Notes under the pieces: model-generated
What the model was told of the DNA's origin: nothing
Seen by the model: the letters and a program-made list of their open reading frames with translations, nothing else
The model's database searches: none
Virus record (IMG/VR): IMGVR_UViG_3300025154_001315
Coordinates: 1-60,321 of that record
Origin: a virus
Taxonomy: Duplodnaviria > Caudoviricetes
DNA: 60,321 nucleotides
Reading direction: 5' to 3' (one strand)
Translations under genes and position numbers: made by a program
Shown: positions 1 through 60,321 of the stretch, one piece after another
Layout: each line of letters begins with the position of its first letter
Numbering within the stretch: position 1 is the stretch's first letter

Positions 1-6
1 CAGCCT

Positions 7-132
7 CGGTAGGTGCAAGTGGGCGCGTACTGGGAGGTGAACTCCTTGGCCTCCGTGCCGAGGGCTTCCAGCACCTTCACCCTGCTCGCCCTGCACTTGC
101 GTCCGACGAGGCTGCTGGTCCGCCTGGCATCG
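7..132. repeat. 126 bp terminal overlap, identical to 60196-60321 (circular contig)
   Basis: Direct sequence identity; the first 6 nt of the window do not match; the overlap lies inside a CDS. Confidence 0.95.
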
Positions 133-794
133 GCGGGGATGAGCAGCTTGAGCGTCGTGTGCTCGTGGCCGTGCAGGACGGACTTCCACGCGATGAACTC
201 CCCCTCTTGCGGAGGGAGCTGGAAGTGAGGCAGGCCGGCGCCGCTCAGGTCGGCGCTGCGCAGGTCGGCGCTGCGCAGGTTGGCGCTGCGCAGGTCGGCG
301 CTGCGCAGGTTGGCGCTCCTCAGGTTGGCGCCGCTCAGGTCGGCATCGCTCAGGTCGGCGCCGCTCAGGTCGGCGCTGCGCAGGTTGGCATCGCTCAGGT
401 TGGCGCTGCGCAGGTCGGCGCTGCGCAGGTTGGCGCTCCTCAGGTCGGCATCGCTCAGGTTGGCGTCGCTCAGGTTGGCGCTGCGCAGGTCGGCGCTGCG
501 CAGGTTGGCGCTGCGCAGGTTGGCGCTGCGCAGGTCGGCGCTGCGCAGGTTGGCATCGCTCAGGTCGGCATCGCTCAGGTCGGCGCCGCTCAGGTCGGCG
601 CCGCTCAGGTCGGCGCTGCGCAGGTTGGCGCTGCGCAGGTTGGCGCTCCTCAGGTTGGCGTCGCTCAGGTTGGCGCTGCGCAGGTCGGCGCTGCGCAGGT
701 TGGCGCTGCGCAGGTCGGCGCGCTTGCCGTCTTGATCTCCGCGCAGATACTTGGCGTGCAGCTCCAGCACTTCCTTCAGGTTGATGGGGTCCAT
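7..794 (-). CDS. Pentapeptide-repeat protein with DUF5758-like C-terminal domain, 5' part (continues at 60195..60084)
   Basis: ATG at 794 with GGAG upstream; MDPINLKEVLELHAKYLRG then ~32 A(D/N)L(R/S)x repeats; continues ..LLIPADARRTSSLVGRKCRASRVKVL across the join. Confidence 0.9.
231..722. repeat. 15 bp tandem repeat (~32-33 units) encoding the pentapeptide repeats
   Basis: CAGGTYGGCGCTGCG-type units. Confidence 0.95.
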
Positions 795-896
795 GTACTC
801 AGCTCCTTGTGGGGTGGGGGTTACTCCGCCTTGCCAGGGCGCTTGGCATCGTCGTTCTCGGGCGCTTGTGGGGGCGCTATATAAAGGTAGGGCCGG

Positions 897-1151
897 CTAC
901 TCCACGTCGTCGTTCTCAGTCCTGCGGAAGGGCTTGCCGCGCCTGAGCGCCGTCTTGTCCACGGCGGCCATGATGTCGGGGAGGGACACCTTCTTCAGCC
1001 CCTGGTAGCAGAACGCGCGGATGAGGTTGGCGACGTTCATGCGGCGCTGCCTCTCGGGGTCCTTGGCGCTTCGGGCGCGGCACTTCGTGTTCAAGTCGTT
1101 AAGAGCTTTTCGCAGCTCTTCCGGTATCTTCAGGCTCTGAACCTGGTGCAT
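897..1151 (-). CDS. Putative ribbon-helix-helix-like regulator (paralog 1)
   Basis: GAGGAG RBS; MHQVQSLKIPEELRKALNDL..; similar to the 1613 and 1951 ORFs. Confidence 0.6.
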   Translation of the reverse strand: MHQVQSLKIPEELRKALNDLNTKCRARSAKDPERQRRMNVANLIRAFCYQGLKKVSLPDIMAAVDKTALRRGKPFRRTENDDVE

Positions 1152-1610
1152 TTGCGTCGCTCCTCGGTTGGTTGTTGGCGGTAAGGTAGTGTTGCTAGTT
1201 GGGCAGCCTAGCGCCTGTTTGGCGGGTTGGCAAGCATCGTAGTGCGATTCATCTGACGAAGGGGCTTGGGACTCACGTTGCAGGACGTGTTTTGAGGGGG
1301 CGCGTAACGGGGCCTGCAACGGCGGTAGTAACGTCGCTCTTCGCACTACGATGGCGGCGGTTTTACCTATGGGGAGGGGGTAAAATCCAGGCTTCACCTC
1401 TATACTCTGTTACTACTGTTACAACTTCCTTATAGAAAGAGTAGTAAGGGGTGCTTAGAAGGTGTGGTAAGACTGGGTGCCAACTTGCCTATATGCGGTT
1501 TGGCCCGTGTAAACCTGAAGCAGTAACGGGGCTCGGCGGGCTTGCGTGGAGTGGTTAGTGGGGGTAGTATGGCGGGTGTTGGTTCCTCGCAAGTGCAGAG
1601 TAAGGAGTGA
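1152..1610. promoter_or_regulatory. Divergent, less GC-rich control region; possible replication origin
   Basis: Lies between divergent paralogous regulators; GTAAC/GTTAC repeats; 13 bp inverted repeat 1235-1247/1341-1353. Confidence 0.5.
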
Positions 1611-1612
1611 AT

Positions 1613-1954
1613 GTGAAACGCACGATGGAGTTGCCGGACAAGGTTCATCAAGGAATCCTGGATTTGGCGGCCCGCCTCCGCATGGAGAACGGAGGCGCGG
1701 TCAAGTACAACCCCAGCAGCGTGACCAGGGTTGTTCTGGCGTTGGGCTTGGCCACTTTGTCGACGGAGGATGTGAAGAAGGCCATCGACAAGGAGGGAGT
1801 GCGGTGCGGCAAGCGCCCGTTCCGTCGAATCCAGACCGAGGAGGAAAAGAGCTACATCGTGGCGCGGATAACTCGCCTGAACTTGAAGCGCATGACCGCA
1901 GCAGAGGTTGACGAAGCGCTCAGAGCGTGGGACGCGCAGCGAGGCCGAAAGTGA
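1613..1954 (+). CDS. Putative RHH-like regulator (paralog 2)
   Basis: AAGGAG RBS; TMELPDKVHQGILDL..RCGKRPFRR resembles paralog 1 (RRGKPFRR); start uncertain. Confidence 0.6.
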   Translation: MKRTMELPDKVHQGILDLAARLRMENGGAVKYNPSSVTRVVLALGLATLSTEDVKKAIDKEGVRCGKRPFRRIQTEEEKSYIVARITRLNLKRMTAAEVDEALRAWDAQRGRK

Positions 1955-2136
1955 CCGGACTTCTTTCTAGACTCTTTTCAATTCACGACGTGGTCTACAG
2001 GCTCAACCGCAGGGACGACACGCCGCGCAAGCGCATCAACATCACACAGGTCTTGGTGGTGTACCTGAAGCTGGGTATCCCGCGCGTGTCCGACGACGAG
2101 CTGATGGCCGGGATCAAGGACCACTACGGACCATGA
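1951..2136 (+). CDS. Small protein, possible third paralog
   Basis: GTGA overlap with the upstream gene; RINITQVLVVYLKLGIPRVSDDELMAGI resembles RMNVANLIRAFCYQGLKKVSLPDIMAAV. Confidence 0.5.
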   Translation: MTGLLSRLFSIHDVVYRLNRRDDTPRKRINITQVLVVYLKLGIPRVSDDELMAGIKDHYGP

Positions 2137-2150
2137 CCTGACAACTTCGA

Positions 2151-2187
2151 ACCGGGCCCGTGGAGCGACGGGCCCGGTTTCGTTTCT
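2151..2187 (+). terminator. Intrinsic terminator
   Basis: ACCGGGCCCGT-loop-ACGGGCCCGGT followed by TTCGTTTCT. Confidence 0.7.
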
Positions 2188-2420
2188 GACAGCCCGTTCA
2201 GATCAGCCCCTCCCGTTGGTTGCGAATTCGTAAGTTGACAGCTCCCTCGCGCCGTCGCTGTGGGAAAGTGCCGAATTCGTTTGCGGCGGGGTGGGGCTCA
2301 GCTCATGAAGCGAGTCGCAGCGCGCTACCATTACATAGCTGCCCGGCGGCCGGTGTGATCTCCCTCCGCTAGATTCTTGATCAAGTCGGGCTTGATGGGC
2401 CGGAGCAGGCAGCCGGGCAC

Positions 2421-2448
2421 TTGTAATCGTAGTGCGGCGTGCTACCTT
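2421..2448 (+). promoter_or_regulatory. Sigma70-like promoter TTGTAA-16-TACCTT
   Basis: Near-identical copy on the minus strand at ~39931-39967; shared consensus with 3 other sites. Confidence 0.75.
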
Positions 2449-2483
2449 GTAGGTGCAAGGCAGCGCACACAAGGAGGCCAAAC

Positions 2484-2723
2484 GTGAAGGACCAACGCCG
2501 TGAAGTGCCCCTGGCAGTGATGATTAAGATGGCCCAGCACTACCGGGACTGCCACACCGTCGGGCACCGGGGCTGCGCCCGATGCACCCCCGCCAAGTGC
2601 CCCCACTGCCAAGCGGAAGGCCGTGAGGAGTACGCGCGGCAGGCCAAGGTGCTGGACCGGGCGGCCAACGCCTTCTTGGCCGCGCACGGCTTCAACCCCT
2701 ACAACGTGACGAAGGGAGGGTAG
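2484..2723 (+). CDS. Hypothetical Cys/His-rich early protein
   Basis: AAGGAGG RBS, GTG start, CxxC motifs. Confidence 0.7.
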   Translation: MKDQRREVPLAVMIKMAQHYRDCHTVGHRGCARCTPAKCPHCQAEGREEYARQAKVLDRAANAFLAAHGFNPYNVTKGG

Positions 2724-2724
2724 G

Positions 2725-2963
2725 ATGAAGACCAAGCTGGGCTACCTGGGCAACTTCACCTTCAAGCACCCGAACGAGGGCCCCGACAACTACGCGCCGC
2801 GCTGCCCCTACTGCAAGGCGGAGCTCGACGTCCTCACCGATGAGGAGTACAAGAACAAGGTTTCACGCACATCAACTGCCACTGCCCCACCGTCGGCGAC
2901 CACGGCCACGCGGACCACTGCCCCGTCACCATCCTGTCCAAGAAGCTGAGCGAGGAGGAGTGA
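2725..2963 (+). pseudogene. Small Zn-binding protein with an apparent -1 frameshift near 2859
   Basis: The -1 frame reads GFTHINCHCPTVGDHGHADHCPV..EEE* with typical C-ending codons and stops 2 nt before the next ATG. Confidence 0.6.
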
Positions 2964-2965
2964 AC

Positions 2966-3310
2966 ATGAGGACCGGTATCAAGTGGGACGATGTGAAGCA
3001 GTGGATGCAGAGCGAGAAGTTTGAGGAGGAAGAGGACGGCAGCTTCCGCCGCGTCTACTTGGGCACCGTCTTCACGCTGTCGCCGTCCGGCAAGTTCTAC
3101 ATGCCGTGGGCGCGCAGCAACGTCACCGAGGAGGAGGCCGCGAAGGACGAAGAGTTCTACGATGCGCTGCATGAAGAGGCCGAAGAGCACGGCTACTTCA
3201 TCCAGTCCGGCGAAGGCGACCCGTGCGACATCTTTGTCACCGAAGCGAAGGAGGACGAGAAGCCGCCTGACAGCATCGTGCAGCCGGATCGCTGCCGGCA
3301 GGACGACTGA
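2966..3310 (+). CDS. Hypothetical acidic protein
   Basis: GGAGGAG RBS, typical codon usage. Confidence 0.75.
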   Translation: MRTGIKWDDVKQWMQSEKFEEEEDGSFRRVYLGTVFTLSPSGKFYMPWARSNVTEEEAAKDEEFYDALHEEAEEHGYFIQSGEGDPCDIFVTEAKEDEKPPDSIVQPDRCRQDD

Positions 3311-3750
3311 TGTCCGCCTCCCACTGGTCCAAGATGGGGCTGCCCACCCCCACGAAGGAGCCGAAGCCCATGAAGCTGATCGACCACATGAAGAGCATGG
3401 AAGCTGAGTACCGGGAGTTCCTCTCCAAGATGATACGAGCCAAGACCGAGCAGTTCAACAAGACGATCGAGGTCGCCAAGAACGTGCGCCCCATCCGGCG
3501 CGCCGCGCAGAAGCACGACCTGCGCTACTTCTGGGGCGACCAGCTCTGGTGCCAGGATGTCAGCATCATGTCCTGGGATGAGTTCGTGGATGACGAGGCC
3601 TTCAAGTTCGCCGATGATCCGATGAACGAGGTCAACGCGAAGCAGCCGGAGGACGACGAGTGCGCGGAGTGGCTGAACACCGTGTTCGATTCCGTCTACC
3701 GCAGCCTCGCCGACGAGTTGAAGCTGCCGCTGGATGTCCTGGAGAGCTAG
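3310..3750 (+). CDS. Hypothetical protein
   Basis: TGATG coupling, typical codon usage. Confidence 0.75.
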   Translation: MSASHWSKMGLPTPTKEPKPMKLIDHMKSMEAEYREFLSKMIRAKTEQFNKTIEVAKNVRPIRRAAQKHDLRYFWGDQLWCQDVSIMSWDEFVDDEAFKFADDPMNEVNAKQPEDDECAEWLNTVFDSVYRSLADELKLPLDVLES

Positions 3751-3761
3751 GCCCAAGCCAC

Positions 3762-3789
3762 TTGCAATCACCACCCGGCACACTACTAT
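3762..3789 (+). promoter_or_regulatory. Sigma70-like promoter TTGCAA-16-TACTAT
   Basis: Matches the phage promoter consensus. Confidence 0.7.
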
Positions 3790-3834
3790 TAAGGTGCGGT
3801 AACGGCGCCGCCAAGAACGCACAAGGGGCACAAC

Positions 3835-4125
3835 ATGGCGTTTGACTTTGCGGTGGGGCAGCGGGTAATTGTCATACAGGTAAGCCTGGGCGATACGGAC
3901 TGCGACCACCCGGAAGCGCGTGGTGTGATTACGCGCCTGGACCCCAGGGGCAGCTACAGCGGTTCAGGTGAGCTGGAGCTCCACATCAAGGCCGATGACG
4001 GAAACCCCACTGTGGAGCCGGCCGACTGGTGCATCCCCGAAGTTGCCTGCACCTGCCGCAAGTACAACGATCACACCACCGACTGCCCCGTGTCCACCTT
4101 CAGCACCGCCGCCCACTACCGCTAG
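3835..4125 (+). CDS. Hypothetical protein with C-terminal CxC..H...C motif
   Basis: ORF directly downstream of the promoter. Confidence 0.7.
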   Translation: MAFDFAVGQRVIVIQVSLGDTDCDHPEARGVITRLDPRGSYSGSGELELHIKADDGNPTVEPADWCIPEVACTCRKYNDHTTDCPVSTFSTAAHYR

Positions 4126-4135
4126 GAGGCAAGCA

Positions 4136-4465
4136 ATGATTACCGCCAAGACCAACAAGACGGAAGCGCAGTACACCATCGGCTACATCAAGGAAGCAAT
4201 ACAAGACATGAAGCCTGAGGGCTACAAGCAGACCGATGTGGATGGCGCGCTGGCTAAGCTGGCGGCGGTCAAAGGCGACGAGACGGTTAGCTTCACACGA
4301 TGGGAAGCGGACATCGTATGGTGGTGTCTCTACCACATGCTGGATGCCAGCAACGAAATCCTCTGCAATTCGTTGGAGGGGCAGCTCTCCGAGGGGCTGG
4401 CCCCCTACCGCGGACACACCGACGTCTGCCCGACCTGTGGGCAGCTCACCAACACCAAGTCCTAG
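4136..4465 (+). CDS. Hypothetical protein with C-terminal CPTCG
   Basis: AGGAGG RBS; followed by a terminator. Confidence 0.7.
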   Translation: MITAKTNKTEAQYTIGYIKEAIQDMKPEGYKQTDVDGALAKLAAVKGDETVSFTRWEADIVWWCLYHMLDASNEILCNSLEGQLSEGLAPYRGHTDVCPTCGQLTNTKS

Positions 4466-4485
4466 CGCCCGGCCGACGCTAGGAC

Positions 4486-4522
4486 TGCCCCGCCCGCTAG
4501 CACAGGGGCGGGGCTTTTCTTT
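4486..4522 (+). terminator. Intrinsic terminator
   Basis: GCCCCGCCC..GGGCGGGGC followed by TTTTCTTT. Confidence 0.75.
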
Positions 4523-4528
4523 GCTCGC

Positions 4529-5068
4529 GTAGCACGATTCTTGACAATCGTGCTACTCCAGTCATTAAGCAGATTCGTCGAGTTTGCGTGTAAAGTTCCT
4601 TTACACTGATCCTAAAGCCCGATCGACGATCCGCCACCCGAGCTCGACGTATCGATCATACGAGTGAACGAGGTACGACGATCAATCCTCGTCCATCCAA
4701 GAGCGAAGTGCGAAGAGCCGAGTCCCATCTCCCTCCGCCAGAGCTCGAAGTGTCCGGGAAACACGAACTTGACAGTCAGATCCTGAGTTCTTGGACTCCA
4801 AGATCTGAATTCGTCATTTCCTCATACGATCGCGGACGAGTTTGACAGTCTGAGAGCGTAGATCTACATTCCCAGGTCCGAATTCGTCGTTTCCTCGACT
4901 GATCGTAGATCTTGGCTCGTGGTTCGAGGATCTTGGGACCTGGGAGCGGAGATCTTGGCTCTTGGTTGGCGGGATCTCAGTTCTCGGGTCGTCGAATCTG
5001 AAGATCCGGGAAAGTTGACAGCCGGATGCGATAAGATCTAAGATCTAAGTTCCAAATTCGTCAGAATC
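4529..5068. other. Non-coding TC/GA-saturated block with ~17 GATC sites and TTGACA..AATTCGTC modules
   Basis: No ORF >=60 aa; GATC sites counted by eye; 73 bp-spaced degenerate repeat (4769/4842, 4807/4880). Confidence 0.85.
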
Positions 5069-5311
5069 GGGGGTGCGTAATGTAGTGCGCGGGGTGGGTG
5101 CGTACTTTACGCACCTAAAGTAGTGTGTAAGCAAGGTGTGTGCTAGGCTGCTTTGCCCGCGCACTACCATTAGCAAGCGGCCCGTGGGGCAGGGTGCTTG
5201 GCACTTGGCACCCCGGCTGCACTACAGCCCGGCAACGTTGCAGCAACGCGCCCCGGCCTAGGGGCGTGCCACCCCACTTGCAGTTAACCCGTACCATACA
5301 AAGGTAACAAC

Positions 5312-5833
5312 ATGGCCAAGCACACCACCACCACCACCACCACCACTGGCAAGGGCAAGCGCGTGCCCGTGCCCAACGCCAAGCCCCAGGCGCCCGCCAA
5401 GCAGGCCCCGGCCGCCGCGCCCGTGGCCCCGGCCAGCCCCAGCACGGCCGCCGCGCTGGGCAACGCGCCCCTGGGGCAGCCGCCCGCCAGCGTGGCCCCG
5501 CAGGCCAGCCCCGCCCCCCGGTACTTGGCGCTGGCGGGCGTGGCGGCCCTGGCCGGGGACGTGGCCCTGGCCGTGTTGTACAGCGGGGGCAACCCCAAGC
5601 GCGGCAACCCCAAGCCCGGCCAGCCCCGCAGCGCCAGCCAACAGGCGTGGTTGCTGTACGCCGGGTGCGCCACCGTGGGCGCCTACCGCGCGGCCGTGCA
5701 GGCGTACGTGGCCAGCGGCGCCATGCCCTTGCTGGGCCACTGCACCAACGCCAACGCCAACTTGGCGTGGGACGCGGCCCACGGGCTGGTTGCCCTGGGC
5801 GGCGCGGCCCCCCGCACCCTGCCCAGCAAGTAG
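5312..5833 (+). CDS. NPKR..TV..AWD..H domain protein with Thr/Ala/Pro/Lys-rich N-terminus (paralog of 40050..40313)
   Basis: AAGGT RBS; no Glu, 2 Asp; motifs shared with the 40 kb protein. Confidence 0.85.
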   Translation: MAKHTTTTTTTTGKGKRVPVPNAKPQAPAKQAPAAAPVAPASPSTAAALGNAPLGQPPASVAPQASPAPRYLALAGVAALAGDVALAVLYSGGNPKRGNPKPGQPRSASQQAWLLYAGCATVGAYRAAVQAYVASGAMPLLGHCTNANANLAWDAAHGLVALGGAAPRTLPSK

Positions 5834-5847
5834 CGGTTAACCCCTAG

Positions 5848-5882
5848 TGCGCCCCGGCCAACACTGGCCGGGGCGCTTTGTT
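5848..5882 (+). terminator. Intrinsic terminator or attenuator
   Basis: GCGCCCCGGCCA-ACAC-TGGCCGGGGCGC followed by TTTGTT. Confidence 0.7.
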
Positions 5883-5891
5883 AGGTACCCC

Positions 5892-6200
5892 ATGGCCCAA
5901 TGCACTTGCCACCCTGGCCCCCACCAGCCCGGCACCACGGCCCCCGGCTGCCCCACCTGTACCGCCTGCCCCACCTGCCAAGCACCACACTACCACCCCG
6001 CGCAAGCCATACCCTACGGCGTTTGCCCCATAGCGGGCGGCTGCCCCACCTGCCGCTACCCCAACAGCAACCCGTGGCCCCCGCAGTGCCCCTGGTTGTT
6101 GGGCACGGGCCCCAAGCCCAACGCCCCGCAGTGCCACACGGGCCCCTGCCCCCTTTGCCACCTGGGGCACCACGGGTGTTGCGGCTGTAGCGCCCCGTAG
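5892..6200 (+). CDS. Cys/His/Pro-rich metallothionein-like small protein
   Basis: TAGGT RBS; repeated CPTC; no Asp or Glu; both Ile encoded by ATA. Confidence 0.7.
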   Translation: MAQCTCHPGPHQPGTTAPGCPTCTACPTCQAPHYHPAQAIPYGVCPIAGGCPTCRYPNSNPWPPQCPWLLGTGPKPNAPQCHTGPCPLCHLGHHGCCGCSAP

Positions 6201-6216
6201 CGCGTAGTGCGTAGCT

Positions 6217-6251
6217 GCCCGGCCCCCTGCCCAGGGGGCCGGGCTTTTTTT
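6217..6251 (+). terminator. Strong intrinsic terminator closing the TC-free cassette
   Basis: GCCCGGCCCCCTG..CAGGGGGCCGGGC followed by T7. Confidence 0.9.
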
Positions 6252-6430
6252 GTGCCCGTTTTTGGTTTGGCACAACACCTGCTCACTCTCCGGCTTATTG
6301 GAGAGGAGTTCTATGGACGAAGTCCCGAGAACGAAGACCGAGGAACCTTCCCCGAGCCCCGAGCCCCGAGCCCAGACCTCCCAGCCAAGCCCCTTGCACC
6401 TCGTCCGTCAGCGGTGCTAGCTTGTAGCGC

Positions 6431-6922
6431 ATGGATCAAGACGTCATTGTAGAAGCCAAGTTCCTCGTCAGGCCCGCTGAGCCGGACGACTTCGCCTTCA
6501 TCTTCTCCACTTGGCTGAAGAGCTACCGGTACAACAACCAGGACGTCTCCCGCGTCCCGGCCGAGCTCTACTACCGCAAACACCACGAGGTGATTGCCCG
6601 GCTGCGTGACCGCTGCGCCCTCCCAGTCGCCTGCCTCCCTGATTCACCCGCTGTGATCATCGGCTTCGCAGCGCTGGAGCTGCCCCCGGCCCTGCTGAAC
6701 ACCTCCTCTCTCCCACCGCCCGCTCCGGCGCCTCCCGTCATCCACTGGGTCTACGTGAAGCGCGCGTGGCGGCGGATGGGCGTGGCCACTCGGCTTCTCG
6801 GGCAACTCTCCCCCTCCGCCTGCTGCCACTCCCACTGGACCAGCGCCATCCACCCCTGGGCTCACGTCAAGTGGTCCGGCCTCCGCTACGATCCGTACTT
6901 GCAGGTCACCCCGCAGTCCTAG
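6431..6922 (+). CDS. GNAT-family acetyltransferase
   Basis: VRPAEPDD start; IHWVYVKRAWRRMGVATRLL acetyl-CoA-binding motif A. Confidence 0.8.
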   Translation: MDQDVIVEAKFLVRPAEPDDFAFIFSTWLKSYRYNNQDVSRVPAELYYRKHHEVIARLRDRCALPVACLPDSPAVIIGFAALELPPALLNTSSLPPPAPAPPVIHWVYVKRAWRRMGVATRLLGQLSPSACCHSHWTSAIHPWAHVKWSGLRYDPYLQVTPQS

Positions 6923-6931
6923 GAGCACCGC

Positions 6932-7153
6932 ATGAACCCGCTATTCCAGGTCCACACGCTGAACGACGACGGCATCAACAAGGCGAGGGCGATGGCCGAG
7001 GACTTCAGTGCTCTCGTGTCGAAGTTGCAAATCATCCTCGGCGACGGCGGCGTCAAAAGCCGAGAGTTTTCGCTCGTCAAGACGAAGCTCGAAGAGGCCG
7101 CGTTCTTCGCCAAGAAGGCGATGGCCAACCAGCTCGAGAACCAGACGAAGTAG
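6932..7153 (+). CDS. Acb2/Tad1-like hairpin protein (candidate immune-signal sponge)
   Basis: SREFSLVKTKLEEAAFFAKKAMA resembles the SRExSLAxTKLEEA motif. Confidence 0.65.
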   Translation: MNPLFQVHTLNDDGINKARAMAEDFSALVSKLQIILGDGGVKSREFSLVKTKLEEAAFFAKKAMANQLENQTK

Positions 7154-7189
7154 AACTCCCAGTTCACCCCGCAGTCCTAGGAGCACCGC

Positions 7190-7537
7190 ATGGCCAAGTT
7201 ACTCGTCGAGAACATCGCTCGCATCACTCACGAAGCGAACCGCGCCTACTGCCTCGCCCTGGGGGACAAGAGCCAGCTTCCGTGGGACGAAGCGCCGCAG
7301 TGGCAGCGCGACTCCGCCATCAACGGTGTGCGACACACCCTGGAGCACCCGAGCGCTCCGCCCTCCGTCTCTCACGACTCCTGGCTCGCCGAGAAGAAAG
7401 CGGCGGGGTGGAAGTACGGACCCGTCAAGGATCCGGAGAAGAAAGAGCACCCCTGCTTCGTGCCCTACGAGGAGCTTCCCGAGGATCAGAAGCTCAAGGA
7501 CACGCTGTTCCAGAACGTCGTCCGCAGCTTCATCTAG
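7190..7537 (+). CDS. RyR-domain protein
   Basis: HDSWLAEKKAAGWKYGPVKDPEKKEHPCFVPYEELPEDQKLKD. Confidence 0.85.
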   Translation: MAKLLVENIARITHEANRAYCLALGDKSQLPWDEAPQWQRDSAINGVRHTLEHPSAPPSVSHDSWLAEKKAAGWKYGPVKDPEKKEHPCFVPYEELPEDQKLKDTLFQNVVRSFI

Positions 7538-7567
7538 TTCACCCCGCAGTCCTAGAGGAGAAGAACC

Positions 7568-7810
7568 ATGCACTACCGCAACGGACGTGAAGCGAAGAAC
7601 GGCGACAAGATCGTGAAGCTGGAGGGCGGCAAGGTCGTCGCCTTCGGGGTGCTGCACAGCGCCGTCCCCGGCAACGACTTCTGCAACGGAAACATCGCCA
7701 CCATCCAGCCGCCCAACGACTACGCCTGCATGTGCGATTGCCTGCACGTCGACGACGTCGACGCGGTCCTGGCCGAGAAGGGCCTGGACAAGCGCCCCGC
7801 CGGAAAGTAA
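7568..7810 (+). CDS. Hypothetical protein (MHYRNGREAKNGD..)
   Basis: GAGGAG RBS, typical codon usage. Confidence 0.8.
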   Translation: MHYRNGREAKNGDKIVKLEGGKVVAFGVLHSAVPGNDFCNGNIATIQPPNDYACMCDCLHVDDVDAVLAEKGLDKRPAGK

Positions 7811-7844
7811 TCGGAAGTTCACCCCGCAGTCCTAGGAGCCCACG

Positions 7845-8165
7845 ATGCCCAGGCGTCTCCCGAAGCACGAAGTCGTCGAGTCCGAAGAGCCCGAGATCGT
7901 CACCGAGAACCCAACCGGCTTCTTCAAGGCCCCCAAGGCGCGGACGGTGATCCACGTCCGTACGCACGTCACCACGCAGATCGGCGCGTTCGGCAGCAGC
8001 CTGGACGCCAGCAAGAACAACCTCAAGATGGAGCTGCGCCCCGACCTGGGCGGCGTGCTGGTCTGCGCCAACTTCAACGGCAAGGAGCGCGAGTTCCTGG
8101 TCCCCTTCTCCATCATCGCCCACGCCGAGCTGGCGGTCGAGGTCGTCGACGTCGAGAAGGAGTAG
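7845..8165 (+). CDS. Hypothetical protein
   Basis: RBS within the repeat; typical codon usage. Confidence 0.75.
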   Translation: MPRRLPKHEVVESEEPEIVTENPTGFFKAPKARTVIHVRTHVTTQIGAFGSSLDASKNNLKMELRPDLGGVLVCANFNGKEREFLVPFSIIAHAELAVEVVDVEKE

Positions 8166-8193
8166 CCCCTCCCCGCCCGCAAGGAGCACGAAG

Positions 8194-8694
8194 ATGGTTG
8201 GAAAGCTCACCAGTCCGAAGCGGGTCCTGTCCCTCAAGCGGAGGGAGATCGCCCTCGCCCTCCGCTTGCAGGGCTACACCTACCACGAAATCGGCAAGCG
8301 GCTCAAGATCAGCCACGTCTCCGCGTGGCAGCACGTCAAGTCGGCGATGGAGGAGCACCGCAAGGCCCTGGCGGAGGACGTGGAGCAGGTCCGCGACATG
8401 GAGGTCAACCGCCTCGACGGGATGCTGGAGAAGCTCTACCCCCGCCGCAAGGACCCGCGCACGGCGGACACCATCCTGCGCTTGATGGACCGGCGCTCCA
8501 AGCTCCTGGGCCTGGACGTGCCGAATAAGGTGGACGTCAACGTCACCGGCCTGGAGAAGCTCAGCGATGAAGAACTCGTCAAGAAGGCCGAAGCCGTCTT
8601 CCGGCGCTCTGCCCGCAAGTCTGCAGAAGAAGCTGAGCGATCTGGAGAGGGCTCAGTTGATCCTGACGATTCGGGAGGCGCAGAAGAGGCATAG
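8194..8694 (+). CDS. terS: Terminase small subunit (HTH)
   Basis: LRLQGYTYHEIGKRL HTH; RRSKLLGLD motif; upstream of TerL. Confidence 0.75.
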   Translation: MVGKLTSPKRVLSLKRREIALALRLQGYTYHEIGKRLKISHVSAWQHVKSAMEEHRKALAEDVEQVRDMEVNRLDGMLEKLYPRRKDPRTADTILRLMDRRSKLLGLDVPNKVDVNVTGLEKLSDEELVKKAEAVFRRSARKSAEEAERSGEGSVDPDDSGGAEEA

Positions 8695-10105
8695 GCCATC
8701 GTTCCTCGACCTAGACTTCACCGCGCAGACCCGCTTCCTCAACGACACTTCCCCGCTCAAGGTGGGTCTCTGCACCCGCCGAGCGGGGAAGTCTTTTGGG
8801 ATGGGGCTGGGGCTGCTCCGGGCGGCGTACTACACCCCCGGCTGCAACTGCCTCTACGTCGCCCTGACACGCGACTCCGCCAAGAAGATCATGTGGAAGG
8901 ACGTGCTCAAGGTCATCGACAAGGAGGAGGGGCTGAACTGCAAGTTCCACGAGAACGACCTGACCTGCACCCTCCCCGACCCCATCAACAGCGTCATCTA
9001 CCTGCTGGGCGCCGACAGCAGCGAGAAGGAGAAGGCCAAGATGCTTGGCCAGAAGTATCGGCGCATCGTCATCGACGAGGCGAGCCAGTACTCCATCAAC
9101 CTGGAGGAGCTCGTCTACGGCACGCTCAAGCCCAGCGTGGCCGACTACCGTGGCGACATCTACCTCATCGGCACCCCCAGCGATATCCACAAGGGCCTCT
9201 ACTACGAGCTGACGCAGGGCCAGGACCCGACCACGCCGCACACCTGGAAGGCGAAGGGTTGGTCTGGGCACGCCTGGAGCGCCTTCCACAATCCGTACAT
9301 GGCGGAGAAGTGGCAGGCCGAGATCGACGACCTGAAGCTGGCGAACCCGCTCATCGACGAGACGCCCCTCTTCCAGCAGAACTACTACGGGCGTTGGTGC
9401 ATCAACGAGAGCGCCCTGGTGTACCGCTTCAACCGGGAGAGGAACCTGTGGTCTGGCGCCCTCCCCAAGTACGACAAGGGTGACTGGCACTTCATCCTTG
9501 GGGTGGACCTCGGCTACAACGACCCCTCCGCCTTCAGCCTCTGCGCCTACCACGACAACGACCCCTGCCTCTACGTGGTCTACTGCGAAGCCAAGGCGAA
9601 GATGGACATCACCGAGGTGGCGGAGCGCATCCGCATCTACCAATACCGCGTCCAGCACGAGTTCAAGCAGACGATCGAGGCGATGGTGGTGGACGGCAGC
9701 AACAAGCAGGCCGTGGAGGAGATGCGCCGCCGCCACGACCTGCCGGTTCAGGCCACCATGAAGACGGGCAAGTCCGACTTCATCGAGCTGATGAACGGCG
9801 ACTTCATCATGGGGAAGATCAAGGTCCACGAGACGCAGGCATACGACCTGACCGTGGAGTACGGCAGCCTCATCTGGAACGAGCACAGCATCAAGCGTGA
9901 GGAGCACCCCGCTTGCCCCAATCACTGTACTGACGCTACCCTGTATGCGTGGCGCAAGTGCTATCAGTATCTGAGCACGAAGCCGCAGAGCGCCCCCAAG
10001 CCCGGCACCAAGGAGTGGTTTGACGCGGAGGCGGCGGAGATGGAAGCGATGGAGCTCGCCCGTCTTGAGGAAGAGAAGGTCATGGAAAGGGACTGGTCAT
10101 GGTGA
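8567..10105 (+). CDS. terL: Terminase large subunit
   Basis: Walker A RRAGKS, Walker B IVIDEA, GTP motif, nuclease GVDLG and HCTDA; start uncertain. Confidence 0.9.
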   Translation: MKNSSRRPKPSSGALPASLQKKLSDLERAQLILTIREAQKRHRPSFLDLDFTAQTRFLNDTSPLKVGLCTRRAGKSFGMGLGLLRAAYYTPGCNCLYVALTRDSAKKIMWKDVLKVIDKEEGLNCKFHENDLTCTLPDPINSVIYLLGADSSEKEKAKMLGQKYRRIVIDEASQYSINLEELVYGTLKPSVADYRGDIYLIGTPSDIHKGLYYELTQGQDPTTPHTWKAKGWSGHAWSAFHNPYMAEKWQAEIDDLKLANPLIDETPLFQQNYYGRWCINESALVYRFNRERNLWSGALPKYDKGDWHFILGVDLGYNDPSAFSLCAYHDNDPCLYVVYCEAKAKMDITEVAERIRIYQYRVQHEFKQTIEAMVVDGSNKQAVEEMRRRHDLPVQATMKTGKSDFIELMNGDFIMGKIKVHETQAYDLTVEYGSLIWNEHSIKREEHPACPNHCTDATLYAWRKCYQYLSTKPQSAPKPGTKEWFDAEAAEMEAMELARLEEEKVMERDWSW

Positions 10106-10392
10106 AGAAGACGAAGCGCGAGGTGGCCGACGACCTGGAGCGTCTGCTCAAGCTGGCCCTGAAGCACAAGGCGCGGCGCCTGCGCTGCGGTGAGCTGGAA
10201 GTGGAGCTCGACCCGTCCGCGTTCGCGCCCCTCCCCACGCCCGCCAATCCGGACGACGTGGTCAAGGCCCTGGAGGCCGCGCGCAAGGAAGTCACCTGTC
10301 GCTGCGGCCACCCCTACGACGAGCACAACGAGATGGGCTGCCTCCACGGCTGCCCCCTGGGGACCTGTGCCCCTGAGAAAGAGGAAAGCTGA
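10099..10392 (+). CDS. Hypothetical protein with C-terminal Cys/His cluster
   Basis: Coupled between TerL and portal. Confidence 0.7.
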   Translation: MVKKTKREVADDLERLLKLALKHKARRLRCGELEVELDPSAFAPLPTPANPDDVVKALEAARKEVTCRCGHPYDEHNEMGCLHGCPLGTCAPEKEES

Positions 10393-12335
10393 TGGACTTC
10401 CGCGACTTCCACGTCAAGGGCGAGAAGCGCCCGAACAAGGAGCTCGAGGCGCGACCCCGCTGGTGGCTGGAGGAGGAGAACCTCAAGATCGCACAGTCGG
10501 TGAGCGCTGCCCTGGAGGTCATCAGCAAGGACCAGAACGAGCGGCTGAAGCAGTACCTCATCAGCACGCGGCTGTACGGCAACCTGGGCGTGAGCGGGCC
10601 CAGCGGAACCAGCTTCAGCAAGCTCAGCTCCACGCACCCGGTTCTCAAGGACAAGATCAGCTACAACGTGGTGCAGAGCGCGGTGGACACCATCGTCAGC
10701 AAGACCACGAAGAACCGCCCCAAGCCCCTGGCCCTCACCAACGGCGGCAGCTACAAGGAGCAGCGCAAGGCCAAGAAGCTGAACCGCTTCACGGAGGGCG
10801 TGTTCTACGAGCAGAAGGCGTACGAGAAGGGCGAAGTACAGATGCTGGACGGCTGCATCTGGGGCGACGGCCCCATGCACGTCTACGCTACCGACGAGGA
10901 CCGGGTGGGCTGGGAGCGCGTCCTCCCCCACGAGCTGTGGGTGGACAAGCTGGAGGCCTTCTACGGCGAGCCGCGCAACCTGCACCGCTGCAAGGACGTC
11001 GACCGGGAGGTGGCCTCCGCGTTCGTGACCAAGCTGCACAAGGGCAGCCCCAAGCTGCTCAAGGAGCTGCTGAAGGCCGTGGCCCAGGCCCCCGCCGCCC
11101 GCCCGGACGCTCACGGCACCTACGGCACCGTGAGCGACCTCATCACCATCCGGGAGTCGTGGCACCTCCCCAGCGGAAAGGACACCGGCGACGGCAGGCA
11201 CGTCCTCACCATCGAGGGGGCGACGCTCTTCGCGGAGGAGTGGAAGCGGCGGAGGTTCCCCTTCACCAAGTTCACGTGGTCGCGGCGGCGGCACGGGTAC
11301 TGGGGGCAGGGCTTGGCGGAGCAGCTCCAGCCCATCCAGCTCGAAGTCAACAAGCTGATGACCATCATCCAGCGGAGCTTTCACCTGGGAGGCACCTTCA
11401 AGGTCCTGCTGGAGAACGGGAGCAAGATCGTCAAGGAGCACCTGAACAACGACGTCGGCGCCCTGGTGATGTACAGCGGGACCAAGCCCGACTACATCGT
11501 CCCCCCGCTGGTCCCGCCGGAGATCTACCGGCACCTCCAGACCCTCCGCGATGCGGCGTACGAGCAGGCGGGCATCAGCCAACTCAGCGCGAGCAGCCAG
11601 CTTCCGCAGGGCGTGGAGTCGGGCAAGGCGATGCGGACCCTGAACAACATCGAGTCTGAGCGCTTCATCAGCATCGGCCACGCCTACGAGCGCTTCTACA
11701 TGGACGCGGCGGCGCTGAGCATCGAGACGGCCAAGGAGATCGCGGCTCGACACAAGGGCCACTACATGGTGAAGGTGCCGGGGCGAGTCTACTTCGAGGA
11801 CCTGGACTGGAGCGACGTCGATCTCGAGGAGGACTGCTTCGTCATGCAGGTGATGCCCATCAGCTCCCTGCCCAACGACCCAGCCGGGCGACTGGAGACG
11901 GTGCAGGAGTACATCCAGGCAGGCTTCTTCACCCCGCGCCAGGGAAAGAAGCTGATGGACTTCCCGGACCTGGAGGCGGCGGAGGGCTTGCAGGCCGCCA
12001 GCGAGGACTATCTCACCAAGATCCTGGACCTGATCCTGGACGAGGGAGTCTACACCCCGCCCGACCAGTTCGACGACCTGGAGCTCGGCCGCGTGATGGC
12101 GCTGGAGTACTACCAGCGCGGCAAGGCTAGCGATCTGGAGGAGGAGAAGCTGGAGATGCTCATCCGGTTCGTCGGCCAGATCGACGCGCGCAAGGCCGCT
12201 GCCCAGAAGCAGCTCCAGGAGCAGCAGACCGCGCAGCAGATGCAGCAGGCCCAGGCGGGGGTGCAGCCCCAGGCGGAGCCCGAGCCCCCGCCCACCAGCG
12301 ACATCATCCCCAACGTGCCGGGGATGCAGCAGTAG
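10392..12335 (+). CDS. Portal protein
   Basis: 647 aa, follows TerL, Gln-rich C-terminus; assigned by synteny. Confidence 0.8.
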   Translation: MDFRDFHVKGEKRPNKELEARPRWWLEEENLKIAQSVSAALEVISKDQNERLKQYLISTRLYGNLGVSGPSGTSFSKLSSTHPVLKDKISYNVVQSAVDTIVSKTTKNRPKPLALTNGGSYKEQRKAKKLNRFTEGVFYEQKAYEKGEVQMLDGCIWGDGPMHVYATDEDRVGWERVLPHELWVDKLEAFYGEPRNLHRCKDVDREVASAFVTKLHKGSPKLLKELLKAVAQAPAARPDAHGTYGTVSDLITIRESWHLPSGKDTGDGRHVLTIEGATLFAEEWKRRRFPFTKFTWSRRRHGYWGQGLAEQLQPIQLEVNKLMTIIQRSFHLGGTFKVLLENGSKIVKEHLNNDVGALVMYSGTKPDYIVPPLVPPEIYRHLQTLRDAAYEQAGISQLSASSQLPQGVESGKAMRTLNNIESERFISIGHAYERFYMDAAALSIETAKEIAARHKGHYMVKVPGRVYFEDLDWSDVDLEEDCFVMQVMPISSLPNDPAGRLETVQEYIQAGFFTPRQGKKLMDFPDLEAAEGLQAASEDYLTKILDLILDEGVYTPPDQFDDLELGRVMALEYYQRGKASDLEEEKLEMLIRFVGQIDARKAAAQKQLQEQQTAQQMQQAQAGVQPQAEPEPPPTSDIIPNVPGMQQ

Positions 12336-12368
12336 TTCTCGCAGCTCACCCGTAGCAAGGAGTAGATC

Positions 12369-13322
12369 ATGCCCGAGGCAACCCCAGTCGCCCCCGTCGT
12401 CGAAGCCCCGAAGGTCGAAGCCCCGAAGACCGAGCCGGTCAAGACCGAAGCCCCGCCCGTCGCCGCTCCTCCCCCCGCCGCTCCCGCCAAGGACGACGCG
12501 GCGGAGCGCATCGCCAAGGCGTTCGGCGCCATGAGCAAGAAGGAGAAGCAGCTCGTGGAGGAGAGCCGCAAGCTCAGCGCCGAGCGCGCGGAGCTGGCCA
12601 AGGACCGCGAGGCGGTGGCGGCGCACAAGGCCGCGCTCGCCGCCGCCAAGGCCAAGCCCCTGGAGGCGCTGGCCGCCCTGGGTCTCAGCTACGACGAGCT
12701 GACGAACGTCATCGCCAACAACAACCAGCTCACCCCGGAGCTGAGGACCAAGGCGGAGATCGAGGAGGCGAAGGACCTCGCACGCAAGGCGGCGGCGGAC
12801 CTTGAGGAGATGAAGAAGGAGAACGCCACGGCGGCCGAGCGGGCCAAGGAGGCGCGGAAGCAGGCGGCGCAGCAGCAGTTCCAGGCGCAGTATGACCGCT
12901 GGGTGGCGGGCACGGTTGCATTCGTCAAGGCGAATGCAGTACAGTATGAACTGACGAACCTCAACGATGCCCAGGGCGAAGTGCCCAAGCTCATCGAGGC
13001 GGTTCACAAGAAGACGGGCAACCTGCTGACGAAGGAAGAAGCCGCAGAGCGCATCGAGGCGTACTTCGTCGAGCGGGTTGAGAAGTCGGTGGCCAGCGAG
13101 AAGTGGAAGCGCCTGCAAGCGGAGAAAGCAGCCAAGGCCACGCCCCCGGCCGCCAAGAAGGGGGAAGAGAAGCCGGTCGAAGCGAAGCGGCCTACCCTGA
13201 ACAACGACCTCACCGCAACCACCAAAGTCCCCGTGCCGAAGAAGAACGAGACGCGGGAAGAGACGATGGCCAGGGTGAAGGCTGCATTCGAAGCGGCGAA
13301 GGCCAAGAACACTCCGGCCTAG
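12369..13322 (+). CDS. Capsid scaffolding protein
   Basis: Ala/Glu/Lys coiled coil between portal and capsid. Confidence 0.7.
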   Translation: MPEATPVAPVVEAPKVEAPKTEPVKTEAPPVAAPPPAAPAKDDAAERIAKAFGAMSKKEKQLVEESRKLSAERAELAKDREAVAAHKAALAAAKAKPLEALAALGLSYDELTNVIANNNQLTPELRTKAEIEEAKDLARKAAADLEEMKKENATAAERAKEARKQAAQQQFQAQYDRWVAGTVAFVKANAVQYELTNLNDAQGEVPKLIEAVHKKTGNLLTKEEAAERIEAYFVERVEKSVASEKWKRLQAEKAAKATPPAAKKGEEKPVEAKRPTLNNDLTATTKVPVPKKNETREETMARVKAAFEAAKAKNTPA

Positions 13323-13370
13323 TACCTCCCCCGCAGTGCTGCCGCCAAGCGGCAGGAAGGACAAAGGATC

Positions 13371-14606
13371 ATGGCGAATCTCGACCTGACCGCGATGTCG
13401 GCGGCTCTCAAGGAGTACTACCACGGCCAGAAGGTCACCGACCTGACCTTCAAGAAGAACCCCACCCTGGCCCTGCTCAAGAAGGACACCAAGGCGGGCG
13501 GCGAGGTCATCCCCGTCCCCGTGATGTACGGCAAGAGCCAGGGGCGCAGCGGCGACTTCGCCACGGCGCAGGCCAACCAGACCGCTCCGGTGCTGGCGAA
13601 GTTCATGCTCACCCGCAAGAGCGACTACTCGCTCGCCACCATCGACAACCAGACCCTGGAGGCCACGCAGAACGACGTGGAGGCCTTCATCAAGGCGAGC
13701 GAGCTGCACATCGACGCCGCCTACCACACCATCGTCGCGTCGGCGGCCAGCGGCATCTTTCGCGCGGGCACCGGCACCATCGGCCAGATCCACGCGGACT
13801 GGACCGACGGCAACGACGGCGTCTTCGAGCTGGCGGAGGCCGTGCAGGCGCTCCAGTTCGAGGTCGGCATGGCCATCACCGCCTCCAGCGGCGACGGCAG
13901 CGGCACGGTGCGCGCGGGCGTGGGCTACGTCCTCGCGGTGAACGTCGCCAGCGGCAGCATCACCGTGAGCACCACTCGCGGCGGCGCCGCGGGCGAGCCG
14001 ACGGCCTGGGCCGCCCTGGACTACCTCCAGGTCCAGGGCGACTACAACGCCAAGATCAGCGGGTTCGGCGCGTGGCTGCCCATCGTCCGCACCGGCCTCG
14101 CCACGAGCTTCTACGGCGTGAACCGGAGCCTGCACGAGCGGCGGCTGGCGGGCGTGTACCACGACGGCAGCGCCCAGTCCATCGAGGAGGCCGCGATCGA
14201 CCTCTCGAACTACACGGCGGAGAACGGCGGCAGCGGCAGCAAGCTCATCACCAACTACCGCTCCTACGGCGCGCTGAAGAAGGCCCTGGGCTCGAAGGTC
14301 CAGTACGTGGACCTGGAGACCGAGGTCGGCATCGGCTTCCGCGGGATCCGCATCAGCGGCGACGACGGCGAGATCGACGTCATCCCGGACCGCAACTGCC
14401 CCGCGCGCCTGGGCTACCTGCTCGACATGGACACGTGGTGCCTGCGCTCCGTGGGCGAGGTGCCGCACATCATCACCTACGGCAAGGAAGGGCTGGAGAT
14501 GCTCCGCGTCTCCAACCAGGACGCCGCCGAGGTCCGTATCGCGTACTACGCGAATCTCGAGTGCAACGATCCCGGCGCCAACGGCGTGGTCCAGTTCGGG
14601 GCCTAG
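13371..14606 (+). CDS. Major capsid protein
   Basis: 411 aa, strongly biased codons, follows scaffold, followed by a hairpin. Confidence 0.8.
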   Translation: MANLDLTAMSAALKEYYHGQKVTDLTFKKNPTLALLKKDTKAGGEVIPVPVMYGKSQGRSGDFATAQANQTAPVLAKFMLTRKSDYSLATIDNQTLEATQNDVEAFIKASELHIDAAYHTIVASAASGIFRAGTGTIGQIHADWTDGNDGVFELAEAVQALQFEVGMAITASSGDGSGTVRAGVGYVLAVNVASGSITVSTTRGGAAGEPTAWAALDYLQVQGDYNAKISGFGAWLPIVRTGLATSFYGVNRSLHERRLAGVYHDGSAQSIEEAAIDLSNYTAENGGSGSKLITNYRSYGALKKALGSKVQYVDLETEVGIGFRGIRISGDDGEIDVIPDRNCPARLGYLLDMDTWCLRSVGEVPHIITYGKEGLEMLRVSNQDAAEVRIAYYANLECNDPGANGVVQFGA

Positions 14607-14627
14607 TCGCCAGCGCGCAGTGAACTA

Positions 14628-14663
14628 GGGGGAGCCCGACCCATCGGGCTCCCCCGCCCTTTT
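14628..14663 (+). terminator. Terminator after the capsid gene
   Basis: GGGGAGCCCGA..TCGGGCTCCCC followed by a T run. Confidence 0.6.
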
Positions 14664-14673
14664 CGGAGGAATC

Positions 14674-15120
14674 ATGGCTTACGCACTCCCCACGGTGGCG
14701 GCGGTCTCCAACGGAGGCAGCAACCCCACCGCGAAGATCCCCTTCAACGTCGTCCTCACCGTCACCAGCACCGGCACGGTCGGCATCAAGATCCGGCGGG
14801 TCGTCTGCTCGCAGATCAGCGGGCCGGGCGTCACCATCGGCAACCCGGACCTGAACAGCGGCAGCTCCAGCGAGGACAGCGGCGGCGCCAGCGCCGACCG
14901 CACCCTCCCCACCGGCCTGAGCCACGCGGGGACCAACCAGCCGAGCACGAGCGGCTACCGGGCCAACGCGGGCAGCAGCGCGGCCACGGCGCTCACCGTG
15001 CCGTGCGTGGGCCTGAGGGCTGGGGCCGTGGTGCTCAAGTTCATCGTGATCGTGACCCGCGACGACGACGACACCGAGGTCATGGTCATCTGCGCCGACG
15101 AGTCCATCACCGTCGAGTAG
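14674..15120 (+). CDS. Putative virion protein
   Basis: GGAGG RBS; beta-rich; structural operon. Confidence 0.65.
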   Translation: MAYALPTVAAVSNGGSNPTAKIPFNVVLTVTSTGTVGIKIRRVVCSQISGPGVTIGNPDLNSGSSSEDSGGASADRTLPTGLSHAGTNQPSTSGYRANAGSSAATALTVPCVGLRAGAVVLKFIVIVTRDDDDTEVMVICADESITVE

Positions 15121-15223
15121 TACCCTGGGAATGGCGGGGCGTAGGGCCCCGCCACCCCGGTCCACATCAGGGGCGATCACTGGACCGTAACCAACTCCGC
15201 CCTCAGCACTGAAGGAGATACAG

Positions 15224-15613
15224 ATGAACCGAATGCTCACGCAGTTCCGCTACAGCTTCTACAAGAAGCTCGTCGACATCTTCGGCGAGGTCGCCATCGG
15301 GGCCAGCGGCGCTCCCACCCTCACCACCGCCAACAGCAAGGGCATCGCCAGCATCTCGCGAACCTCGGCGGGCCTGTACGTGCTCACGCTGAGCGAGGCG
15401 GTCAACAAGATCCTCGACCTGCATGTGATGTTCCTGGACGCCACCGACACGACCTGCCCGCAGGTCAAGATCGTGTCGCGCACGACCAGCGTCATCACCT
15501 TCCTGTGCCTGGGCCCCACCGACACTGCCGACACGGCGCTCACGGCCACGGACCCGGCCGACGGCGACACGATGCTGATCCACCTCATCGTGAACGACAC
15601 CTCGGCGATCTAG
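15224..15613 (+). CDS. Putative virion (decoration-like) protein
   Basis: AAGGAG RBS; structural operon. Confidence 0.65.
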   Translation: MNRMLTQFRYSFYKKLVDIFGEVAIGASGAPTLTTANSKGIASISRTSAGLYVLTLSEAVNKILDLHVMFLDATDTTCPQVKIVSRTTSVITFLCLGPTDTADTALTATDPADGDTMLIHLIVNDTSAI

Positions 15614-15625
15614 GAGACCTGACTC

Positions 15626-16009
15626 ATGGCGACCACGGCAACCATCACGCTCTCCGCGGACAAGGTCGTCCCCGGCGAAAAGTTCTCGGTGAGCCTGACG
15701 CTCGCCAAGGACGTCGCGTACGAGGTCATCTCCATCACCCCCACCGCCACCGACGAGTGCCTCCTGGGCGTGCCGGACCTCCGGTCGCGCACCTGGACGG
15801 CCATCGTCCGCAGCAACCCCAAGGAGGCCACCTACACGTTCGGCGCGCGCCTGCTGCTGAGCGACGGCACCATCGTCGTCGCCACGGGCGCGAACCTGCT
15901 GTGCCTCGGAAGCGACGACCTCTCCGCCAGCCGCTCAAACCAGGGTGGCGAAGTCGGAGAGCTGCTGTTCAACCAACTCGCGGACAGCGGCCTCGTGGCC
16001 GCGTTCTAG
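15626..16009 (+). CDS. Putative virion protein
   Basis: AGGAG RBS. Confidence 0.65.
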   Translation: MATTATITLSADKVVPGEKFSVSLTLAKDVAYEVISITPTATDECLLGVPDLRSRTWTAIVRSNPKEATYTFGARLLLSDGTIVVATGANLLCLGSDDLSASRSNQGGEVGELLFNQLADSGLVAAF

Positions 16010-16018
16010 GAGCCGATC

Positions 16019-17008
16019 ATGCCCAACACCACCCTCAGCGTCAAGAACTCGGCGGGAGCCGCCCAGTCCCTCAGCGGCGTCGAAGACGCCGGCAACAGCA
16101 GCGCCATCGTCACCAAGCACCTCCCCGTCGACTCCGACGGCACGGTGCTCTTCACCGAGGCGGCGGCGTCCGCTGACGCCGTGGCCAACCCCACGCTGGG
16201 CTCCATCCAGGGGCTCGCCAAGGTGTTCAACGGCACCACCTGGGACCGGGCCCGCTCCGGCACGTCGGACGACGGCGTGGCCGATGCCACTCACATCCTC
16301 GGGTCGCTGAAGGCCATCACCAAGGTCTTCAACGCCACCACCTGGGACCGGCTCCGGTCCGCGCTCACGGGCGATGCCGTGTCCGAGGCCAACGCCATCC
16401 TCGGGTCCATCAAGACCGTCAACAAGATCTTCAACGGCACGACCTGGGACCGACTCCGCTCGGCCCCCGGCACCGTCGGTGTCCTCGCTGCGAACAACGA
16501 GGGAACCAAGGCCACCTACGCCACGGGCGCAACGCAGATCACGCCCGATGCGACCCCGACCGACGTGGTGGAGATCGTCGGTAGCGCCACGAAGACGGTT
16601 CGCATCAAGAAGATCATCTTCCAGGGCAACGCAACCACGGCCAAGCAGTGGCCCGTTCAGATCATCCGCAGGGCCGAGGCCATCACCGACGGCACCGCCG
16701 TCGTTCCCGTCGTCACGCAGTTCGACACGGGCGACGACGCGCCGACGGCGGTGGTCAACCACTACACCGGCGATCCCACCCCCAAGGCCGCCAGCCCGGC
16801 GAGCAGCGTTCTGTTCGCCACCGACGTGACGTTCACCGCTCCTGCCACCGCCGCCGCACCACTGGTGCTGGACTTCAGCCGCAACCAGGACAAGCCCATC
16901 ATCTTGCGCGGAGCGGCGGACTGCCTCGTCATCAACCTCGGCGGCGGGGCCCTGGTGGCCGGCGAGAAGTTTTCGTACAGCGTGGAGTGGGAGGAGGACG
17001 CGAGCTAG
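16019..17008 (+). CDS. Putative virion protein with three ~35 aa FN(G/A)TTWDRxRS repeats
   Basis: Internal repeats visible at protein and DNA level (~16200-16460). Confidence 0.7.
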   Translation: MPNTTLSVKNSAGAAQSLSGVEDAGNSSAIVTKHLPVDSDGTVLFTEAAASADAVANPTLGSIQGLAKVFNGTTWDRARSGTSDDGVADATHILGSLKAITKVFNATTWDRLRSALTGDAVSEANAILGSIKTVNKIFNGTTWDRLRSAPGTVGVLAANNEGTKATYATGATQITPDATPTDVVEIVGSATKTVRIKKIIFQGNATTAKQWPVQIIRRAEAITDGTAVVPVVTQFDTGDDAPTAVVNHYTGDPTPKAASPASSVLFATDVTFTAPATAAAPLVLDFSRNQDKPIILRGAADCLVINLGGGALVAGEKFSYSVEWEEDAS

Positions 17009-17010
17009 TC

Positions 17011-17235
17011 ATGGCGACCGGAATCGCAGAGATGCTCGCCGCGAAGGAACCGGAGGTTCCTGAGGGCGAGGAGGCGATGGGCGAAGACATGGGCCTGGAG
17101 GCAGCCGCCGACGAGCTCATCAAGGGGATGCACGCGCGCGATCCGAAGATGGTGGTGAGCGCGCTGCGGAACGCCTTCGCCATCATGGGCAGCGAACCGC
17201 CGGAGGAAGCAGGCGGCATGGGCCTGGAAGAGTAG
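17011..17235 (+). CDS. Small acidic protein
   Basis: GGAGG upstream; followed by a hairpin at ~17247-17277. Confidence 0.65.
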   Translation: MATGIAEMLAAKEPEVPEGEEAMGEDMGLEAAADELIKGMHARDPKMVVSALRNAFAIMGSEPPEEAGGMGLEE

Positions 17236-17295
17236 CGTGGTCCTTGCGGCCCCCCGGAGAAAGGCTCCGGGGGGCCGTTGAGTTTGGAGGAGTGA

Positions 17296-18270
17296 ATGGC
17301 TACCCTGGCAACCCTGATTGCAAACGCGCGGCAGCGGGCCGATATGGTCGGTTCGGACTTCTGCACCGACGATGAGTTCACCACGTGGATCAACGAGAGC
17401 TTGTACGAGCTCTACGACCTGCTCATCCAGAAGTACGGCAACGACTACTTCGTCAGCACCGCGACCATCACAGCCGATGGAACGTCTGACGAGTTCGACC
17501 TGCCGAGCGACATGTACAAGATGATCGGCCTGGACGCGCTGGAGACGGACGAGTACCTGCCGGTGAAGCGATTCAACTTCGCCGAGCGAAACTTCGCCGC
17601 GCTCACCACGACCGTGGACGCCGCGCGCTACCGGCTGCTCGGCGACCAGATCCAGATCTTGCCCCGCCAGTCTTCCGGCCAAGTGTTCCGGCTCTGGTAC
17701 ATCCCCAAGCTGACCAGCATGGTGGCGACGACCCCAAGCGACATCACTGCGAACACAGCGGCCGGGACTACGCTCACCGCTTCCATCACTGGGACCAGCA
17801 CTGCCACGGGCGACGACGCGGGCCCTCACGATGTGGTGTTGCTGCTCGTCTACCACTCCTCCTCCGCCAGCCCGTACCTCGCCGTGTTCGTGGACGGGGA
17901 GTTCGTGGGCGACACGGCGCTCTCCGCTGCGCCGTTCACGGTGGCGTTGAGCACGGTGAGCGCCAAGCTGACTGGCCTGACGCTGAGCGTCGCGGGCAGC
18001 ACCATCGTCCATCCGGTGTACACCTACGCCTGGAGCTTCAACACGGGGGACCCAACCAGCTACAGCCCCACCGCCTGCGATCCGTATCTGGAGTACGTGT
18101 CGGTGGACGTGGCCATCAAGGCGCTGGAGAAGGAAGAGTCCAGCACCACCGAGCTTCGAGAGCGGAAGAAGGCGCTGAAGAAGCGAATCGAGGAGGCCGC
18201 TGAGAACCGAGATGCCGGGCTGCCCGCCACCGTGAGCGACAACTCCGCCAGCTTCGAGGAGGACTACTAG
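17296..18270 (+). CDS. Head-tail adaptor-like protein with an internal Thr-rich insertion
   Basis: TLATLIANARQRADM..WINESLYELYDLL N-terminus; LPSD and LWYIP motifs; position. Confidence 0.65.
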   Translation: MATLATLIANARQRADMVGSDFCTDDEFTTWINESLYELYDLLIQKYGNDYFVSTATITADGTSDEFDLPSDMYKMIGLDALETDEYLPVKRFNFAERNFAALTTTVDAARYRLLGDQIQILPRQSSGQVFRLWYIPKLTSMVATTPSDITANTAAGTTLTASITGTSTATGDDAGPHDVVLLLVYHSSSASPYLAVFVDGEFVGDTALSAAPFTVALSTVSAKLTGLTLSVAGSTIVHPVYTYAWSFNTGDPTSYSPTACDPYLEYVSVDVAIKALEKEESSTTELRERKKALKKRIEEAAENRDAGLPATVSDNSASFEEDY

Positions 18271-18271
18271 G

Positions 18272-18640
18272 ATGGGCCGCCGCATCCCCAGGGTGTACAA
18301 GATCCAGTCCAAGGACCCGGTGTTCAACAGGTTCCAGGACGAGATCGTCGCCGCCATCAACAGCCTTGCGGATGCCGTGGTCAACAGCGTGTCGACCATC
18401 GGGGGCGGTCATGGGGATGCGAGCACCGCTACTACCACTACGGACTCCGCCGGGTGGTACGAGGAGACGTTCTACTACCCCAGCCCGCTCGTGCTGAGCA
18501 GGACGCCGCTGCGCAGTAGTATCATGGTCTTCAAGAATGGCCTGCTGGAGCGCAGCTGGACGCTCAGCGGGCGGTTGGTGGTTCTGGTGTCAGCTCTTAC
18601 TGCCGAGGATGCCCATGTCGTCATTCGCTACCAAGTCTAG
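18272..18640 (+). CDS. Putative virion protein
   Basis: Coupled ORF in the structural operon. Confidence 0.6.
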   Translation: MGRRIPRVYKIQSKDPVFNRFQDEIVAAINSLADAVVNSVSTIGGGHGDASTATTTTDSAGWYEETFYYPSPLVLSRTPLRSSIMVFKNGLLERSWTLSGRLVVLVSALTAEDAHVVIRYQV

Positions 18641-19796
18641 CTTGCTGGTCCTGACGTTGCTGGCCGCCTCCGTCGCCGTGGCGCAGATCACCACGCGGCA
18701 GGCGCGGACAACCGGAGTCCCCGTGGCGGTGGGGGCGCCAGACGCTGGTAGCAACGGGAGCAGCGCCAGCTTCGCGCGGCTGGACCACGTCCACCCGGCA
18801 GGTTACGCTACGACGGCGGAGAGCTTGCTCGCCGACGGGGCGGACTGCACGGCTGGTACTCAGTGCGCCATCGGGGTGGACCAGAACGGCAACGCCGAGG
18901 GGTGCTGGACGCCGGCCAATCCAGTGTCTGATTGCTCTATCGGTGAATTCGTTGACTACATCAACGGGGCCTCGGTGGGCTGCAACCCGGAAGATGACCC
19001 TTCCGTCCCCAGCTGCACCGAAGATCAAATAATCCGCATGGGCGTGACAGCTTGGGGGTGCGGCGCGGCCGTCGAAGCCGAGACTGACCCCACCGTTCCT
19101 GCGGCTGCGATCTGCAGTGATGGCGACTACATGGGCGTGAACGGAACTGCCTGGGACTGCGAGACACCGCCGGTGCTGCACGACATCGCGGAGGCTGGGA
19201 GTTGGAACGGCGGCGCAGGCTGCAGCAGCACCCTTGACGCCCCGGTTTGGAACCAAACGACGCACGAGTGGAACTGCCAGACGCTCATCGCCCTGAACTA
19301 TCTCACCTGTTCGACGGGGCAGGTCCCGCGCAACAACGGGTCCTCGACGGCGTGGGTCTGCGACACGATGGGGGCAGCGTCGAAGAAGCTCTCAGGTGAC
19401 CAGAGCACCACGTCTACCACCTACGGCAATGTGAGCGGATTCTCGTGGACGGCGGCTGCGAGCACTGCTTACGCGGTGGACTGCTACTTCTCCTACAAGA
19501 GTGCGGCGACCACCACTGGCATCGGCCTCGCGTTGGCCGGGCCGGAGAGTGCTACCTTCTCCTACTCGGTCCACATCTGGGAGGGCTCTACCTTTGGTTT
19601 GGTATCCAACCAGAACGAGCCCGCCGCGACGCCAACTACCACCGACGTCGATGCTGCGGATACCTACTACTTCGCCAACATCAAGGGCTTCGTCATCGTA
19701 TCCGGATCGTCAGGGACCATCACGGTGCAGATGAAGTCTGAGGTCGACAGCTCCGCAGTGACTCTTCAAGCCGGTTCCTGGTGCCGCGTAGAGTAA
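18609..19796 (+). CDS. Cys-rich fibre-like protein with an N-terminal signal peptide
   Basis: K..LLVLTLLAASVAVA-Q; FARLDHVHP fibre-type motif; periodic Cys; start 18609 or 18615. Confidence 0.65.
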   Translation: MPMSSFATKSSLLVLTLLAASVAVAQITTRQARTTGVPVAVGAPDAGSNGSSASFARLDHVHPAGYATTAESLLADGADCTAGTQCAIGVDQNGNAEGCWTPANPVSDCSIGEFVDYINGASVGCNPEDDPSVPSCTEDQIIRMGVTAWGCGAAVEAETDPTVPAAAICSDGDYMGVNGTAWDCETPPVLHDIAEAGSWNGGAGCSSTLDAPVWNQTTHEWNCQTLIALNYLTCSTGQVPRNNGSSTAWVCDTMGAASKKLSGDQSTTSTTYGNVSGFSWTAAASTAYAVDCYFSYKSAATTTGIGLALAGPESATFSYSVHIWEGSTFGLVSNQNEPAATPTTTDVDAADTYYFANIKGFVIVSGSSGTITVQMKSEVDSSAVTLQAGSWCRVE

Positions 19797-19806
19797 GGAG
19801 ACCACA

Positions 19807-22761
19807 ATGGCTCTTCAACGACAGACGGTTGCCCTGCCGTTCGCCACGGGCATCGACACGAAGACCGACCCCAAGCAGGTCCAGATGGGGAAGCTGCTCG
19901 CCTTGCAGAACGGCGTGTACCGCACCCCCAAGGCCGTGAGCAAGCGGTACGGAACGGCGAAGCTCGGAGATACGCTGTTCAGCGCCAAGAGTCTGCATAC
20001 CTATAAGGACGAGCTGCTGGATCTTGAGAACACTGGCTCACTGAAGACCATTCCTAACGACAGCGCGGCGACGGAGAAGGGAGATGTGCCGACTGGGGTT
20101 CTCAGCACCTCCCCAATCGTGGCGAACACGAGCGACAACTACAGCGCGGACAGCGCCTATGCCAACGGCTACTGGATGCACTCTTGGGTCGTCCTGGCCA
20201 GCGACGGTCTGTCCTGCACGCTGTACTACTCCGTGGTGGATGCCGCGACCGGGGCCGAAGTGCTGGCAGGCTACGAGGCCAACACTTCCCCCAAGGTGCG
20301 CCCGCGCTGCCTCGCACTCGGCACGAAGCTGTTCCTCATCTACTACTGGGACACGGCCGGAACGATGGTGTTCCGCTCCATGGACACCGAGGCTACCCCC
20401 GCCATCGGCAACCGCACCTCCATCGGTGGCTGTACCAATACCGGCACCTTCGACGCGGTGACCATCGGCTCTGCCATCTACCTTGCCCACCAGGAAGACG
20501 CCACGACCATTCGGCTCACGAAGCTGATTGCCGACGGCACTTCCATCAACATTAGCATCACGGCGGCGTCTGCGGCCTTCGCCATTACGGTCTTCGCAGA
20601 TCGCACTGATACTCCGAGCGTGGTGCTGGCTTGGAACATCACCGGGCATCTGTACTACGCGGGCTACGCTGTGGCGGACCTCGCCGAAGTGCAGGCTCCC
20701 GTGGATCACACGCACACGATATACTCGGACGTGCTGACCGGTGCGTCGTTCGAGGGAAGCTCCGGCGGAGAGTTCTCAATCTTCCTGGGGGCACACTACG
20801 TCTCAGGCATCGACGCTGTCTTCAAAGTAGACGTGTCCGGCTGGGCGGCCACCCCAGCTACGGAGTCTGCGGAAGTGGTGCGCGATGTGCGACTGGTGGG
20901 CAAGGCGTTCGTCGACGATATCAACGACAGCGGGATGTACCTCCCGCTCATCCATACCAGCTCGCTTCAGTCTACGAACTTCCTCTACAACGTCTACACC
21001 TTGCAGTGGGCGGCCCGCTGGAACTATGGAACGGCCTACCGGCAGGCGTACAGCTCCACCGTCACGCGAGCGCTGGCGAGTTCCTGCATGTACACCAACG
21101 CTGCGGGAGATACTTGCTGGTCCATGGCGACTGGCGTGCGAAGCCCTCTGGCTGACCTCTCAGACTCCTCACTGCCTGTGGGCGCGCAGCTCACCACTTG
21201 GAACTTCACCGAGGAGACGTACAAGAACCTCGCGTTGGAGCTGGCGGGGGCGCTGCACTTCTCCGGTCCGCAGCTCACCATGTACGACGGTCGAAACATC
21301 GTGGAGCACGGCTTCTACCTGTGGCCCGAGGGCGTGACCGTCACCGGCACCGAGAGTGGCGGCACGGACGACGCCAACAAGTACGGCTACGTCGTGGTCT
21401 ACACTTGGGTGGACAACTTGGGGCAGGTTCATCGCAGTGCCCCCAGCCCAGTCGTGCAGTACATTCTCAACGATCCTGATCTCAACATCGGCGTGGGCGG
21501 AGTGGATACCACCGTCACCATTCCGCGGCTGAGCATTACCAACAAGACCGGAGTGCAGGCCGTCATCTACCGAACCGAAAAGGCAGGGGGTATCTACTAC
21601 AAGCTCGGCATGACCGCGTGCGGTCCCGCCGCGGGTGACGACGATACGACGTTCGCGGACACCGTCACCGACGCTTCGCTCGTGGCGGGTACTACGCTGC
21701 TCTACACGATGGGTGGAGTGATGCCCAACGCCTGCGCCAACCCCTGCCTGTGTCCCACTGAGTTCCAGGGACGGCTCTTCTACGTCGACTCCGTCAACCG
21801 CTACCGCATCATGTTCAGCCAGCAGGTCGTCAGCAGCAACGGCGGCGCGGCCAGCCCCGTGGAGCTGGTGGACGACTTCTTCATCGGGCTGCCAGAGACC
21901 GGGGGCCCCTGCACTGGCATCGGCGTGCTGGACGAGAAGCTCATCTTCTTCAAGAAGGACCGGCTGTTCCAGTTCGTCGGTCAGCTTCCGGACGTCTTCG
22001 GCATGAACGCGAACTACACGGTTCAGCAGCTCCAGATGAACATGGGCACGGAGGAGCCGAGGAGCATCGTCAGTGGCCCTGACGGGCTGTTCTTCCGCAG
22101 CGCGATGGGCTTGGCCATGCTGGATCGCAGCTTGCAGTCGTCGCTCGTGGGGTACGACGCCGACGGGCTGCTCACCGGCACCGTGGTCGGGGCGGTGGTC
22201 GTGCCAGACCAGCATCAGGTGCGCTTCACGCTGAGTGGCACGGTCACGCTGGTCTACGACTACCTCGCCAAGCAGTGGAGCCACTTCACGCACTCCGCCG
22301 ACGGGCTGAGCGCGGTGCTCTACCAGGATCTGCACGTCCGCCTGGGCGACGATGGTGTCCTCCTCCAGGACGACGTCACCACCTACGCGGACAACGGAGT
22401 GTTCGTTCCGTACTCCATGACGACGTCCTGGGTGCAGTTCTCCAATCTCCAGGGGTTCCAGCGGGTGCGCCGCGCCCTGCTGGTCGGGGAGTGCCTGGGG
22501 GTTTGCTACGTCAACGTCAGCGTGTACTATGACTACCAGACCCCTGTCGTACAGACGTTCGCCTCCTTTGAAGCATCCCCCGCCACCGTGCCGTTCAAGC
22601 ACAGGTACGATCTGGCACGACAGAAGTGCTCGGCGCTGAAGCTGGTCATCAGCGACGCCGAGAGCAGCGACCCGTCTTGCGGAATGTCGTTCTCCGCGCT
22701 GACGTTCGAAGCTGGGATGAAGCAGGGCAGCGACAAGGTGCCTGCCTCGCAGGCGGACTAG
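19807..22761 (+). CDS. Tail nozzle/stabilisation-like protein (P22 gp10 / T7 gp12-like position)
   Basis: 984 aa, beta-rich; follows the adaptor and precedes the ejection-like genes. Confidence 0.65.
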   Translation: MALQRQTVALPFATGIDTKTDPKQVQMGKLLALQNGVYRTPKAVSKRYGTAKLGDTLFSAKSLHTYKDELLDLENTGSLKTIPNDSAATEKGDVPTGVLSTSPIVANTSDNYSADSAYANGYWMHSWVVLASDGLSCTLYYSVVDAATGAEVLAGYEANTSPKVRPRCLALGTKLFLIYYWDTAGTMVFRSMDTEATPAIGNRTSIGGCTNTGTFDAVTIGSAIYLAHQEDATTIRLTKLIADGTSINISITAASAAFAITVFADRTDTPSVVLAWNITGHLYYAGYAVADLAEVQAPVDHTHTIYSDVLTGASFEGSSGGEFSIFLGAHYVSGIDAVFKVDVSGWAATPATESAEVVRDVRLVGKAFVDDINDSGMYLPLIHTSSLQSTNFLYNVYTLQWAARWNYGTAYRQAYSSTVTRALASSCMYTNAAGDTCWSMATGVRSPLADLSDSSLPVGAQLTTWNFTEETYKNLALELAGALHFSGPQLTMYDGRNIVEHGFYLWPEGVTVTGTESGGTDDANKYGYVVVYTWVDNLGQVHRSAPSPVVQYILNDPDLNIGVGGVDTTVTIPRLSITNKTGVQAVIYRTEKAGGIYYKLGMTACGPAAGDDDTTFADTVTDASLVAGTTLLYTMGGVMPNACANPCLCPTEFQGRLFYVDSVNRYRIMFSQQVVSSNGGAASPVELVDDFFIGLPETGGPCTGIGVLDEKLIFFKKDRLFQFVGQLPDVFGMNANYTVQQLQMNMGTEEPRSIVSGPDGLFFRSAMGLAMLDRSLQSSLVGYDADGLLTGTVVGAVVVPDQHQVRFTLSGTVTLVYDYLAKQWSHFTHSADGLSAVLYQDLHVRLGDDGVLLQDDVTTYADNGVFVPYSMTTSWVQFSNLQGFQRVRRALLVGECLGVCYVNVSVYYDYQTPVVQTFASFEASPATVPFKHRYDLARQKCSALKLVISDAESSDPSCGMSFSALTFEAGMKQGSDKVPASQAD

Positions 22762-22771
22762 GGAGCTTGGA

Positions 22772-25700
22772 ATGCCGTTGTTCACCGATATGGTGAAGAC
22801 CGCCACGGCGCGGAAGACCGGTTCGAGCGGGTTGGCCCTGGGCGGCAAGCAGCCCAGGGTCTTCCCGTTCGACAGGGAGCCTGCGACGCCCGGCCTGCTG
22901 GACGGTGTGGCGAGCAGCAGCGTCGCGGGGCAGTACAGCGCTCCTGTGGCCTCGCCGGAGCCGGTAGCGGCCCCCACACAGGCCCCCGCCCCAAAACCGC
23001 AGGGCGATGCCTCCCTGCCCTTCGAGAGCGCCTCCGCAACCCCCGCCGCACCCCTGCCTTTTGCGCCCCCGCCAGAGCAGGTTGACGGGCTGGTGCTACC
23101 CGACATGAGCGTGGGCGACCCCGATGCCTTCACGGGTGAGGCCTTCGACCCGTACTCGGACGACGGCCTGGACGCCTGGGGCTTCGACAGGGAGGGCTTC
23201 GGCAAGGACGGGTTCAACAAGGCCGGCTACGACCGCGAGGGCTACAACCGCGACGGCCTGAACGCTGCGGGCTACGACCGTGACGGCCTGGGCTGGGGTG
23301 TGATGAAGCCCGATGACTTCGAGCCGCCCTACAACCCGAAGTACGACACGAAGAAGGATGGAGACCAGCGGTTTGATATGGGCGGCGCCAGGACGCGCAC
23401 GGCCGCCGAGAAGGCCGCCGCCGCAGAGAATTACCAAGGAGGGTCTGACTTCGTCGGCGATGCGGACGAAGAGGAAAGGCCCGGCCCTCCGGGCTCCAGC
23501 ACCGGCACCGACGCGCCGGATTACCACGAAGGTGGAATCGTAGGCTACGCAGAAGGAGGCACCGTGTCCAGTCCAGTGTGGGGCTACGACGTCATCAACG
23601 GCGTTCGTACCGACGGCAACGAGCAGGCACGCAACGATCAGCTCGCCTACATCCAGCAGTTGCAGGAGCTCGCGGCGGGGCGGGGCCCCAGCGCGGCCCG
23701 TGCTCAGCTCATGCTCGCGATGACGCAGAACCAGAACAACATGGCGGCGCAGGCGGCGAGCGCGCGGGGCATCAACCCCGCGCTGGCGCTGACCAACGCC
23801 CTCCGCCAAGGGAGCATGGCCAATCAGAACAGCGCAGGGCAGGCTGCCCTGCTCAGGGCGCAGGAGCAGCTCGCCGCCACGGGGCAGCTTGGCACTGCGC
23901 TCGGGCAGATGCGTCAGCAGGATCTGCTCAGTTCGCAGCTCTCGCAGCAGGCCGCTCTCGCCAACCAGAATCGGCTCGACAACATCCTGGGAGCGCTCAT
24001 CACGGGAGGTGCATCCGCGCTGGCCAAGAGCGGGCTCGGTGGCGGGGGTGGAGGGATGCCCAGCAGCAAGGGCGGCGACGGCCCCAGCACCGATGTCGGT
24101 TCCAGCGGGCTGGCGCTGGGCAGCAAGGACGGCAAGCCCGGAGCATCCCCGTTCAGCGACGACAAGGTGTACGCCGATGACTTCTACATCCCCGGCGTGA
24201 CCCCTACCACGACCATCAGCAGCGGCGACGTGGGTAACAGCAGCGTCAGCACCACCGAGGGGCTGGACCAGGGACCCGCCCCGCTGCCCGAGCAGCCTGC
24301 CTTCGACGTCAGCGGCGCGGAGATGCCCTTCTACGACGCGCTGCCTCCGGGCGGTGGCGTGCTGAGCGAGCTTCCTTCCGACATCCCGGTGATGGTCGGC
24401 GGTGAAGAGCTCGGCGGTGATCTCGTCCCCGAGCCCGCTCCGCTCGAATCCCTGCCCGAGCTGGATATGCAGATCCAGCCCACCGAGCCTGACTTCTTCC
24501 TGCCGGAGGAGAAGCTCGAAGAGCCGGTCTACGACCCCTACGAGGACAACTACGGCGGGGACTTCCCGTCTTCCGACGAGAGCGAGGCCCCCAGCGAGCC
24601 TGTGGAGACGGAGGCTCCTCCCGAGCCCGCCGATGACGACGAAGACCCGAACGACTGGACCGGGGAGGAGTGGTTCAGCGGCGGCATGGCCGGGACGCAA
24701 GACCTGGACGACGAGGGTGGCCCCGTGCCGGGTGAGCCCAAGTACCCCGGCGTGGACCACCCCGCCAACGACACCGTGGACGCGGAGCTGACCCCGAAGG
24801 AGGTGGTGCTGCCCCTGAGCGTGACGCAGTCCGCCAATCCGCCGGAGGCGGCGCGGGCCTTCATGCAGTCCGTCATGGACCAGGAGGAGGGCGAGCCGGA
24901 CTACGGCGACGTGCTGGAGGCGCGGCGGTTCGCGGAGGGTGGAGAGGTCCCTGCCGCAAAGCCCAGCTTCATGGACAACGTGCGAAAGGGCTGGAGCGAG
25001 TTCGACATGAAGGGCGCTCTGGCGGACGCAGTCAAGCAGAGCGTCGTGGGAGGGCTGGGCGCGGGCATGAACACGGTCAGCGGCAACATCCCCAAAATGC
25101 TGTCCGACGTCTATGCCCCGTTCGCCCCCGCCGTGGACAAGCACATCACCCGCCCCGCCCTCAACGCGGCGGGGCAGCACCTGAGCCCCAAGGGCGAGCT
25201 GGCCATGCGCTCCATGGCGCAGGGGTTGCTCAACCCCATCGAGGGCGTGAGCCCCGGCGACCAGCTCGATGAGTACGGGATGACCCCGAAGGGCCGAGGG
25301 GCGGTGGAGGACACATCCCCCGCCGCCATGTTCGCCATGACGCAGGTGCCCAACCTACTCATGGGCGCGGCGTCCAGGTTGCGGCCCGCCGCCGCTCCGG
25401 CCTCGCGTGGCGCGCAGTGGGACGCCTACCTGAAGGCGCAGGGCAAGCCTGCGCTCAAGGCGGCTCCGCCCCTGGCTTCGCCGGAGAGCACCCGCGCTGC
25501 CCCCGCGTCGTACGTTGCCGATGTCCGCGACATCGACGATCTGCTCAACCTGAACGTCAGGCGCGAGCCCGTCGGTGGCGACTTCATGGCGATGGAGAAG
25601 GCGCAGATCTTCGACAGGAAGAGCAAGGGCCCCATCAACATCGACCCGCCCGGCAAGGTGACTCCGGCCTTTGAGCGCGCCCCCGACACCGACCTCACCG

Positions 25701-25969
25701 TCGCGCAGTTGGACGAAGTGCTGAACTGGCTGCACAAGGAACAGGGCCGCGCGCACCTCCGGCCTGACGGCGGCCAGCGTAGCAGCGGCCCGCTACAGAC
25801 GAAGAGCAGCCCCTACGACGCCGGCCCTCCCGCCGACACCTACGGGGACTGGGCCGAGTTCATGGACTTCAACGGCGTGCCGGGCGCTCCGAGGACGGCG
25901 GGTACGCAGACGAACGCGAGCGTGAGGGCCGTGGGGGAAGTGACGAAGCCCGGTAAGGTTCGTCGTTAG
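22772..25969 (+). CDS. Putative ejection/pilot protein, low complexity
   Basis: Gln/Ala helical segment, G(F/Y)DxxG repeats, repeated [YF]xxGG motifs. Confidence 0.55.
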   Translation: MPLFTDMVKTATARKTGSSGLALGGKQPRVFPFDREPATPGLLDGVASSSVAGQYSAPVASPEPVAAPTQAPAPKPQGDASLPFESASATPAAPLPFAPPPEQVDGLVLPDMSVGDPDAFTGEAFDPYSDDGLDAWGFDREGFGKDGFNKAGYDREGYNRDGLNAAGYDRDGLGWGVMKPDDFEPPYNPKYDTKKDGDQRFDMGGARTRTAAEKAAAAENYQGGSDFVGDADEEERPGPPGSSTGTDAPDYHEGGIVGYAEGGTVSSPVWGYDVINGVRTDGNEQARNDQLAYIQQLQELAAGRGPSAARAQLMLAMTQNQNNMAAQAASARGINPALALTNALRQGSMANQNSAGQAALLRAQEQLAATGQLGTALGQMRQQDLLSSQLSQQAALANQNRLDNILGALITGGASALAKSGLGGGGGGMPSSKGGDGPSTDVGSSGLALGSKDGKPGASPFSDDKVYADDFYIPGVTPTTTISSGDVGNSSVSTTEGLDQGPAPLPEQPAFDVSGAEMPFYDALPPGGGVLSELPSDIPVMVGGEELGGDLVPEPAPLESLPELDMQIQPTEPDFFLPEEKLEEPVYDPYEDNYGGDFPSSDESEAPSEPVETEAPPEPADDDEDPNDWTGEEWFSGGMAGTQDLDDEGGPVPGEPKYPGVDHPANDTVDAELTPKEVVLPLSVTQSANPPEAARAFMQSVMDQEEGEPDYGDVLEARRFAEGGEVPAAKPSFMDNVRKGWSEFDMKGALADAVKQSVVGGLGAGMNTVSGNIPKMLSDVYAPFAPAVDKHITRPALNAAGQHLSPKGELAMRSMAQGLLNPIEGVSPGDQLDEYGMTPKGRGAVEDTSPAAMFAMTQVPNLLMGAASRLRPAAAPASRGAQWDAYLKAQGKPALKAAPPLASPESTRAAPASYVADVRDIDDLLNLNVRREPVGGDFMAMEKAQIFDRKSKGPINIDPPGKVTPAFERAPDTDLTVAQLDEVLNWLHKEQGRAHLRPDGGQRSSGPLQTKSSPYDAGPPADTYGDWAEFMDFNGVPGAPRTAGTQTNASVRAVGEVTKPGKVRR

Positions 25970-26160
25970 AGGCGCTTGAAGTTCTTGCGGGCCTTGCAGA
26001 TGACGGTGTAGTCGTCACGGTTGCCAGGAGTACACAGCGAGCGGTCTTTGGCCTTGCAGGGCATGTCGCACAGGTGGTCATTGCAGCAAATCCACCTTCC
26101 GCCGGTAGTGCCCTCGGCGGGTGTCTGATACAGGAAGGGGCACCGCACGTCTTTGGTCAT
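25966..26160 (-). CDS. Antisense Cys-rich 64 aa protein with its own promoter
   Basis: AAGGAG RBS; 7 Cys; promoter at 26195-26222. Confidence 0.75.
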   Translation of the reverse strand: MTKDVRCPFLYQTPAEGTTGGRWICCNDHLCDMPCKAKDRSLCTPGNRDDYTVICKARKNFKRL

Positions 26161-26194
26161 GTGGCTCTCCTTGTTAAGTGCTACCCTTGCCTAC

Positions 26195-26222
26195 ATGGTA
26201 CGCCCCGCAAACCCGATAGCAA
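26195..26222 (-). promoter_or_regulatory. Sigma70-like promoter TTGCTA-16-TACCAT
   Basis: Matches the phage promoter consensus. Confidence 0.7.
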
Positions 26223-26245
26223 GGCCCTGGGCCCGGAGAAACTAG

Positions 26246-28042
26246 ATGCCCTTCAAGAATCCCGAGGCGAAGAGCCAGAGCGACAAGAGCTACTACCAGG
26301 ACCACAAGTTCACGGTCCTGGGCGAGAATTCCGCCTTCTTCAACCTGCGCTCCCCCACAGGGCAGACGGTGCGGGTGGCCAAGGCGGGGTTGAGTCCCAC
26401 CACCCTGGAGCGCATCCGGGGCTTCAACCCGCCGCAGAAGATGGCGGGGGGCGGAGAGGTGGAGGAACAGGCCGAGCAGACGAGTCCGCTACTCGACGAG
26501 CCCGGGGAAGGTGAGACGTTCGACCCATCCGCAGGCAGCCCTGAGCTCGGCGTATTCGATTACATCGCTCCCGCTGGCGAGGGCAAGGCCCCTGTGGGCC
26601 CCCTGACCCCCAAGATCGCCCAGGCGGCGAGCGCAGTCGCAGACATTGTCGCGCCGAAGCAGACGGTTCCGTTCGACCAGTCCATTCCGGATGCGTCCTC
26701 CGCGCAAGGCAAGACGGCTCCCGGCCTGACTCCGTTCATGCCGGTGGACAAGTTCATGGCGGAGTCGGACAAGCTGCCCGGCGTGCTGCCGGAGCCGCCA
26801 CCGCCCCCCGAGGACGACGAGGCGATGAACGATTTCACGCTCAGGTTGAAGAACCTGATGCGCGACGCAGCCAGCGCGTCCTACGTCGGGCGCCCCAACA
26901 TGCCCGAGTTCCCGGAGCTGAGCTTCGACGGGCTGGCCGACATGAAGACGCAGGAGAAGCTCCTGGGCGTGGCGGGGGCGCTGGCCAAGGAGCGCGAGGC
27001 CGCCGCCCTGGAGAACTACCTGGGCAAGAAGAACGAGCTGGGCGCCAAGCAACAGGAAGAGCTCGCCAAGCGCAACGCCGCCACCGCCGAGAAGATGAAG
27101 GACATCGAGAACACGCGCATCAACCCCAATCAGTTCTGGGAGTCGAAGAGCAACGGGGACCGCGCCGTGTCGCTCATCAGCATCATCCTGGGCGGGCTGG
27201 GCGCGGGGCTCCAGCGGTCCAACACGAACCAAGTGCTCCAACTCCTGGAGAAGTCCGTGGAGCAGGACGTCGAGGCGCAGAAGGCCAACCTGGGCAAGAA
27301 GCAGAACGCCCTCAGCATGTACATGGCCGAGACGCGTGACATCAAGGAGGCGCAGAAGCTTGCCGCCGCCGACCTGTACGACGTGGTGGCTACGCAGATG
27401 AAGATTGCCGCCGCCAAGTCCGGCAGCGAGCAGGCGCTCATCCTGGGCAACCAAGCCGCCGCGAAACTCCAGTGGCAGGCGACGCAGTATCGTCAGGGCT
27501 ACCTCCTGCAGAAGTATGGCGGCGAGATGGACAAGGCCAAGATGGAGCTTCAGCGCAACGTCGCCAACGCGAACATGCAGGCCCAAGCGGTGAAGGCCAA
27601 GCTCAAGCAGTACAACGACGCCCGTGCCCTCATGGTCACCGGGCCGGGCGGCAAGCGGTATGTCGCCAAGTCGCCCACCGACTACAAGGCGGCGCAGGAG
27701 AAGATGGTAGGCTGGCAGACCGTGATGGGTCCGCTCAGGGAGTTGAGGGGGCTGTATGCCAAGGATAAGATGGGCATCTGGAACCTGCTCTCCGACAAGG
27801 CAGCGCAGGCGGAGGTCTACCAGAAGATCCTCACGCAGACCATCGCCCGCGCCAACGAGCGCGGCGTGCTGTCTGACAAGGACCGCAAGTTCTACACCGA
27901 CCTCGTTGGCACGCCCATCGGCCTGAAGCCCAACTCCAGTCAGTACGGGGCGCGGCTCTCCGCACTGAGCGACGTCCTGGACAACGCCGTGATGTCAGCG
28001 CTGTCCGTCCACACCGAACCGCTGGACACCGCGCTGCGCTAG
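26246..28042 (+). CDS. Putative ejection protein
   Basis: Helical, Ala/Gln/Lys-rich, one hydrophobic Gly-rich segment. Confidence 0.55.
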   Translation: MPFKNPEAKSQSDKSYYQDHKFTVLGENSAFFNLRSPTGQTVRVAKAGLSPTTLERIRGFNPPQKMAGGGEVEEQAEQTSPLLDEPGEGETFDPSAGSPELGVFDYIAPAGEGKAPVGPLTPKIAQAASAVADIVAPKQTVPFDQSIPDASSAQGKTAPGLTPFMPVDKFMAESDKLPGVLPEPPPPPEDDEAMNDFTLRLKNLMRDAASASYVGRPNMPEFPELSFDGLADMKTQEKLLGVAGALAKEREAAALENYLGKKNELGAKQQEELAKRNAATAEKMKDIENTRINPNQFWESKSNGDRAVSLISIILGGLGAGLQRSNTNQVLQLLEKSVEQDVEAQKANLGKKQNALSMYMAETRDIKEAQKLAAADLYDVVATQMKIAAAKSGSEQALILGNQAAAKLQWQATQYRQGYLLQKYGGEMDKAKMELQRNVANANMQAQAVKAKLKQYNDARALMVTGPGGKRYVAKSPTDYKAAQEKMVGWQTVMGPLRELRGLYAKDKMGIWNLLSDKAAQAEVYQKILTQTIARANERGVLSDKDRKFYTDLVGTPIGLKPNSSQYGARLSALSDVLDNAVMSALSVHTEPLDTALR

Positions 28043-28051
28043 GGGACTTCG

Positions 28052-31000
28052 ATGCCCGAGAACTCGAAGTACATGGTGGACAGCAGCGGCGGCATCCGTC
28101 AGGTGCCTGCCGCTGAAGTAGCAACCAAGCTGAACACCGGCTGGCTTCCCGCCAGTCCCGAGCAGATCAAGCAGGCCGAGCGCGACGAGCGAATGAACGT
28201 TGGCGAAGCCGTGGCGGCGGGGGCCTTGGCGGCGACGCGCACCGCCACGATGGGTCTCAGCGACTTGGCTTACACCGAGTCTGGCCTGTTGGATGCGGAG
28301 CAGATCACCGACGTCAAGGAAGCCTACCCCGTCGCCAGCGGAGTAGGCACGGCGGCCGGCATCCTTGTCCCACTGGCGGTCTCCGGCGGGTCCAGCGCGC
28401 TCGCGCAGGGCGCGAAGGGCGGAGTGCAGGCCGCCGCCCGCGCGACCATGCCCGCAGTGGCCAACCGCCTTGGCCGAGCGGTGGAGTCCAAGGTGGCGGG
28501 GGCGCTGGCGCGGGACGGCCTGGGGCTGGCCGAGCGCGTGGCGGCCAAGGCCGTGAGCGCCGGAGCCGGGAACGCCGTGGAGGGCGCGTTCTACGGCATG
28601 GGCAACGTGGTCAGCGAGTACGCCCTGGGCGACCCGAACTTGACAGCCGAGTCTGCCGCTGCTGAGGTCGGCTTCTCGGCGCTCATGGGGGCTGGGGTCG
28701 GAGGCGCGCTGGGAGCTGCCGGCGAGACCCTGCCCGCCGCGCTGGGCATCGCCGGGCGCAAGGTGCGGAGCGTGAAGGACTATCTGGTGGAGAAGTACCC
28801 CGCCACCGCCGCCAAGCTGACCGGTCACAGCGAGGATAAGGTCCGATTCCTGCTGGAGAACCGGCACCTGAAGAACGCGCCCGAGGAGTGGCGCAAGGTC
28901 GAGGAGAGCTTCATCCGCAGCATGGACGACACGACCCTGGCGGACTCGCAGTACATCCGCGCCCACGACGACCTCGCGCCGCTGGCCCGCGAGGAGCTCG
29001 CGGCCACTCTGCCCCAGGAGCGCGCTCACGCCGCGCGCGAGGAGCTGCTGGCTCAGGCTGAGGACATGCTGGCGGCCATGCGCGCCGATCCGCTGAACTT
29101 CGAACACTACGACTACAGCAAGATTCTCAAGAACATCGAGAACTACAAGAACACCACCGGCCCCGAGACGGCGAGCCTCCAGCGCAGGCTGGCGGGCCTG
29201 CACGAGCGGTGGATGCGCGACCCCGCCGCCTACCTCGACCCCGAGCCCTTGGCTCAGCCCGCCGACACGCTGGCCCAGGCCCTGAGCGCCGTGGACGAGC
29301 TGCCGGTGCCGCAGGCCGCTGACCTCGCCAAGAAGGCGGAGATCCGAGCGGCGGTGGAGGCGGAACGGGCAGCTCAGGCCCGCGCCCTGGACCCGAGCAC
29401 GAAGGACGCAGCCCAGGAAGCCGCCATCCGCGCCGCCAAGGACGCCGCGCTCCAGACCAGCCCCCAAGCCATCCGCGCTGCGAAGATCGCGGCGATGGCG
29501 GCCAAGTACGAAAAGGGCTCCCCGCCCATCATCGGCAAGGAGACGGCGGGGCGCTTGGCCAAGGAGTACGCCGCTGCCCAGGCCATGCCGAGCAGCAACG
29601 TCGTCGAGAAGATCACGCGCGACGAAGCCCTCAAGTCCCTGGAGAAGCGAGCCGCCAAGGAGGCCTTCGAGGAGGCGAAGCGGCTGGGGCTGGACTTGCC
29701 GGGGCGCGGAGAGGCCAGCCAGACGGCTGTTCACCTGCTGAAGAACCCGAAGGACACGGCCCTGTCCGCAGCAGATGCCAATATTCTCCGGTCAGAAGGC
29801 GCGTGGGCCAAGGAAGAGCCGAACTATCTGTTCTCGGCCTTCAAGGACACGGTCAAGGATTTGGAGGCGTTGTTCAGGAAGGCGAAGAAAAAGGCCTCCA
29901 GTGGAGTGGGCAAAGGCACCGCCAGAAGCGACAACAACCTCGCCTCCACGTCCATCGCCGACCGAGCAGTCGCGCTGCAAGAGTTCCTCAACAAGGACAT
30001 GCAGCGCATCCGCGACGCCACGCCGGAACAGTGGCCCACGCTGGAGAAGGAGTTCAAGAAGTTCTACGCTGACGCTGAGGAGCTGATGACTCCGGCAGGC
30101 GGCAAGGGCGGCAACGTGGCGGAGGTGCGAGAGCCCGTGCTCAAGGCTCTGCGCCGTATGCGCGACGTGGAAGCGCCCCCTAAGCCCGCCCAGGCCCCTG
30201 CCAAAGCCGCTCGAGAGGCCCTCGAAGCGCCCCCGGCCGCCCCTGCGCCCACCCCAGCCCCGCCCCAGGCGGTTGCTCAGGAGGCCGTTCAGGAGGCCCT
30301 GCCGCCCGCGCCCCCCATGCTGCACCCCAAGGCAGCGGCGGCCCTGGACCGCGTGGAGGCGACCCGCGCCGCGCTGGAGACCGCTACGCACCAGGACCTC
30401 CCGGCGCTCCGCAAGGCGCTGCGTGAGGCAGCGGAGAGCTTGGAGGCCGAGCTGCCCCAGCACGCCGCCCAGCTCCGCAAGATGGACAAGCTGTTCGGCT
30501 CCGCCGCCCGCGCCCCGGCGGAGATCCTGCACAAGACCACGCAACTCCGCAACAACCTCGTGGACCTGCTGCCCGAGGACGGCCGGCTCATCCGCGGTTC
30601 GAAGGAGAACGTCTACAAGAAGGCCAAGGAGCTGGCCGACGATCTCAGCCGCGCGCTGCACGACCCCAACCGCTGGGGCACCGCCGCCAGCGGAGTGGAG
30701 CGGATGGAGACGGCCAGGGTCCTGCTGGAGAAGGCGCGGAAGAACCTCGTCGACGGCGAGGCCAAGCTGCTCCGCCCCGCCCGTCACGGCTACGCGGTGG
30801 ACGTGCCCAAGGTGCGCGCCTTCTTCAAGGAGTTCGACACCCCCGCCGGCGAGCGCCGCCGCCAAGCCCTGAGCAACTACCTGGAGGCCGGCGCCCGCTA
30901 CGCCGACGAGTTCAACGCGACCTACAGCACCCTCAAGCCCAAGGACCTGAATGCTGAGGCGCTGAAGTCTCTGGTCAGCAAGACCGGCGACGCGGCGCAG

Positions 31001-31957
31001 CAGATGCGAAAGCAGGGCCTCCTGGAGCAGTACACCAAGGAGCTCGCCCCGGAGCCGGGTGGTCTGAACGCTGCCTTGCTGAAGCCCGCGCTCGGCGGCT
31101 ACGCTTTCGGCGGTACGGGCGCGGCGCTCGGCGCGCTGCACGGAGCTTATGGGCTGAGCAAGAACGTCCCCGCCGCCGTGGCTGCGCTGGCCAACCTGGA
31201 ACGCGCGGCCAAGGCCGTGTCCAACCGAATGGACAACGCCGTGAGCACGCTGGTCCGTCACGGCGTCAAGGCGTGGAAGGTGGGGCGCGGCGAGGCGGCG
31301 GCGGGGCTGGGCAGCATCTTCGCCAAGCCCTACGAGAAGTCGGAGAAGAGCTACTCCAAGCACTCCGCTGAGATGAACCGGCTGGCGCAGGATCCGCAGG
31401 CGCTGGCGGATACGCTGGCCCGCCAGACCGGCAGCTTGACTCAGCACGCCCCCGACACTGCCCTGGCGATGCAGCAGACCACGGTGCGTGGCGTGATGTA
31501 CCTCGCCAGCCTCGCCAGGAAGATGGGCGCGGGCGGCGCGCTGGCGGCGGAGTGGCGTCCCAGCCGCACCGACATCATACTCTACAACCGCGCGGCGGAG
31601 GTGGTGGAGAACCCGGAGGTGGTGATCAAGCAGGCGGCGGCCGGGACCTTGACCGTAGAGGCAGTGCAGGCGCTCAAGGCCGTGTACCCCACCTACCACT
31701 TGGAGCTGACCCGTCGCATCTACTGGATGCTGGCGGAGCTGAAGACTCCGCCGGACTTGCAGACCCGGAATATGCTGGGGATGTTGCTGGAGCAGGACCT
31801 GGATGGGACCAGCGCACCCCAGGTATTGCTGTCGAATCAGGCAGCGTATACCATGCCTGACAGGAAGGACAACGCACGGCCTTCGCAGCGCAGTGGAGTC
31901 ACCGTGTCCGACCGCGCGCTCACCGCAACGCAGCAGACCGAAAAGGAGCAGCCATGA
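28052..31957 (+). CDS. Large putative ejection (internal virion) protein
   Basis: 1301 aa, helical, Ala/Gly-rich N-terminus. Confidence 0.6.
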   Translation: MPENSKYMVDSSGGIRQVPAAEVATKLNTGWLPASPEQIKQAERDERMNVGEAVAAGALAATRTATMGLSDLAYTESGLLDAEQITDVKEAYPVASGVGTAAGILVPLAVSGGSSALAQGAKGGVQAAARATMPAVANRLGRAVESKVAGALARDGLGLAERVAAKAVSAGAGNAVEGAFYGMGNVVSEYALGDPNLTAESAAAEVGFSALMGAGVGGALGAAGETLPAALGIAGRKVRSVKDYLVEKYPATAAKLTGHSEDKVRFLLENRHLKNAPEEWRKVEESFIRSMDDTTLADSQYIRAHDDLAPLAREELAATLPQERAHAAREELLAQAEDMLAAMRADPLNFEHYDYSKILKNIENYKNTTGPETASLQRRLAGLHERWMRDPAAYLDPEPLAQPADTLAQALSAVDELPVPQAADLAKKAEIRAAVEAERAAQARALDPSTKDAAQEAAIRAAKDAALQTSPQAIRAAKIAAMAAKYEKGSPPIIGKETAGRLAKEYAAAQAMPSSNVVEKITRDEALKSLEKRAAKEAFEEAKRLGLDLPGRGEASQTAVHLLKNPKDTALSAADANILRSEGAWAKEEPNYLFSAFKDTVKDLEALFRKAKKKASSGVGKGTARSDNNLASTSIADRAVALQEFLNKDMQRIRDATPEQWPTLEKEFKKFYADAEELMTPAGGKGGNVAEVREPVLKALRRMRDVEAPPKPAQAPAKAAREALEAPPAAPAPTPAPPQAVAQEAVQEALPPAPPMLHPKAAAALDRVEATRAALETATHQDLPALRKALREAAESLEAELPQHAAQLRKMDKLFGSAARAPAEILHKTTQLRNNLVDLLPEDGRLIRGSKENVYKKAKELADDLSRALHDPNRWGTAASGVERMETARVLLEKARKNLVDGEAKLLRPARHGYAVDVPKVRAFFKEFDTPAGERRRQALSNYLEAGARYADEFNATYSTLKPKDLNAEALKSLVSKTGDAAQQMRKQGLLEQYTKELAPEPGGLNAALLKPALGGYAFGGTGAALGALHGAYGLSKNVPAAVAALANLERAAKAVSNRMDNAVSTLVRHGVKAWKVGRGEAAAGLGSIFAKPYEKSEKSYSKHSAEMNRLAQDPQALADTLARQTGSLTQHAPDTALAMQQTTVRGVMYLASLARKMGAGGALAAEWRPSRTDIILYNRAAEVVENPEVVIKQAAAGTLTVEAVQALKAVYPTYHLELTRRIYWMLAELKTPPDLQTRNMLGMLLEQDLDGTSAPQVLLSNQAAYTMPDRKDNARPSQRSGVTVSDRALTATQQTEKEQP

Positions 31958-32547
31958 AGAAGCTGACCAAGATGCAGAAGTTGCTTGCCGTGCTGGTGGC
32001 CGTCTTGGTCCCCGGCAGCGTCATCGCCGGGAGCATTAGCCTCACCACCCCCAGCGGGCAGCAGAAGCCGCTGCGCGGCGACGAGCACGGCGCGGCCTAC
32101 ACCACGCTCAACACGCGCGCCGCCGATGGCGGCGCGCTGCCCCCGCAGCAGGTGACGCCCGTCAGCCCCGACGGCGGCGCCCCTGCCTTCCGCGAGTCTC
32201 CGTACATCTCCACCACCGAGGGATGTATGCAGGTAGAGTGCAGCCTCGTCGGCGACGCCGGCGTCGTGCGCGGCGTCATCCCGGTGGATGGGGGCACCTA
32301 CTACCCGCAGGCCGGTGTTCGGTATGTGGCCGTCACCACCTCCGCCACTGGAGTTCGCGTTCACAACCAAGCCTGCAACTCCTACTTGAGCGGCGCCGGG
32401 CTGCTCCTCAATGAGGGCCTGACACTCGGCTTCTACGGCCCCAAGAACCCCGACGGTGGCGTCGGCGACCTCGCGATGCACTGCTGCTCTCTGGCCGCGA
32501 GCAGCGCCAGCGCCCCAGCCCTGTTCCAGCTCTGCCCGGAGCCGTAA
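31954..32547 (+). CDS. Signal-peptide-bearing protein
   Basis: MKKLTKMQKLLAVLVAVLVPGSVIA-G; several Cys. Confidence 0.7.
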   Translation: MKKLTKMQKLLAVLVAVLVPGSVIAGSISLTTPSGQQKPLRGDEHGAAYTTLNTRAADGGALPPQQVTPVSPDGGAPAFRESPYISTTEGCMQVECSLVGDAGVVRGVIPVDGGTYYPQAGVRYVAVTTSATGVRVHNQACNSYLSGAGLLLNEGLTLGFYGPKNPDGGVGDLAMHCCSLAASSASAPALFQLCPEP

Positions 32548-32548
32548 G

Positions 32549-34420
32549 ATGCGCTACTTGATTCTCCTCTGCGCGCTCTCGCTGCTCGCGCCGTCGCGCG
32601 GTGCGGCTCAGTCGCTCGACCTCGGGCTGTCGCTTGGCGGCGGGGCGCGGGTGAGCACGTATAGCGGAGCCGTCGACTGGAGCCGCTCGTGGAGCGCGGA
32701 CTGGCCGAGCGGGATTCCGGCGCCGACGATTGAGTGCGAGGCGGACGCGGACTCGTTCGACTGCACTGGCGCGACGGCGAGCGTCGTCGGGGCGCCCACC
32801 TACGTCACGGCGGCTGGATACCCGGAGCGGTGGGCAGCGCGATTGAACGGGACGACGGACTACTACACACTGGGGGACATTGGCGACCCGTGGACCGATT
32901 ATTCAATCTGCATCCAGTTCAATACGTTGGCTGTTGCAGCAAATCGCCGGATTGTGACCAAGGGGGGGGCGGGTGGCGATGCGCTCATTCTGCGTGTCGA
33001 AAACAGCGGTGTCTTGAAGTTCTACGCATTCAGCGCGGTGTCGAACTCTAGCATCAGCTCGGCTGCGCTGTCCGTTGGGGTATGGAACACAGCCTGCGTC
33101 AGCTACGATTATGTTGCAAACGGCACCAGCATCATGCGGATGAATTTGAACGGCGTGGAATCGACGCCCGTCACCAACGCAGTTGGCCCTGCTCCAGATG
33201 TTGCAGAGCCCCTGAAGGTCGGCGCAGCTGGCGGCGTGATCGGTGAATACTTCAGCGGGGACGTGCTGAGTGTGCGCGTCTGGTACAACGCGCTATCCGC
33301 GTCGGAGCAGGCGCTGTGGGTCGCCAGCCAGCAAGCCCGCCTCGCGGCCAAGCCGGTGAACGCGCTGGTCACGGTGTCCAGCGGCGCCACCACGGCAATC
33401 GGCACGAGCGGGACCATGTACTCGCTGCCGGCGAACTCCCTCGCGTGCGGCGCGGCCGGGTGCGAAATCTGGAGCGCGGCGGCGCATTCCAATCTGCTCA
33501 CCAACTCCGAGAGCGGGAACGCCGGAGCCACAACCGTGAACTACGAGGCCGGCCCACAGGGCGGTTCGCCTACCGCCGAGCGGTTCACCATGAACACGAA
33601 TGTGGAAACCGTCTGGCAGTCCTCTGTGGCGGCCGGAACGACGCTAGCAAACAAGATGTTTTACTTGTCAGTCTGGCTCAAGGCAGTTTCAACACCGTGT
33701 TCTGCATATTTCGGAGCCACTGACACAAACGCCTGGACCGCCGGGCAGGCAGTTCAACAGGCGTGCTCAATCGGAACGACATGGGGGCGGTGCCTGATTC
33801 CTGTGGTGTACGGATCTGGTGCGCTTGGTTCCACGGCAGGCGTCGTGGGTCCCAGCACGAAGGGCAGACTGGGCAATCCTGATCTACCCGCCTGCGACCT
33901 TTCTGCGGTCAACATCAAGTTTGAGTTGTCCCCTGTCGCAGGCCCCTACGTCGCGACTGCCGGGACGCCGGTGGCCGGGGCGGCGGATTCGTCTTACACC
34001 GACGACACGACTGGCAAGATCACCGATGCGCGCGGGTGCGTGGCCGCCGAGTTCACGGTCAACGCATGGACGGCTAACGCACGTGCGGTCGGCTTCAACG
34101 GGGCGGCGGTTCCCGGCCTCAGCATCAACGCCACCAACAGTTTCAGCCTGTGGGATGGCACTGCGCCCGTAGTCCTCAACTCCGTGTCCTGCCCCGGCAG
34201 CGTCTGCCGTGTACTCGCGTGGTGGAGCGGGTCCGCGATGGGCCTGCTGGACCTCAACGGAGGCGGCTCGTCGTCTGGAGCCTATGACGGCACCATGTTT
34301 ACCGGCACGCCGCGCCTGTTCCAAGCTTCGCAGAGCGGCACAGCCAATCACCTGAACGGCCCATTCAAGCGCCTCGTGTGGGGCCGCACCTTGAGCGAGT
34401 GCCGGAGGATGCCGCAATGA
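32549..34420 (+). CDS. LamG/concanavalin-like putative receptor-binding protein with a signal peptide
   Basis: MRYLILLCALSLLAPSRGAA-Q; LNGTTDY..FSGDVLSVRVWYNALS LamG-type motif; atypical codon usage. Confidence 0.75.
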   Translation: MRYLILLCALSLLAPSRGAAQSLDLGLSLGGGARVSTYSGAVDWSRSWSADWPSGIPAPTIECEADADSFDCTGATASVVGAPTYVTAAGYPERWAARLNGTTDYYTLGDIGDPWTDYSICIQFNTLAVAANRRIVTKGGAGGDALILRVENSGVLKFYAFSAVSNSSISSAALSVGVWNTACVSYDYVANGTSIMRMNLNGVESTPVTNAVGPAPDVAEPLKVGAAGGVIGEYFSGDVLSVRVWYNALSASEQALWVASQQARLAAKPVNALVTVSSGATTAIGTSGTMYSLPANSLACGAAGCEIWSAAAHSNLLTNSESGNAGATTVNYEAGPQGGSPTAERFTMNTNVETVWQSSVAAGTTLANKMFYLSVWLKAVSTPCSAYFGATDTNAWTAGQAVQQACSIGTTWGRCLIPVVYGSGALGSTAGVVGPSTKGRLGNPDLPACDLSAVNIKFELSPVAGPYVATAGTPVAGAADSSYTDDTTGKITDARGCVAAEFTVNAWTANARAVGFNGAAVPGLSINATNSFSLWDGTAPVVLNSVSCPGSVCRVLAWWSGSAMGLLDLNGGGSSSGAYDGTMFTGTPRLFQASQSGTANHLNGPFKRLVWGRTLSECRRMPQ

Positions 34421-34923
34421 GCCCCAAGATCCTCGGCGTCCTCGCCATCGTCGCAGCAGGCGCAGGCGTCGCGCTCAGCGCGGGCGAAGCGGTGGACGTG
34501 GACGCGGTGGCCACGGCAGAGGACGGCAGCAAGAGCGTCGTGACCGTGCGCTGCAAGGCGGGCGCGAAGGCCGAGGAGATGGACTGCGGCGACCTCCCGG
34601 CGAACGTGGAGCCGGTGGCGCTGACCGCGAGCGCGCCCTACGTCACGCTCTCGGCTGCGGGCACGAAGGAGGCGCGCGAGCAGCCTTGCGCGTGCGGGCC
34701 GGTGGACGGCAAGCGGGTCTGCACCGTCCTCGACGCCGAGGGTGAGCGGCCAGCGCGCCCCGGCGAGCACCTCGCGGCCGGGACGTGGCAGGGCGCGTGC
34801 GCGCCTAAGCCCTGCTTCGAGCATGCCGCCGTCATCGCCCAGCGCGGCCTCGGCTACGCGCAGCCCGTCGCGTGCGGCGGCAGGGCGGCGAAGGAAGCAG
34901 CAGAGATAGGAGGAGCACCATGA
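34417..34923 (+). CDS. Cys-rich signal-peptide-bearing protein
   Basis: MSPKILGVLAIVAAGAGVALSA; 8 Cys. Confidence 0.7.
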   Translation: MSPKILGVLAIVAAGAGVALSAGEAVDVDAVATAEDGSKSVVTVRCKAGAKAEEMDCGDLPANVEPVALTASAPYVTLSAAGTKEAREQPCACGPVDGKRVCTVLDAEGERPARPGEHLAAGTWQGACAPKPCFEHAAVIAQRGLGYAQPVACGGRAAKEAAEIGGAP

Positions 34924-35177
34924 CGAAGAACGAAACCGCTACCTGGGTCCGCTGGTCCATCGGAGTTCTCGTCACGCTGGTCTTGGCCCTGGGTGGCTAC
35001 GCCCTGGCCCAAGACCGAAAGGTGACTACCCTGGAGGTCCAGCAGAAGTACACCGACCAGAAGGTGAGCGACGTGCTCCAGCGGGTGGAGGCGCTGCTCA
35101 ACAAGCAGGAACCGGTGATCGAAGCGATGAAGAGACACATCGCAATCGACGAGCGCGACTGGAAGGCTTCCAAGTGA
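34920..35177 (+). CDS. Single-TM coiled-coil protein (holin/antiholin-like)
   Basis: N-terminal TM segment; directly precedes the endolysin. Confidence 0.55.
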   Translation: MTKNETATWVRWSIGVLVTLVLALGGYALAQDRKVTTLEVQQKYTDQKVSDVLQRVEALLNKQEPVIEAMKRHIAIDERDWKASK

Positions 35178-35716
35178 AGTTCACCTCCCCAGTGGAGCCG
35201 ATGATCATCACCAGCTTCTTCGGCCCACGCCCCAAGCCCAACGGCCCCACGCACCCTGGCCTGGACTTCGCGGCGGTGCTGGGGCAGGCGGTGCGCGCCG
35301 TGCTCCCTGGGGTCGTGCTTCGCAGCTACTACAGCCCCAACCTCCGCCGCGTTCCCGTCTTCCTGCCGGAAGCAGGCCCCGACGGGCTCCCCATCCAAGC
35401 GATCAAGGACGGCAAGCCGGTCTTCAAGATGGAGAACTACCCCTGGCGCCCTGGCGACCCGAAGCCCGACGGCATGGGCTTCGGGGAAACGGTGCTGCTC
35501 CTCCACGAGGACGGGCGGCTCACGCGGTACGCCCACTTCAGCAAGCGTCTGGTCAGGGCCGGAGAGCGCGTCGCTCAGGGCCAGATACTCGGACAGGCCG
35601 GGACCTCCGGCTACAGCTTCGGAGTGCATCTGCACTTCGAACTCAGGGGCGATGGAGGGCGAAGCTACTTCGATCCCCTCCCCGAGTTCGCCCACCTCAA
35701 CCCCGCAGTCGTGTAG
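35174..35716 (+). CDS. M23-family peptidase, probable endolysin
   Basis: HPGLD (HxxxD), YAH, GTSG..GVHLHFE (HxH). Confidence 0.9.
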   Translation: MKFTSPVEPMIITSFFGPRPKPNGPTHPGLDFAAVLGQAVRAVLPGVVLRSYYSPNLRRVPVFLPEAGPDGLPIQAIKDGKPVFKMENYPWRPGDPKPDGMGFGETVLLLHEDGRLTRYAHFSKRLVRAGERVAQGQILGQAGTSGYSFGVHLHFELRGDGGRSYFDPLPEFAHLNPAVV

Positions 35717-35725
35717 GAGACCAAG

Positions 35726-36379
35726 ATGCCCGAGAACGAAAACCTGACGTTGGAGCAGAAGGTGGCCAAGCTGGAGCAGGCGTGGAACACCAGCCCGGAC
35801 ACCGTCATCCCCGCCAAGTACGCCAAGCTGGCGTGGATCATCTTCATGGTCCTGTCCATGCTCGTCGCCGGCTGGCAGAGCACCGCGATCCTCATCTGGG
35901 GGCAGGACAGCAAGTACGCCGCGATCTCCGCCATCTGGGTCGGCGTGGTCGCGGCCATCATCCGCTTCCTCACCACCAACAGCTTCGGCAACGCGGCCAA
36001 GCTGCTCGTCGTCGGGCTGCTCGGCCTCTCGGTGCTCGGCACCTCGGCGTGCGTCCACTGGAACAAGCCCAAGCTGGAGGCCGGGCTGAAGCAGTGTGCT
36101 GCCGGCTTCGTCGATGCTGAGGTCCAGGGCATCCTGCCCGACGTGCTGAAGGCCATCCAGGGGGACAAGGCGGACTGGCAGGCCCAGCTCGATCAGGTGC
36201 TGATGCGTGGTGGGATGGCCGCCATCTGCGCCCTGGGTGTCGTCATCAGCACGCTGGAGAGCGGCACGGGGGGCACGGCGGGCGCCATGCCCCTGGTGAT
36301 GCAGCCCCCGGAGGCCGGGGGTCTGCCCAGGGCGGTGGTCCTGCTCCGGGCCTACAGCTATGTGGAGAGCAGGCAGTAG
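35726..36379 (+). CDS. Membrane lysis protein: two TM segments plus a lipoprotein-signal-like segment
   Basis: Two hydrophobic helices, then AKLLVVGLLGLSVLGTSA-C. Confidence 0.55.
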   Translation: MPENENLTLEQKVAKLEQAWNTSPDTVIPAKYAKLAWIIFMVLSMLVAGWQSTAILIWGQDSKYAAISAIWVGVVAAIIRFLTTNSFGNAAKLLVVGLLGLSVLGTSACVHWNKPKLEAGLKQCAAGFVDAEVQGILPDVLKAIQGDKADWQAQLDQVLMRGGMAAICALGVVISTLESGTGGTAGAMPLVMQPPEAGGLPRAVVLLRAYSYVESRQ

Positions 36380-36402
36380 CGCGGGCCGGTTTCGCGCTCG
36401 GT

Positions 36403-36442
36403 GGGGGGCTTGGCGGCTCGGCGCCAAGCCCCCTGCTTTTTA
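36403..36442 (+). terminator. Terminator at the end of the late operon
   Basis: GGGGGCTTGGCG..CGCCAAGCCCCC followed by TGCTTTTT. Confidence 0.75.
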
Positions 36443-36735
36443 GGGCCCCGTGGGGGTGGCGGTACAGCATCTCGACCGCCAAAACAGCCCCTCCTGAGCG
36501 TTTGCGGCCCGCTGCCAGGTAGGGCGGCGGGCCTAGCTTTTGGCGCTCCCGAGGGGCGGGGCCCGCTACTTCTTGCACTTCTGACACACGGCCGTCTGTA
36601 TCTTGGTGCCGAGTGCCGTCCAGGACGTAATCTTCAGCGAGCAGCGGTGTTCGCAGCACATCTTGCCACAGACACGGCACGTCCATGTGGGAGGGCAGCC
36701 CTTGCGGAAGCACACCCTCCTCACCATCTTCTTCA

Positions 36736-37071
36736 TCACCGCCCCCTGCTAAGTCCGTAGGCCACGCCCGCCCCGAACCCCGCGCTCCTGGCGTCGTCCA
36801 GCGCGCACCAGATGGCGAACTGCGCGATGCTCCGGTGCTTTGCCACGATGACGCCCTGCCGCTCCAGCTCGGTGACCAGCCACGCCGCCCGGTCGCGGCT
36901 CAGGTCCAGGTACTTGGGGGCCTTGCGGTGCTTGACGGGCTTGGGCGGGACGCGCCGGGGGCTGGGCTTGGGCAGCACCCTCCTCCGCACCCCCGCCAAG
37001 CTGGCGGGGAGGGCGAAGGGCTTCCAGATGCCCGGCAGCGCGATGACCTTTGCGGTGTTCATGTTGGTCAC
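36736..37071 (-). CDS. Hypothetical basic protein
   Basis: Coupled ORF. Confidence 0.55.
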   Translation of the reverse strand: MTNMNTAKVIALPGIWKPFALPASLAGVRRRVLPKPSPRRVPPKPVKHRKAPKYLDLSRDRAAWLVTELERQGVIVAKHRSIAQFAIWCALDDARSAGFGAGVAYGLSRGR

Positions 37072-37274
37072 TCCGTTCGGAAGTCGCCGCCGTCGTACAG
37101 CCTGCGGAGCGCGCCTTCAATGTCCATCAGCTTGGTGAGCTTCTTTCCTAGGTCGTCCTCGTTCGCGGCGGGGCACAGCCCGTAGCTGACGGCGGCCTTG
37201 CGGTGCATCCGCAAGAGCTGTTGGAAGCCGTGCTTCTGCGCCAGCGCCACCTCCCGTTCTGCGTCCGTCTTCAC
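37068..37274 (-). CDS. Hypothetical protein
   Basis: GGAGG RBS, GTG start. Confidence 0.6.
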   Translation of the reverse strand: MKTDAEREVALAQKHGFQQLLRMHRKAAVSYGLCPAANEDDLGKKLTKLMDIEGALRRLYDGGDFRTE

Positions 37275-37468
37275 GGTTGCACCTCCCGCATGTCCATCAC
37301 CTCGCCCCCGTTGAGCTGCCGCACCAGCTCCTCCACCACGCAGCACCAGAACTCCCGGCCGGGGCTGTGGCGGGGGAACTCCAGCGCCACCTCCGCTGCC
37401 ACCCGGCGCGCGGTGAGGGGGTGATGTTCCTTCAGCATCCTGACGGCCTGCTTCTTTGCGTCTTCCAC
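37271..37468 (-). CDS. Hypothetical protein
   Basis: AGGAGG RBS. Confidence 0.6.
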   Translation of the reverse strand: MEDAKKQAVRMLKEHHPLTARRVAAEVALEFPRHSPGREFWCCVVEELVRQLNGGEVMDMREVQP

Positions 37469-37526
37469 GATGTTCCTCCTACGGTGAGGGCGGGGCCGCG
37501 CGGCCCCGCCCGTTGGTCTGCCAGAC

Positions 37527-38606
37527 CTACGCCTTCACCTCGACCTGCTTCAGCAGCGACGACGCGCGCTTCTCCAGGTCCAGCCGGTCGTCGTTCCACT
37601 TCATGCTGTGGGCGTGGCCCGTCAGGCCCTGCACCACGCCCCACAGGCTCCGGGGGTTCAGCCCCGGCTCCTCGCTGGCGATGCGGAAGGCCTCCTGCGC
37701 CTGCTTGGGGCTGAAGCCCCTGGCCTGGACCCAGGCGTAGGTGTCCTCGTCCGTCTTCGCCACCTCCAGGGCGCGCGCAGCCTTCACCGCCGCCGCGACG
37801 GGGGACACCTTCGCCTCCAGGTACTTCTGGAGCGCCGGCTTCGCCTCCGCCATGTAGCGGCGGGGGCCGCCGCTGCTGTGGCGGATGCGGAGGTCCAGGG
37901 CGAGGTCGAAGCCCCAGATGATGCGGTTGTCGCAGATGCGGTTGTAGTAGAACAGCGTGAGGAAGAAGGCCCCCGCGCCCACCTCGCTGTTGCCGATGAT
38001 GAGGCCCTTGTAGAGCGCCGACTTGCCGGGGATGTCGATGGGGTGGCTGTCGTCCACGAGGCAGATGAAGACGTCCCGGTCGCTGGCGTACAGGGTCGTC
38101 GCCTTCTTGGGGTCGGTCTTGGCGTAGCTGGCGCTGGGCACCTTCCACACGCCCAGGTCCATGTGCTCCAGCACGGCGCCGCTGGCGTCAGCGTCGTAGA
38201 TGCGCCCGTAGGTCGGGCTGGTGAAGCACGACGCGCTCCACGCCTTGCCGTCGTTGCGGAGCAGGGTCTTGCTGTTGTTCTCCTCCGCCCGCCCCAGGCT
38301 GTGCTGGAGCGGTACGATGGCCACCTCCGCCGGCAGGCTGCGGAGGTAGCTGGCGGGGGCGTGGGCGCGGGAGCAGAGCTGGCCGAACGCCCAGTTGTTG
38401 AGACGCGTGGGAACCTTCTTCGCCTTGTCCTGGATGGACACCTCGCCGTCCTTCGCGCTCAGCTCCATGGCCCGCAGGTCCAGCACGCGCTCCAGGCTCT
38501 TTTCCTTCTTCTGCAGGTTGTACTCGTGGAGGGCCTTCATGCTGAGGAAACGCTGGTCGTCGGGCCTCGTGCTCCACTCCTTGTTCAACCGCATGTCGTT
38601 CGACAT
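37527..38606 (-). CDS. DUF932-family protein
   Basis: EWSTRPDDQRFLS, WAFGQLC, YGRIYD, LYASDRDVF, NSEVG, CDNRIIWG motifs; own promoter and downstream hairpin. Confidence 0.8.
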   Translation of the reverse strand: MSNDMRLNKEWSTRPDDQRFLSMKALHEYNLQKKEKSLERVLDLRAMELSAKDGEVSIQDKAKKVPTRLNNWAFGQLCSRAHAPASYLRSLPAEVAIVPLQHSLGRAEENNSKTLLRNDGKAWSASCFTSPTYGRIYDADASGAVLEHMDLGVWKVPSASYAKTDPKKATTLYASDRDVFICLVDDSHPIDIPGKSALYKGLIIGNSEVGAGAFFLTLFYYNRICDNRIIWGFDLALDLRIRHSSGGPRRYMAEAKPALQKYLEAKVSPVAAAVKAARALEVAKTDEDTYAWVQARGFSPKQAQEAFRIASEEPGLNPRSLWGVVQGLTGHAHSMKWNDDRLDLEKRASSLLKQVEVKA

Positions 38607-38650
38607 TGTTGCCTCCTTGGTTTGACCACCTGTTGCCTTGCCGCAAGTAC

Positions 38651-38678
38651 AAGGTAGCGCGTTTGCCTGTGAACACAA
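38651..38678 (-). promoter_or_regulatory. Sigma70-like promoter TTGTGT-16-TACCTT
   Basis: Matches the phage promoter consensus. Confidence 0.7.
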
Positions 38679-38703
38679 GCCTAAATGCGCTACTTCTGGC
38701 GTT

Positions 38704-38898
38704 CTAGTGCGGTATCTTCGCCGTCTTCCACGCGTCCGGCAGGAAGCCTCCCTTGTCCAGCCAGCCGTCCAGCGCCTCCACCAGCTCCGCGAGGCGGACG
38801 GCGTCCTCCTCCAACGGCGGGTTGTGCTCATCGCCGTAGAGCATACGCTGCACGATGCGGCGCTGCTCTTCCAGGTTCGCGTTCGGGTCCATGTTCAC
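38704..38898 (-). CDS. Hypothetical protein (MDPNANL..LDGWLDKGGFLPDAW)
   Basis: Coupled ORF. Confidence 0.7.
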   Translation of the reverse strand: MNMDPNANLEEQRRIVQRMLYGDEHNPPLEEDAVRLAELVEALDGWLDKGGFLPDAWKTAKIPH

Positions 38899-39086
38899 TT
38901 CTCCTTGAAGCGGACTTCGTCAATCCACTTGGCGCAGTTTCGGCAGCCTCGGCGCGGAAGGAACGTTTCATCGCCCGGCGTGGTCGTTATCTTGTTGGAA
39001 CCGCAGAAGGGGCATTCGTCCGGGTGCATTTTGGTCATACACTCGAACCACTCCCGCTGGACAGAGATGGTGTAGGCCATGTTCAC
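38895..39086 (-). CDS. Small Zn-finger protein
   Basis: CPFCG..CRNC. Confidence 0.65.
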   Translation of the reverse strand: MNMAYTISVQREWFECMTKMHPDECPFCGSNKITTTPGDETFLPRRGCRNCAKWIDEVRFKEK

Positions 39087-39274
39087 CTCCCTCCGCCAAC
39101 GGCGCGGCGCGGTTCGTCGTTCTCAGGGCTCTGCACCCAGGTCTCCTTCACGTCGCTGTGGTCCGGGCAGGTATCGTCGTCGCGGCCCAGCGCCTTGCCG
39201 CACACTCCGCAGTAGCGGACCAGCCGCCAGCCCTTGCAGAGCATGAGCGTGCCCGCCTCCAGCCAGTCGTTCAC
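39083..39274 (-). CDS. Small Cys-containing protein
   Basis: GTG start, CGVCG, coupled. Confidence 0.55.
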   Translation of the reverse strand: MNDWLEAGTLMLCKGWRLVRYCGVCGKALGRDDDTCPDHSDVKETWVQSPENDEPRRAVGGGR

Positions 39275-39612
39275 TTTCCCTCCTTGGCGCAGGCGACACA
39301 GAGCTCGAAGCCGCGTTCCGTGACCAACGTAGCGGTCTGTTCTGAGATGTCTTTGTCGCAGTTGAAGCACCGCTTGGGCAGCTTCTTGGTCGAGCCCCGC
39401 TCCTTGGACTTGTAGAGCACCAGCGCGGAGAACCGAGTATCCGGGTGCTTCTGGTTGTACCCCTCGAAGACTTCCGTGTTGGCGGTGGAGAACTTGATGG
39501 TCATCAGCTCACACTTCTCCTCCCGCAAGCGCGCCAGCAGCTTATTCAGGTGGTCTTGGAAGGCCAGTGCCTCCGGGTGCGTGACCAGCTCCGCGTGCGT
39601 GAAGGCGCTCAT
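39271..39612 (-). CDS. Hypothetical protein with C-terminal Zn finger
   Basis: CFNC..CVAC. Confidence 0.65.
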   Translation of the reverse strand: MSAFTHAELVTHPEALAFQDHLNKLLARLREEKCELMTIKFSTANTEVFEGYNQKHPDTRFSALVLYKSKERGSTKKLPKRCFNCDKDISEQTATLVTERGFELCVACAKEGK

Positions 39613-39902
39613 CGCTCACCCCTGCTGAGCGCCAGCTCCTCGCGGTGCTCCTTGGCGTGCTGCGCGGCGCAGGCTTCGCCGCAGAAGGGGTGGAGCTCGC
39701 CGCCCCACCGCTCCAGGCCGCACTGGACGCACTTGCCCAGGAGCCACTTGTTTCCCTTGCGGACCAGCGAGGCGAGCTGCGACGCCCCAAACTCCGCCAC
39801 GATGCGGACGCTGGCGGGGTCCTCTGGGTTCATCCCCTGCAACCGCAAGCGCAGCCCTTCGATCGTCGCCAGCACTTCCCACTTCTCAAACGTCTTCGCC
39901 AT
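39609..39902 (-). CDS. Hypothetical Zn-finger protein
   Basis: GGAGG RBS; CVQC..CGEAC; downstream of a promoter. Confidence 0.65.
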   Translation of the reverse strand: MAKTFEKWEVLATIEGLRLRLQGMNPEDPASVRIVAEFGASQLASLVRKGNKWLLGKCVQCGLERWGGELHPFCGEACAAQHAKEHREELALSRGER

Positions 39903-39938
39903 GTTCAACCTCCGTGTTTGGTTGCCCGCTGCACCTAC

Positions 39939-39966
39939 AAGGTAGCGCGCCGCACTACGATTACAA
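39939..39966 (-). promoter_or_regulatory. Sigma70-like promoter TTGTAA-16-TACCTT
   Basis: Near-identical to 2421-2448. Confidence 0.75.
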
Positions 39967-39992
39967 GGCCAAAGCGCACTTCCCAAACGTCA

Positions 39993-40022
39993 AGGCCCCC
40001 GCTCCGTAAGGAGCGGGGGCCT
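39993..40022 (-). terminator. Hairpin terminator
   Basis: AGGCCCCCGCTCC-GTAA-GGAGCGGGGGCCT. Confidence 0.65.
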
Positions 40023-40049
40023 CTGGTCAACACCCGTGGGAGGGTGGAG

Positions 40050-40313
40050 CTAGTAGAGCTCGATGAAGTTGTGGTCGGTGTCCCAGGCGATGGCGGCGGC
40101 GCTGCCCCCGGCCTCCTTGAACTGCGCGACGGTCATGCCGTTCTTGTAGAGCTTGAAGAGGTCGAAGCTCTTGGAGCCCGCGCGCTTGGGGTTCTCCTTG
40201 GTGAGCAGCTTGATCTTCTTGCCGTCCAGGTCCTTCTCGGCCTTCTTCTGGTCCTCGCCGGCCTTCGCCACCTTCGCCGCCGCCTTCACGACCTGCTTCT
40301 CGGTCTTCGCCAT
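40050..40313 (-). CDS. NPKR..TV..AWD..H domain protein (short form; in-frame C-terminus of 40050..40883)
   Basis: GAGGAG RBS with ATG at 40313; embedded TTGCAA-17-TACAAC at 40390-40362. Confidence 0.8.
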   Translation of the reverse strand: MAKTEKQVVKAAAKVAKAGEDQKKAEKDLDGKKIKLLTKENPKRAGSKSFDLFKLYKNGMTVAQFKEAGGSAAAIAWDTDHNFIELY

Positions 40314-40883
40314 GACTTGCTCCTCGGTAGTGGAGGGCGGAATGCCCTCACGCTGAGTACTGTTGTACTGCTCCCGCTCCTGCTTTGCAAGCGTTTCCAA
40401 CTCCAACTCCTTGTCCAGTTGCGCTTGCAATTCCGCCTCGCGGCCCTGGGCCTTGCCCCAAGTCCGCTCGATCTTGTTGTCCGCCCCCACGTCCACGATG
40501 CCGACCTTGGGGAGCCCCTGCGGCTTGCACTTGGGGCACAGGGCTTGGTACTTCTCCACGGAGACTTCGGTGATCATCGTCCCGCAGCGCCGGCACATCT
40601 TGTTCCGCACGTTGTACAGGCGCAGGCACTCCTTGCAGGTCACGGTCTCGGGGTTGTTGGCGCCGCCCCAGGCCAGCACCTCCCCGATGTAGCGGGGCCC
40701 GTAGTTGCTGCACAAGGGCCGCTCCGCCGGCCCGAAGTGCCGCTGCTGATCGGTGGGGCAGAAGTGGATGGGCATCCCCACCAAGGGCTTGGCCTTCCGC
40801 TTGGCGGGGGTGGGCACCTTGGCGGCCTCGAAGACCTCGGCGGCCATGCGCTTGGCGGCGCGCTTCTTTGCATCCGTCTTCAT
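40050..40883 (-). CDS. Zn-finger protein fused in frame to the NPKR domain (long form)
   Basis: GAGGAGG RBS; three CxxC pairs; no stop before 40050. Confidence 0.65.
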   Translation of the reverse strand: MKTDAKKRAAKRMAAEVFEAAKVPTPAKRKAKPLVGMPIHFCPTDQQRHFGPAERPLCSNYGPRYIGEVLAWGGANNPETVTCKECLRLYNVRNKMCRRCGTMITEVSVEKYQALCPKCKPQGLPKVGIVDVGADNKIERTWGKAQGREAELQAQLDKELELETLAKQEREQYNSTQREGIPPSTTEEQVMAKTEKQVVKAAAKVAKAGEDQKKAEKDLDGKKIKLLTKENPKRAGSKSFDLFKLYKNGMTVAQFKEAGGSAAAIAWDTDHNFIELY

Positions 40884-40884
40884 G

Positions 40885-42288
40885 TTAGTACCTCCTCTTC
40901 AAGTGGTCCTTCAACGCGTTCAGCAACTTCTGCTGCGTCCTGTCCTTCTTGTTCAGCATTCCGCGGATGGCCTCGTCGACGGTATCCTTGGCCACTATCC
41001 AGTGAACCACCACACGCTCCTTCTGGCCCTGCCGCCACACTCGCCGCACGAGCTGCTCCGTGTCTTCGAGGTTGGGGGAGAGGCTGTGAAACACCACAGC
41101 CGCCCCCACCCCTTGGAGGTTGAGGCCGTGCGCTACCGACTGCGGCTGAGCCAGGAGAACCTGGAGCCGCCCGCCGTTCCAGGCCGCCTCCACCTCCCGC
41201 TGCTTCTTCGCGGTCACGCCCCCGCCAAGGTACTCAGCCTCGGGGAACACCTTCTGCAGCCGCTCCAGGTCGTGCTTGAACTCGTAGGCGATGAGGGCAG
41301 GCTTGCCGCTCAGCTCCTCCACGAGCTCCTGCACCGCCTCCAGCTTGGCATCGTGGATGTGCGCCCACTTGGCCTTGCCGCTCGGCACTTCGCCCTCGGG
41401 CGTGCCCAGGTAGGCCCCACCGTTCGCTATCTGGCGGCACTTGCCGAAGGTCGCGGCGGCGTTGGCGGCGGTGAGGGTGCCTTCCTTCAGCTCCGTGATG
41501 AGCAGGTCCTCCATCTGGTCGTACGCCTTGCGCGCCTCGGGGGGCAGCTCCACCGTGATGGTGTTGTTGATGAGAGGCGGGAGGTGGAGGTAGTCCTCGG
41601 CGCTCATGCGGAGGACCAGCGGGCGCAGCGCCTTGTAGATGCGCTCTTCGGCGTCGGGCTTCGGGACCCAGGTGTAGCCTCCGTACCCGGTGGAGTTGAA
41701 GAAGCTCATCCTGTAGTGCGTGACGTAGCGCCCCAGCGCGGCGCCCTGGTCCAGCGCGTAGACCTGCCCGAACAGGTCCAGCAGCCCGTTGGGAGCGGGC
41801 GTGCCCGTCAGGATATAGCGGCGCCGGAACTTGTTGAGGTGGGGCTTCAGCAGCTTGAAGCGGAGCGTTTGGGGGTTCTTTATCCGCGTAGATTCATCAA
41901 TGACCAGCATCTGCCACGGCCAGTCCTGGCCCTTCACCGCGTCGAAGAGCCAGCTCAGCCCTTCGAAGTTGATAACGTCCACCCCGCCCGTCAGCTCGCC
42001 GCTAGCCAGCAGGTCGGCCTTCTGGGGGCCGTGGAGCACGCGCAGGGTGATGTCGTGGAAGTCGTCCCAACGAGCAACCTCGCCCGGCCACACGGAGGTG
42101 GCCGGGCGCAGGGGAGCGATGACCAAAGCGCGACGTACCAGCTTCGTCTTTCTCAGCACCTTGAACGCGGCCAGCGTCGTGCTGGTCTTGCCGAGCCCTG
42201 GCGACAAAAAGAGGCCAGCCGCCCCCTGCTGTACCATGAACTTGATGGCTTTCTTCTGGTATCCGTGCGGTCGCCAGGGCTCAGACAT
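40885..42288 (-). CDS. SNF2-like helicase
   Basis: PGLGKT, VIDES, LTGTP, HGLNLQ, RVWRQGQ. Confidence 0.9.
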   Translation of the reverse strand: MSEPWRPHGYQKKAIKFMVQQGAAGLFLSPGLGKTSTTLAAFKVLRKTKLVRRALVIAPLRPATSVWPGEVARWDDFHDITLRVLHGPQKADLLASGELTGGVDVINFEGLSWLFDAVKGQDWPWQMLVIDESTRIKNPQTLRFKLLKPHLNKFRRRYILTGTPAPNGLLDLFGQVYALDQGAALGRYVTHYRMSFFNSTGYGGYTWVPKPDAEERIYKALRPLVLRMSAEDYLHLPPLINNTITVELPPEARKAYDQMEDLLITELKEGTLTAANAAATFGKCRQIANGGAYLGTPEGEVPSGKAKWAHIHDAKLEAVQELVEELSGKPALIAYEFKHDLERLQKVFPEAEYLGGGVTAKKQREVEAAWNGGRLQVLLAQPQSVAHGLNLQGVGAAVVFHSLSPNLEDTEQLVRRVWRQGQKERVVVHWIVAKDTVDEAIRGMLNKKDRTQQKLLNALKDHLKRRY

Positions 42289-42772
42289 TTTTCTTCCTCT
42301 TCTTGCTGAGTACGTGAATGCGGAAGTGCTCAGCTCGCGTCACAACTTCCAGGTTCTCTGGGCGATTGTCGCGCTTTATCTCGTTGATGTGATGAACCAG
42401 CTCGCCCTTCTGTAGAGGGCGGCCCAGTTTCTTTTCCGCCACCACTCTGTGCTCGTGCTTCCCGCGAACTTTCCGGTAGCTATTGCCGTGCCCTCGGTTT
42501 CTCTGCTTATCCCCGTTGTTCATACGGCCGCGCCGGGCCTGCTCTTCGTTCGACATCGTCCTGGTGTTGTGCCCTGCTATGAACCTCGGCGCCTGTGTGC
42601 GCTCGCCGCATCCGCATAAGCACAGCCTCCAACGCTGCTGCGACTTTGGCGTGTGGTAGTACGCGACGACGCAAGCGAGGCAGTAGTTGGAGAGCCCATC
42701 CTTGTTCTTGGCCTTGCGACCAAAGTCAAGTAGAGGCTTCAGTCTGCCACACTTGTAGCATCGCTTCTTCAT
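42281..42772 (-). CDS. HNH homing endonuclease
   Basis: EHRVVAE..VHHINEIKRDNRPENL; CLCGCG motif; lower GC. Confidence 0.85.
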   Translation of the reverse strand: MKKRCYKCGRLKPLLDFGRKAKNKDGLSNYCLACVVAYYHTPKSQQRWRLCLCGCGERTQAPRFIAGHNTRTMSNEEQARRGRMNNGDKQRNRGHGNSYRKVRGKHEHRVVAEKKLGRPLQKGELVHHINEIKRDNRPENLEVVTRAEHFRIHVLSKKRKKNV

Positions 42773-42782
42773 CAGCGCGCTC

Positions 42783-43070
42783 CTAGTAGATGGTACCCAG
42801 GGCCTTCATGGCGGGGCTGAAGAACACGCTGCACTTGGGGCACGTGAAGCCGTCCGGCTGCACCCCCATGAACAGCAGCACCTCCAGCGGGCCCTGGCAG
42901 TAGGGGCACACCGGGGGCGGGGGCTTGGCGGCGGGGGCTCCGGAAGGGCTCTCGAGGCCCGCCCTGCGGGCCTTGGCCTGTGCCAGCCAGTGGGGCGGGC
43001 ACCCTTCGCTGTCCGTGCCGCCCAGGTGATTGCGCTCGCACTCCGGGCACCAGTCGTTGCCGTGGCTCAT
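42783..43070 (-). CDS. Zn-finger protein
   Basis: Three CxxC motifs; AGGAGG RBS. Confidence 0.65.
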   Translation of the reverse strand: MSHGNDWCPECERNHLGGTDSEGCPPHWLAQAKARRAGLESPSGAPAAKPPPPVCPYCQGPLEVLLFMGVQPDGFTCPKCSVFFSPAMKALGTIY

Positions 43071-43079
43071 GTTCGCCTC

Positions 43080-43343
43080 CTAGTGGCCAGTCCTGCGGTG
43101 GCGGGCCAGCAAACTCTTCAGCTCGGCCCTTACTTCTCGGATGCTGTCTTCTGTCCTGTCGTTGTACCACAGCGCGATGGAGAGCACGTCTAGGATATCG
43201 TCGTCAGTGTCGACGTAACTGGTCCAAGTGAACTCAGCAGCCTCCTGGCCCTCGTGTTTCTTGATGTCTATCGCTCGGTTCTCCGATAAGACGCTCTCAA
43301 CGTCTTCGCCAGTTGCGTTGGCCTGCCAGCCTTTGAGATACAT
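43080..43343 (-). CDS. Hypothetical protein
   Basis: AGGAGG RBS; flanked by 17 bp junction repeats. Confidence 0.65.
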   Translation of the reverse strand: MYLKGWQANATGEDVESVLSENRAIDIKKHEGQEAAEFTWTSYVDTDDDILDVLSIALWYNDRTEDSIREVRAELKSLLARHRRTGH

Positions 43344-43352
43344 GTTCGCCTC

Positions 43353-43682
43353 CTAGTGTACGTTCGTGTTTGGCCAGTTGTTGACGCTGTGGCCGCTCAA
43401 CCAGTCGTTGACCACCACCTTCCCCAGCGCGACGTTGTCCACCACGCGCACGGCGAAGTCGTGCTTCTGCAGCATCGCGTGGAACTTGGCCTGCAAGGGC
43501 GTCGGCTTCAGCCCTTCGCGCTTGAATTCGATGAACAGCACCTTGCCCTGGTGGAGAAACATCCTGTCCGGCCATGCTCGGTTTCCCAGGCCGTTCATCT
43601 TGCGGCAGACCACCCCCATCTTCCGGGCGTGGTCCACCACGGCCTGCTCGATGCTCGCCTCCAAGCGCTTGCGGGGGGCCAT
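43353..43682 (-). CDS. VRR-NUC nuclease
   Basis: EASIE..WPDR..FIEFKR..PLQ. Confidence 0.85.
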   Translation of the reverse strand: MAPRKRLEASIEQAVVDHARKMGVVCRKMNGLGNRAWPDRMFLHQGKVLFIEFKREGLKPTPLQAKFHAMLQKHDFAVRVVDNVALGKVVVNDWLSGHSVNNWPNTNVH

Positions 43683-43684
43683 CA

Positions 43685-43996
43685 CTACGCTCCCTTGGAC
43701 GGCGGGTTGCTCGCCTGCTCCGCCTGCCGGGCCTTGCGCTTGGCGGCGGCGCGGGCGATGTAGCCGGTGAAGTTGAAGAAGCGGCTCACCAAGTTGCGGA
43801 GGCCCTGCTTCTGCTGCTCGGCGGCTCGGGCCGCTGCCGCGTCCTTGTGGCTGTCGAACCGCTCCAGCCACTTGCTCCGAATGACCTTGTCGTTGGTCTT
43901 CCGGTACTGGCTCACGCTGTAGAACCGAATGCTGTTGTCCCCCGCCTTGCGGATGCTGCGGAGTTCCTTCGCCTCGTCGTTTGCCTTGTTCCTCAT
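43685..43996 (-). CDS. Hypothetical basic protein
   Basis: AGGAGG RBS. Confidence 0.65.
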   Translation of the reverse strand: MRNKANDEAKELRSIRKAGDNSIRFYSVSQYRKTNDKVIRSKWLERFDSHKDAAAARAAEQQKQGLRNLVSRFFNFTGYIARAAAKRKARQAEQASNPPSKGA

Positions 43997-44091
43997 TGCG
44001 TGCCTCCTAACGTTGCCTGCCTGCCAGCGCCTACCGTGGCACAAAGCAGGCAGGCGCACAAACGCTTTGTAGTGTGATTAACTGCGAACCT

Positions 44092-44874
44092 CTAGAACTT
44101 GCAGATGCCGTTCTTCTGGACGCTGTAGGGGCAGTAGCGGCACGTCGGGTTCGGGGTGGGGGCGTGAACGGTGTCGGTGAACATGGGCTGCACCTTCTTG
44201 GTCCACCGCTTCTGCTCTGCCTCCAGCTCCGCCCGCGTCAGCACGCCGTTCTCCCTAGTCACTTCCTTGCCCACGTCCGTGAACCACAGGCTGGCGGTGG
44301 CCAGCTCCATCTCCGGCATGGAGGTGAGCATCGCCACGCAGTAGCAGCGGAGCTGATCGTCGTACTCGCCGTCGGGCTTGTAGCGGCCGGTCTTCCAGTC
44401 CGTGATGTGGACGCACTTCTTGTTCACCTTGCGGACGCCGTCGTCCAGGATGCCACCCGGCCCGGCCCGCACCTCCACCCCTATCTCCACGAGGTCCAGC
44501 TTGAGGCGGACCCACACGTCGCGGGCCATCCACTCGCAGGGCTTCCAGGCGGCGGTGAAGGCCGCGTCGAGCTCGGTGCGGACCTTGCCCTTCTTGTAGG
44601 TGGCGCGCAGCGCCTTGAGCTTGGCGACGGTGGCGGGGTGCCACACCACCTCCTCCCCCTGGAAGATGGTGGCCAGCACCTTGATGCGGTTGGCCACGAA
44701 GTGCTCGCACTGTTCGTGGATGAAGCTGCCCCTCACCAGCGCGGGGCCTCCGGGGTCGGGCAGCTTGTGGAGGTACTTGTAGCTCGCCTTCGCCGGACAC
44801 TCCTCGTAGCAGCCCAGCTTGGACGGCGCCCAGGAGTTGTGCTTCCGAATGACGTCGAACCCTTGCTTCTTCAT
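44092..44874 (-). CDS. Cas4/RecB-like PD-(D/E)XK exonuclease
   Basis: S..YEECP, RGSFIH, LD..DWKTG, QL..Y, CRYCPY..C. Confidence 0.85.
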   Translation of the reverse strand: MKKQGFDVIRKHNSWAPSKLGCYEECPAKASYKYLHKLPDPGGPALVRGSFIHEQCEHFVANRIKVLATIFQGEEVVWHPATVAKLKALRATYKKGKVRTELDAAFTAAWKPCEWMARDVWVRLKLDLVEIGVEVRAGPGGILDDGVRKVNKKCVHITDWKTGRYKPDGEYDDQLRCYCVAMLTSMPEMELATASLWFTDVGKEVTRENGVLTRAELEAEQKRWTKKVQPMFTDTVHAPTPNPTCRYCPYSVQKNGICKF

Positions 44875-45065
44875 TACTCGCTCTCTTTCTCTTCAGTCAC
44901 GGGGAACAGTCGCATCTCGCCGGTCCAGTTTAGGGGAGTGGTGTCCAGCGTGCAACCGATGGAGCCGTCCGGCAGCAGGGCCGCGCTGCCGATGCGCGTC
45001 CAGTGACGCTTGTCGCCCTTGGTGATCTGCACACTGATAGTGAAGAACTTCGTCAGGGTTGCCAT
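44874..45065 (-). CDS. Small protein (WTRIGSA..DGSI..LD motif)
   Basis: Coupled between PolA and the exonuclease. Confidence 0.65.
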   Translation of the reverse strand: MATLTKFFTISVQITKGDKRHWTRIGSAALLPDGSIGCTLDTTPLNWTGEMRLFPVTEEKESE

Positions 45066-45068
45066 AGG

Positions 45069-46907
45069 TCAGTCCTCGTACTTCTTCAGCTCACCCCAAG
45101 TGGGGCCTACCTTGCCGTCGCTGAGCATGGGGACGTCGAACTTCGCGCTGGCCATGACGTCGTTGAGGATCTTCATCTCACTCTCCACCGCCTTGTTGGG
45201 AACGCTGATGTTGATCTCGTCGTGGACGGTGACCAGGAAGCGTCCGTTCTTCTTGGCCTCGTTGTAGCGGATGACGGCCTCTTTCGTGCAGCTCGCCGCG
45301 CTGCGCTGGATGAGGTAATTCAACATCTTGTACTCGAAGGTCCTCATCTTCCCGTTGATGGGGCGCGGCGCCTCGCAGTAGATGAGGCCCCCGCCCCACT
45401 CCCGCACCGGCTCGCCCCTGCGCCCGCGTGCCTTGAGCTCAGCGTCCAGGGCTTGGACGTCCGGCAGGGCGGCCTTGTGCGCGCCACGGATGCGGGTGGC
45501 CTGAGCCTTGTCGCACTTGAGCTTCTCCATGATGGCGGGCACCCCGCCGCCGTACACCTGGAGGAAGTTCATGATTTTCACCTGCCTACGGTGCAGGTCC
45601 AAGCCGGTGATGTCGCGGATGAGGTCGTGGACCAGGACGTGGACGTCCACGTTGTTGTCGGCGTTGTAGGCCCGGCACAGGGCGCCGTCCTCGTAGTGCC
45701 CCAAGATGCGGAGCTCCTGCTGCCTGTAGTCTCGGTGGCAGAACTGCGCCCCCTCGTCCGGCAGGATGTAGCACCGCACGCGCGGCAGCTCGGGCACCCC
45801 CAGGAACTTGGGATGGACGTAGCCGTCGTCCTTGTCCATGTAGTCTTTCGTGATGTTCATGAAGTAGCTGCACGACAGGCGGGCCGTGCGGGTGCCTGCC
45901 AGCCCGCCGCCATGCTCCTGGCGCACTTGGTTCCAGGAGGTGGCGATGTAGCCCCCGAGCCGCGTGGCCATCTCCAGCCAGGGCCGCATGGACATGCTGA
46001 GGACGGTACACATCCGGTTGCGGTAGCCGAACACGCTGGCGACCTTGGGGTCGCGGAACTTGTCCACCGTCAGGTACTTCTTGCTGACGCTCTTCTCCTG
46101 CTTCTTGGGCGTCAGCCGCCACTCGGTGATCATGTTCGCCTTGTCCAGCGCCGCCGCCACGTCCTCGTCACTGTCCAGGTTCAGCCCTGGGGCCCTCAGC
46201 CGCTTTCGCAGCCACGCATCGGCCTTGGCCACGGCCTTCTCGAACAGGGGAATGTCGCGCTCCAGCCCTTCCACGTCCACCCGCATCCCGGTGCGCTCGT
46301 TCTCCAACAGGATGGGCATCAGCCTGCGCTCGCGGTCGTAGGCTTGGCGCATCCCCTTGTCGAACTCCGGCACGATGTGGTTGAACAGCAGGTCCGTCCT
46401 GTCCACGTCGCCGATGGCGTACTCGCCGACCAGCTTGCCGGGGGCCTTGCAGATGTGGGCGCCCCACTTCTTGTCGTTCTTGGCCACGATGCCCTTGGCG
46501 ATGAGCCAGTCGCGGACACGCTCCTGCTCCTCGGGCTTGATACCCAGGATGCGCTCGGCACTGGGCTTCAAGCTGAAGGTGGAGGCGTGGGGGTCCTTGA
46601 GGAAGATGGCGTAGAGGGTGTCGTGAATGCGCTCCCAGCTTGGCATCTTCAGCTTCCACCGCACCTCCGCCACGTCCGCGTCGAACTTGCCGTACTGGAA
46701 GAGCAGTGGGGCGCCGCTGTCGTAGACGTCCTTCAAGGCTCCACGCGCCTGGGCCTCGGTGCAGTTGTTCTCCGTCGGGTGGCCGAAGGCGTAGTACCGG
46801 CCCTTCCGTCCCGGATACTTGATGGCCACCCCCACGGGCTTGGGCGGGTACTCAGGACGGGGCTGGATGGCTTCGCTCTCGAAGTCGACCGTGATGGGCT
46901 TCTTCAT
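45069..46907 (-). CDS. Family A DNA polymerase with 3'-5' exonuclease
   Basis: VDFES (ExoI), YAIGD (ExoIII), DYRQQELR (A), RRQVKIMNFLQVYG (B), VHDE (C). Confidence 0.95.
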   Translation of the reverse strand: MKKPITVDFESEAIQPRPEYPPKPVGVAIKYPGRKGRYYAFGHPTENNCTEAQARGALKDVYDSGAPLLFQYGKFDADVAEVRWKLKMPSWERIHDTLYAIFLKDPHASTFSLKPSAERILGIKPEEQERVRDWLIAKGIVAKNDKKWGAHICKAPGKLVGEYAIGDVDRTDLLFNHIVPEFDKGMRQAYDRERRLMPILLENERTGMRVDVEGLERDIPLFEKAVAKADAWLRKRLRAPGLNLDSDEDVAAALDKANMITEWRLTPKKQEKSVSKKYLTVDKFRDPKVASVFGYRNRMCTVLSMSMRPWLEMATRLGGYIATSWNQVRQEHGGGLAGTRTARLSCSYFMNITKDYMDKDDGYVHPKFLGVPELPRVRCYILPDEGAQFCHRDYRQQELRILGHYEDGALCRAYNADNNVDVHVLVHDLIRDITGLDLHRRQVKIMNFLQVYGGGVPAIMEKLKCDKAQATRIRGAHKAALPDVQALDAELKARGRRGEPVREWGGGLIYCEAPRPINGKMRTFEYKMLNYLIQRSAASCTKEAVIRYNEAKKNGRFLVTVHDEINISVPNKAVESEMKILNDVMASAKFDVPMLSDGKVGPTWGELKKYED

Positions 46908-47116
46908 GCGTGCTCCAACATGCCGGCCAACTGCGCGCACTCGTGGCACAGCTTCTCGCCCAGCTTGATGGTCATCCCGCAGCCGGGGCAGCTCACCCAG
47001 TACAACTCCTTCTCGTCCGCCCTGTTGTGAAACGTCCTCTCCCACCCCTCCTTGTACTCCTTGCTCGTGGGGATGCTAGCGATCGACGCGTGATGGTGCG
47101 TTCCTGGTATCTTCAT
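46904..47116 (-). CDS. Small Zn-finger protein
   Basis: CPGC..CHEC; coupled to polA. Confidence 0.6.
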   Translation of the reverse strand: MKIPGTHHHASIASIPTSKEYKEGWERTFHNRADEKELYWVSCPGCGMTIKLGEKLCHECAQLAGMLEHA

Positions 47117-47258
47117 TTGCCTTGTCCTCCCGCGCCCACTTGCGGCGCTCAAGTACCAACTCTCGGTTCTTCGCATAATAGCGGGCGCTGTAGGTGCGCC
47201 ACCCTGCCCGCCGGGCCGTGTCCAAGGGCTCTCGAGGCCTTGCCATGCGTGCTCCCAA

Positions 47259-47289
47259 GCCAAAGCCGGGCCCCCAAGCGGGGCCCGGC
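47259..47289 (-). terminator. Hairpin terminator downstream of the tRNA-like RNA
   Basis: GCCGGGCCCC..GGGGCCCGGC followed by TTTGG. Confidence 0.6.
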
Positions 47290-47297
47290 AAACAAAA

Positions 47298-47444
47298 GGT
47301 GAGGAGGCGGACCGGACTTGCACCGGAGTTTCTCGGCTTGTAGCTGTCATTGACCGGGAGCTACGGGGCGCGACCCCGCGCTTTTCCCCAGTCTGGCGCC
47401 AGCGTCCGAGTGCCCTAGTCTCATTGGACGACCACCTCCTCACC
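47298..47444 (-). ncRNA. tRNA-like RNA with a 69 nt insert in place of the anticodon loop
   Basis: Acceptor GAGGTGG/CCGCCTC, D-stem GTCC/GGGC, anticodon stem CTCGG/CCGAG, T-arm CCGG-TGCAAGT-CCGG. Confidence 0.65.
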
Positions 47445-47452
47445 AACCTAGC

Positions 47453-48208
47453 CTAGAACTTCCGGCCCTTGCCCTTGGCGGGCTTGGCCGGCTCCTCCTC
47501 CGCGCGCGCCTCCGGGTACGGGAAGGCGATGGACTCGGCCACCTCCGCCCGCTTGGCCATGATGCCCGCCATCAGCTCGCTCTCCACGGTGCCGACCTCG
47601 TTGAACGTCACCTTGAACTGCGTCTTGGCGTCCGGCACCACCGCGATCTCCGTCAGCACGCCGAACGGCGGGCGCTTGAGCACGTTGGCGATGTTCTTCA
47701 CGTAGAGGCTCCACGCCTTCACGCTCGTCACGGGCAGCTTGAAGAAGAAGGCCTCCACGTCCTTGATGTTGTCGGCGGTGAGGCCGTTGCTGCTGATGAG
47801 CGCCAGCCGGCGGATGTTCTTGCACGCCTTGCCCTTGCCGGTGTCGGCCGTGCCGAACTCGTTCTTGGGGCAGCCCCGGCACTGTTCGTGCTGGGGCTCG
47901 GAGGACTTCTCGTGCGGCTTCAGGCCCTCCTCGTCCTCGCTGAAGGCGTAGCAGCACGGCGGCCGGGGGTTGTCCGGGTCGAACTTCCCGTCGTACATGG
48001 CGTTCTCGTAGATGCTGTGCAGCACCACGACCACCGCCTTGTTGTCCTTGACGGGCTGCCCCGCCACGGTGAGCACGCCGCTCTTGACGCTGATGAAGCT
48101 GCCCGCCGGGGTCTGCTCCTTGTCGCTGGCCTCCTTGGCGTACTTCGCCAGATCCTCGTCCCAGTTGGCCAGCGCGGTCGTCGTCGCCTTCTTCACGTTC
48201 TTCGCCAT
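47453..48208 (-). CDS. Putative ssDNA-binding/annealing protein
   Basis: AAGGAG RBS; C..CPKN.FG..GKGKACK..RRL motif; located in the replication module. Confidence 0.6.
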   Translation of the reverse strand: MAKNVKKATTTALANWDEDLAKYAKEASDKEQTPAGSFISVKSGVLTVAGQPVKDNKAVVVVLHSIYENAMYDGKFDPDNPRPPCCYAFSEDEEGLKPHEKSSEPQHEQCRGCPKNEFGTADTGKGKACKNIRRLALISSNGLTADNIKDVEAFFFKLPVTSVKAWSLYVKNIANVLKRPPFGVLTEIAVVPDAKTQFKVTFNEVGTVESELMAGIMAKRAEVAESIAFPYPEARAEEEPAKPAKGKGRKF

Positions 48209-48321
48209 CTGAACTGCTCCTTGTGCGCGTAGAGAACTGGCCACCCCGCCCGCGCCTGACGGGGGCCTGTACAGCGGGGAAGACTACTTCTCGGCTTCGC
48301 CGAGGCTTGCTTTCCAGTTGC

Positions 48322-48711
48322 TCACTTGCCGCTCTTGGTGATGCTGAGCTTGACCACGCCGAACGGCTCGACGCCCGGCACCTTGATCTGGTCATCCAGG
48401 CGCGCCCTGTAGGCGCTGTCGTTCACGCGGCGCTGGAGCAGGTCGAACGCCCCCTCCTTCGCCACGTACTTGTAGAAGGCCTCCCAGTCCTGCACCTGGG
48501 CCACGGTCTGGCGACTGACGCTGGCGGTGGCCACCTTGCCGCGCGCCCCCTCCACGTCGCCCTTGCTGAAGCTGTTGAGGATGTGGTCGCTGAGGGCAGT
48601 CTCCTGCGCCTTGAGCGTGCCGATGCGCTTCTCTTCCTCCAGGCGCTTGGCTCGCATCTGGTACAGCTTGTCGATGCAGGCGCCGAGGGTCTTCGGATAC
48701 TTCGCTTCCAT
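48322..48711 (-). CDS. Replication-module coiled-coil protein
   Basis: VQDWEAFYKYV..DLLQRRV..VPGV motif. Confidence 0.7.
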   Translation of the reverse strand: MEAKYPKTLGACIDKLYQMRAKRLEEEKRIGTLKAQETALSDHILNSFSKGDVEGARGKVATASVSRQTVAQVQDWEAFYKYVAKEGAFDLLQRRVNDSAYRARLDDQIKVPGVEPFGVVKLSITKSGK

Positions 48712-48825
48712 GTGTGCCTCCAGTTCGCTACGCGAACGGCCTTCATCCGCCATTCGCTGTCAAGTTGCCTACCCGTAACTGCCCGCCACCCTACACGGGC
48801 GGCGGGCAGACGGGCAAGCGTTGAA

Positions 48826-49173
48826 CTACTTCTTGCGAAACTGTCCGCCACCAGTCGGGCAGTCCAGATTGTCGTGGTCTCCCCACGTCGCTCCGCAGGT
48901 GGCGCAGAGCGTGCCCATGGGGTAGGACATGGGCGTCACATCCTTCGCCGCCTTCGGGTCCTGGATGACGCCCGCCTCCACCAGCTCGATGTACTTGGTC
49001 AGGTAGTGCTGGGCCTTCTTCAGATCCTCCAGGCCGTTCTTCTCCTTCCACCGCGCGATGTACTTGGTGATGGCCCCCTGGAAGTAGTCCAGGCCCAGCG
49101 CCCCCGCCCAGTCCCAGTGCTGGATGGGCTTCTGGTAGTGCTTCCCGCCGACCTGCATGTCGTTCGCCTTCAT
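48826..49173 (-). CDS. DUF3310 protein (putative nucleotide kinase)
   Basis: QVGGKHY..GAITKYIARWKEKNGLEDLKKAQHYL. Confidence 0.85.
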   Translation of the reverse strand: MKANDMQVGGKHYQKPIQHWDWAGALGLDYFQGAITKYIARWKEKNGLEDLKKAQHYLTKYIELVEAGVIQDPKAAKDVTPMSYPMGTLCATCGATWGDHDNLDCPTGGGQFRKK

Positions 49174-49685
49174 CGCCACTCTCCCTTCAGGTAGTCCACC
49201 AGCTCCGGCACGCCCTTCAGCTCCCCACACTCCTGCACCACGTAGTCCAGCACTCGGTTGAACACCTCCGTGTGGCGGGGGTGGCGGCAGCCCATCTGCC
49301 GCTCGTACAAGAGGTGCATGGCGAGGTCCAGGCGGTCAGCGGCTTGGACGACCAGCCTCTCCCACTTGTTCATGTCGGGCATCAGCACGCTGTTGCTGAT
49401 TCTCCACTCCACTTCCTCCAGCTCCAGGTCCTGACTCATCGTGGGGTGTCGCTTCTTCATGTGGGCAGGCACGTCGCCGGTCCACACCTCCGGCGCGTCG
49501 TGGACAAGGAGGGCATACAGCACCACCTCCATCCTGGCGGCGGGCAGGGCGTACATCAGCTCCATGGCGATGCACTGCGCCCCGTAGACGTGCTCCGCGA
49601 TGGTGTGGTTGTAGAGCGTGGGGACGGCGTGCAGCCGCTTCACGTGGCCTGCTTCGCGCAGGGCCTCCAGGCGCTTGAAGTTCAC
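49170..49685 (-). CDS. YfbR-like HD-domain deoxynucleotide phosphohydrolase
   Basis: VKRLH..IAEH..HDAPE..TGDVP..ADRLD. Confidence 0.85.
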   Translation of the reverse strand: MNFKRLEALREAGHVKRLHAVPTLYNHTIAEHVYGAQCIAMELMYALPAARMEVVLYALLVHDAPEVWTGDVPAHMKKRHPTMSQDLELEEVEWRISNSVLMPDMNKWERLVVQAADRLDLAMHLLYERQMGCRHPRHTEVFNRVLDYVVQECGELKGVPELVDYLKGEWR

Positions 49686-49894
49686 GAGAGCCCCTCCTTC
49701 TCCGCCCACCAGCCCTCAACGATGAGCTCTCCGTCACCAGCCTTCATGCTGTACACCTCGCTGTCGTCGTGGATGACTGACTTCGGGATCCAGTGCTCCT
49801 CCCCGTCTGACTCCAGGTAGACGAGCAGGGCCTTGGCCGTCTCGCGGACGGGGCGTGCCTTGCCCAGCCGCGCGGGTTCCAGTTCTGCACTCAC
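49682..49894 (-). CDS. Small protein (ETAKALL..WIPKS motif)
   Basis: Coupled GTG-start ORF. Confidence 0.65.
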   Translation of the reverse strand: MSAELEPARLGKARPVRETAKALLVYLESDGEEHWIPKSVIHDDSEVYSMKAGDGELIVEGWWAEKEGLS

Positions 49895-50106
49895 TTCACA
49901 CCCCAGCGTTGAATTGCGTCCATCATCTTCACGTCGCACGGGCTCTCGTGACCCCACTGACCCTGTGTGGCGTGTGCAGCGACGCGATACCAGCACCACA
50001 TCACCAGCGACTTTGGCAGGTGCCACGCGATCCAGATGGTCGCCCTCTGGACAAGGCGCCGCCGCAAGGCGCCTGCCTCCCACAACTTCCACTTGAGCCA
50101 CTTCAT
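49891..50106 (-). CDS. Small Trp-rich protein
   Basis: AAGGAGG RBS; coupled. Confidence 0.6.
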   Translation of the reverse strand: MKWLKWKLWEAGALRRRLVQRATIWIAWHLPKSLVMWCWYRVAAHATQGQWGHESPCDVKMMDAIQRWGVK

Positions 50107-51194
50107 CACTTGGCCTCCTTCTTCGGGTGCGCCGCCAGCCACGTCGCCGCCGCCAGCTTCCAGTCGGTGGCGATGCAGCCCTCCAGGTAGCCCGCGTCCC
50201 GGTTCTTCCAGGCGTTCCACAGGGGCGCGGCCACGAACTTCCACCACGGGTGCGTGAAGCTGCTGACCTGCACCTCCTGCCCGCCGTCAAACAGCAGGAA
50301 GAACGTCTCCAGGTCCTGGTGCCAGTAGTGGAGCTGGTCCTGGCGGTGGCAGGAGTTGTCCGGGTCGACGAACATGGGCTGCGGCTTCACCGCCCCCAGC
50401 GCGTAGGGGCTGCGCTCCTGGTAGACGCTCGGGCTCCACCCCGCCTTGATGCGCTCCCACACCTTGCCGCCCTCGCCCCCGGTGTAGACGTGGAGGCTGT
50501 CCGAGAACTGGACGTAGGTGCCCACCTCCAAGCCCAGGCGGGCGGCCATGTACTCCTGGAGGATGGAGAAGTGGACGACGTTGGCCCCGTAGGCGCCCCA
50601 GATGAGGTCGTTGCTGCGGTTGCAGACGGTCATGTTAAGCCGCCCGTCCCTCACCTTGAAGTAGGCGTTCGTGTTGCAGGGTATGTCAGTGCTGTCGATC
50701 CCCGCCTCCACGTGCGTCCCGTAGTCCACTCCGTGCAGGTCGTACGGGGGGCGCCACATCTGGAGCACTGCGCGCCTACTGTCGGGCTTCTGCTTCAGGT
50801 GGTTCACCAGGAAGTCGAGCTGGTCCACCCCGAACGCCTTGCGCCAACGGTAGCCGTAGCTCCCCTGCATCCTGTGGCCGTCGTCGCTGTAGTTGCGGAA
50901 CTTGGGGACCAAGTACTCCATGAACCGCACATCGTCGCGACCGGCGAGGAGCCACAGAGACTCGAACAGGTGGAGGAAGGGGTTGGCATCCCGCTCCTTG
51001 TAGAACAGCACCCGCTCCAGGGGGCGTTCGTAGTACGTGGCCACCGGCTCGTCGAACTCCAGGGTGTCCCCGTTGCGGCTAGTCTGCCGGTGCCAGCTCG
51101 TACCCTCGCCCTTGTCCTCACCCTCGTCGTACTCCAGCAGCATGAACAGCACCTTCCGCAGCGCGTCGTTGACACCTCGTGCGTGGATCTCCAT
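50106..51194 (-). CDS. Thymidylate-synthase-fold enzyme, probable dUMP hydroxymethylase
   Basis: SRNG, YGYRW, DSRRAV, catalytic IPCN, RSND..GAYGAN (Asn, dUMP-type), SLHVY. Confidence 0.85.
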   Translation of the reverse strand: MEIHARGVNDALRKVLFMLLEYDEGEDKGEGTSWHRQTSRNGDTLEFDEPVATYYERPLERVLFYKERDANPFLHLFESLWLLAGRDDVRFMEYLVPKFRNYSDDGHRMQGSYGYRWRKAFGVDQLDFLVNHLKQKPDSRRAVLQMWRPPYDLHGVDYGTHVEAGIDSTDIPCNTNAYFKVRDGRLNMTVCNRSNDLIWGAYGANVVHFSILQEYMAARLGLEVGTYVQFSDSLHVYTGGEGGKVWERIKAGWSPSVYQERSPYALGAVKPQPMFVDPDNSCHRQDQLHYWHQDLETFFLLFDGGQEVQVSSFTHPWWKFVAAPLWNAWKNRDAGYLEGCIATDWKLAAATWLAAHPKKEAK

Positions 51195-51655
51195 CACTTC
51201 ACCTCCCTGCGAATGCCGACCATTCCGTAGTTCCACAGCCCGAAGAAGTGCCTGTCCTGCGCCCTGTCGGCCAGCCGCTTCAGCCCGAGGATGTCATCCA
51301 GCGCGGCCACCGGCACGCCATCGATCATGTACGCCCTGCCGGCGTTGAGATAGCGTTGGCGCAGCCCGCTCGCGGGGATGTAGTCCACCTTGATGCCGTC
51401 GATCTCCGTTGTCGCGCTGCCCTCGGTGGAGCCCTTCGCCAACTTGGCCTCGATGCCCTCGCCACTCGGGGCCTTGGTCACCAGGAAGTCGATGTCGCCC
51501 GGGATGACGTCGAACCCCAACATCCACAGCGCCGCCGTTCCGATCAGCACGCCCGTCGCGCTGTCGTCCTTCCTCAGCAGGATGTGAGCCTTCTTGATGA
51601 CTTCGCGGCCAACCTCAGCTTGCTTGCACAGCTTCATTTCGTTCATCTCCATCAC
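51194..51655 (-). CDS. Pol-beta-superfamily nucleotidyltransferase-like protein
   Basis: IGTAA..GDIDF..KVD..LK....RAQD. Confidence 0.7.
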   Translation of the reverse strand: MMEMNEMKLCKQAEVGREVIKKAHILLRKDDSATGVLIGTAALWMLGFDVIPGDIDFLVTKAPSGEGIEAKLAKGSTEGSATTEIDGIKVDYIPASGLRQRYLNAGRAYMIDGVPVAALDDILGLKRLADRAQDRHFFGLWNYGMVGIRREVK

Positions 51656-51656
51656 T

Positions 51657-52427
51657 TCACCCCTTCTTCAGCGCCTTGGCCCACTGCACCCTCACGTCCA
51701 TCATCCCAGCCTCCATGCCGGTCCACGCCTTCTTCTCCCGCACCGTCACGGCGTGGGGGTACATCGCAGCCAGCCTGCGGGCACTGTCCGTCTGGCAGGG
51801 GGTGGTCCTCCAGGTGGAGCACCCGCCCTGGACGTTGCTCGGGCCTGCGTTCAGTCGGTACTCCAGGCTGAGGCGGTTGGGCAGCCCGGCGGACAGGAGC
51901 TGCAGAGTCATGTTGAAGTCCTCCATCGTGGCCACGTCCTTGGCCAGCCCCTTGCCGAAGGTGGCCTTGGCGTCCATCACCATCGGCACGTTGTAGGCCA
52001 GCGCGTACATCATCCGCTTGCACTCCAGCCACATCTCCGTGCTGGCCCAATAGGCGGTCCGCACCATCCAGCCGCAGTGGGCGCGCACGTCGAGCGTCTT
52101 CTCCAGCCAGTTGAAGGCGCCCACCATCTGCTGGTCCGTGGCGTTCTTGATCTTCATGTCGGCGCGTCGCACCTGGATGGTCAGGTCGTCGTCCAGCATG
52201 ACGAACTTCTGGATATCCTGCTCCGCGCAGTAGCGCAGGATGTAGTCGCGCGTGGCGGTGATGCCCTTGGCCTTGCACCAGAGCACGTTGCGCCCCCTGC
52301 TCTGGTGGCTGGGCGCCTCGCTGGGCGGGCACACCAGCTTCGTGTGCCTCTTCACGGCGTCGGGCAGTCGGTCGTAGGTCCACTGCCGGTCCACTCGGTT
52401 CATCGTCGGGATGAATACGTTGATCAC
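51657..52427 (-). CDS. GT-A glycosyltransferase, TAGT/GREB1/JGT-like
   Basis: VFIPTMNR, GITATRDYI, MLDDD, EDFNMTLQLL, GGC motifs. Confidence 0.8.
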   Translation of the reverse strand: MINVFIPTMNRVDRQWTYDRLPDAVKRHTKLVCPPSEAPSHQSRGRNVLWCKAKGITATRDYILRYCAEQDIQKFVMLDDDLTIQVRRADMKIKNATDQQMVGAFNWLEKTLDVRAHCGWMVRTAYWASTEMWLECKRMMYALAYNVPMVMDAKATFGKGLAKDVATMEDFNMTLQLLSAGLPNRLSLEYRLNAGPSNVQGGCSTWRTTPCQTDSARRLAAMYPHAVTVREKKAWTGMEAGMMDVRVQWAKALKKG

Positions 52428-52609
52428 TTGCTTGCCTCCTTCAACTGCGCCTCCAGTTCCTGTATCCGCTCCCTCGTCTTGACCAAGCTGGCCTCGCCCG
52501 CCGCCAAGTGCTGTCGCCTATCAGCCAGCTCCGCCTCCAGCGCGTGGCGCTGCGCCGCGTCGGTGCTCTGCCGCATCTTGATGACCTCGTCCAACATCTG
52601 CTCTTGCAT
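52424..52609 (-). CDS. Small coiled-coil protein flanked by 23 bp direct repeats
   Basis: Repeat at 52421-52443 and 52612-52634. Confidence 0.6.
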   Translation of the reverse strand: MQEQMLDEVIKMRQSTDAAQRHALEAELADRRQHLAAGEASLVKTRERIQELEAQLKEASK

Positions 52610-52614
52610 GGTGA

Positions 52615-52818
52615 TCACTTGCTTGCCTCCTTCACGTTGAGCTGTTGCAACCACTCCTTGATCCAGATCCTGCTGCCCGTCTTCTCCGCCTTGCGAGCCT
52701 CCTTCATGAACTCGGTGAAATGCTTCCGGCAAAGGTAGCTCACCTGCTCCTCCACGTCAAGGATGAAGACGCGCTGCCGGGCTTCCTTCTCCTCGCACTT
52801 GGCAACTTCGCACTTCAT
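52615..52818 (-). CDS. Small Cys/His protein
   Basis: C....C..LCRKH. Confidence 0.6.
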   Translation of the reverse strand: MKCEVAKCEEKEARQRVFILDVEEQVSYLCRKHFTEFMKEARKAEKTGSRIWIKEWLQQLNVKEASK

Positions 52819-52970
52819 CGGTACACGTTCCTTGCCGCCGCGACGGCCGCGCGGGCGGCAGCTATCCACTGCGCCCGCTCGCGCACGGTGAGGTCCAGCC
52901 ACCGCTGAGCACCCTGGCAGTAGGCGCGATGGGCTGCGCGGCCGAGCTTTTCCAAACTTTCTTCGTTCAT
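52815..52970 (-). CDS. Small hypothetical protein (51 aa)
   Basis: MNEESLEKLGRAAHRAY..; ATGA coupling. Confidence 0.55.
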   Translation of the reverse strand: MNEESLEKLGRAAHRAYCQGAQRWLDLTVRERAQWIAAARAAVAAARNVYR

Positions 52971-53015
52971 TCTTCGTTCCCCGGCTTTTTGAGTGTGGGA
53001 TGACCGGTAGTGTGA

Positions 53016-53969
53016 TTAGGCTATCTCGATACCGTTGCGCTCATGGGGGCGCTGATGGGGCGGGAGGTAGGTGGAGCGCGGCTTGCCCACGCCAGTCACC
53101 ACCTTCATTCGCTTTGCGTGTTCACAGAGACAGAATTGGACGTCGTGAGCGCTGAGCGTGCCGCTGTTCGGGAACCACTTCGTCCAGTTCTGGTTCACCA
53201 GCACGCGGAGGGCCACGACCTCCTCCAGCCACGTGTGCGAGTTGAGCGTGAAGTCCGGGTCGCGGCCCGCGATGTAGTTGAGCCCACGCCGCGCCCCCGG
53301 CCCCACCGGGGTCCAGGTCTCCTCGTCCCAGAACAGACCGGGGTAACAGAGGATGAAGTCCTGGAGGACCTCCTTCACCATGAAGCCGGTGCCACCGAAC
53401 CCCTCCAGCTTCATCATCTCCTCCCCCAGCGCCGCCCAGCTCGGGCTCTTGAACTTGAGCAGCGGAGCCAGCCGCTCCTTGTAGGCCGCCGCCAAGCCGC
53501 TCAGGTAGTCCACCACCACATCCTCCTTGGGCTCCTTCCGGCCGCCGTTGGTTATGACGTAGGCTCCGGTGAACACCTCCTGCCGCACGCGCACCCGCTT
53601 GTGGGGCCCGCGCACCCGCTCCACAGGGCTCTGGAGGCGCTCCTTGGCCACGCGCAGCACGCGGGCAGCCTGCCACCTTGCCTGCCAGCCAACAGCCTGT
53701 GCGAACCCTGCCGTTCCGAAGTACCTAAAGGTAGCGCAGTTGAGCAACGCCTGCTCGTACTTCCCCGGCTTGACGTTGGCCTTGTAGATGGCGAGGAAGG
53801 CCTGCGTCGTGCGGTCGTTCACGCGGCGGACATTGGTGAAGCTGTACTTCTGCAGGATCTCATCCTTGGTCCAGGGCCACGGCGCCCCGCTCTCCTTCTT
53901 GAGCCGGATGTTCTCGCGCTCGTGGATGTAGTAGAGGAACTTCTTGATGCCTTCGCTGCTAGCCTTCAT
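53016..53969 (-). CDS. aGPT-Pplase1 / 5-hmdU DNA kinase helical-domain family protein
   Basis: ERENIRLKKESG..PWTKDEILQKYSFTNVRR.NDRTT; GPGARRGL; QFCLCE. Confidence 0.85.
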   Translation of the reverse strand: MKASSEGIKKFLYYIHERENIRLKKESGAPWPWTKDEILQKYSFTNVRRVNDRTTQAFLAIYKANVKPGKYEQALLNCATFRYFGTAGFAQAVGWQARWQAARVLRVAKERLQSPVERVRGPHKRVRVRQEVFTGAYVITNGGRKEPKEDVVVDYLSGLAAAYKERLAPLLKFKSPSWAALGEEMMKLEGFGGTGFMVKEVLQDFILCYPGLFWDEETWTPVGPGARRGLNYIAGRDPDFTLNSHTWLEEVVALRVLVNQNWTKWFPNSGTLSAHDVQFCLCEHAKRMKVVTGVGKPRSTYLPPHQRPHERNGIEIA

Positions 53970-54616
53970 CGCTCACCTCGTACGTAGATGGCCGTCGTGT
54001 GCCACAACTTCTCGTTGTCCAGCTTCGGCGGCTTGAGCCACCTGAAGCCCTGCTCCTGCAACTCCACGTCCAACAGGTTGGCCGCCTCCCACTGCCCCTT
54101 CTTCTGTAGATGGTACTCGATGAGCACCGCCTGGAGCCGCTTGGGCAGCGCCCGGCCCAACAGCAGGTCGTACTCGGCGCCCTCGCAGTCCATCTTGAGC
54201 ACGGTGAAGCTACACAGCTTGAGCAGCGCCCCCATGCGGACCACCGTCACCGGCACGGGCTCCCGCCCGCGCGTGGGGACCGTGCTGTGGCTCCCCTTGT
54301 TCGGGCCAGGGCTGGTCCACAGGGGGATGGTCGCCCCTTGGTAGCTGTCACCCACCACCGCGCAGTTCATGGGGCGGACGTTGTGGCCGATGTTCCGCTT
54401 GAGCAGCGCGTAGTTCTCGGGCTCGGGCTCCACCGCCGTCACGGACTTGCACTGCTCCCCCGCCCACTGCGCGTAGCTGCCGATGTTGGCGCCGATGTCC
54501 AGCACCACGTCGGACTTGCCCAGCGGGAGGCGCTGGTAGCCCTTGAGCTCGTTGATGACGTACTTGTCCATCGTACCGGGACGGACCCAGTAAGTCTTGT
54601 AGGCGTCGTACTTCAT
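53966..54616 (-). CDS. FkbM-family SAM methyltransferase
   Basis: VLDIGANIG, EPEPENY, LKMDCEGAEY. Confidence 0.9.
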   Translation of the reverse strand: MKYDAYKTYWVRPGTMDKYVINELKGYQRLPLGKSDVVLDIGANIGSYAQWAGEQCKSVTAVEPEPENYALLKRNIGHNVRPMNCAVVGDSYQGATIPLWTSPGPNKGSHSTVPTRGREPVPVTVVRMGALLKLCSFTVLKMDCEGAEYDLLLGRALPKRLQAVLIEYHLQKKGQWEAANLLDVELQEQGFRWLKPPKLDNEKLWHTTAIYVRGER

Positions 54617-55119
54617 AGCACCTCCTCCAGCTTCGCCACGTCCACGCGCCCAAGGTGGATGAGCTGCTCCATCAGCCATTTGTCGCGGGGGCTGCGACTG
54701 GCGTAGGTGTCCTCCGCGTAGAGCACCGTGTTGATGCCGTTGGCCAGCACCACGTCCTTGAAGCACTGCGGGCAGGGGATGTGCGTGCAGATGAGGGCAG
54801 TGTTGATGCTGCCCATGTTGACCCCGGCCAGCAGCGCCTTGCGGGCGGCGTTGACTTCCGCGTGGATGACGAGGTCGTACTTGGTGAGGTAGAACATGTG
54901 CCCCAGCTTGTCGTCCACCTCGCCCGTGCGGTTGTTCCACAGCGACTCGTCCTCCTCCACCCCAGGCGGGAAGCCGTTGTAGCCGAGGTGAACGCTGCCC
55001 GTCGCGGCGTCGTAGATGGCCGCCCCCACCTTGGTCGAGGGGTCCTTGCTCCGGCTCTCCGCCCACAACCGGCAGATGGCCATCACCGACTCCGGCACGC
55101 CCAGCTTGCTCTTCAGCAT
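54613..55119 (-). CDS. dCMP deaminase
   Basis: SKDPSTKVGA, GYNGFP, HAEVNA, PCPQC; GGAGG RBS at the internal ATG. Confidence 0.9.
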   Translation of the reverse strand: MLKSKLGVPESVMAICRLWAESRSKDPSTKVGAAIYDAATGSVHLGYNGFPPGVEEDESLWNNRTGEVDDKLGHMFYLTKYDLVIHAEVNAARKALLAGVNMGSINTALICTHIPCPQCFKDVVLANGINTVLYAEDTYASRSPRDKWLMEQLIHLGRVDVAKLEEVL

Positions 55120-55184
55120 CACTTGCCTCCCTTCGGGTACGACGCGCGCCACGCATAGCCCCGCGCCTTCTGCTTCGCTATCAT

Positions 55185-55225
55185 CGCCTTGATCTTGCGC
55201 GGCTGGGCCGCGCAAGATCAAGGCG
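55185..55225. repeat. Perfect 19 bp inverted repeat with 3 nt loop
   Basis: CGCCTTGATCTTGCGCGGC-TGG-GCCGCGCAAGATCAAGGCG. Confidence 0.9.
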
Positions 55226-55550
55226 GCCACCGGGCGAACCTCCACCACGCGGCGCTTCAATACGCGTCCGCCGCGCAGGCGGTCGGCGTCCTTCTTCGCG
55301 TACTGTGCGTCCTCCAACGCCTCCTGCGCCACGCGCTTCTGCGTCGCGAGCTGCTGCTTCAGCAGCTTCGCCTCCTCGCGCAGCCGCACGACCTCCGCTT
55401 TCAGCCCTTCGAAGTTCATGTCGTACTTCACACCCTGCACCTTCGGGCGCGGCTTGAAGCCCTGGCAGGTTCCCCTTCCGGCACTGCCAATCGGCACCCT
55501 GTCCTCGCCGGCCGCGCTGCATCCGCCATCGCAGTCCTTGCAGTTCATTG

Positions 55551-55802
55551 TCACGCCTCCTTGAGCGCCGACAGCCGCTTGCGGTCCAGCACCTGGATGA
55601 CCCCGTAAGCCTTGCAGGGCCCCAGCACACCCTCGGCACGCTATCTGTTGATAATGGTGCTGGTAAAGCTCCGGTTGCAGCCCGCCATCTCCGCGAGCTT
55701 AGCCTGCGTCACGCGCACCACCCCGTCCTCCACCGGCACCTCCACTGCGTCCAGGGGGTAGCCCAGCTTAGTCAACATCCCAACCAGTTCGCTTAGCTTC
55801 AT
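55551..55802 (-). pseudogene. Crp/MrpC-like HTH protein interrupted by an in-frame TAG (55643-55641)
   Basis: TQAKLAEMAGCNRSFTSTIINR*RAEGVLG..IQVLDRKRL; the domain pattern continues past the stop. Confidence 0.7.
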
Positions 55803-55804
55803 GG

Positions 55805-56026
55805 CTAGAGCCACCTCACGCACTTCGGGTTCTTGCACGAAGCGGAGCTGCGACCCGTGGCGTACACCACAAAGCTCAGCGCCTTGGCCTGCCCGCAGAC
55901 GGGGCAGTTGATGGCGCCGCTGATGTTGTGCTCCCCCTTGGTGGCCTTGGTCACGGCAGCCATCGCCTTCTCCACGTCCTCGGGCTTACCGTCGTAGTCC
56001 AGGCTCTTCCTGTCGTCCATCTTCAT
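55805..56026 (-). CDS. Small Zn-ribbon protein
   Basis: GAGGAGG RBS; CPVC..C....C. Confidence 0.65.
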   Translation of the reverse strand: MKMDDRKSLDYDGKPEDVEKAMAAVTKATKGEHNISGAINCPVCGQAKALSFVVYATGRSSASCKNPKCVRWL

Positions 56027-56157
56027 GTGCTGCCTCCTCTTGCAATTCCACCCACCATATGGCAAGTGGCACTGTGCTCCAGGCTGCGTTGCTTGCCAAC
56101 CTGCAAAGCAAGCTAGCAGGCACTTGGCCCAGAACACAAGGGGGTGCGGTAGTGCGA

Positions 56158-56388
56158 TTAACGCTTGGTCTTGTGGAACTTTGGGAACTCAGCCTTCAGC
56201 CGCTTGAGCTCTTCCTTCGCGTACTTGATGGTCGTGGTGGGGGCGGTGGGCTCGGGCGGGAGACGCTTCTTTCGCTTGTAGGGAGCGCGCCCCGCCTCGT
56301 GGTGTCGCATGTTGCCGCGCATTCCCAAGTGATGGAGGAAAGACTCGCAGGTCTTGTACTCCTTGCCGCAGGAGCAGCGCCAGCTCAC
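56158..56388 (-). CDS. Small basic Zn-finger-like protein
   Basis: CSCGK..F..H. Confidence 0.6.
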   Translation of the reverse strand: MSWRCSCGKEYKTCESFLHHLGMRGNMRHHEAGRAPYKRKKRLPPEPTAPTTTIKYAKEELKRLKAEFPKFHKTKR

Positions 56389-56549
56389 GGCCCGCCCCCC
56401 ATCTTTAGCGCCGCGCCGGAGTCGGTGGCGAGGGCGGCGGCCACCCGCTCCAGCGCGGTTTCCAGCGCGGTTTCCAGCGCCTCCACCTTCTGCTCCAGTA
56501 GTCGAACGCGGGCGCGCAGCTCGCGGATCTCGTCGTGGTCGATGCTCAT
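56385..56549 (-). CDS. Small coiled-coil protein
   Basis: AAGGAG RBS; coupled. Confidence 0.6.
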   Translation of the reverse strand: MSIDHDEIRELRARVRLLEQKVEALETALETALERVAAALATDSGAALKMGGGP

Positions 56550-57067
56550 GGCGTCTCCTTAGCCGGCGCGGGGAGCAGGGTCTTGCTCCAGGCTGCCCGT
56601 GCGATCTCCTCGTGTGATTTGAGCGACCCGATCAAGTTGACGCTCTTGTGCCCGTCCGCGCGCTCCTTGTCGGTGAAACACCGGCCGTCCAACTCGGCGC
56701 GGAAGGCGGTCCAGAAGGCGTCGAACAACAGAGGGGCGTTGCTGGTCGTCGTGTAGCCAGCCGTCAGCGAGGTTGCCGGCGCGGGGAGTAGAGCGCGGGC
56801 GGCGCACAGCCAGCACTTGCTGATGCTGTCGGACTGGGCGATGTAACCAGGGTCATCGCAACGACACGCGCGGGACTCGTTTGCGTAAGCGGCTCGCAGC
56901 GCCCCCTCCAGCGCCTTCACGCGCCCGAGCGCCTCCGTCAGCGCCGGCGAGTCGGGGCAGATGAAATCGCCCTCCAGCGTCACGCCATGCCGGTGGCGTT
57001 CCAACTCGCGCTCCAGCGCCTTCACCTGCCGCGACAGGTGTGTCAACTGCTCGCACAAGAGACTCAT
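56546..57067 (-). CDS. Hypothetical protein
   Basis: GAGGAG RBS; coupled. Confidence 0.6.
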   Translation of the reverse strand: MSLLCEQLTHLSRQVKALERELERHRHGVTLEGDFICPDSPALTEALGRVKALEGALRAAYANESRACRCDDPGYIAQSDSISKCWLCAARALLPAPATSLTAGYTTTSNAPLLFDAFWTAFRAELDGRCFTDKERADGHKSVNLIGSLKSHEEIARAAWSKTLLPAPAKETP

Positions 57068-57300
57068 GGTTGCTCCTCGTACGCGGGGCGCTGCTGTCCG
57101 TACAGTTCGTAATACTCCTCACCGCTGTCTTCAAAAGCAGCGAAGCACTCCGGGTGCATGGTCCCCGGCCCGCTGTCGTAGCCCTCCGCCCAGAACCACC
57201 GCTTGTAGGACGACCCGCGCAAGATGAGCTCCCCGCAGTAGGTGCAGGTGTGCTCCTTTCGCGCGGCCTTCACCGTAGTGAATCCTAGCGTTATTCCCAT
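57064..57300 (-). CDS. Small Zn-binding protein
   Basis: ARKEHTCTYCGELI..HPEC. Confidence 0.7.
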   Translation of the reverse strand: MGITLGFTTVKAARKEHTCTYCGELILRGSSYKRWFWAEGYDSGPGTMHPECFAAFEDSGEEYYELYGQQRPAYEEQP

Positions 57301-57304
57301 GTAC

Positions 57305-57496
57305 TCACCCCTTCACTTTGGCGGGAGGGGCACAGTCTTCGGGGTCATGTCCGCGCTTCTTCTCGTGAATGTTCCCCGCGCAGTAGTCGCAGAGCGACAT
57401 GCCGCAGACACCACACTCGATGTCCTTGCCGTCGTGGCTATAGCCCGACTTGCTCGTGTCACCCCCACACTCTCCGCACTTCGGTTGCTTCTTCAT
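57305..57496 (-). CDS. Small Cys-rich protein
   Basis: Three CxxC motifs; GGAGG RBS. Confidence 0.65.
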   Translation of the reverse strand: MKKQPKCGECGGDTSKSGYSHDGKDIECGVCGMSLCDYCAGNIHEKKRGHDPEDCAPPAKVKG

Positions 57497-57507
57497 GCAC
57501 TCACCTC

Positions 57508-57771
57508 CTACCTACAGTAGAACGCCAGACTCAGCGCGTGGTCCACTACGAGCGTGTCGTTTCGCCCGACCCAGGCCCCTTCGCCGTTCTTCCCTCGTAT
57601 CCAGCCGTTCTCAACCTGGATGAACTTCCCATCCCAGGTCTTGCCCATCGTGCCGCAGAAGATGTGTATGCGTCTTCGCACTTCGTCGTCCTTGCGGCAC
57701 TCCACCAAGTACCCCACTCCAGCAGCGGCGAAGCAGAAGCAGGACATCGCCGCCAGCGTTCTCATCTTCAT
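57508..57771 (-). CDS. Small protein with a hydrophobic N-terminus
   Basis: GGAGG RBS. Confidence 0.55.
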   Translation of the reverse strand: MKMRTLAAMSCFCFAAAGVGYLVECRKDDEVRRRIHIFCGTMGKTWDGKFIQVENGWIRGKNGEGAWVGRNDTLVVDHALSLAFYCR

Positions 57772-57782
57772 GTACTCACCTC

Positions 57783-59774
57783 CTAGAACTTCGCGCTCCC
57801 CGGTCCGAAGTACCGAGACCAGTGGTCCGACAACTCCTTCACTCCTGCCCCAACCCACCGCTCCACATTCCGCACGGCGTACAGCCGGTCCAAGCCGCCG
57901 TTCAAGCGCATGGGGCCGCCGCCGTTCACCTGTCGCAGCCCCGCCTTCTTCAGCTCACGCCCCAGGCCGCAGGCCGTCACCCGCCCCGCATGCTCGGGGT
58001 CGTACGCCCTGAGTAGCTGCTTGTTCGTGTACAGGTCGCACTCCTTGGCTTGCCGCTCCCCCAGCAGGCGCAGGACGCTCACGGGGTCCTCCAGCAGCCC
58101 CGCCACCCAGGCCCCCACGTCGCTCTTGTTATCGAGGATCATGGCGCGCTTGCTACCGGTGTCCATGGCCGCGTCCATAGCCTCGAAGTCCCCAAGGTTC
58201 AAGTTGAGGAGGTGGTGGAACAGCGCCGCCGCGCCCTCTGGGGACTTGTACCACTTGTCGTAGGCAGCGTACTCCTCTCGCTTGGCCGGGGCGCCGACCA
58301 GTTCGTGGATGAAGAAGCGCCGGTCTCCGTCCTCCATGAAGAAGGCGTCCGGGTGGTTGCTGGTGAAGAGGTAGTTCACGCAGTCCGGCACGCTGTACTC
58401 AGGCAGGTACTTGATGTTGATGCTCAGCTTCTGCTGCGTGATCATGCTTTTCAGCATGTCGGCGTGGTCACGCTGGTCCGTGCCGGTGATCTCGTCCCCG
58501 AGTACGAACTGCTTGTTCTTCGCCCACCCGTTGAAGTTCCCCTTGAGGTTCTTCGGCTTCACCTCCTCGCCGTTCTCCCCGTAGATGCGGAGCATGGTGT
58601 GGCCTATCAGCGTCTTGCCGGTGCCTTGGGCCACTCCCCAGATGCACGCTGCGCTGAACAGCTTGGCTCCAGGGTGCTGGAGCGGATAGGCTAGCCATCG
58701 CTCAAACCACTGTTTTTCCTTGTGTTTCTCCTTGAAGACGAAGTCCAGCAGCCAGCGCCAGGGCTTGATGTCGCCGCGCTTGGGCTCCACGCCCCAGCCC
58801 TTCCAGTCGTTCCAGTTGTTGTTGTGGAACTGCGGCTTGCCGGGGTCGTAGGTGATGCTGTCCAGCTCGAATCGTCGTTCCCAGTCGAGCCAGGGCTGGG
58901 CAATCTTCGTCTTCACCGGCACCGGCACGCCCTTCAGCATCTTCACCATGTTGAAGTAGCGGTTGCTGTAGCTGTGATGGACGAAGTCGTTGGGGCGGAT
59001 GCGCCGCCCGTTCGCCTGGACCAGCACCACCCCCTGCTCGCGGATGTAGGCAATCTCCTTGTTCAGCTCCCACAGCGCCACCCCCTCGGCAAAGGGCACC
59101 GCTGACGTCAGCACCGCCGCCACGTCGCCCCCCGCCACCAAGAAGTCGTCGAGGCCCTGCTTCTTACCGTCGGGGGTGGGCGGAAGGGATGCCACCTTGA
59201 CCGTCGCGCCCCTGGCAGTGAGCTCCCGCGCCAGCCTGACCTGCGCACTCACCACGCTGGGGTTGGTGGCCGCGTCGCTGTCGAAGACAATCGTCGTGTC
59301 CCGGCTTCTCCAGTCCACGGCCTCGAGCTGGGGGAGCAGGGACATACCCCGCTTGCCGCTGCGCCACACGTCCACGCCTCCCAGCCCGATGCAGTTGAAC
59401 CCAGCGGCGCAGGCGGCAGCGGCCTTGAGCTCCCCTTCCGTTATGAGTACCGCGTTCCCGTCCACTTCCTTGAACACGGCAGCCCAGGGCTTGGGGAGCA
59501 GCGGGGGGAGGTAGACCTCGTTCAGCGAGCCCTTGGGCTGGGCGTACCGCTGGGGCTTTTCCATCGCGAAGCCGCCTGGAGCGTCCCCCAGGAACCTAAC
59601 CCTGTAGAAGCTAGACTGCTGCCCCGTAGGAGTGAAGTATGGGAGCAGCAGCCCGGTGCGGAGGGCGCCCACCTTAGCGGCCGTCTCCATCGGGCTCAGC
59701 TCCTTGTAGCCCAGATGCTTGGCCTGTTGGTCTGTGATGCCTGAGGACTTCCACTTATCACTTGCGAGTGACAC
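57783..59774 (-). CDS. Primase-helicase (DUF3854/Toprim-like plus SF3 D5-like ATPase)
   Basis: ITEGELKA, FDSD, GLDDF; GTGKT, GDE, FTSN, DRR. Confidence 0.9.
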   Translation of the reverse strand: MSLASDKWKSSGITDQQAKHLGYKELSPMETAAKVGALRTGLLLPYFTPTGQQSSFYRVRFLGDAPGGFAMEKPQRYAQPKGSLNEVYLPPLLPKPWAAVFKEVDGNAVLITEGELKAAAACAAGFNCIGLGGVDVWRSGKRGMSLLPQLEAVDWRSRDTTIVFDSDAATNPSVVSAQVRLARELTARGATVKVASLPPTPDGKKQGLDDFLVAGGDVAAVLTSAVPFAEGVALWELNKEIAYIREQGVVLVQANGRRIRPNDFVHHSYSNRYFNMVKMLKGVPVPVKTKIAQPWLDWERRFELDSITYDPGKPQFHNNNWNDWKGWGVEPKRGDIKPWRWLLDFVFKEKHKEKQWFERWLAYPLQHPGAKLFSAACIWGVAQGTGKTLIGHTMLRIYGENGEEVKPKNLKGNFNGWAKNKQFVLGDEITGTDQRDHADMLKSMITQQKLSINIKYLPEYSVPDCVNYLFTSNHPDAFFMEDGDRRFFIHELVGAPAKREEYAAYDKWYKSPEGAAALFHHLLNLNLGDFEAMDAAMDTGSKRAMILDNKSDVGAWVAGLLEDPVSVLRLLGERQAKECDLYTNKQLLRAYDPEHAGRVTACGLGRELKKAGLRQVNGGGPMRLNGGLDRLYAVRNVERWVGAGVKELSDHWSRYFGPGSAKF

Positions 59775-60072
59775 GCTTGCCCTCTTCTTTCCAACGCCGG
59801 AGGTCTTCGTCGCTTGGATCGATATCTGTCATGCCGTAGTAGTGCTCGAAGAAGTTCAGCTTCTCAGCTCTCAGGCAGTCCCACATTGAAAACTGACTCC
59901 CGACGGTAGTTGCCACACACGTTCCAGCCCCGGACCACGACCACGCGCCGCTGCACCGCTGCCAGTAGCCAGTATAGAGGCGCGTCAGATAAGAGCCCTC
60001 TGGCAGCGCCAGCCCATCTTGCCGCAGTCGTGCCAAGAGCAAGTCAGCTATCTTGGGCTTGTCCCTTCGCAT
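59758..60072 (-). CDS. Hypothetical protein
   Basis: GAGGAGG RBS. Confidence 0.6.
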   Translation of the reverse strand: MRRDKPKIADLLLARLRQDGLALPEGSYLTRLYTGYWQRCSGAWSWSGAGTCVATTVGSQFSMWDCLRAEKLNFFEHYYGMTDIDPSDEDLRRWKEEGKRVTRK

Positions 60073-60083
60073 CACACCCTCCT

Positions 60084-60321
60084 CTACATCCTGAACTCGT
60101 CGGCCTCTGCGCGCGTCATGAAGAAGTGAATGCCTTGGGCGCACTCCACGCGGATGTCGTCGCTGTAGCCGTCGGGCTCAGCCACCTCGCCCACGCGGTA
60201 GGTGCAAGTGGGCGCGTACTGGGAGGTGAACTCCTTGGCCTCCGTGCCGAGGGCTTCCAGCACCTTCACCCTGCTCGCCCTGCACTTGCGTCCGACGAGG
60301 CTGCTGGTCCGCCTGGCATCG
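60084..60321 (-). CDS. 3' part of the pentapeptide-repeat/DUF5758-like gene (joins 794..7)
   Basis: YRVGEVAEPDGYSDDIRVECAQGIHFFMTRAEA. Confidence 0.85.
   Translation of the reverse strand, partial: DARRTSSLVGRKCRASRVKVLEALGTEAKEFTSQYAPTCTYRVGEVAEPDGYSDDIRVECAQGIHFFMTRAEADEFRM

Follow-up and report, generated by a model that had tools for sequence, protein, structure and literature searches.

Kinase-dependent thymine hypermodification is known from phages such as M6, ViI and phiW-14, whose resistant restriction sites point to TG and TC as the context of the kinase, according to PMC6449724. In PMC13458397, TG is the main context of the alpha-dapT modification, TC a less frequent one, and TT and TA are rare. 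As to transcription, PMC6457204 states that E. coli RNA polymerase transcribes 5-hmU templates 3.5-fold better, that bulky adducts block transcription, and that kinase-phosphorylated 5-hmU brings transcription to 37% of the level of unmodified DNA.

The window, by which we mean the whole 60,321-nt stretch of viral DNA analysed here, carries genes of this kind. The original prediction had tied the locus to modified thymine, and genes of the hmdU pathway are indeed present. The minus strand encodes a 5-hmdU DNA kinase homolog (53016-53969; PF18723, E=1.8e-27, above the cut-off), a divergent thymidylate-synthase-family protein that is a candidate dUMP hydroxymethylase (50106-51236; PF00303, E=2.2e-20), a TET-associated-glycosyltransferase-like (TAGT-like) protein (51657-52427; PF20691) and, as found by domain search, a protein with a dCMP/cytidine deaminase domain (54613-55554). 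The thymidylate-synthase-family protein falls far under the NCBIfam thymidylate-synthase equivalog cut-offs, and its scores cannot separate a hydroxymethylase from a methylase. With its kinase, thymidylate-synthase-family enzyme, dCMP deaminase and an HD hydrolase that is likewise encoded in the window, the phage resembles M6, ViI, phiW-14, SP10, PaMx11 and SH-Ab 15599; it differs in having a TAGT-like glycosyltransferase where the studied phages have aminoacyl or polyamine transferases.

The distinctive feature of this genome is an island almost devoid of TC and its complement GA. Over its full 60321 nt, the genome has 7425 TC/GA dinucleotides, or 0.123 per nt, whereas the 1215 nt from 5068 to 6282 hold two, against about 150 expected. 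Both exceptions are GA (5558 and 5771) and neither is TC; they are the sole TC/GA between 5067 and 6283, and the 384 nt of UTRs and spacers within the island contain none. The remaining dinucleotides are not depleted (TG observed/expected = 1.72). The island starts about 25 nt past the last promoter of an upstream cluster and ends about 40 nt past the second of two terminators; within it lie two ORFs, the UTRs and both terminators. Since avoidance is symmetric on both strands, a cause at the DNA level is favoured over one at the RNA level. We found no Rfam family at threshold in 4400-6500, and folding of the 5' UTR was modestly above that of shuffled sequences (z=-2.1; 4/200 shuffles equal it). 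Fragments from four DNA sequencing runs were identical, with zero variant letters, and thus carry no information on selection acting on the island. We dropped the notion of the island as a marker of a physical genome end, because the window ends overlap by about 107 nt and the genome assembles as a circle.

Just upstream, at 4541-5044 on the plus strand, hexamer and promoter scans revealed a putative sigma-70-like promoter cluster in a non-coding, GATC-rich stretch. Four of the genome's seven plus-strand TTGACA hexamers lie here (4541, 4769, 4842 and 5015), and two promoter-like sites, 4842-4870 and 5015-5044, each match at 10/12 positions, where 0.2 such sites would be expected. The repeat units of the cluster are spaced by 73 nt, and the cluster is very rich in TC/GA, with 17 GATC at 4608-5042. 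Downstream of the promoters, all on the plus strand, follow ORF1 (5312-5833), a terminator-like hairpin with a weak T tract (5849-5876), ORF2 (5892-6200) and a strong terminator-like hairpin followed by a run of seven T (6217-6244), both hairpins coming from a terminator scan. ORF2 is a candidate gene for a Cys/His/Pro-rich protein of 102 aa with 16 Cys, 8 His, 22 Pro and no Asp or Glu; both of its Ile are encoded by the rare codon ATA, and no relatives were found in Pfam, PHROG or Atlas. The description of the cassette as 'immediate-early' in the original prediction rests on these consensus promoters, which suggest early expression of the island.

ORF1 (GC3 0.98) encodes a 173-aa protein, P1, that matches the profile of the NPKR family described below and has a 53%-identical homolog, P0006, encoded on an ENA contig of 1901 nt. 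The recoding of ORF1 is apparent at two levels. When P1 was re-encoded with the codon usage of the genome, 2000 simulations gave a mean of 30.6 TC/GA and a minimum of 15, against 2 observed, and all nine Ser codons of P1 are AGC. At the amino-acid level, the 173 residues include no Glu, Phe or Ile and 2 Asp. Family positions are changed from Ile to Leu or Ala and from Phe to Trp or Leu, the final Glu is Ala, and a Met-Thr junction, which as ATG|ACN generates a GA, has become Ala-Thr. Counter-selection against TC/GA has gone as far as replacing Glu, Phe, Ile and a conserved Asp, the first of the helix-3 motif, which is present in 89/99 family members and is Asn in P1 and P0006. The amino-acid composition of P0006 (1 Asp, no Glu, Phe or Ile) suggests that its gene is TC/GA-free as well. 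Word-based queries with P1 and P0006 gave no match in viral contigs, nor did a metagenome scan yield any member of the P1/P0006 family.

As the original prediction had it, the cassette is TC/GA-free except for GA in two Asp codons of ORF1, the GAC codons of D83 (5558-5560) and D154 (5771-5773). Its account of the two residues fared less well. D83, at the start of the domain, had been taken as conserved, and this was refuted: P0006 has no Asp there, and the residue faces a Gly of P2, the 40-kb protein, in the MAFFT alignment. D154 belongs to the conserved WD motif, as seen in the family alignment, and had been called essential; Asp occupies this position in 88/99 members, Asn in four and Glu in four, which marks it as important and not absolutely required. 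P1 also carries a doubled NPK motif that is absent from P0006, and repeat analysis together with the comparison to P0006 traces it to a tandem 15-nt duplication (5588-5617, plus strand) encoding GNPKR-GNPKP.

The domain in the C-terminal half of P1 belongs to a previously undescribed phage family of about 55 aa, which we call NPKR and define by an HMM of 99 proteins; structural models predict a beta-alpha-alpha-alpha-beta, winged-helix-like unit. The loop following the first strand has N and P in 99/99 members, K in 95/99 and R in 98/99; in P1 it is formed by NPKR at residues 94-97 and the duplicated NPKP, and in P0006 it reads CPKR. A helix with the pattern aromatic-x-L-Y (W113-L-L-Y116 in P1) precedes a G-M-T-V motif, which in P1 is C-A-T121-V122; thus P1 keeps the Thr and Val, and it is the substitution of Gly-Met that eliminates the ATG|ACN junction. 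The helix-3 motif a-D-[VIL]-x-W-D appears in P1 as A-N-L-A-W-D. The model of the P2 domain has a pLDDT above 90 (E33-36, H48-55, H62-67, H72-80, E84-86). In P1, a disordered Ala/Pro/Thr-rich N-terminus is followed by the domain at about residues 85-163, with a long insertion separating helix 2 and helix 3, and the model reaches a pLDDT of 70-92 (E85-88, H108-117, H122-134, H147-156, E160-162). The common topology of P1 and P2 is not independent evidence of kinship, because the input alignment for the P1 model contained the family.

No established family accommodates these proteins. Neither P1 and ORF2 nor the NPKR domain has a family in Pfam, PHROGs or NCBIfam; no Pfam HTH model matched, so that the domain could not be placed among winged-helix/HTH families; and a profile search of PDB sequences gave no significant match (best E=0.47). 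With Foldseek, the best E against the PDB was 0.4, with TM-scores of about 0.5 to the MetAP2/Ebp1 insert domain alone, and the sole match in BFVD was PhiJL001 gp18 (E=7e-6). The 87-aa tail of P2 as a query found nothing in viral contigs (word-based) or in the protein database. Our literature search found no description of such islands or of the NPKR domain; supplementary restriction tables or modification maps could affect the TC/TG claim. In some proteins the NPKR domain is joined to an ADP-ribosyltransferase or NUDIX domain, and large proteins of related phages combine tandem NPKR domains with an ADP-ribosyltransferase domain (PF03496, E 7e-9 to 6e-12). These fusions are consistent with a role in host takeover or transcription, without amounting to proof. 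P1 itself may be a DNA-binding protein, a reader of modified thymine or a helper of RNA polymerase. A proposed link to dinoflagellate proteins went unsupported: searching the genome with the DVNP model of Pfam (PF19060) gave no match even at E<=10.

The distribution of the NPKR family is not independent of that of the modification genes. The kinase gene is present in 20/33 NPKR-bearing viral records, against a background of 30/50697 phage records by one tblastn query; many of the records may come from related phages, and these co-occurrence counts are then not independent events. A kinase gene lies in the flank of the NPKR gene at 27/80 loci, on the same strand in all 27, and in 23 of those 27 the NPKR gene is directly upstream of the kinase gene, within 1 kb. 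In PhiJL001, too, the kinase gene is found just downstream of an NPKR gene.

Moreover, the island recurs in other phages. We scanned 25 whole phage records in 400-nt windows for 10 strand-symmetric dinucleotide classes each. Strong depletion was found in the phage under study (G000; TC/GA, log10 P = -21) and in three further lineages, G001 (TC/GA, -31), G004 (TG/CA, -15.6) and G015 (both TC/GA, -18.8, and TG/CA, -14.4). In any other record the strongest log10 P was about -10, a range that includes a partial TC/GA depletion in G003 (-8.5). An NPKR ORF lies inside all four islands and also inside the partial one of G003, and those of G001, G004 and G015 match the HMM with E from 2e-11 to 2e-15. 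Here, too, exceptions fall on family motifs. The G001 ORF has four, which include the Met-Thr junction of GMTV and both conserved Asp codons, the WD Asp among them; G015 departs from avoidance at the WD Asp (its sole TC/GA exception), at the WD Trp and at the start ATG; Met codons are among the exceptions of G004, where Phe stands in place of the W of WD. G015 also has, 1.3 kb from its recoded copy, a close paralog with normal coding. All four islands sit in kinase-positive records and none of the five kinase-negative records has one. The island-bearing phages seen to date are metagenomic and come from groundwater. Among the 20 kinase-positive genomes, however, 16 are without a strong island, the partial G003 among them, and the arrangement is thus optional; PhiJL001 and the experimentally studied PaMx11 showed no island in the scan. 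G001 has a TC/GA-rich flank downstream of its island and not upstream, and a search in front of the island gave no sigma-70 promoter. The G004 island stands at a contig end owing only to a 127-nt repeat, apparently an assembly overlap. A 213-nt run free of TC/GA and TG/CA in L004 was not counted, as it is non-coding, G/C-rich and of low complexity.

We propose that the cassette stays free of hypermodification, as an island from which the early NPKR protein can be expressed, with access for the host polymerase as the most likely benefit; for this reading we see the balance as even. TC is the probable modification context in this phage, as suggested by the island itself and by the contexts reported for other phages. 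The kinase would mark TC-context thymines for hypermodification, and the transcription unit would have been purged of TC on both strands, so that its thymines would remain 5-hmU or T without further decoration, unlike those elsewhere on the chromosome. Host RNA polymerase could then transcribe the island off the incoming virion DNA from the upstream sigma-70-like promoters, and would yield the early NPKR protein and perhaps also the Cys/His-rich ORF2 product. The early NPKR protein would act on or with hypermodified DNA, and normally coded NPKR paralogs such as P2 would be made later. Besides the many kinase-positive genomes that have no strong island and the situation in G001, two observations run against this proposal. 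The promoter cluster, rich as it is in TC/GA and GATC, should itself be heavily modified in virion DNA, contrary to a block of the polymerase unless only elongation is affected; and other early genes and the replication genes have normal TC/GA density, yet need to be expressed.

A broader version of the proposal is more tentative, and we consider it possible though doubtful. Phages with kinase-dependent hypermodification would carry islands without the kinase target dinucleotide as the sole plain-5-hmU parts of the injected chromosome, and each island would encode an NPKR protein that recognises hypermodified thymine and permits or organises the expression of the decorated genome, in the manner of a pioneer factor for the chromatin-like DNA of the phage. 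In that case, the dinucleotide missing from its island would disclose the modification specificity of any uncultured phage of this kind; the predicted contexts are TC in this phage and in G001, TG in G004, and both in G015. Near-total local loss of a dinucleotide that rewrites amino acids would then be a new kind of genomic signature, and the widespread NPKR family, which has no Pfam, NCBIfam or PDB entry, would be a first candidate partner or reader of hypermodified thymine. The question bears on how a heavily decorated phage chromosome gets transcribed at the onset of infection.

Other readings of the island appear less probable. NPKR proteins might bind hypermodified TC or TG sites and cover them, so as to protect, compact or silence the DNA, and an island without such sites would stay expressed. 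The missing dinucleotide would still mirror the modification motif, and what the gene gains would be freedom from its own product, not polymerase access at the very start. The constant presence of an NPKR gene in the islands and the link of the family to the kinase agree with this idea, as do the Lys/Ala/Pro-rich linkers of many members, the match of 2/68 members to the histone H1-like HC2 model and the 1-6 NPKR copies per genome. However, the Ala/Pro/Thr-rich N-terminus of P1 is only weakly basic, and other NPKR paralogs of the same genomes are not exempt. We regard such coating as unlikely to explain the island.

We judge it similarly improbable that the island is a leader cassette directed against host defence, on the model of T7 gene 0.3, which would enter the cell first, evade host nucleases while the remainder of the genome is still at risk, go unnoticed by modification-dependent (type IV) enzymes for want of modified bases, and encode inhibitors of host defence. 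Tandem, strong-looking host promoters do stand ahead of a short terminated unit, and the absence of TC/GA has the direct consequence that the island cannot contain GATC, TCGA, GANTC, GAATTC or similar sites. Against this, the circular assembly of the genome marks no physical end, the end position in G004 comes from the assembly overlap alone, the constant NPKR cargo and the adjacency to the kinase gene are left unexplained, and P1, with its two acidic residues, is unlike acidic DNA mimics.

Immunity at the RNA level, by which a transcript lacking UC and GA would escape an endoribonuclease, of phage or host origin, that shuts down the remaining mRNAs, much as mRNAs lacking ACA escape MazF, would fit the close match between the depleted zone and the predicted transcript from promoter to terminator. 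It is nevertheless very improbable: in G000, G001 and G004 the motif and its complement are avoided symmetrically, G015 is without TC, GA, TG and CA, and an RNase would have to combine two or four unrelated specificities, whereas a feature of double-stranded DNA predicts the symmetry. No RNase gene was identified within the window.

The hypermodification-free reading presupposes that P1 is a true NPKR protein, and the original prediction had gone further in making it a paralog of the protein at 40 kb. P2 (40050-40883, minus strand; 277 aa, identified by NPKR profile, model and GC3) comprises a basic N-terminus, weak zinc-ribbon matches, an acidic coiled stretch, a Lys/Ala linker and, at the C-terminus (40053-40223), an NPKR domain with normal coding. 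Its ORF starts behind a GAGGAGG ribosome-binding site and has an in-frame GC3 of 0.90 over codons 1-189. For this reason, the MAK at which P2 had been thought to start, like P1, is an internal Met, and the Lys/Ala-rich stretch assigned to both proteins as a tail is a linker in P2. BLASTP of P1 against P2 found no similarity (E=16), so that profiles were required to detect it. In Smith-Waterman comparisons, the domain score was equalled by 4-10 of 2000 shuffles, and hhalign of small P1 and P2 profiles gave a probability of 61% (E=8e-5). When an HMM of the 99 members, P1 and P0006 excluded, was run against 817 sequences, the hits immediately below P2 were P0006 with E=6.5e-11 and, at a modest 16.3 bits, the P1 ORF with E=3.6e-4. 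Independently, MAFFT aligned the NPKR, LY, TV and WD motifs of P1. That the likeness is an accident of composition between unrelated proteins is most unlikely: the BLASTP result, the full-length Smith-Waterman score reached by 130/2000 shuffles and the low complexity of P1 speak for it, but the profile matches P0006 (37.9 bits) and P1 and nothing else in the six-frame ORF set before E=1.3, the order of the motifs is kept in MAFFT, and the island proteins of G001, G004 and G015 are clear family members. Thus a common domain with P2 stands, by a profile built without P1, and the relation is distant, not that of a recent or close copy. The nearest relatives of P1 by phmmer rank are insertion-bearing NPKR proteins of other phages, and on these ranks and the shared insertion we place P1 in the NPKR subfamily with an insertion between helix 2 and helix 3.

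Set against known systems, the island and its cargo show partial likenesses. The hypermodification contexts published in PMC6449724 and PMC13458397, TG and TC, are the very dinucleotides missing from the islands. Unlike this phage, the studied hypermodifying phages have no motif-free island or NPKR protein described in those texts, and in our scan PaMx11 has neither.

The HU-type protein TF1 of phage SPO1 prefers 5-hmU DNA, and dinoflagellates and some viruses have DVNPs, small basic proteins of 5-hmU-rich genomes. Like TF1, P1 is a small phage protein proposed to handle the phage's own modified-thymine DNA; unlike it, the NPKR domain has a predicted beta-alpha-alpha-alpha-beta fold as a monomeric unit. 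The two are unrelated in sequence, and the HU/IHF Pfam models match neither P1, P2 nor family members. Nor is NPKR akin to DVNP, as none of 68 family members matches PF19060. ADP-ribosyltransferases of the T4 Alt type are injected proteins; the NPKR-ADP-ribosyltransferase fusions of related phages may be comparable to these, suggesting a role in host takeover, whereas P1 and P2 have no enzyme domain.

Phage T7 has an early leader in which gene 0.3 (ocr) forms part of a host-transcribed, terminated cassette, and in restriction-site avoidance short DNA words are lost, locally or throughout the genome, under pressure from DNA-targeting enzymes. The island resembles both, in its local loss of short DNA words and in being a predicted early, terminated cassette. 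It differs from restriction-site avoidance in that a whole dinucleotide, not a site of 4-8 nt, is gone from about 1.2 kb and has forced amino-acid changes, and in that the avoided word is apparently the phage's own modification context, not a host restriction site.

TC or GA occurs 7,425 times in the whole genome and only twice between positions 5067 and 6283, at 5558 and 5771. Both exceptions are GAC codons, D83 and D154 of the ORF at 5312-5833 (ORF1, encoding the 173-aa cassette protein P1), and the predicted TC/GA-free cassette with GA only in Asp codons was thereby borne out. Dinucleotide counts over the stretch showed that no other dinucleotide is missing, and the 384 nt of non-coding DNA in this island hold no TC/GA at all. 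The composition of P1 does not explain the avoidance, because re-encoding P1 with genome codon usage gave a mean of 30.6 TC/GA and never fewer than 15 in 2,000 trials, versus 2 observed. P1 lacks Glu, Phe, and Ile, for which the genome's preferred codons contain GA or TC. The extent of the island matches a predicted transcription unit, from a sigma-70-like promoter (5015-5044, plus strand) through ORF1 (plus strand), a hairpin (5849-5876), and ORF2 (5892-6200, plus strand) to a strong terminator-like hairpin (6217-6244). The 102-aa product of ORF2 contains 16 Cys, 8 His, and 22 Pro and neither Asp nor Glu; the ORF uses the rare codon ATA at both Ile and has an AGGT ribosome-binding-like site similar to that of ORF1. 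No relatives were found for ORF2, which may encode a metal-binding protein or be a reading frame kept open by the constrained composition.

On the plus strand, four of the seven genome copies of TTGACA fall within 480 nt upstream of the island, in repeated units. The stretch directly 5' of the island (4600-5045) is rich in GATC (17 in about 435 nt, versus 167 genome-wide) and holds six of the ten AGATCT copies; these sites are part of a promoter-like unit that occurs three times (TTGACAG ... AGATCT ... GAATTCGTC), and the island itself has no GATC. Directly 3' lie a GNAT acetyltransferase-like ORF (6431-6922) and a RyR-domain ORF (7190-7537).

P1 shares with a protein encoded near 40 kb (P2; 40050-40883, minus strand) an undescribed phage domain of about 55 aa, here called NPKR. 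Scanning the family alignment on viral contigs gave 80 loci, and dinucleotide depletion was scored in 400-nt windows for ten strand-symmetric classes in these loci and then in 25 whole records. Four records were clear outliers: the window, depleted in TC/GA; G001 (TC/GA 0 versus 72 expected); G004 (TG/CA 8 versus 58); and G015 (TC/GA 1 versus 47, TG/CA 4 versus 45). An NPKR ORF lies inside every one of these islands. The strongest value in all remaining records was about log10 P = -10, a range that includes a partial TC/GA depletion in G003 (13 versus 48, log10 P = -8.5). Within the G001 ORF, exceptions occur at the ATG-ACG junction of GMTV, at both conserved Asp codons, and at a single TC. 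The sole TC/GA exception in the G015 ORF is the Asp of the WD motif, and the WD Trp and the start codon are among its TG exceptions; in G004, Phe replaces the W of WD and the exceptions include Met codons. G015 is the clearest recoded pair, with a close, normally coded paralog 1.3 kb from the recoded copy (Smith-Waterman score 198). Recoding is the exception among NPKR ORFs, because the ratio of TC/GA density to background in 94 of them (80 loci) had a median of 0.97 and was at or below 0.38 in only three. This recurrent pattern was not found in the literature searched. Repeated CTAGC/TTAGC-type words, such as CTAGCTAGTTAGCTAGG (G015) and GGTTAGCGGTTAGCG (G004), occur in the non-coding DNA of the other islands. 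They lie at about 37260-37620 in G015 (locus L143), at the end and start of G004, and at about 6580-6640 in L073, and could be operators or unusual promoters.

All four islands occur in records positive for the 5-hmdU DNA kinase of thymidine hypermodification (PF18723), and none of the five kinase-negative records has one. A non-hypermodified, readable island is the most economical reading of these data, and the phage probably keeps its own modification context out of the island. Lacking the target dinucleotide, it could not be hypermodified and would therefore stay readable from virion DNA, so that NPKR protein would be supplied from it at the start of infection; an early "pioneer" role for this protein is a tentative proposal. 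In vitro work described in PMC6457204 had E. coli RNA polymerase transcribing 5-hmU templates better than thymine ones, blocked by bulky adducts, and reduced to 37% transcription by kinase-phosphorylated 5-hmU. However, the upstream promoter region is TC/GA-rich, every other early gene is normally coded, and most kinase-positive phages have no island: sixteen such genomes, PhiJL001 and PaMx11 among them, lack a strong one, G003 with its partial depletion being one of the sixteen. Less probably, the island could exempt itself from the NPKR protein's own binding, or could be a leader cassette against host nucleases. The dinucleotide loss affects both strands, as expected of a double-stranded DNA feature, and RNA-level immunity of the island transcript is unlikely.

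The original prediction made P1 a paralog of P2. Pairwise methods were weak here, with a BLASTP E value of 16 and a domain-only Smith-Waterman score equalled by 4-10 of 2,000 shuffles, values at which chance similarity could be argued. Searched exhaustively with phmmer, 1.84 billion representatives yielded one real relative of P1, P0006 (187 aa, 53% identity, E = 8e-16), which has a single Asp, in WD, and no Glu, Phe, or Ile. A seed profile of the P2 C-terminal domain and three relatives recovered 99 proteins, and a family HMM built from these, with P1 and P0006 left out, was run on 816 six-frame window ORFs and P0006. It ranked P2 first, P0006 at E = 6.5e-11, and the P1 ORF at E = 3.6e-4, all others having E values of at least 1.3; unguided MAFFT aligned the same motifs in P1 and the family. 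Since an HMM built without P1 ranks P1 and the MAFFT motifs agree, the two proteins have a domain in common, and on sequence grounds P1 very probably belongs to the family, chance similarity being correspondingly improbable. The relationship is not a close one: the closest non-self matches of P1, the G001 island protein among them, are insertion-bearing members from other phages, and its best-match list does not contain P2. Nor do both proteins start with MAK, because P2 is a 277-aa ORF with a strong ribosome-binding site and, across codons 1-189, an in-frame GC3 of 0.90, which places its MAK internally. Overall, the original observation was confirmed with two minor corrections, and its interpretation is partly supported.

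No entry for the NPKR family exists in Pfam, PHROG, NCBIfam, or the PDB. The P2 domain was modeled as a strand, three helices, and a strand (pLDDT above 90). Foldseek against the PDB found nothing significant (best E = 0.4), the winged-helix-like insert of MetAP2/Ebp1 being the only structure at a TM of about 0.5; in BFVD the domain matched PhiJL001 gp18. The family conserves N-P-K-R, F/Y-x-L-Y, G-M-T-V, a-D-[VIL]-x-W-D, and F-I, and the changes of P1 at such positions are those predicted from TC/GA avoidance: Leu or Ala stands in place of Ile, and Trp or Leu in place of Phe; Ala-Thr replaces Met-Thr, a pair whose codons make GA where they meet; Asn replaces the first conserved Asp; and Ala replaces the final Glu. 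The GA retained at the WD Asp, as predicted, serves a family-conserved residue that P1 keeps; D83, said to be matched in the relative, is not conserved. The second NPK motif of P1 arose from a 15-nt tandem duplication. The suggested dinoflagellate link found no backing, as the Pfam model for the dinoflagellate/viral nucleoprotein (DVNP, PF19060) matched nothing in the window genome at E of 10 or less and no NPKR family member.

The proposed check for co-occurrence with modification genes gave a positive result. Among NPKR-bearing records chosen by length (38 kb or more) or interest, with L006 left out, the kinase model matched 4/5 and 16/28, and 12/17 of those at least 90% complete; many records may be related, so these counts are not independent events. 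With the window kinase as tblastn query, 30 of 50,697 phage records matched, the best being PhiJL001 gp19, which adjoins the NPKR protein gp18. Of the 80 loci, 27 have a kinase gene in the flank; it always shares the strand of the NPKR gene and lies no more than 1 kb from it in 23 of the 27. In the window, 12 kb separates the two genes. In L065 (9799-11172 and 9953-10294) and L027 (1158-2893), about 300 nt belong to both the NPKR and the kinase open frame, which could reflect a fusion, a frameshift, or nested genes. Enzyme fusions with NPKR occur in related phages at L126:14222-17560(-), L161:6864-8666(+), L116:15071-17725(-), L134:2936-5851(+), and L134:118-2715(+). Four of these five large proteins have an ADP-ribosyltransferase domain (PF03496), with two tandem NPKR domains in each of the three whose domain layout was examined, and the fifth joins NPKR to a NUDIX domain. 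Genomes with such fusions have no motif-free island and might therefore deliver ready-made NPKR protein instead. Gene order, fusions, and basic or low-complexity tails are what we infer function from; the protein might bind decorated DNA, work with the kinase, or help the polymerase.

The window is a complete virus record (60,321 nt, G+C about 65%) with a structural arm on the plus strand and a replication arm on the minus strand. Because its ends (1-120 and 60202-60321) share about 107 identical nt, offset by 13 nt, the assembly is circularly closed or terminally redundant. A pentapeptide-repeat-like gene at 242-721 has 81.8% nucleotide identity to Rhizobium phage RHph_TM3_3_14B, the sole megablast match to any catalogued phage with the first 25 kb as query. 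The minus arm encodes a family-A DNA polymerase, a PD-(D/E)XK nuclease, an SNF2 helicase, a primase-type protein, the 5-hmdU DNA kinase homolog (E = 1.8e-27), a divergent thymidylate-synthase-family protein, a TET-associated-glycosyltransferase-like protein, a deaminase-domain protein, and an HD nucleotidase. This set is the one known from phages that swap thymine for 5-hmU, some of which they go on to hypermodify (PMC8989533 and PMC5889632). Restriction analyses reported in PMC6449724 indicate that the kinase marks TG and TC contexts, and PMC13458397 gives TG as the main context of alpha-dapT, TC as a lesser one, and TT and TA as rare ones. The islands lack exactly TG and TC, the hypermodification contexts given in the two reports.
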